A stretch of DNA of 12,149 nt, taken from NCBI GenBank assembly GCA_947625955.1, contig CANQQH010000021.1, positions 1 to 12,149 on the forward strand, read 5' to 3'. Below the pieces are notes generated by a model. The model did no database searches, had not been told where the DNA came from, and saw only the letters and a list, made by a program, of their open reading frames with translations. The position numbers were made by a program, and so were the translations under genes. The stretch's first letter is position 1, and the number at the start of each line of letters is the position of its first letter. Positions 1-12,149 of the stretch are shown one piece after another. The DNA comes from an uncultured Clostridia bacterium (GTDB lineage Bacteria; Bacillota; Clostridia; Christensenellales; UBA1242).

Positions 1-95
1 GTATAGATCCAAATCAATAATCATTTTTGCACCTCAAAATTATTATACAATACCCGCCGCAAATTGTCTAGCCATTCAAAAAGTTGCATCAAACG

Positions 96-124
96 TTGAA
101 AATTTTCAAGCCGTGGTATATAAT
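96..124 (+). promoter_or_regulatory. sigma70-like promoter: TTGAAA (96-101), 17-nt spacer, TATAAT (119-124), upstream of the 154..954 CDS; GGGAG RBS at 143-147
   Basis: Hexamers read directly from the sequence with canonical spacing. RBS lies 6 nt before the ATG at 154. Confidence 0.5.
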
Positions 125-153
125 GATTATAATAAAAGGCATGGGAGCAAATT

Positions 154-954
154 ATGAGTGGAGATTATAGTCCAGCAATGAAAGAAGAGTTCATGAATCT
201 TTTGAAAAAACAAAACATTCCGCTTTATGGCCCCACTGGGCACACATTGGATTATAGTGAGCTCGACCCCGACAAAGACGGCAACATGGCTTGCGTTCCA
301 ACAGCAGGGCAGGATTTAGATATGCTTGATTCGAACTATAAAGTTGTTTTGTCTCCCGATGTTAGTCAAAAATTTAGAGACATCATGATGAAAGCTGCCA
401 ACATCAACTATGAAGGCTCAAAAACAGAAATTGGTTTTCTTATGGTGGGCGAAGAAAAACCAGACAAAACTATTGCAATTAACAGAATGGAAATATACAG
501 CATGAATATTGGACGCGCTGGTTTTAATGATGCTCAGCACGACCTCTTAATGAAACTTGTTGACATCATGAAAGCCTATGGCGAAAAGAATAACAGAAAG
601 CCATTTTTTATTTTCGGTCACACCCACCCTGAGCAGCGCGAATTTCAAAACTTTGTTTCCAATTCTTGGAGCCTTGGCGACCTTTGGTCAAGTTATGTTG
701 CCAATAAAGTCTTACGAGGCAGAGTGCAATATGCAGATTTGTTAATAACTCCTTCTATGGATACCAACCTTTTATTTTTCGAAGATGGCAAAGTCGTTGA
801 TGAAAATTTCAAGGGCTTTTATAGATTTGCAGAAGGGATTCATTTAACCGACCTTAATGGGAAAATTGAGAGAATAAACCATGCCTACTCCGACCCAAAC
901 AGTGCGCCGCAACGACTCGACCCAAAACAATATAGCCCAGACATCTTGAAATAG
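154..954 (+). CDS. Candidate JAB/MPN+ (JAMM-like) metalloprotease-fold protein, 266 aa
   Basis: ORF with good RBS and promoter. Motifs: E92-x-x-G-x-L-x-x-G (EIGFLMVG), FIFGH156-T-H158-P, and S173-L-G-D176. These resemble the JAMM pattern E...HxH...SxxD, but the HxH-to-S spacing is longer than the canonical 7. The CDS call is firm; the family call is tentative. Confidence 0.8.
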   Translation: MSGDYSPAMKEEFMNLLKKQNIPLYGPTGHTLDYSELDPDKDGNMACVPTAGQDLDMLDSNYKVVLSPDVSQKFRDIMMKAANINYEGSKTEIGFLMVGEEKPDKTIAINRMEIYSMNIGRAGFNDAQHDLLMKLVDIMKAYGEKNNRKPFFIFGHTHPEQREFQNFVSNSWSLGDLWSSYVANKVLRGRVQYADLLITPSMDTNLLFFEDGKVVDENFKGFYRFAEGIHLTDLNGKIERINHAYSDPNSAPQRLDPKQYSPDILK

Positions 955-978
955 AAACTGGGCGGCGGACTTTTAATA

Positions 979-1009
979 TAAAAAAATCGGCAACCCGCCG
1001 ATTTTTTTG
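979..1009. terminator. Bidirectional rho-independent terminator: A-tract, GC-rich hairpin (atcggc / aaccc / gccgat), T-tract
   Basis: Stem 986-991 pairs with 997-1002, loop of 5 nt, flanked by aaaaaaa (979-985) and ttttttt (1003-1009). It sits between the convergent genes 154..954(+) and 1023..1754(-). Confidence 0.6.
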
Positions 1010-1022
1010 TGTTGTTATTTTA

Positions 1023-1754
1023 TTAAAAAATAATTCTGTTCTTTTTCAAAAAGTCGATGATTTGGTCAACAGGGATTGCAAAATTCATGCCTTCGGCGCT
1101 ATCAATTCCCGAAACAATTGCGCCGATAACCTTTCCATTTTCGTTGAAAATTGGGCCGCCAGAGTTGCCACCGTTAACAGCGCAGTCGGTCATGAGAAGC
1201 ATCTTGCCGTTGACATTTCGGCTCTTGTCGCTAACAACGCCGCTTGTTATGCAGGTTCCATAGCCGAGCGAGTTGCCAACAACATAGACCTTTTCGCCAA
1301 TCCTGACCTTTTTGAAGTCTTCGAACTTCATGGTTTTGGCTTCGCGTGGAAGATTTTTTATTTTCACAAGTGCAAGGTCCACCCCCGCCCCTGAGCCGTG
1401 ACGATCGTCGCCAAGCGCAACAACCTCAGCCGACACATTCTTTCCGCAGAGCTTCACGTCAACATTTTTGCACGAAGTTCCGTCTTCAAAGGTCACAACG
1501 TGAGTGTTCGTGATGGCGTAGCCAAGCTCATTAATCAAAAAGCCCGAACCCGAATGAACATACCTTCCGTCTGCCCATCGAATTTCAAGGATGCCATTGA
1601 TGTTCTTTTCAAAAACATCGGCGCCGCCTGACGCCTCCTTTGAACTTTTCGACGAAACCAAGTCGCTTTCACTATAAACTTGCCCGCAATAGACGCACCT
1701 AAACTTGCCGCCCTCAATCTGCTCGCAATTTCCATTACAAATTTTGCATTTCAT
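1023..1754 (-). CDS. N-terminal zinc-ribbon fused to a trypsin-like (S1 / Trypsin_2-type) serine protease, 243 aa
   Basis: N-terminus reads MKCKICNGNC...FRCVYCG (CxxC...CxxC). Catalytic triad context: ...ITNTH*VV, D*LALVKI, GNS*GGPIF (classic GxSGG serine motif). RBS AAGGAG lies 9 nt upstream. Separated by 22 nt from the upstream TIR gene, so same operon. Confidence 0.9.
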   Translation of the reverse strand: MKCKICNGNCEQIEGGKFRCVYCGQVYSESDLVSSKSSKEASGGADVFEKNINGILEIRWADGRYVHSGSGFLINELGYAITNTHVVTFEDGTSCKNVDVKLCGKNVSAEVVALGDDRHGSGAGVDLALVKIKNLPREAKTMKFEDFKKVRIGEKVYVVGNSLGYGTCITSGVVSDKSRNVNGKMLLMTDCAVNGGNSGGPIFNENGKVIGAIVSGIDSAEGMNFAIPVDQIIDFLKKNRIIF

Positions 1755-1776
1755 AATACACTTCTCCTTTGATTTA

Positions 1777-4700
1777 CTAGGTTCTTTTCCAACCCGAGCA
1801 CATCTTCAATTTTTCTGCCGCATCTTCAGGTGACAATTTATTAAAGTTTGTGTAGGTGTTCATCATCAGTCCTGAACCTGTTATCCACTCACCAGTTATA
1901 TATGCTGTTTCCAAGCCCGAAAAATTGAAGGCATCATCGCCAATTATTGTAACGGACGATGGAATTCTGATAGTTTTGAGAGACTTGCTATGTTCAAACG
2001 CACTTTGACCAATGTTGGTAACATTCCCCAAAAGAACTTTTGAGAGATTGCCGCAACTTCTAAATGCTTTATCGCCAATTACAAATGTGCTTGAAACTGT
2101 GCTGAGGTCAACGGTTTCAAGGCTCTCGCAAAATTCAAACGCGCCTTCGCCAATACCTGTTAGGCTGTTTCCAAATTGAACTGTTTTAAGGTTCCTGCAA
2201 TTTGAGAACGAGCTTTTGCCAATGCTTGTTAGGCCATTTCCAAAGTATACTTCTTGAAGGCTGTTGTTGCCCTCAAATGCATAGTCGTCAATTTCGGTGA
2301 GGCCGTTTCCAAAGTATATCACGCTGAGCTTCTTGCAGTTTTTGAATGTATAGTTATAGCCGCCGATAAGCTTTCTCTTCGCGCGGAACTGCATGGTTTC
2401 CACTCCGTCGCCAATGCTGAGCACGGTGAGTTGGCTGCATCTATCGAATGCCTGTTTGCCAATTTCGGTCACATTGTTTCCAATGTAGATTTCGTTGATT
2501 TTGTCGTTCCAATAGAAGGCTTTTGAGCTGATGGCCGTGTAGCTCTCTGGAATGATGAGTTTCTTTATGGTCTTGGTTCTTATACCGTTATTGAACTTTT
2601 TGCCAACTGCTGTCACTGGCTTGCCACGGTAGGTTTCAGGCAGCACGAGTTCGCCGTCGAACCCTTTGAGGGTGCCGAGCGAACGGATGGTGTAGCCGCT
2701 GTCGTTTTTGTCCATACGCGCGATGATTGCGTCGTCGTAGTAAACAGAGGTGGTGTTGTTTTTATAAACATAGGAAAGGCCAATAACCGCAACGCAGATA
2801 ACAAGAGGAATCAGCATTTTGAATATTGAGCCAACGCCCCTGACATTTTGAATCATTATAATGTCGAGAATTATCAACAGCACGCCAAGCAGCATATAGA
2901 GAAGAAGGAAGAAGTTGCTCTCAAAGATACCAACCGAAACAATATAGAACGCGCTGTTATAGCCAAGATAACCGCAAACTGGAATGAAGAGCAGCACCGC
3001 TGAGCATAAAAGCGAGATAATCAATAGGATTGAGCAAACAACTTTCGTCGCCAAGCGCTTTCTTTTTCTGTGGGCAAATTCTTTTTGCCTATCAATGATT
3101 TGATTGACTTTCAATAGTTCTTTCTTGATGCCAATTTCGCTAAGCTTTGTTGCCACATCGCGGATTTCAAATAGGATTGGGTCTTGGCTGACATTCTTTT
3201 TGATGCTGAAAACATAGCTTTCGTCTGGCAACTTATGTTTTTTGCAAAAATCGCGATAGAGCTTTTGCACTTTTTCTTCGAGTTCTTGTATCTCATTCCT
3301 ACGAGATTCCATGAACTTGTTGGTTTCTCGCATATGATAATCATCAATTGCCTTTTGGATTTGTGCGGAATAGTTGAAAATCTCGGTTTTGGAAGGTCTC
3401 AGGTGTTTGATAACATCGTCGAACTCTTCGGGCTTTGACAAAAGCTTGCTATATTGATCAATCGTCTTTTTGAAGATCATATATTTGTTTGCATTCTGCT
3501 TCTCAGGATGAACTTCATTAAATTGCGTTATCGCGTCGAGATAGTCTTTGTCGCGCGAAATGAAGTCGGTGAGATGCACGAGTTCAAGCAGGTTCCCTAT
3601 TCTGCGCTTTATCAAGAACTTGTTGAAATACGCGTCATAGTTATGAACATCAGTTTGCAAAAGCAAGTCGTTATAGCTATCCGCCATCTCAAAGTTTGGC
3701 TTTCTCTTTGCTTCAGCAAGCCCGAGCAGGTTGTCAATGAACTGTTGGAGATAGTCAATGAAGAGCGTGTCTTGCTTCTTTGGAATCATCTTCAAAACAA
3801 AGTCGAAGATTTTGCTTGCCTGCTCATCCTTTTCGGCTTTCACAAGGTCAATAACTTGCGCAAAAATCTTGCTTGTTGCGTAGTCGTTGAAGCCATAGGA
3901 ATAAACTTCCTTTTCAAGCACATCAAAGTTCTTCTCGTTTTTCAAAAACTCAGGAAGTTCTTTCTTGTTTGAAAGGTTCTTGATTGCAAAGTTTTCATAG
4001 AGCGCTTCCTTATCCGACTTGTCAACTTCCAAAATGTTCGCATAGCAGAGGTTGCGCGACTTTGGCACCTTGCTCAAAAACTCGCGGTTCATTTTGATAT
4101 ATTTGTCTGTGTTGGTTATGGTTTTCAAAACGCTCTTGAAGGTTTCTTCGTCTTTTGTGTCGAGCGCCTCGCGATACATGATGTCTGCGAGTTCGCTGAT
4201 CTTGGCTGGCGACGACTCAGGCAGCGAGATATACTCTTCAAATTCCCTCAAATGCTTGTGATACTTAACTCTCGAATAGAGCGCGTCATAATAAACCGCC
4301 CTCTTCGCTGGGTCAGACTCGGTGGAAATAGCCTTTTCAATGTTGTCGAAATCATAAAGTGCTCTTTTCTTTGCGATATATTGCTGCACATTTTGGCATC
4401 TGGTGTCTGCCAGTTCCAAAATCCAATATGCCGCGCTGAGCTTTGGCCTTTCCTTGATGAGGCTCTCGGCCATTGAGCTCGCCGTCACATAGTCTTCTTC
4501 ATCCAAGAAGTTTTGAAGCGTGCCGATTTGCGCGTGGTCGGACGCTGAAACAACGCCATTTCTCTCAATTTTGAGGTCGCGCTTCTTGATTTGTTGCTCA
4601 ATTACATTCTTCTTTTCAACATTGATTTTTCCGTATTCCTTACGGTCGATGTCTGGAATACGGTTCTTGCTTTCAGAGTACTTACCAACGAAGCTGATGA

Positions 4701-5619
4701 TCTTGTCTTTTGCGTCGAACTCGTCGAGCGCAATACCTTGAATTTTTCCGCTGACGCCCGGCAACCTTTCAATAATCTTGCCATTTTTGAACGCAAAAGT
4801 GATGCTGTTGAGGTGTTTTTCCTCATTCTTTATCATCTGCAAGAATCTTGTGTATTCATTCTGCACCCATTGAGTGTGGAGATAGGATTCGTCGAGGCAG
4901 ACAATGATCATGCAAGGCGAAGAATAGAGCGCATAGAGAATGTATGCCTCATAGTCAACACCGAGATTTTTGTTGAGAACTTCTTCCGAAAAGAATGGAT
5001 TGAAGCCCGCTTCTTTGAGCGCCTTATAGAGTTTCTCTGCCTCGAAATAGTCTTCGGTATGCCTTTTCTTGTTGTCGACTTCGCTGACCTTTGTACAGAT
5101 GAAGCAGTCATAGCTAACACCCGAACTTTTGAGTTCGTTGAACTTGTTCCTTATGTCGTCAATTTCGGTGCCTTTTTGATAATAGACCTTCTTTTGCTCA
5201 GGAGTTGCAAGGTCGAGCGCCTTTTTATAGTTCTTGTCTTCGGTGAACTTTTTGTTGATGACCTCATAGCAAATTGGTTGAAGACATTTCTTCACCTCTT
5301 TGGTGTTTTCGTCTTCGCGCAAACTATTCAAATATTGCACTTTTGCGTTTGCAAGCGCCATTCCAAAGTAGGCTTCGGGCTCTTCTTCGTCTTGCTCGGC
5401 AGCCTTTTGATACATCTGGTATGCGTCTTCAAATCGTCCCTTGTCAAGATCGCGTTCAGCCTCTTTCAAAAGGTCGATAACGCTTTCAGCGGCCTCATGC
5501 TTTGGAACTGTGAATGAACTGTTACAATATTTGCATATAATAACCCCATTTTTTGCTTCGTTGATGTCCAAATCCCCTTGACAGTTCGTACACTTTAATT
5601 GCGTTAGAAGCAGGCTCAT
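1777..5619 (-). CDS. 1280-aa multidomain protein: Zn-ribbon / TPR-like / TIR domain / long alpha-helical solenoid region / 3-4 TM helices / C-terminal BspA-type leucine-rich repeats
   Basis: Long ORF with an AAGGAG RBS. Domains by eye: CxxC...CxxC at aa 10-32. TIR-like block at aa ~170-300 (YDCFICTK...EDYFEAEKLYKALKEAGFNPFF...CMIIVCLDESYLHTQWVQNEYTRF), which aligns well to bacterial TIRs such as TcpB. Hydrophobic helices at aa ~860-952. Repeats of ~23 aa, FGNGLTxIGxxAFxxCxxLxxV, at aa ~1021-1245. Confidence 0.9.
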   Translation of the reverse strand: MSLLLTQLKCTNCQGDLDINEAKNGVIICKYCNSSFTVPKHEAAESVIDLLKEAERDLDKGRFEDAYQMYQKAAEQDEEEPEAYFGMALANAKVQYLNSLREDENTKEVKKCLQPICYEVINKKFTEDKNYKKALDLATPEQKKVYYQKGTEIDDIRNKFNELKSSGVSYDCFICTKVSEVDNKKRHTEDYFEAEKLYKALKEAGFNPFFSEEVLNKNLGVDYEAYILYALYSSPCMIIVCLDESYLHTQWVQNEYTRFLQMIKNEEKHLNSITFAFKNGKIIERLPGVSGKIQGIALDEFDAKDKIISFVGKYSESKNRIPDIDRKEYGKINVEKKNVIEQQIKKRDLKIERNGVVSASDHAQIGTLQNFLDEEDYVTASSMAESLIKERPKLSAAYWILELADTRCQNVQQYIAKKRALYDFDNIEKAISTESDPAKRAVYYDALYSRVKYHKHLREFEEYISLPESSPAKISELADIMYREALDTKDEETFKSVLKTITNTDKYIKMNREFLSKVPKSRNLCYANILEVDKSDKEALYENFAIKNLSNKKELPEFLKNEKNFDVLEKEVYSYGFNDYATSKIFAQVIDLVKAEKDEQASKIFDFVLKMIPKKQDTLFIDYLQQFIDNLLGLAEAKRKPNFEMADSYNDLLLQTDVHNYDAYFNKFLIKRRIGNLLELVHLTDFISRDKDYLDAITQFNEVHPEKQNANKYMIFKKTIDQYSKLLSKPEEFDDVIKHLRPSKTEIFNYSAQIQKAIDDYHMRETNKFMESRRNEIQELEEKVQKLYRDFCKKHKLPDESYVFSIKKNVSQDPILFEIRDVATKLSEIGIKKELLKVNQIIDRQKEFAHRKRKRLATKVVCSILLIISLLCSAVLLFIPVCGYLGYNSAFYIVSVGIFESNFFLLLYMLLGVLLIILDIIMIQNVRGVGSIFKMLIPLVICVAVIGLSYVYKNNTTSVYYDDAIIARMDKNDSGYTIRSLGTLKGFDGELVLPETYRGKPVTAVGKKFNNGIRTKTIKKLIIPESYTAISSKAFYWNDKINEIYIGNNVTEIGKQAFDRCSQLTVLSIGDGVETMQFRAKRKLIGGYNYTFKNCKKLSVIYFGNGLTEIDDYAFEGNNSLQEVYFGNGLTSIGKSSFSNCRNLKTVQFGNSLTGIGEGAFEFCESLETVDLSTVSSTFVIGDKAFRSCGNLSKVLLGNVTNIGQSAFEHSKSLKTIRIPSSVTIIGDDAFNFSGLETAYITGEWITGSGLMMNTYTNFNKLSPEDAAEKLKMCSGWKRT
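1885..2559 (-). other. BspA-type leucine-rich repeat array (LRR_5-like), ~9 repeats of ~23 aa, at the C-terminus of the 1280-aa protein
   Basis: Repeated consensus hxxV-x-FGNxLTxIGxxAFxxCxxLxxV, typical of Treponema/Bacteroides/Listeria-type surface LRRs. Confidence 0.7.
2764..3042 (-). other. Transmembrane helix cluster (3-4 predicted TM segments) of the 1280-aa protein, preceded by a polybasic HRKRKRL stretch
   Basis: Hydrophobic runs VVCSILLIISLLCSAVLLFIPV, (AFYIVSVGIF), FFLLLYMLLGVLLIILDIIMI and IFKMLIPLVICVAVIGLSYVY. Positive-inside rule suggests the N-terminal TIR half is cytoplasmic. Confidence 0.6.
4720..5112 (-). other. TIR domain region of the 1280-aa protein (aa ~170-300); putative catalytic Glu at aa 255 (nt 4855-4857) in WVQNE*Y
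   Basis: Aligns to the TIR alphaC motif W-x-x-x-E-L (WPARELDGL in TcpB; WCLDEL in plant TIRs). The YD-[FC]-F-I-[SC] opening strand is present. Confidence 0.7.
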
Positions 5620-5671
5620 AATTTTCTCCTTTGTATTATGTCTATTTGTTGTGTTTAGCCGTTAGCACTTT

Positions 5672-7741
5672 TCACTCCATAAGTTTTTCAATATCTTCTT
5701 TTTGAACGGATGGAGTTATCTCGCTTATTGCCTTTTCAAAATCTTCTTGGCAAATGTATTTTTCTTCGGTTTTCAGTGCCCTTAGCGCAGAAATTTCTTC
5801 CACGCGGTCCATGAGGTTGGTCATGTCGGCGCCATTATAGCCATTAGTCTTGGTCACCACGGCCGAAACATTGAAGTCGCTCGAAATTGAAACAACGCCT
5901 TTGTGCTTCACCTTTTCAAGCCTGTGCTCAATCATATACTTTCTTGCGTCGTCGTCTGGCAAGCCAACATAGATTCTTGTTCCAAACCTGCCCGGCCTTA
6001 TGAACGCTGAATCGATGTCCCAAGGCTTGTTGGTTGACGCAACCAAGAACAAGATGTTGTTGGTTTTCTTGCCATACTCTTCAATGCCCTGGATCTGCGC
6101 CAAAAATTCTGAGCGCAACTGCTTTGCTATTTGCGACCTTGTGTTCTTTGGCGAGATTGAATCCATTTCGTCAAAATACACAACCGCGCAAGGGAATCTT
6201 CTTGCTTGGTCGAAGAGTGCGCGCACCGCCTTCTCGGAGTTGCCCACCCCTTGGTTTAGAAGATCCGACGGCTTGACCGAGCAGAACTTCGCGCCAATCT
6301 CGTTTGCGATTGCAGCTGCGATCATTGTTTTGCCAGTTCCCGGAGGACCATAGAGGAGCAGTCCCCCGCCGCTCTTTCGAACGTAGCCCTCAAACGCCTT
6401 TGGATTTTTTAGCGGCAAAAGCACCTTGACTTCAACCACTTCCTTAACGCTTTCAAGCCCCGCGATGTCGTCGAACCTTATGCTTGGCAGGCTGTCCCAA
6501 TTGAACTTGAAATCGTCGTTGACTCTATCTTCATCGCTGAGCACCTTTTCCTCAGGCGAACCGAACTTGCGCTCGTCGTCCTTTGCCTCAGGTTTTGGCT
6601 CAACTTGCTTTGGCTCAATTGGTTTTGAGGTTTTATCATTTTTGAGTTCGATTTCATAGACCTTGTCAGGGAAGTCCTGCTCGGTTATTTTCAAAATATC
6701 TTCATTCGTTGGAGATGAGAGTTTCGAAATTCTTTTCGACTGCCTCGTGACAGTCTCTTCAAAAATATTGCGCACGTCTCTTGCATTTCCAAAATTATTT
6801 TCTCGATTTGCAAAGAGCGTGCTGAAATATTTCCTTATCAAATTTTTCGCACTTTCACTCAAAATATATTGATTTTTTGCGCAAAAACCTTCAAAAATCT
6901 CAAAAAGTTCTTCTCCGTTGTAGTCTGGGAAGAAGATGAAATTCTTGAATCGGGAGCTCAGCCCCGGGTTTGAAGAAATGAATTTTTGCATTGGATTGGT
7001 GTAGCCCGCAACGATGATGGCAATGTCGTTTCGCTTGTCTTCCATTTCTTTTAGTATTGTGTCGATTGCCTCTTGCCCAAAGTCGTTCATGCCGCCGTTT
7101 GCGAGAGTGTAGGCCTCATCGATAAACAAAACGCCGCCCTCAGCTTTTTTCAAAACGTCTTTGGTCTTGGTTGCCGTTTGACCAACATAGCCAGCCACAA
7201 GCCCAGCCCTGTCAACTTCAACGAGTTGCCCCTTGCTGAGAATCCCAAGCGCGCAATAAATCTGCGCAATCAGCCTTGCAACCGTGGTCTTGCCCGTTCC
7301 GGGATTGCCCGTGAACACCATGTGATACGACATCTCTGGCACACTCATCCCGCGCTCTTTTCGCATTTGGAAAACTTTGATTTGGTCAATCCAATCGCTA
7401 ACTTGGTCCTTAACGGTTTTGAGGCCGATCAAACCATTAAGCTGCGAGAGCGCCTCTTCAAGCGTGATTTTTTCATTGTTTTGAACGCTCACATCCGCAC
7501 GCTCTTCTTCGGCACTTTTCTTTTGAACGCCAATACTTTCAGCCATTGCAATCAAACTTTTTGCGCGGCTGAACCTTGCCTTTTGAAGTTCGCCAGTGCT
7601 CTGCTTCGCCATTTTGAGCATTTGCTCAGACGCCAGCAAATAATACTTCTTTGCCAGAAGTTTATCTCCGTTTTCTTGGCACTCTTTGGCTTTGCGATAA
7701 TACAAATCAAATGTTTCCGTGAGTAAGTTTATATTCGACAT
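5672..7741 (-). CDS. MIT-like N-terminal domain + tandem AAA+ ATPase (module 1 SpoVK/CbbX-type; module 2 classical AAA with Vps4/katanin-like SRH), 689 aa
   Basis: Walker A1 GNPGTGKT (nt 7286-7309), Walker B1 VLFIDEAY, and an LIGLxxVK...GNPGTGKTTVAR...GGVLFIDEAYxL signature. Walker A2 GPPGTGKT (nt 6326-6349), Walker B2 VVYFDEMD, and SRH-like ASTNKPWDIDSAFIRPGRF. The N-terminal 75 aa form a helical TPR/MIT-like region (DLYYRKAKECQENGDKLLAKKYYLLASEQMLKMAK). RBS AAGGAG. Confidence 0.9.
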   Translation of the reverse strand: MSNINLLTETFDLYYRKAKECQENGDKLLAKKYYLLASEQMLKMAKQSTGELQKARFSRAKSLIAMAESIGVQKKSAEEERADVSVQNNEKITLEEALSQLNGLIGLKTVKDQVSDWIDQIKVFQMRKERGMSVPEMSYHMVFTGNPGTGKTTVARLIAQIYCALGILSKGQLVEVDRAGLVAGYVGQTATKTKDVLKKAEGGVLFIDEAYTLANGGMNDFGQEAIDTILKEMEDKRNDIAIIVAGYTNPMQKFISSNPGLSSRFKNFIFFPDYNGEELFEIFEGFCAKNQYILSESAKNLIRKYFSTLFANRENNFGNARDVRNIFEETVTRQSKRISKLSSPTNEDILKITEQDFPDKVYEIELKNDKTSKPIEPKQVEPKPEAKDDERKFGSPEEKVLSDEDRVNDDFKFNWDSLPSIRFDDIAGLESVKEVVEVKVLLPLKNPKAFEGYVRKSGGGLLLYGPPGTGKTMIAAAIANEIGAKFCSVKPSDLLNQGVGNSEKAVRALFDQARRFPCAVVYFDEMDSISPKNTRSQIAKQLRSEFLAQIQGIEEYGKKTNNILFLVASTNKPWDIDSAFIRPGRFGTRIYVGLPDDDARKYMIEHRLEKVKHKGVVSISSDFNVSAVVTKTNGYNGADMTNLMDRVEEISALRALKTEEKYICQEDFEKAISEITPSVQKEDIEKLME

Positions 7742-7754
7742 ATCTCGTTCCTTT

Positions 7755-8321
7755 CTACTCTGCCATTTTCTTTTTCAAGCTTTCAAGTTCCTTTTCAATC
7801 TCGCTTTCAATCGAGCTTTCGGCAGTTGCTTCGTTCGTCATGAGTGAATCAAGTTCCTTGTTTTCTTCCTCAGTTCCGGCCGACGCCGTTGTGAACGACG
7901 ATTCGGTCTCGTTCATGAACTCTTCCATTTGTTCAGTTTGAACTTCAACGCCAATCATTGCCTCAGCAAACTGCTTTTGCACCTTTGCGAAGTCCGACTC
8001 TTTTGTGAGCTTCATCATGTCTTTGCTGAGCGAGCTCATACCTTTGAGAAAGTCCGCCGTCATTGCCGACATATCTTTCATTTGCGAAGTGATTTCGAAG
8101 TTTAGTTTCATCTCATAGACTCTGCGCTGCTGAGTGATTGTCATTTTGAGCCCAGCGAGAGCGAGGTTATATTGCGCCGTGAGCCCTCTTTGTTTTGCCT
8201 GCTTGCCCGACTCAATATAGCCCTTTTTCTGCTCTTCAAGTTTTTGAATTTGCTTGTTCATTTCGTTGATTGTCTTTTTGATTAGCATCTTTTTTTCGAT
8301 TTCTTTTTTACTAACACCCAT
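7755..8321 (-). CDS. Snf7/ESCRT-III-like protein, 188 aa, with a C-terminal MIM1-like motif
   Basis: Basic N-terminus, then coiled-coil core. The Met-rich helix MKDMSAMTADFLKGMSSLSKDMMKLTKESDFAKVQKQFAEAMIGVEVQTEQMEEFM closely parallels CHMP1-family alpha3-alpha4. The C-terminus EIEKELESLKKKMAE resembles the MIM1 consensus [DE]xxLxxRLxxL[KR]. A 13-nt gap with an RBS separates it from the downstream AAA gene. Confidence 0.75.
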   Translation of the reverse strand: MGVSKKEIEKKMLIKKTINEMNKQIQKLEEQKKGYIESGKQAKQRGLTAQYNLALAGLKMTITQQRRVYEMKLNFEITSQMKDMSAMTADFLKGMSSLSKDMMKLTKESDFAKVQKQFAEAMIGVEVQTEQMEEFMNETESSFTTASAGTEEENKELDSLMTNEATAESSIESEIEKELESLKKKMAE

Positions 8322-8334
8322 AATTTTTCCTCAA

Positions 8335-8937
8335 CTATTCCTCTGGATTTTCCGAGGTTTTTTTGCTTCCCTCAGCAAACATTTCTTGCTCAGCTTCAAC
8401 TTGGTCCTCAGTTTCGAACATGGCAAGCAAAGCATCGTCGTTTGCGTTTGCACCATAGATGCTTTCGTTCTTCTCATATGCCTCTTCAACCTGCTTGAAA
8501 GTCTCATCTGCCGAGGTCAAAACGTCCTCTGCCGAGATCCTGTTTCCAAGCGCTTTGTTGAGAAATTTTGCGAGCCCTTTTTGGTCAGCAAGCAAATTCC
8601 CAAGCGACGCCTTTGACGCGTTTTTGAAAAACTTATTGTCGTCAATTGTGTTTTTCAGCTTGTTCAAAAGACGAATGTTATACATCAAATACATCGCTCT
8701 TTGCACGTTCTGCTCTCTGTCGGCTTTGAGGTTGGTTATCTTCTTTGCATAGAAGAGCCTGACGTCCTGAGATTTCTCCGCCCTGCCCTTTGCCATAAGT
8801 TCGTCTATCTGCTTGCTCTTTGAAGCGAGGTCTTCTTCAAGGTCTTTTTCCTCTTGCTCCAATTTGCAAATTGCGTCAACCACATTCTCACGAGTGAGTT
8901 TGTCATATTTATTTTTGAAAAAAAACATAATTTTCAC
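8335..8937 (-). CDS. Second Snf7/ESCRT-III-like paralog, 200 aa, with an acidic C-terminal tail. The ORF track gives a GTG start at 8937, but the ATG at 8928 (MFFFKNK...) has the better-placed GGTG RBS.
   Basis: Coiled-coil helical protein. The segment ISAEDVLTSADETFKQVEEAY matches the Snf7 LDIDKVDETMDEIREQVE region. Acidic tail reads EDQVEAEQEMFAEGSKKTSENPEE. Confidence 0.6.
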   Translation of the reverse strand: MKIMFFFKNKYDKLTRENVVDAICKLEQEEKDLEEDLASKSKQIDELMAKGRAEKSQDVRLFYAKKITNLKADREQNVQRAMYLMYNIRLLNKLKNTIDDNKFFKNASKASLGNLLADQKGLAKFLNKALGNRISAEDVLTSADETFKQVEEAYEKNESIYGANANDDALLAMFETEDQVEAEQEMFAEGSKKTSENPEE

Positions 8938-8940
8938 CTA

Positions 8941-9282
8941 CTATATCTTTGAATTTCTGTCGGCAATTGCGAGTTTTATTTGCGTGAGCATTGACTTTAT
9001 TTTCTTGTCAACTTCGCCGTCTGCCTTAACGAGCGCGATTCGCATATCTTCAATAAAATGCTTAATTTTCGTGTCATACTCAACAACCTTTGGATCGTCG
9101 GATGGAATGAGATACTTGATTTTTTCCTTTGTTTCCTTCAAGTCTTCCACCATTTCTTCGTTTTCGCCAGCGAGCAAAATCAAGGCGTCGATTGCTCTTT
9201 CATTCTCGCTGATAAGTTCGCGGTTTGCACCAACCTTTTCAGCTGATGATTTCTTTCCAAATATTTTTTTGAATAAACCCAT
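8941..9282 (-). CDS. Small (113 aa) all-helical hypothetical protein with an N-terminal amphipathic basic motif MGLFKKIFGKK
   Basis: ORF packed 3 nt from the next gene. An AAGGAG RBS lies in the 14-nt gap to the upstream gene. No recognisable catalytic motif. Confidence 0.7.
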   Translation of the reverse strand: MGLFKKIFGKKSSAEKVGANRELISENERAIDALILLAGENEEMVEDLKETKEKIKYLIPSDDPKVVEYDTKIKHFIEDMRIALVKADGEVDKKIKSMLTQIKLAIADRNSKI

Positions 9283-9296
9283 TTTCTTTCTCCTTT

Positions 9297-10349
9297 TTAT
9301 TTAAGTTTGTTTCCGCAACCTGAACAGAATGTTGCGTCGGCGTCATTTTCTTTTCCACACTTTGAGCAAACTTGTTTCTCTTTCACAACCTTCTTGCCGC
9401 ACTTTGAGCAGAACACGTCGTTTGCTTTGAGCTCAGCACCGCAATGTGGGCAGAATGTTTTTTGCGCGGCAGCAGCCTTATGCTTTCCACCCTCTTGATT
9501 TGGATGCCCAATAACTTTCAAAACCTCATAGTAGGCGTTTCTGTCTTGAAGTTCAAGCTGACGAAGATACTTTTCTCTTTCCCACTCTTTGTCGTCGAGC
9601 CTCTCAACTTCTTTGAGGTATTCCTTTATCTTCTCTTGTCTCTTAGCCTCGGCAGCAGCGTCTTCAACGGCATTGCTGTCCTCTTCGGAAATTCCAAGAT
9701 ATTCAATGATGAAGTCAACGAGCGAAATACCCCACGACTTGTCGAACTTCTCGCTCAAAATCTTTCCCGACTTTGTTGCAATACTCTTGCGGTTTGCGTC
9801 GAACTGGTCATAGGTGAGCTTTGCCTCTTTCACAACTTTCAAGAAGCAGTCTGCAAACTCGTCAACAACGGCGGCAGAGAATCTCTTTTTGAACTCTTGC
9901 AAGTCAAACTCCTTCTTCACACCCACAACTTTCCTGAAAAATTGCTCTGGGTTTGAAATTGAGATTCCAAACTGACCTCTTGCCCCAACGCTGACAACCT
10001 TGTTGCTGGCTTCGTCGCGATATTTGATTTTCTCAGGTGTGCCCCACAAAATCAAAACGCTGGTGTCTTTGGGCATATAGATGATGTCAACCGAGAAACC
10101 TTTCTTCCAGTTCTTCACTTCGTCTTTTGTTTCAAAAACATTATAGTGACCGCTCTTATAGAACTTCCCATTGTCGCCCCCCTTGATAACATAAGCGTTG
10201 TGAGTGAATGGAACTTCAAACATTGCATCCTTCTCGCGAATCTCGTCAGACACCCTGACGAAAAGCACGCTGTTGTCGTCAACCTTGGCGTTGCAATGAT
10301 TCTGCTCAAACTTGATAATTTGCTGTGATTTTTTAGAAAATAAACCCAT
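9297..10349 (-). CDS. SPFH/Band_7_1-like (YdjI / COG4260-like) protein with a C-terminal double zinc-ribbon, 350 aa; first gene of the operon
   Basis: N-terminus MGLFSKK... The N-terminal half has the MG[LI]F...F.V...A.VI..G......SG.Y.V.T pattern recalled for Band_7_1 (so-called virion core protein) family members. The C-terminus has CPHCG...CSKCG and CSKCG...CSGCG zinc ribbons. RBS AAGGAG 9 nt upstream of the ATG. The SPFH assignment rests on remembered family features only. Confidence 0.8.
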   Translation of the reverse strand: MGLFSKKSQQIIKFEQNHCNAKVDDNSVLFVRVSDEIREKDAMFEVPFTHNAYVIKGGDNGKFYKSGHYNVFETKDEVKNWKKGFSVDIIYMPKDTSVLILWGTPEKIKYRDEASNKVVSVGARGQFGISISNPEQFFRKVVGVKKEFDLQEFKKRFSAAVVDEFADCFLKVVKEAKLTYDQFDANRKSIATKSGKILSEKFDKSWGISLVDFIIEYLGISEEDSNAVEDAAAEAKRQEKIKEYLKEVERLDDKEWEREKYLRQLELQDRNAYYEVLKVIGHPNQEGGKHKAAAAQKTFCPHCGAELKANDVFCSKCGKKVVKEKQVCSKCGKENDADATFCSGCGNKLK

Positions 10350-10390
10350 CTTGATTTTCTCCTTGAAAAATAAATTTGTGTAATAATGTA

Positions 10391-10419
10391 ACTATATAAC
10401 TATATACATAATATGTCAA
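10391..10419 (-). promoter_or_regulatory. Strong sigma70-like promoter for the minus-strand operon: TTGACA (10419-10414), 17-nt spacer, TATAGT (10396-10391)
   Basis: Hexamers read on the reverse complement, followed by the AAGGAG RBS (10364-10359) and the ATG at 10349. A tandem AACTATATA / ACTATATAC repeat overlaps the -10 region. Confidence 0.55.
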
Positions 10420-10813
10420 GCAAACTGTATAAAAACCACTTTTTTTGTGCCGATTTTTGCCAGCAAACTATTTTTTCTGCTTCCACATAATTTTTGAAAA
10501 AAGCATCATGCACATCATCTTTTCTTGCACAAAATCAATTTTCACAAAGTTTTAGAAAACACGAAAATTTACATCATTTTGCAATACTTTTGACGCGATT
10601 TTGCAGAAAACAATGGCAATTCGATTAAACAAAGATTGAAATTTGCACCGAAAACCGCAAATGCAAGGTTCTCACGCTGAAAAATAAGCGAAATGCCACC
10701 AAAAACTCGCAAAAATAAATTCAAAAACAATAAAGCCCCTCTTTCAACAATTTCATCAACACCCTAACTTTCGCTTGCCTCAACCCCGCGCTTTTTGATA
10801 TCATAAACATATA

Positions 10814-11311
10814 TTGGAGAATAGCATGATAAAACTAAAACAATATCGAGACCCATGGCTCGCAGAAAATTTCGATGAATTTATAGGGTTCTACCCACGC
10901 GAATATTTTGTCTTTGACAATTTCTCGTCGTTTAAGGTTCTTTATAACGGCGTGCTTTATTCCACCGTTGAACACGCATATCAGGCAAGCAAATTTTTGG
11001 AAACCGCCCCTGAAATCGCAAAGCAAATTACCGAAAGCTATTCGGCGCACGAAGCGCAAAAAATCGCCTATGCAAACAAAGACAAGCAGCGCGCGGATTG
11101 GGACATCATCAAGGTTGACTTCATGGAAAAACTTTTGCGAGCAAAACTTGAACAAAACCCTTATGTTAAGAAGAAACTTCTTGAAACTGAAAACTACATG
11201 ATATGCGAAGATTCACCAAAAGATAGTTTTTGGGGTATCGGGCCCGACAGAAAAGGGCAAAACCAACTTGGCAAACTTTGGATGAAACTTCGAGATGAAC
11301 TAAGAAAATGA
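10814..11311 (+). CDS. NADAR-domain (YbiA / DUF1768-like) protein, predicted ADP-ribose / NAD-derivative-processing hydrolase. The ORF track starts at TTG 10814; the likely true start is the ATG at 10826, with a GGAG RBS at 10816-10819.
   Basis: Motifs FDNFSSF, STVEHAYQASKF, ADWD and ENYMICEDSPKDSFWGIGPD...GQNQLGKLWMKLRDEL match the NADAR consensus (FSNF / EH.YQA.KF / DW / P.D..WG.G...G.N.LG..LM.VR..L). Confidence 0.85.
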   Translation: MENSMIKLKQYRDPWLAENFDEFIGFYPREYFVFDNFSSFKVLYNGVLYSTVEHAYQASKFLETAPEIAKQITESYSAHEAQKIAYANKDKQRADWDIIKVDFMEKLLRAKLEQNPYVKKKLLETENYMICEDSPKDSFWGIGPDRKGQNQLGKLWMKLRDELRK

Positions 11312-12009
11312 ACAATATCAAATATAAAATATTTCAGGCGAAACAGACAAAGGAAATTCTTCTTTGCTTGCACGGCTTCGCGGGCGACAAAGAAAGTTCA
11401 GTTATCGACGCCATCGGTTCGAGCCTGAAAAACAGCAACATCACAACAATTTCATTCGACCTTCCCTGCCATGGCGAAGATGAAAACAGGGGTATTTTCC
11501 GTGTTGAAAAGTGCCAAGAATATTTGGCTGAGGTTTTGAAAGAAATCAAATCTCACACCAGCGCACCAATCAACATCTTTGCAACCAGCTTTGGCGCATA
11601 TTTATTTTTGCATTATCTCAGTTCTTCAAACGATAAATTCAAAAACATCATCTTGCGTTCCCCCGCCATTGACATGCCTCACATCATCCGCAAAATAATG
11701 AAAGAGCACGGCGTCCGCGATATAAAATTCTCGCCCATAAATCTTGGCTATGGTCGGGAACTGTTCATCGACAATCAATTCATTTCATCTCTTTCCCTGC
11801 CTAAGTTCGATTCAAAAAACAGCATAGTGATAAACATCATTCAAGGCAGAAAGGACGAGCTCATTGACTGCGCGTTCAACGAAAAATACTTCGAGAAATA
11901 CTTCAATGGTCGCCATAAAATCTACTATTTTGACTCCGCCGACCATAGATACAAAAATCCTGGCGAGAAAGAAAAGATAGTTGAAATAGTGAAAAATATT
12001 CTATTTTGA
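11308..12009 (+). CDS. alpha/beta-hydrolase-fold serine hydrolase/esterase, 233 aa, translationally coupled (ATGA overlap) to the NADAR gene
   Basis: LCLHGFAG (oxyanion region), nucleophile elbow FATS*FGAY (GxSxG variant), acid QGRKD*ELID, and His DSADH*RY, in the canonical order Ser-Asp-His. Confidence 0.8.
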   Translation: MNNIKYKIFQAKQTKEILLCLHGFAGDKESSVIDAIGSSLKNSNITTISFDLPCHGEDENRGIFRVEKCQEYLAEVLKEIKSHTSAPINIFATSFGAYLFLHYLSSSNDKFKNIILRSPAIDMPHIIRKIMKEHGVRDIKFSPINLGYGRELFIDNQFISSLSLPKFDSKNSIVINIIQGRKDELIDCAFNEKYFEKYFNGRHKIYYFDSADHRYKNPGEKEKIVEIVKNILF

Positions 12010-12086
12010 AAATTTAATTGTATAAAACACATCAATTCACACAGTTTTTTACATTTTTATTTTCAATTTGAAAAGTTGAGGTATAA

Positions 12087-12149
12087 ATGGAATTTATAAA
12101 ATTTTTCAAGAACAAGAATAACATAAAAGAATCCATCGTTATTGTTTTT
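12087..12149 (+). CDS. 5' fragment of a downstream ORF (MEFIKFFKNKNNIKESIVIVF...), runs off the window
   Basis: GAGG RBS at 12078-12081, ATG at 12087. Only 21 codons are visible. Confidence 0.3.
   Translation, partial: MEFIKFFKNKNNIKESIVIVF

Follow-up and report, generated by a model that had tools for sequence, protein, structure and literature searches.

Background

Proteins of the ESCRT-III superfamily occur in archaea, eukaryotes and bacteria, and their genes are found in several kinds of neighbourhood. In archaeal ESCRT loci, the genes for the ESCRT-III-like protein and the ATPase are adjacent to each other. In the archaeal Meth_adaptin ESCRT loci, Vps4 and ESCRT-III are accompanied by an SPFH protein in which a coiled coil and zinc ribbons are found (Makarova et al. 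2024, PMC10936438). In bacteria, coupling of an SPFH protein to PspA is known for YdjI of B. subtilis (PMC10936438; PMC11237479). The pspA-ydjGHI genes of this species, which belong with the PspA/Vipp1/LiaH systems, combine an ESCRT-III-superfamily protein with a Band_7_1 SPFH protein and zinc-ribbon proteins under a membrane-stress logic. Proteins with MIT and AAA domains are likewise present in some bacteria, ESCRT-III-superfamily genes adjoin AAA+ ATPases (Ravi et al. 2024, PMC11237479), and in bacterial transfers of MIT+Vps4 a TPR+6TM gene displaces snf7 (PMC11237479). A 2025 review stated that a Vps4-like ATPase appears to be absent in bacteria (PMC7619361), and recent surveys describe bacteria as lacking the pairing of a Snf7-type protein with such an ATPase. 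This pairing is the main feature of the bacterial operon reported here.

The operon shares with archaeal and eukaryotic ESCRT-III (Snf7, PF03357) the helix order and the C-terminal MIM1-like helix of one protein (g4), with Vps4/CdvC the MIT-like N-domain, classical AAA ring and Vps4_C helix of its ATPase (g5), and with archaeal ESCRT loci the adjacency of the two genes; in single-ring relatives of the ATPase, length and pore loop are also those of Vps4/CdvC. It differs from archaeal and eukaryotic ESCRT in its bacterial host and its coupling to TIR, protease and nuclease genes, and the operon genes as assigned include no ESCRT-I, ESCRT-II or CdvA. Unlike Vps4/CdvC, g5 carries an extra SpoVK/CbbX-type ring, a classical ring without the pore aromatic, and RPGRF instead of RRRF in its SRH. 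The SPFH protein (g1) has, by description, the architecture of its Meth_adaptin counterpart, but the adaptin-appendage, GOLD and ProX components of those loci are not among the operon genes. The composition and membrane-stress logic of pspA-ydjGHI recur here, but the matches of g4 are to Snf7 and the CHMPs instead of PspA_IM30 or Vipp1, and a dedicated MIT-AAA ATPase is present. From the dyad of PspA with two AAA+ proteins and from the MIT+Vps4 transfers the operon is set apart by a SpoVK-type first ring (D1) with intact Walker motifs, by its Snf7-type partner and by the linkage to SPFH, TIR and protease genes.

TIR domains with a glutamate at the catalytic position, as in g6, are also found in Thoeris ThsB, in the TIR effectors of CBASS and Pycsar, and in TIR-STING, yet the operon contains neither ThsA nor a cyclase or other known partner of TIR defence systems. 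Polymorphic repeat 'sensor' regions are common to TIR-based defence, Toll-like receptors and the TIR proteins of these operons. Toll-like receptors also combine LRR, TM and TIR segments, but in g6 the order is reversed, the TIR domain being N-terminal. A preliminary description of the locus had claimed that no bacterial system of such composition was known; indeed, the literature searched contains no description of the operon, and the linkage of TIR proteins to an ESCRT-like module is undescribed there.

Organisation of the operon

The window, i.e. the whole stretch of DNA analysed, comprises 12,149 nt of contig CANQQH010000021.1 (assembly GCA_947625955.1) from an uncultured Clostridia bacterium (Christensenellales; UBA1242); the contig belongs to gut Clostridia. 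Seven co-oriented ORFs (g1-g7) lie on its minus strand (Table 1), and this set was recovered together with its promoter and terminator as first described. From g1 to g7 the spacers measure 14, 3 (or 12), 13, 13, 52 and 22 nt, in keeping with the 3-52 nt reported earlier. Promoter sites of equal score number only three within the window. The hairpin downstream is predicted to be a bidirectional terminator between g7 and a convergent ORF (154-954). An AAGGAG-type ribosome binding site had been proposed for each gene: the motif is exact 5' of g1, g2, g6 and g7, but weaker at g3 (AGGTGA), g4 (GAGGAA) and g5 (AAGGAA). Among the Pfam families expected for the proteins, Band_7_1, AAA, TIR_2, LRR_5 and Trypsin_2 were found, whereas Snf7 stays below threshold on g4 and MIT does not match g5.

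Table 1. Features of the seven-gene operon (positions in the window)
Feature	Position	Strand	Length	Remarks
Sigma-70-type promoter	10391..10419	-		TTGACA-17-TATAGT; 11/12 matches; 41 nt 5' of g1
g1, SPFH (Band_7_1, YdjI-like)	9297..10349	-	350 aa	Band_7_1 60.3 bits (gathering score 24), residues 30-232
g2, conserved small protein	8941..9282	-	113 aa	Amphipathic N-terminus MGLFKKIFGKK
g3, all-helical protein	8335..8937	-	197-200 aa	Start more likely ATG at 8928
g4, Snf7-type ESCRT-III protein	7755..8321	-	188 aa	Conserved MIM1-like C-terminus
g5, two-ring AAA ATPase	5672..7741	-	689 aa	MIT-like N-domain, D1, D2, Vps4_C helix
g6, TIR-TM-LRR protein	1777..5619	-	1280 aa	TIR_2 29.7-32.6 bits (gathering score 28); LRR_5 150.8 bits
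g7, trypsin/HtrA-like serine protease	1023..1754	-	243 aa	Trypsin_2 96 bits
Intrinsic terminator hairpin	974..1014	both		T-runs on both strands; directly 3' of g7

ESCRT-III-like proteins

Against Pfam Snf7 (gathering score 27.3), g4 of the window reaches 15.3 bits over residues 14-168, and members of its family reach 27.3-28.9 bits. Snf7 is matched by 12 of the 82 family members, collinearly and over nearly the full length, and every other Pfam family by one member at most. Searched against the PDB, the family profile retrieves CHMP2A (E 9e-5), followed by CHMP1A, CHMP1B, CHMP3 and Vps24, with neither PspA nor Vipp1 among the matches; the top 21 Foldseek matches of the g4 model are all ESCRT-III. 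These results support an assignment of g4 to Snf7/CHMP-type ESCRT-III rather than to the PspA type. The C-terminal tail (E172-x-x-I175-x-x-E178-L179-x-x-L182-K183) agrees with MIM1 at five of six positions, Glu standing in place of the MIM1 Arg, and is kept across the family, diverse members included, which bears out the MIM1-like C-terminus noted before.

For the g3 model, the best Foldseek matches are CdvB2 filaments, and g3 is probably, at fold level, a second ESCRT-III-like subunit. Both models are of medium confidence (pLDDT ~62). Where two Snf7/CHMP-type proteins distinct from PspA/Vipp1 had been claimed, the assignment stands for g4, while g3 is ESCRT-III-like by its model.

The ATPase and its single-ring relatives

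In g5, the MIT-like N-domain (~1-75) and the classical AAA domain D2 (416-685) are separated by the inserted D1 (99-357), a SpoVK/CbbX/EccA-type AAA domain with AAA_lid_6. The motifs of D1 are intact (Walker A 145-152, Walker B 205-211, pore loop GYVGQT 184-189). D2 possesses AAA_lid_3 and both Walker motifs (A 465-472, B 522-527), but its pore loop is degenerate (NQGVGNSEK 496-504) and has lost the aromatic residue. With 23.2 bits, the C-terminus is above the gathering score of Pfam Vps4_C (21.3). Pfam MIT gives no match on g5 of the window; it is matched by 3 of 22 N-domains (best E 8e-4), and hhalign with manually entered MIT seeds gave 73% probability, compared with 14% for the reversed control. 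We regard the N-domain, from these sequence comparisons, as MIT-like with moderate confidence. The ATPase had been presented as a MIT-AAA protein of Vps4 type; the MIT-like domain and the Vps4_C helix agree with this, but the inserted ring had been overlooked and the supposed Vps4/katanin-type SRH is in fact of the Cdc48/FtsH type (RPGRF 582-586).

Relatives with a single ring are 370-390 aa long. They align with residues 8-367 on positions 6-367 of the 370 positions of the archaeal CdvC model, and their pore loop is SDIVSKWVGESEK, i.e. the Vps4 pore loop SKWVGESEK. Scores on the CdvC equivalog model (NF041006) are 184-222 bits, far under the cut-off of 650. As Cdc48 and CdvC are matched about equally well by the D2-type ring in these relatives, the ATPase is called Vps4-like here, a term that does not imply Vps4 orthology.

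SPFH, TIR and protease proteins

The Band_7_1 domain of g1 confirms the earlier SPFH assignment. The protein also carries a coiled coil, the N-terminus MGLFSKK and two C-terminal zinc ribbons (Zn_Ribbon_1, 59 bits, at 299-321; another at ~324-349), and no TM helix was predicted in it. A search with g2 yielded no significant family; in many of its relatives, including those beside single-ring ATPases, a TM helix replaces the amphipathic N-terminus.

The TIR-TM-LRR architecture first read in g6 proved correct: a zinc ribbon with a TPR unit (1-~170) is followed by the TIR domain (~170-330), a long helical region, three to four TM helices (~854-954) and BspA-type LRR_5 repeats (~1010-1280). Because the helices number three or four, the topology of the LRR region is ambiguous. 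The TIR domain has a catalytic-type glutamate (Glu255, in WVQNE) that does not vary among 11 aligned sequences and whose conservation over 40 TIR regions is at least 80%; the TIR profile matches the TIR domain of RUN1 (E 3e-6), with the invariant Glu aligned to that of the RUN1 WCLDE motif. In g7, rightly called a serine protease, an N-terminal zinc ribbon (CxxC...CxxC) accompanies the GNSGGP active site. It scores 123 bits against the DegP/HtrA subfamily, under the cut-off; no TM helix was predicted in g7, and the protease would be cytoplasmic.

Conservation and genomic context

Relatives are encoded by 111 of 185,579 species-representative genomes, and the order g1-g5 recurs in 80 species-level loci. 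Partners were counted in 42 species loci with full flanks, from uncultured Christensenellales/Clostridia. There, g3 and g5 are always present (42/42 each), g1 is found in 41 and g2 in 40, and the conserved unit consists of the five genes g1-g5. Snf7-like, ATPase and SPFH genes stay linked across the loci, but the full seven-gene composition first emphasised is not: TIR proteins occur in 21 of the 42 loci (29 if proteins with the N-module of g6 alone are counted), the protease in 18 and LRRs in 7, and TIR and protease genes shift position between loci. Some loci possess two or three TIR copies, and the C-termini of the TIR proteins vary (LRR, RCC1, Sel1/TPR, L12_C). Since about half of the full-flank loci are without a nearby TIR gene, the core can work without TIR.

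TIR linkage recurs even in distant variants, in which the Snf7-like domain is fused to a RuvB-like ATPase and NERD or TnsA-like nucleases; these nuclease fusions are encoded in operons of this kind as well. Other fusions involve FtsK/SpoIIIE-type ATPases. Homologues of the window's flanking genes were not found among 88 loci, the flanks being non-syntenic, and integrase, Rep or resolvase genes adjoin some loci. Searches of phage, plasmid and IMG/VR collections recovered neither the DNA of the window nor the g4 family. PADLOC reported no known defence system, its matches being confined to generic AAA (IetA, TRIP13) and protease entries, with none for g6.

Possible function

With a probability of roughly 60%, we consider the operon a bacterial form of the ESCRT-III/Vps4 machine that remodels membranes, here with a changing set of immune-type partners, most likely acting in conflict (anti-phage or abortive infection) or in the response to envelope damage. 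The SPFH scaffold g1 and the small membrane-associated g2 would label or organise an area of the membrane on its cytoplasmic side, where g4, probably with g3, would polymerise. Hexameric g5 would dock via its MIT-like N-domain onto the MIM1-like helix of g4 and pull out subunits, by which the polymer would be remodelled or recycled. In the two-ring g5 of the window, threading has probably shifted to the inserted SpoVK-type ring, because D1 keeps an aromatic pore loop and the classical ring has lost its aromatic. The membrane-anchored TIR protein g6, with its variable repeat C-terminus, and the protease g7 would have accessory roles; the accessory set of TIR, protease and nuclease fusions fits a sensor or effector layer, and NAD+ cleavage or signalling by TIR as well as proteolysis may be tied to the assembly of the polymer at the membrane. 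The shifting and multiplied TIR genes, the varied C-termini of their products, the conserved Glu, the nuclease fusions, the non-syntenic flanks and the integrase neighbours point to a conflict role.

Alternatively, the operon could serve housekeeping or stress-related envelope maintenance, like PspA-YdjI or LiaH, repairing or stabilising the membrane without any part in immunity and with TIR as a scaffold or adaptor. Pairing of a Band_7_1 SPFH protein with the ESCRT-III superfamily is the theme of B. subtilis pspA-ydjGHI (PMC11237479; PMC10936438), and the frequent absence of TIR beside the core and the negative PADLOC result would suit such a role. We nonetheless regard it as rather unlikely, given the patchy spread (111 of 185,579 species representatives), the non-syntenic flanks with integrases beside some loci and the retained TIR Glu, and since the polymorphic repeats and the nuclease fusions are hallmarks of conflict systems and not of housekeeping genes. 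A Cdv-like scission machine for division, vesicle budding or sporulation, gained from archaea by gut Clostridia, is improbable: the operon is accessory and patchy, lies at different genomic places and has no CdvA among its assigned genes, and effectors of the TIR, protease and nuclease kinds would not be expected beside a division apparatus. In its favour, single-ring ATPases match the CdvC model from end to end, the best Foldseek matches of g3 are CdvB2 filaments and D1 resembles SpoVK. Least credible is the reading in which ESCRT plays no part and the helical proteins are unspecific coiled-coil adaptors or substrates that serve an AAA secretion or chaperone-protease system (EccA/T7SS-like, or HtrA-type quality control), as the D1 score on the T7SS EccA model (275 bits, under cut-off), the FtsK/SpoIIIE fusions and the sub-threshold Snf7 score of g4 might suggest, against which stand Snf7 as the sole recurrent Pfam family, the CHMP matches of the family profile, the uniformly ESCRT-III Foldseek results and the mutual consistency of MIT-like N-domain, Vps4_C helix and MIM1-like tail.

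Operon organization

The seven ORFs of the window, here named g1 to g7, lie head-to-tail on the minus strand with intergenic gaps of 3-52 nt. A promoter (TTGACA-17-TATAGT, 11/12 matches) is located 41 nt upstream of g1, and a hairpin followed by a T-run occurs directly 3' of g7. As ORFs, promoter, hairpin and ribosome-binding sites were all found, the preliminary description of the operon as seven co-oriented genes with short gaps, bounded by a single promoter and a single terminator, is accurate; only the AAGGAG-type ribosome-binding site that it placed before each gene has to be qualified, being exact at four genes and weaker at the other three. The true start of g3 is probably the ATG at 8928, in line with the N-termini of homologues and with a 197-aa database record.

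Genes of the operon and of its flanks in the window
Gene	Positions	Strand	Assignment
g1	9297-10349	-	Band_7_1 SPFH
g2	8941-9282	-	no known family
g3	8335-8937	-	no known family; first ORF call
g4	7755-8321	-	weak near-full-length Snf7 match
g5	5672-7741	-	two-ring ATPase
g6	1777-5619	-	TIR, TM, LRR_5
g7	1023-1754	-	Trypsin_2/HtrA-like protease
NADAR gene	10814-11311	+	NADAR; divergent from the operon promoter
266-aa ORF	154-954	+	convergent with g7

A predicted Snf7-type ESCRT-III protein

The g4 protein of the window matches Pfam Snf7 (PF03357) near its full length with 15.3 bits, below the gathering score of 27.3, whereas two members of its family attain this threshold (P0331, 28.9 bits; P0382, 27.3 bits), and the Snf7 membership of g4, which had been expected from the window sequence itself, therefore rests on the relatives and not on its own score. 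Indeed, Snf7 is the sole recurrent Pfam family among 82 diverse g4-family members, 12 of which match it (best E 9.6e-7). More than 650 close homologues of g4, all unnamed, were found, and a profile search of 1.84 billion cluster representatives returned 374 clusters. The profile of the diverse family (A3) matched human CHMP2A in the PDB (E 9e-5, positions 8-149), followed by CHMP1A, CHMP1B, CHMP3 and Vps24; the narrow g4 profile (A1) gave no matches to PDB sequences, and only the diverse one reached the CHMPs. An AF2 model of medium confidence (pLDDT 61.5) has helices at residues 5-45, 48-104, 108-147 and 151-187, i.e. the ESCRT-III helix order with an alpha1-alpha2 hairpin and then alpha3-alpha5. 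When this model was compared with the PDB by Foldseek, the top 21 matches all belonged to the ESCRT-III superfamily (CHMP1B, CHMP2A/3, Snf7, Asgard ESCRT-IIIB, Vipp1), with a best E of 5e-3 and a TM-score against the Snf7 N-domain of 0.77 (normalised by target length, for a medium-confidence model). Because the Pfam matches of relatives, the CHMP profile matches, the helix order and the Foldseek ranking agree, we conclude that g4 is a predicted bacterial Snf7-type ESCRT-III protein, of the Snf7/CHMP rather than the PspA/Vipp1 type, as had been proposed. Membership of g3 and g4 in the PspA/Vipp1 family is not supported: the PspA_IM30 (PF04012) profile matches neither protein, PspA/Vipp1 is absent from the PDB sequence matches of the g4 profiles even at E <= 10, and Vipp1 figures as a lower-ranked fold match only.

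MIM1, the C-terminal motif bound by MIT domains, has the consensus (D/E)xxLxxRLxxL(K/R). The C-terminal peptide of g4, SSIESEIEKELESLKKKMAE, bears a predicted MIM1-like motif, E172-x-x-I175-x-x-E178-L179-x-x-L182-K183, which agrees with five of the six positions of the consensus and has Glu at the Arg position. In 20 homologues no variation occurs at I175, E178, L179, L182 and K183, E172 is found in at least 90% of them, and the motif is kept in family members of 41-64% identity, which is consistent with the MIM1-like C-terminus suggested earlier for this protein.

Many g4-family members begin with MGLFKSK, and g1 and g2 of the window likewise begin with MGLF. An N-terminal motif of the type M-G-L-F-(K/S)-x-K is common to g1 and g2 of the window, the g3 homologues and the g4 family, and it resembles the motifs by which eukaryotic CHMPs insert their N-terminus into membranes.

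The ATPase and its relatives

The g5 protein, which had been read as a single MIT-AAA ATPase, does possess the classical AAA ring (D2, residues 416-685, with AAA_lid_3 and then a C-terminal Vps4_C helix), but carries a second, inserted ring (D1, residues 99-357), an AAA domain of SpoVK/CbbX/EccA type in which AAA_lid_6 is present and the Walker A and Walker B motifs are both intact. Vps4_C (PF09336) matches residues 568-689 with 23.2 bits (gathering score 21.3) and is weaker (17-20 bits) in single-ring relatives. The relatives of g5 occur in two forms, a two-ring form of ~680-730 aa, as in the window, and a single-ring form of ~370-390 aa, which comprises the same N-domain and only the classical ring; the N-domain is conserved in both. 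Single-ring relatives align end to end with the NCBIfam model of CdvC (archaeal Vps4), e.g. 8-367 against 6-367 of 370, with alignments beginning at model position 6-9. The scores against this model are 184-222 bits (211-222 in the single-ring form) for an equivalog cut-off of 650, and the D2-type ring of single-ring relatives scores similarly or higher with the Cdc48 model.

Pfam MIT (PF04212), predicted for the N-domain, has no match on g5 of the window but is found in 3 of 22 homologous N-domains (best E 8e-4). An hhalign comparison of the N-domain with six MIT sequences gave 73% probability (reversed control 14%), and a weak PDB match (E 0.12) was obtained with the chitin synthase 1 chain 2mpk_A, a MIT domain. 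The SRH (second region of homology) reads R(P/S)GRF in all forms of g5 and is thus of Cdc48/FtsH type, whereas the meiotic clade (Vps4/katanin) has RRRF-type arginine fingers; the Vps4/katanin-type SRH of the preliminary description is therefore wrong. In single-ring relatives, the pore loop is SDIVSKWVGESEK (SKWVGESEK; loci L053-L084 compared), which is nearly identical to the Vps4 sequence. This K-W-(M/L/V)-G-E-S-E type is absent from g5 of the window, where the D2 loop is NQGVGNSEK. Since the classical ring of the two-ring form has lost its pore aromatic (NQG[A/V]GN[T/S]EK) while the inserted SpoVK-type ring carries GYVGQT, comparison of the two forms suggests that substrate threading has moved to the inserted ring. 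Overall, g5 is Vps4-like in architecture and logic, and at most a candidate Vps4 orthologue.

The proteins g3 and g2

Of the two Snf7/CHMP-type proteins originally postulated, g4 stands and g3 is uncertain. A diverse g3 profile had no meaningful match in the PDB or Pfam, and hhalign, with probabilities of 0.2% (local) and 5.5% (global), gives no support to paralogy of g3 and g4 at the sequence level; g3 is a plausible, though unproven, second ESCRT-III-like subunit. The g3 homologues of the single-ring clade (loci L056, L058, L064, L069, L072 and L084; A7 alignment) end in KKKKxKMEE, a sequence similar to the end LKKKMAE of g4 that may form a second ATPase-docking tail. PADLOC and PHROGs yielded no system or family for g2, g3 or g4.

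We predict that g2 is a conserved membrane-tethering partner. Its N-terminus is amphipathic, of MGLF/MCFF type, in the closest relatives of the window, and a clear N-terminal TM helix is present in g2 of many other loci, including those with a single-ring ATPase (L001, L016 and L053-L084 compared).

SPFH, TIR and protease genes

Residues 30-232 of g1 match Band_7_1 (PF13421), as anticipated, with 60.3 bits against a gathering score of 24 (profile positions 4-207 of 211), and the protein also has a coiled coil and two zinc ribbons. The g6 protein consists of a zinc ribbon/TPR unit, TIR_2, a long helical region, 3-4 TM helices and LRR_5 repeats. The TIR/TIR_2 and LRR_5 domains foreseen for it were recovered with 29.7-32.6 bits (gathering score 28) and 151 bits, respectively. 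The TIR profile matches the RUN1 TIR (E 3e-6), and E255 of g6 (WVQNE) aligns with the Glu of RUN1 WCLDE, the catalytic Glu; the Glu of WVxNE does not vary among 11 aligned sequences and is conserved to at least 80% over 40 TIR regions. By its fold match and the Glu at the catalytic position, the TIR domain of g6 is a putative NADase. The idea that the N-terminal module of g6 is another MIT domain, through which TIR proteins would be recruited to MIM tails, is not supported by hhalign (probability 31% for MIT and 0.7% for the N-domain of g5), and a zinc ribbon with a TPR unit is the better reading. In g7, a zinc ribbon is joined to a Trypsin_2/HtrA-like protease; a signal peptide and a TM helix are absent.

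Conservation of a five-gene cassette

In a scan of one genome per species, relatives were found in 111 species; 80 loci were fetched. Almost all of these belong to uncultured members of the Clostridia, Christensenellales or Christensenellaceae from animal guts, and as one long contig also carries Spo0A, the contigs are bacterial. Among the 42 loci with full flanks, g3 and g5 are present in all, g1 in 41 and g2 in 40. By contrast with these core genes, a TIR protein is present in 21 of the 42 (29 if proteins with the g6 N-module are included), the g7 protease in 18 and LRRs in seven. The seven-gene unit first envisaged is thus conserved in its g1-g5 part, and the suspected association of Snf7-like and ATPase genes with TIR genes does recur. 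This shows a conserved five-gene cassette in which an SPFH protein is linked with a Snf7-type protein bearing a predicted MIM1-like tail and with a MIT-like AAA ATPase; TIR proteins, a protease and nuclease fusions are recurrently, though not always, associated with this cassette. The position of the TIR gene varies (before g1, between g3 and g4, between g4 and g5, after g5 or after g7), some loci have two or three copies, and the C-termini of the TIR proteins differ (LRR, RCC1, Sel1/TPR, L12_C).

Some loci show decay or rearrangement of the operon: in L003 (7755-9817) the ATPase is broken into pieces of 124 aa and 555 aa, and in L086 (2672-3502) a 276-aa LRR_5 gene follows g4 in place of the ATPase.

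Distant variants and fusions

Even very distant variants keep the same operon logic. The Snf7-like domain of the g4 family is found N-terminal to a RuvB-like AAA+ domain with a NERD or TnsA-like nuclease, or to FtsK/SpoIIIE ATPases (P0295, P0345, P0356, P0374, P0296 and P0306; loci L089-L091 and L095), in operons with further genes for Band_7_1, a stand-alone Snf7-like protein and a MIT-AAA ATPase of the single-ring form. For example, the metagenomic locus L089, the only RuvB-NERD locus examined, encodes a fusion of a Snf7-like domain, a RuvB-like AAA domain and NERD, together with a trypsin, Band_7_1, a protein of 344 aa, another Snf7-like protein, a single-ring ATPase and a TIR protein with a zinc ribbon/TPR unit. 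At other distant loci, the same core is accompanied by a Snf7-like-FtsK fusion or by genes for PP2C, a kinase and vWA. In L093 (2264-6374), genes for a PP2C phosphatase, a Ser/Thr kinase and vWA proteins precede the core, as do two YbjN-like genes in L095.

Proposed role and significance

The feature is real and conserved, and represents a new bacterial variant of ESCRT-III/Vps4 with an unusual periphery of TIR, protease and nuclease proteins. The core idea of the preliminary description holds with four corrections, i.e. the two-ring ATPase, the Cdc48-type SRH, the uncertain g3 and the five-gene unit. No description of the operon was found by a full-text literature search of incomplete coverage, so that an earlier description elsewhere is possible. 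According to a 2025 review, a Vps4-like ATPase appears absent in bacteria (PMC7619361). Ravi et al. 2024 (PMC11237479) reported MIT+Vps4-like transfers to some bacteria with snf7 displaced, as well as PspA with an inactive-AAA/AAA dyad and PspA-Band-7-zinc ribbon operons. These systems lack the composition of the operon studied here, and its identification with PspA plus the two-AAA+ dyad fails on differences in architecture and partners. In archaeal Meth_adaptin ESCRT loci, Makarova et al. (PMC10936438) described an SPFH protein that has a coiled coil together with zinc ribbons.

We propose that g1 and g2 would organise a membrane patch on which g4, probably with g3, would polymerise; g5 would bind the g4 tail and extract subunits, and the TIR proteins and the protease would be sensor and effector, or activator. 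Three features that characterise conflict systems favour a putative role in defence or envelope damage, namely a distribution that is patchy and non-syntenic, repeat domains that are polymorphic, and nucleases fused to the Snf7-like domain; a purely Psp-like function in stress is a serious rival. Tentatively, with a probability of about 0.3, this defence role may be extended to a true Snf7/Vps4-type ESCRT machine in gut Clostridia (Christensenellales), perhaps derived from archaea, that would serve as the assembly platform of an innate-immune-like system. The trigger would then be detected by TIR receptors in the membrane that bear LRR or other repeat sensors, with the protease acting alongside them; effectors with their own Snf7-like domain (RuvB-like with NERD/TnsA-like nuclease, or FtsK-type) would co-polymerise with the ESCRT-III filament, which the MIT-AAA ATPase would reset. 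If true, membrane repair by ESCRT would be linked, in a prokaryote, to cell-death signalling of the TIR type.

A conserved bacterial operon that combines a Snf7-type protein, a MIM-like tail and a MIT-AAA ATPase would change the picture of bacteria as devoid of this pairing and could offer a simple bacterial model for the recycling of ESCRT-III polymers. It also bears on the history of ESCRT (horizontal transfer versus deep ancestry, and an old link to SPFH proteins), and the recurrent coupling to TIR, protease and nuclease proteins indicates that abundant gut bacteria may hold a class of membrane-centred conflict systems not described so far.

Genomic setting

DNA of the whole window matched no record in the phage and plasmid collections searched, and a search of IMG/VR viral contigs for the g4 family was negative. 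PADLOC-DB v2 (Thoeris, ietAS, Lamassu and others) gave no full signature set and no matches for g2, g3 and g6, only generic domain-level ones (the D2 AAA ring was matched by IetA and TRIP13, and g7 by the RT-protease and LmuA protease domains). The flank genes of the window (NADAR, a hydrolase and the 266-aa ORF) have no homologue in the 88 loci compared and are therefore not part of the system. For the 266-aa ORF, Pfam, NCBIfam, PHROG and PDB gave no match; its E...G...G and HTHPE...SLGD pattern, read from the sequence alone, might recall the JAMM/MPN metallopeptidase motif, without support from these searches. Flanking genes are in no case common to the loci, and integrase, Rep or resolvase genes adjoin several of them.

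The NADAR gene scores 105.6 bits with Pfam NADAR and 84.5 bits with the NCBIfam model 'NADAR family anti-phage protein' (cut-off 240). No homologue of it was found in the other loci; in L087/L088, a Macro-domain gene lies near the operon, and the two genes could reflect an ADP-ribose theme beside TIR genes.

Follow-up and report, generated by a model that had tools for sequence, protein, structure and literature searches.

The question raised by this locus is whether one bacterial protein unites the three parts of an animal Toll-like receptor (TLR), namely a TIR domain, a membrane anchor and leucine-rich repeats (LRRs), in reverse order, and on which sides of the membrane its two ends lie. The gene, from gut Clostridia, is a single open reading frame (1777..5619; 1280 amino acid residues) with an ATG start and an AGGAG Shine-Dalgarno sequence 7 nt upstream. 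It is located on the minus strand, a point on which the initial annotation was silent. From the N- to the C-terminus the product consists of a zinc ribbon, a TPR-like/β-hairpin unit, a TIR domain, a TPR-like solenoid of ~400 residues, a hydrophobic block and a BspA-type LRR array:

5485..5619, minus strand: N-terminal zinc ribbon, residues 1-45, with C10, C13, C29 and C32 (homolog conservation, AF2)
5125..5484, minus strand: TPR-like helix pair, β-hairpin and two helices, residues 46-165 (Pfam, family profile, AF2)
4660..5124, minus strand: TIR domain, residues 166-320, with invariant Y246, W251 and E255 (Pfam TIR_2, Foldseek, homolog conservation)
3370..4659, minus strand: TPR-like α-solenoid, residues 321-750, predicted to be cytoplasmic (AF2, Foldseek)
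3055..3369, minus strand: long linker helices from solenoid to membrane, residues 751-855, ending in polybasic HRKRKRL (AF2, sequence)
2755..3054, minus strand: membrane block with TM1 (856-884), interfacial helix (889-898), TM2 (902-923) and TM3 (929-955) (AF2, hydropathy, homologs)
1780..2754, minus strand: BspA-type LRR β-solenoid, residues 956-1280, predicted to be extracellular (Pfam, Foldseek, AF2)

P0002 and P0003, full-length homologs of separate origin, are 56-57% identical to the protein over 100% of its length, and the fusion of TIR, transmembrane (TM) and LRR parts is therefore not an assembly artefact. Together with the reading frame, Pfam and AF2, these homologs bear out the original proposal of a one-protein architecture over 1280 residues. 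The TIR call is likewise upheld: Pfam TIR_2 matches residues 190-299 above its gathering score (29.7 bits versus a cutoff of 28), and the top Foldseek matches, each with a probability of ~1.0, are TIR-STING (9lmq), the SARM1 TIR, MAL, MyD88, SPARTA and SpbK. All 110 homologs retain Y246, W251 and E255, and the spacing of these residues is that of the generic motif Y/F66-W71-E75, in which E75 is the NADase glutamate (PMC7075850); by sequence, E255 matches this position. The conserved glutamate does not equate to NADase activity in every case and is also common in the non-enzymatic TIR domains of TLRs (PMC7075850). Profile searches of the window (the whole 12,149-nt stretch of DNA analysed) revealed none of the TIR-signal receptor domains SLOG, Macro, SIR2 and STING.

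Upstream of the TIR, the 110 homologs retain C29 and C32 without exception and C10 and C13 in at least 90% of cases, and AF2 models the region as β-hairpins (pLDDT >90). The zinc ribbon put forward in the initial annotation is thus supported as a prediction, despite only faint matches to Pfam zinc-ribbon models. The N-terminal TPR-like repeats that it also described are reduced to one TPR-like helix pair followed by a β-hairpin; a run of repeats was not found. Pfam TPR_11 matches residues 58-93 below its cutoff (E=4.5e-5), positions 52-84 of the family profile match consensus TPR proteins, and the AF2 model comprises helices 45-59, 63-76 and 81-91, strands 94-102 and 109-117, and helices within 129-166. 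The helical stretch of ~550 residues between TIR and membrane is recovered by AF2 (residues 321-1280; pLDDT 89.4) as an α-solenoid of ~25 helices (~359-750; pLDDT 93-97) and linker helices at 751-794, 814-828 and 833-851. Residues 321-750 have no match in a Pfam search; the region is conserved across class A homologs, and Foldseek relates it to the TPR superhelices of SPINDLY, OGT, IFT70, Ski3 and CTPR.

The sidedness of the LRRs depends on the membrane block. HRKRKRL directly precedes the hydrophobic residues 854-954, where AF2 (pLDDT 64-85) places TM helices at 856-884, 902-923 and 929-955, with a short helix at about 889-898 between the first two. Among 17 TM3-LRR homologs, Lys and Arg average ~6 in the 15 residues before TM1, ~1 in the 24 of loop 1, ~4 in the 13 of loop 2 and ~1.7 in the 15 after TM3, and one, three or five TM segments precede the LRRs in 25 of 27 family members. 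Among the family's non-LRR tails after TM3 is the GLUG motif, typically found in surface proteins. Because the AF2 model, the homolog charges and the odd counts agree, three TM helices plus a short interfacial helix, N-terminus in and LRR out, are favoured in answer to the earlier question of three helices or four; with three, the LRR would therefore lie on the side opposite the TIR. It is quite likely, on the model, that residues 1 to ~855 are cytoplasmic and that the C-terminal 325-residue BspA-type LRR solenoid occupies the outer face of the membrane.

The assignment of the array to the BspA type is confirmed by Pfam LRR_5 (E=2.2e-44) and by top Foldseek matches to BspA-type surface proteins (4gt6, 4fs7, PcpA 4cp6 and TpLRR 6mlx); AF2 places the β-solenoid strands from 959 to 1255. 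The accompanying argument, that such repeats are normally surface-exposed, is weak in this family, since 71 of 189 members possess LRRs with neither a TM segment nor a signal peptide. These LRRs are therefore considered cytoplasmic, one such member also bearing 4Fe-4S domains. The same would hold here, with these 71 members as precedent, if the segment at about 889-900 were a fourth crossing. A greedy hydropathy scan does give four segments in the closest homolog, P0002, and within the P0001-P0003 subclade the segment has a more hydrophobic composition. However, its helix spans just 10-12 residues followed by E-S-N, the equivalent in other homologs is polar and aromatic (GxSPxWExW type), the basic TM2-TM3 loop would end up outside, and the odd-count pattern would be broken; we regard four helices as highly improbable.

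The protein is not the isolated oddity that it first appeared to be, but belongs, as one variable representative, to a large family of paralogs that has hundreds of members in Christensenellales/Oscillospirales-type Clostridia. Members share a zinc-ribbon/TPR/TIR head at ~50% identity and have swappable tails; alignment to the two closest homologs gives 81% identity for the TIR and 49% for the LRR. In several genomes there are 5-7 or more paralogs, tandem arrays of paralogs occur, and strains that are otherwise syntenic differ in whether they have a TIR cassette. At most loci (~60%) the family gene is solitary, with housekeeping genes as neighbours. No description of this family was found in the literature searched. 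PADLOC gave no match for the protein, the family was not found in phage collections, IMG/VR viral contigs or phage records, and a search of the plasmid collection with the window DNA found nothing; a defence role would, on these comparisons, be without direct support.

The single-gene picture of the initial annotation was incomplete, having missed an operon context (SPFH, Snf7-like, AAA, protease) that probably defines the pathway. The gene belongs to a conserved seven-gene operon, bracketed by one promoter-like and one terminator-like site, in which it lies between the genes for a double AAA ATPase and a protease:

10391..10419, minus strand: best promoter-like site, immediately 5' of the SPFH gene (TTGACA-17-TATAGT, 11/12; consensus match only)
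9297..10349, minus strand: first gene, SPFH protein (Band_7_1, YdjI-type) with a C-terminal double zinc ribbon (Pfam)
8941..9282, minus strand: 113-residue helical protein of no assigned family (orthologs in 14 loci)
8335..8937, minus strand: 200-residue coiled-coil protein, possible second ESCRT-III-like paralog (orthologs in 12 loci)
7755..8321, minus strand: 188-residue Snf7/ESCRT-III-superfamily protein (Pfam Snf7, PDB profile match)
5672..7741, minus strand: double AAA ATPase, CbbX/SpoVK-like D1 and Cdc48/VAT-like D2, Walker A and B in both (Pfam, NCBIfam, PDB)
1023..1754, minus strand: last gene, trypsin/HtrA-like serine protease with an N-terminal zinc ribbon and no PDZ (Pfam, sequence)
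974..1014, no strand assigned: terminator-like hairpin just downstream of the protease gene (18-pair stem, then T-run; consensus match only)

The SPFH protein matches Band_7_1 (E=2.7e-16), Zn_Ribbon_1 and DZR. Of the three coiled-coil proteins that follow, the 113-residue one gave no informative match in profile searches. Pfam Snf7 weakly matches 9 of 14 orthologs of the 188-residue protein (s188) and also matches 13 of its 65 distant relatives (best E=1.4e-9), and the diversified profile has CHMP2A (7zcg; E=0.007, 130 residues) as its top PDB match. The hhalign comparison of the 200-residue family with s188 is collinear over 166 columns (E=0.002) at a probability of only 14%, and the former may represent another ESCRT-III-like paralog. 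In the ATPase, D2 matches PADLOC IetA (E=4.8e-40), the double AAA protein scores below the NCBIfam IetA cutoff (116.8 versus 510), and a profile search detected no MIT domain. The protease (Trypsin_2, E=4.4e-27), conserved beside the AAA gene, possesses a CKIC...CVYC ribbon and the motifs TNTHVV, DLALVKI and GNSGGP with the predicted His, Asp and Ser.

Gene order is identical at ten loci (L027, L032, L040, L041, L043, L048, L051, L059, L069 and L083), and the SPFH gene is directly upstream of family members at L001, L003, L012, L017, L042 and L084 and in all full operons. Diverged Snf7-like and AAA sets, some with protease and SPFH genes, adjoin family genes at L009, L079, L039, L072 and L080; there are three diverged versions of this module, each adjoining family genes. 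Across genera the core genes share 70-80% identity, a degree of conservation more suggestive of housekeeping than of an arms race. At L087 the core operon has no TIR gene inside, and because of this and the stand-alone loci the link between TIR gene and operon may be loose or act in trans.

From these data we infer a sensor function. Our preferred reading, to which we give slightly less than an even chance, is a receptor-like modular protein whose TIR is activated by clustering and which acts with a co-transcribed membrane machine. The conserved head would be the signalling and docking part, and the variable tail (LRRs inside or outside, TM bundles, other domains) would set the place and target of sensing. 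TIR enzymes generally require self-association for activity; LRR binding or a membrane disturbance would cluster the protein, bringing the TIRs together for NAD+ cleavage or signal-nucleotide synthesis at Glu255. The presumed partners are the SPFH/zinc-ribbon protein, Snf7-like polymers, double AAA ATPase and zinc-ribbon protease, with the zinc ribbons common to the operon proteins as docking modules, and the machine would probably act on the affected membrane patch by repairing, excising or remodelling it, or else trigger proteolysis.

Alternatively, the head could be a docking tag for the SPFH/ESCRT-III-like/AAA machine, with the TIR as an assembly scaffold only; the machine would sort, insert, cluster or shed tails (e.g., in vesicles), and an outward LRR would be adhesin-like rather than a sensor. 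This is congruent with a strongly conserved core operon among housekeeping genes, TIR-X genes as interchangeable cassettes in or beside it, the similar N-terminal zinc ribbon of the protease, the gut-bacterial "cell surface proteins" that best match the LRR, and the glutamate of non-enzymatic TLR TIRs. We nevertheless consider it unlikely, as invariant W251 and E255 over ~110 diverged paralogs exceed the needs of a scaffold and it is not obvious how soluble LRR members would be exported. The wiring could also be reversed, the SPFH/Snf7-like module sensing membrane damage and the TIR-X proteins being effectors positioned by LRR/TM tails. PspA and SPFH systems answer membrane stress (PMC7619361, PMC11237479), and some operon-resident members, such as that of L032 (663 residues), lack LRR and TM; rapid tail variation and paralog expansion, however, fit recognition better than positioning, which makes this arrangement quite unlikely. 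A similarly low probability attaches to an autonomous, abortive-infection or toxin-like TIR NADase whose operon position is incidental. Many paralogs stand alone, a prophage integrase and a holin neighbour one homolog, and phage defence is a common role of bacterial TIR proteins (PMC11350192), but each of the three diverged modules adjoins family genes, PADLOC is without a match, and the inspected neighbourhoods do not look like typical defence islands.

The protein shares the TIR fold and NADase-type glutamate with Thoeris ThsB, TIR-STING, SPARTA TIR-APAZ and B. subtilis SpbK, from which it differs in architecture, operon and the lack of a PADLOC match; profile searches detected no ThsA, STING or Argonaute partner in the window. 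Plant TIR-NB-LRR (TNL) and bacterial STAND/NLR-like TIR proteins also have an N-terminal TIR with a catalytic-type glutamate followed by repeat sensor domains, and large paralog expansions, and the soluble family members resemble TNLs minus the NTPase. By comparison, Pfam reveals no NB-ARC, NACHT or other STAND NTPase between TIR and LRR here, where the spacer is a TPR-like solenoid and the protein is membrane-embedded. The defence pair IetAS consists of an AAA ATPase and a serine protease, IetS being subtilisin-like; the D2 domain matches IetA and a serine protease is adjacent, but this protease is trypsin-like and the ATPase has two AAA domains. In ydjFGHI, a membrane-stress module of B. subtilis, a Band_7_1 SPFH protein and zinc ribbons occur beside the ESCRT-III-superfamily protein PspA (PMC11237479). 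The Clostridia operon likewise places a zinc-ribbon Band_7_1 SPFH protein next to ESCRT-III-superfamily proteins and, as in archaeal and eukaryotic ESCRT-III with Vps4, a classical-clade AAA ATPase in the same operon as polymer proteins. Its polymer protein is, however, Snf7-like and not PspA_IM30, its ATPase a CbbX-like plus Cdc48-like double AAA and not MIT-Vps4, and a protease and TIR proteins are added.

The LRR has the LRR_5 fold and sequence family of BspA-type surface proteins (PcpA, TpLRR, gut Bacteroides/Firmicutes), but here a 3-TM block preceding the repeats serves as anchor, and the repeats are joined to a large signalling region in the cytoplasm instead of being exported via a signal peptide. 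In animal Toll/TLRs the chain order is the reverse, with a single type I span, whereas the Clostridia protein begins with the TIR, ends with an LRR of the bacterial BspA/LRR_5 type, lacks a signal peptide, spans the membrane with three TM helices, and adds a zinc ribbon and ~550 residues of TPR-like solenoid and linker helices; its operon partners are unrelated to MyD88-type adaptors, and the resemblance does not imply that the two architectures share an ancestor. Both have an LRR solenoid outside, a membrane anchor and a TIR inside, and pair a conserved TIR with a diversified, paralog-rich LRR part, such that "TLR parts reversed, TLR-like sidedness" is a fair description of the predicted protein.

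The TIR-LRR protein is encoded on the minus strand at 1777-5619 as an open reading frame of 1280 codons, the ATG of which is preceded at 7 nt by an AGGAG ribosome-binding site. It is a genuine member of both the TIR_2 and the LRR_5 domain families: Pfam places TIR_2 (PF13676) at aa 190-299 with 29.7 bits against a gathering score of 28 (E=9.8e-7) and detects LRR_5 (PF13306) at E=2.2e-44; TPR_11 matches weakly at aa 58-93 and zinc-ribbon models only faintly. Nearly all of 120 homologs carry precomputed TIR_2 matches. NCBIfam yielded one match to the protein, an LRR adhesin model below cutoff. A hydropathy scan reveals a single hydrophobic block at aa 854-954, and the polybasic stretch HRKRKRL, already pointed out in the initial annotation, is seen in the sequence immediately N-terminal to it.

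The head (aa 1-330), modeled with AlphaFold2 from an 80-sequence alignment (pLDDT 89.6), consists in order of a zinc ribbon, three helices, a β-hairpin, two further helices, and a TIR-type α/β domain. Comparison of this model with the PDB using Foldseek ranks TIR domains first, with a probability of ~1.0 throughout and a best E of 6.5e-4; the fold matches include TIR-STING, SARM1, MAL, MyD88, the SPARTA TIR-APAZ, and SpbK of B. subtilis. The zinc ribbon proposed earlier is upheld by the model and by its cysteines (C29 and C32 invariant, C10 and C13 at least 90% conserved in the family alignment), but the accompanying "TPR-like repeats" amount in the model to one helix pair followed by a β-hairpin. 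The remainder of the protein (aa 321-1280; 50 sequences, pLDDT 89.4) forms an α-solenoid at ~359-750, long linker helices, and a β-solenoid from 959 to ~1255. The former resembles the TPR superhelices of SPINDLY, OGT, and Ski3, and the latter the BspA-type LRR "cell surface proteins" of gut bacteria (4gt6, 4fs7), PcpA (4cp6), and TpLRR (6mlx). Two full-length relatives, P0002 and P0003 of the nearest subclade, come from other data sources and are 56-57% identical end to end, which indicates that the fusion is real and rules out an assembly chimera. The claim that TIR, TM, and LRR parts are carried by one protein is thus borne out by Pfam, hydropathy, AlphaFold2/Foldseek, and these relatives; the TIR call stands on a TIR_2 score above gathering and on top PDB matches that are all TIR, and the C-terminal LRR array on the LRR_5 match and the BspA-type fold.

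A homolog search returned 179 proteins, every named source of which is a Clostridia metagenome bin, and a scan of species-representative genomes returned 76 loci. The sources include Christensenella, Christensenellaceae, Oscillospiraceae, Candidatus Coproplasma, and numerous Clostridia bins from rabbit gut, and the cultured Pumilibacter muris carries members at two loci (L054, L067). Several genomes hold five to seven or more copies, some of them in tandem. At the sequence level, the family pattern is one of a conserved head and variable tails: the head is ~50% identical across the family and everything after it varies. Identity between the protein and its two closest relatives reaches 81% over the TIR, 49% over the LRR, and 39-43% over the TM block. 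Among 189 non-redundant members, 71 have an LRR without a TM segment, 37 have three TM segments with no LRR detected, and 17 have three TM segments and then an LRR; groups with fewer members contain 1, 2, 5, or up to 12 TM segments, all of these counts being approximate since some proteins are cut at contig ends. A cytoplasmic location fits P0085, a soluble member with 4Fe-4S domains. As both soluble and TM-anchored LRR members are present, the family appears to use LRR_5 arrays on both sides of the membrane; one fixed LRR side for the whole family was therefore rejected, and the earlier argument that BspA-type LRRs are normally surface-exposed carries no weight here.

Tandem arrays of two to five soluble TIR-LRR paralogs occur at L009 (1-17257) and at L011, L052, L059, and L064, the first being broken by a 337-aa ORF, a Snf7-like 196-aa ORF, and a single-domain AAA ATPase. 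Similar CxxC...CxYC zinc ribbons open the neighboring protease (1664-1754, minus strand) and the TIR protein (5485-5619, minus strand); P0006 and P0070 possess a second, internal copy, and locus L083 (14633-17722) encodes a ribbon and LRR protein without a TIR. From its distribution in these sequences the ribbon looks like a portable docking module.

The side of the membrane reached by the LRR had been made to depend on whether the block holds three TM helices or four. AlphaFold2 places helices at 856-884, 889-898, 902-923, and 929-955, with a pLDDT of only 64-85 in this block, and the topology is a prediction throughout. Three of these helices are membrane-spanning in length; that of only 10 residues, which is followed by E-S-N, cannot span, and its equivalent in distant homologs is polar and aromatic (GxSPxWExW type). 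In the 17 homologs with three TM segments and then an LRR, K+R average ~6 in the 15 residues before TM1, ~1 in the 24 of loop 1, ~4 in the 13 of loop 2, and ~1.7 in the 15 after TM3, which is the positive-inside pattern of an N-in, C-out orientation. The number of TM segments ahead of the LRR array is 1, 3, or 5 in 25 of 27 family proteins, a count which covers related proteins and is not a probability. The rival four-TM topology draws on P0002, one of the two parity exceptions, where a greedy scan makes the short helix a fourth segment. Three helices rather than four are nevertheless favored on three independent lines (the model, the charge pattern in homologs, and odd TM parity), by which the LRR and TIR are predicted to lie on opposite membrane sides; judged from their sequences, the three different TM architectures would all put the LRR opposite the TIR. 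The LRR is predicted to begin ~5-10 residues past TM3, which would position it at the membrane surface beneath the wall. In some relatives the LRR after TM3 is replaced by a tail with a GLUG motif (E=2e-4 in that of P0060), a motif typical of surface proteins. We consider it very probable that the architecture is that of a three-pass protein with a cytoplasmic head and solenoid and an outward LRR solenoid.

Residues Y246, W251, and E255 are invariant in the family alignment and are located, in the AlphaFold2 model, in the helix following strand C. In a survey of TIR domains, the positions conserved in general are numbered Y/F66, W71, and E75, of which E75 is the Glu required for NADase activity and W71 and E75 are SARM1 ligand contacts (PMC7075850); the spacing of Y246-W251-E255 is identical to that of this triplet (αC region). 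Motif spacing and AlphaFold2 secondary structure, rather than a structural alignment at residue level, are the basis for equating E255 with the catalytic Glu, because alignment of the TIR profile to PDB sequences gave only marginal TIR matches (RUN1 0.04, TLR 0.048) and a truncated profile gave none. The same Glu is also common among some non-enzymatic TLR TIRs (PMC7075850), so E255 permits NAD+ cleavage by the TIR without proving it.

The gene is one of seven on the minus strand, extending from 10349 to 1023. The region's best promoter-like site immediately precedes this set, and a terminator-like hairpin immediately follows it:

9297-10349, minus strand: operon gene 1, SPFH protein (Band_7_1, as in B. 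subtilis YdjI) that carries a double zinc ribbon at its C-terminus (Pfam)
8941-9282, minus strand: operon gene 2, helical protein of 113 aa
8335-8937, minus strand: operon gene 3, helical protein of 200 aa
7755-8321, minus strand: operon gene 4, helical protein of 188 aa
5672-7741, minus strand: double AAA ATPase, D1 CbbX/SpoVK-like and D2 nearest the D2 of VAT/p97/Cdc48, with Walker A and B in both
1777-5619, minus strand: operon gene 6, TIR protein
1023-1754, minus strand: operon gene 7, trypsin/HtrA-like protease with an N-terminal zinc ribbon and no PDZ, and motifs with predicted His, Asp, and Ser

When the window proteins were compared with six-frame ORFs of 86 loci, the same gene set was found at L027, L032, L040, L041, L043, L048, L051, L059, L069, and L083, partial copies at L082 and L085, and a short form, SPFH (plus the 113-aa protein) with TIR-X (a family member with any tail), at L001, L003, L012, L017, L042, and L084. 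The TIR-X of the operon differs between loci, being a soluble LRR, no-LRR, multi-TM, or solenoid and TM form, and at L087 the core operon has no TIR gene inside. The core genes are 70-80% identical across genera. Diverged Snf7-like and AAA sets (plus protease and SPFH) adjoin family genes at L009, L079, L039, L072, and L080; since the association persists through strong divergence, a functional link between TIR-X and the Snf7-like/AAA set can be argued. About 60% of family loci have no operon-type neighbors within 10 kb, so that any such link must often act in trans, and neither of the two P. muris loci shows the core operon in its flanks.

L088 (10576-12871) differs from the otherwise syntenic L089 by a 673-aa TIR gene and a 75-aa ORF between the 188-aa Snf7-like and AAA genes, which is a strain-level cassette polymorphism. 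At L003 (6508-8256), the short form of the system, with genes for SPFH, a 116-aa protein, and a TIR-TM-LRR protein, lies right after a prophage holin and integrase, at the prophage boundary. The listed start of the 200-aa ORF is a GTG (VKIMFFF...; 8928-8937, minus strand); its orthologs start MWPFKSKYDKL, and the true start is therefore probably the ATG three codons downstream. N-termini of the MGLF(K/S)KK type are found in the SPFH protein (10338-10349, minus strand), the 113-aa protein (9271-9282, minus strand), and many distant Snf7-like relatives, and may constitute a common motif for membrane binding (H0-like). Genes of the sporulation regulators Spo0A and SpoIIID are found close to core operons in two different genomes (L087, 4920-5690; L088, 2823-3086), and D1 of the ATPase resembles SpoVK; a part in membrane fission during sporulation is conceivable.

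The 188-aa protein is likely homologous to Snf7/ESCRT-III by transitivity between sequence profiles. Pfam Snf7 matches it over its full length at E=0.016, below cutoff, and also matches nine of 14 orthologs (best E=8e-4). An exhaustive profile search of 1.84 billion representatives returned 375 relatives; 13 of 65 distant ones match Snf7 (best E=1.4e-9), and the PDB entry ranked first by a profile built from 25 diverse members is CHMP2A (E=0.007), aligned in register over 130 residues. The link emerged only from this exhaustive search: a word-indexed homolog search with the family returned close unannotated orthologs only, and ortholog-only profiles of the 188-, 200-, and 113-aa proteins retrieved nothing useful from the PDB. 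In profile comparison the 200-aa protein is collinear with the 188-aa family but weakly so (E=0.002, probability 14%), and the 113-aa protein exhibits no relation to it. The conserved C-terminus of the 188-aa protein (ESEIEKELESLKKK) presumably resembles a MIM1 motif, which binds MIT domains. A MIT domain suspected by eye at the N-terminus of the AAA ATPase was not detected in aa 1-103.

Among distant relatives (P0340-P0421) the Snf7-like domain occurs as an N-terminal fusion to FtsK/SpoIIIE ATPases (12), RuvB-like AAA (9), other AAA (10), NERD nucleases (3), and TnsA-like endonucleases (3); at L079 (12678-14354) it is joined directly to a Cdc48-like AAA domain. Comparative work has connected PspA to Band-7/zinc-ribbon proteins in the ydj operon of B. 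subtilis and, in occasional cases, to an AAA protein with two domains (PMC11237479). The pair of Snf7-like protein and double AAA ATPase is conserved across many Clostridia and predicted to be co-transcribed; given that a 2025 review found a Vps4-like ATPase apparently absent from bacteria (PMC7619361), the pair merits its own study.

How sensor and operon might work together is put forward tentatively, as a mechanism that is possible and somewhat short of probable. The outward LRR would bind something outside, or the TM/interfacial region would report a membrane disturbance; clustering of the protein would bring TIRs together, and their assembly could switch on the activity at E255, either cleavage of NAD+ or synthesis of a signal. 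This output would feed into the SPFH/Snf7-like/AAA/protease machine and lead to repair, excision, or proteolysis, and the zinc ribbons of the TIR head, protease, and SPFH protein may be common docking elements. Rival readings would make the TIR family a client or cargo of that machine, or reverse the wiring so that the SPFH/Snf7-like/AAA machine senses and the TIR executes, or see in the TIR protein a putative autonomous abortive-infection NADase.

A classical defense role is opposed by several observations: PADLOC assigned the TIR protein to 0 families and the window holds no ThsA-like neighbor; the TIR head has no relative among INPHARED phages or IMG/VR viral contigs; the flanks consist of housekeeping genes; and the core genes are well conserved across genera, as noted. 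Among PLSDB plasmids, no sequence matches the window DNA. Paralog expansion, tandem arrays, presence or absence of cassettes between strains, and variable tails speak for a conflict-type role. A NADAR-domain gene (10814-11311, plus strand; Pfam E=4e-30) diverges from the operon promoter region, and its product also scores, below cutoff, against a model named "NADAR family anti-phage protein." ADP-ribose adducts are the substrates of NADAR enzymes, which makes the position of this gene beside a TIR gene suggestive; yet a search with the window proteins found the gene at none of the 86 related loci. A 266-aa ORF (154-954, plus strand), which has no match in Pfam, NCBIfam, or PADLOC, contains "GHTHP...SWSLGD," reminiscent of the JAMM/MPN HxH...SxxD metalloprotease motif with unusual spacing.

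Full-text literature searches retrieved no paper describing the TIR-TM-LRR architecture or the operon, and none linking PspA/ESCRT-III-like, SPFH, and AAA sets to Toll-type TIR proteins. The domains and receptor logic are known; the architecture, family, and operon association are undescribed in the literature searched. Most bacterial TIR proteins that have been studied are soluble enzymes of the cytoplasm with a part in phage defense, and trans-membrane sensing by a TIR protein has been considered specific to animals. Should the predicted topology and the TIR activity be borne out, bacteria too would couple an outward repeat sensor to an inward TIR, and the family would provide a natural series of exchangeable sensors, on either side of the membrane, attached to one signaling head. 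The operon of Snf7-like protein, Cdc48/Vps4-clade AAA, SPFH, and protease makes the recycling and use of bacterial ESCRT-III-like polymers directly testable, and with family members in P. muris, experiments in a cultured organism may be possible. A wider reading, which we think unlikely, is that gut Clostridia possess a germline-encoded repertoire of TIR receptors, with LRRs outward or cytosolic, which detect surface or internal events (phage contact, envelope damage, foreign molecules) and signal by TIR chemistry to an ESCRT-III-like/AAA/protease machine. Were it true, Toll-like receptor signaling would have a functional counterpart in prokaryotes, joined to the first bacterial Snf7-type ESCRT system with a dedicated classical AAA ATPase.

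By comparison with known systems, Vps4 combines an N-terminal MIT with a single classical AAA, whereas the window ATPase has two AAA domains (CbbX-like and Cdc48-like) and no MIT match. The TIR-LRR protein is unlike Thoeris and other catalogued TIR defense systems, having neither a system-model match nor a partner (ThsA etc.). STAND/NLR-like TIR receptors possess a NACHT, NB-ARC, or other STAND NTPase between effector and repeats; Pfam detects no NTPase between TIR and LRR here, where the spacer folds as a TPR-like solenoid, and the protein is therefore not of the NLR/STAND type. With NADase-type TIRs (SARM1, plant TNL, and bacterial TIRs) it shares W251 and E255 of the W71/E75 type. With Toll-like receptors it shares the predicted placement of LRR outside and TIR inside, and a conserved TIR with varied LRRs. 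Toll-like receptors have a signal peptide, an N-terminal LRR ectodomain, a single type I TM, and a C-terminal TIR, whereas the TIR-LRR protein has an N-terminal TIR, three TM segments, a C-terminal LRR of a different class, and no signal peptide. As chain order, TM type, signal peptide, and LRR class all differ, the resemblance is one of analogy and not of membership.
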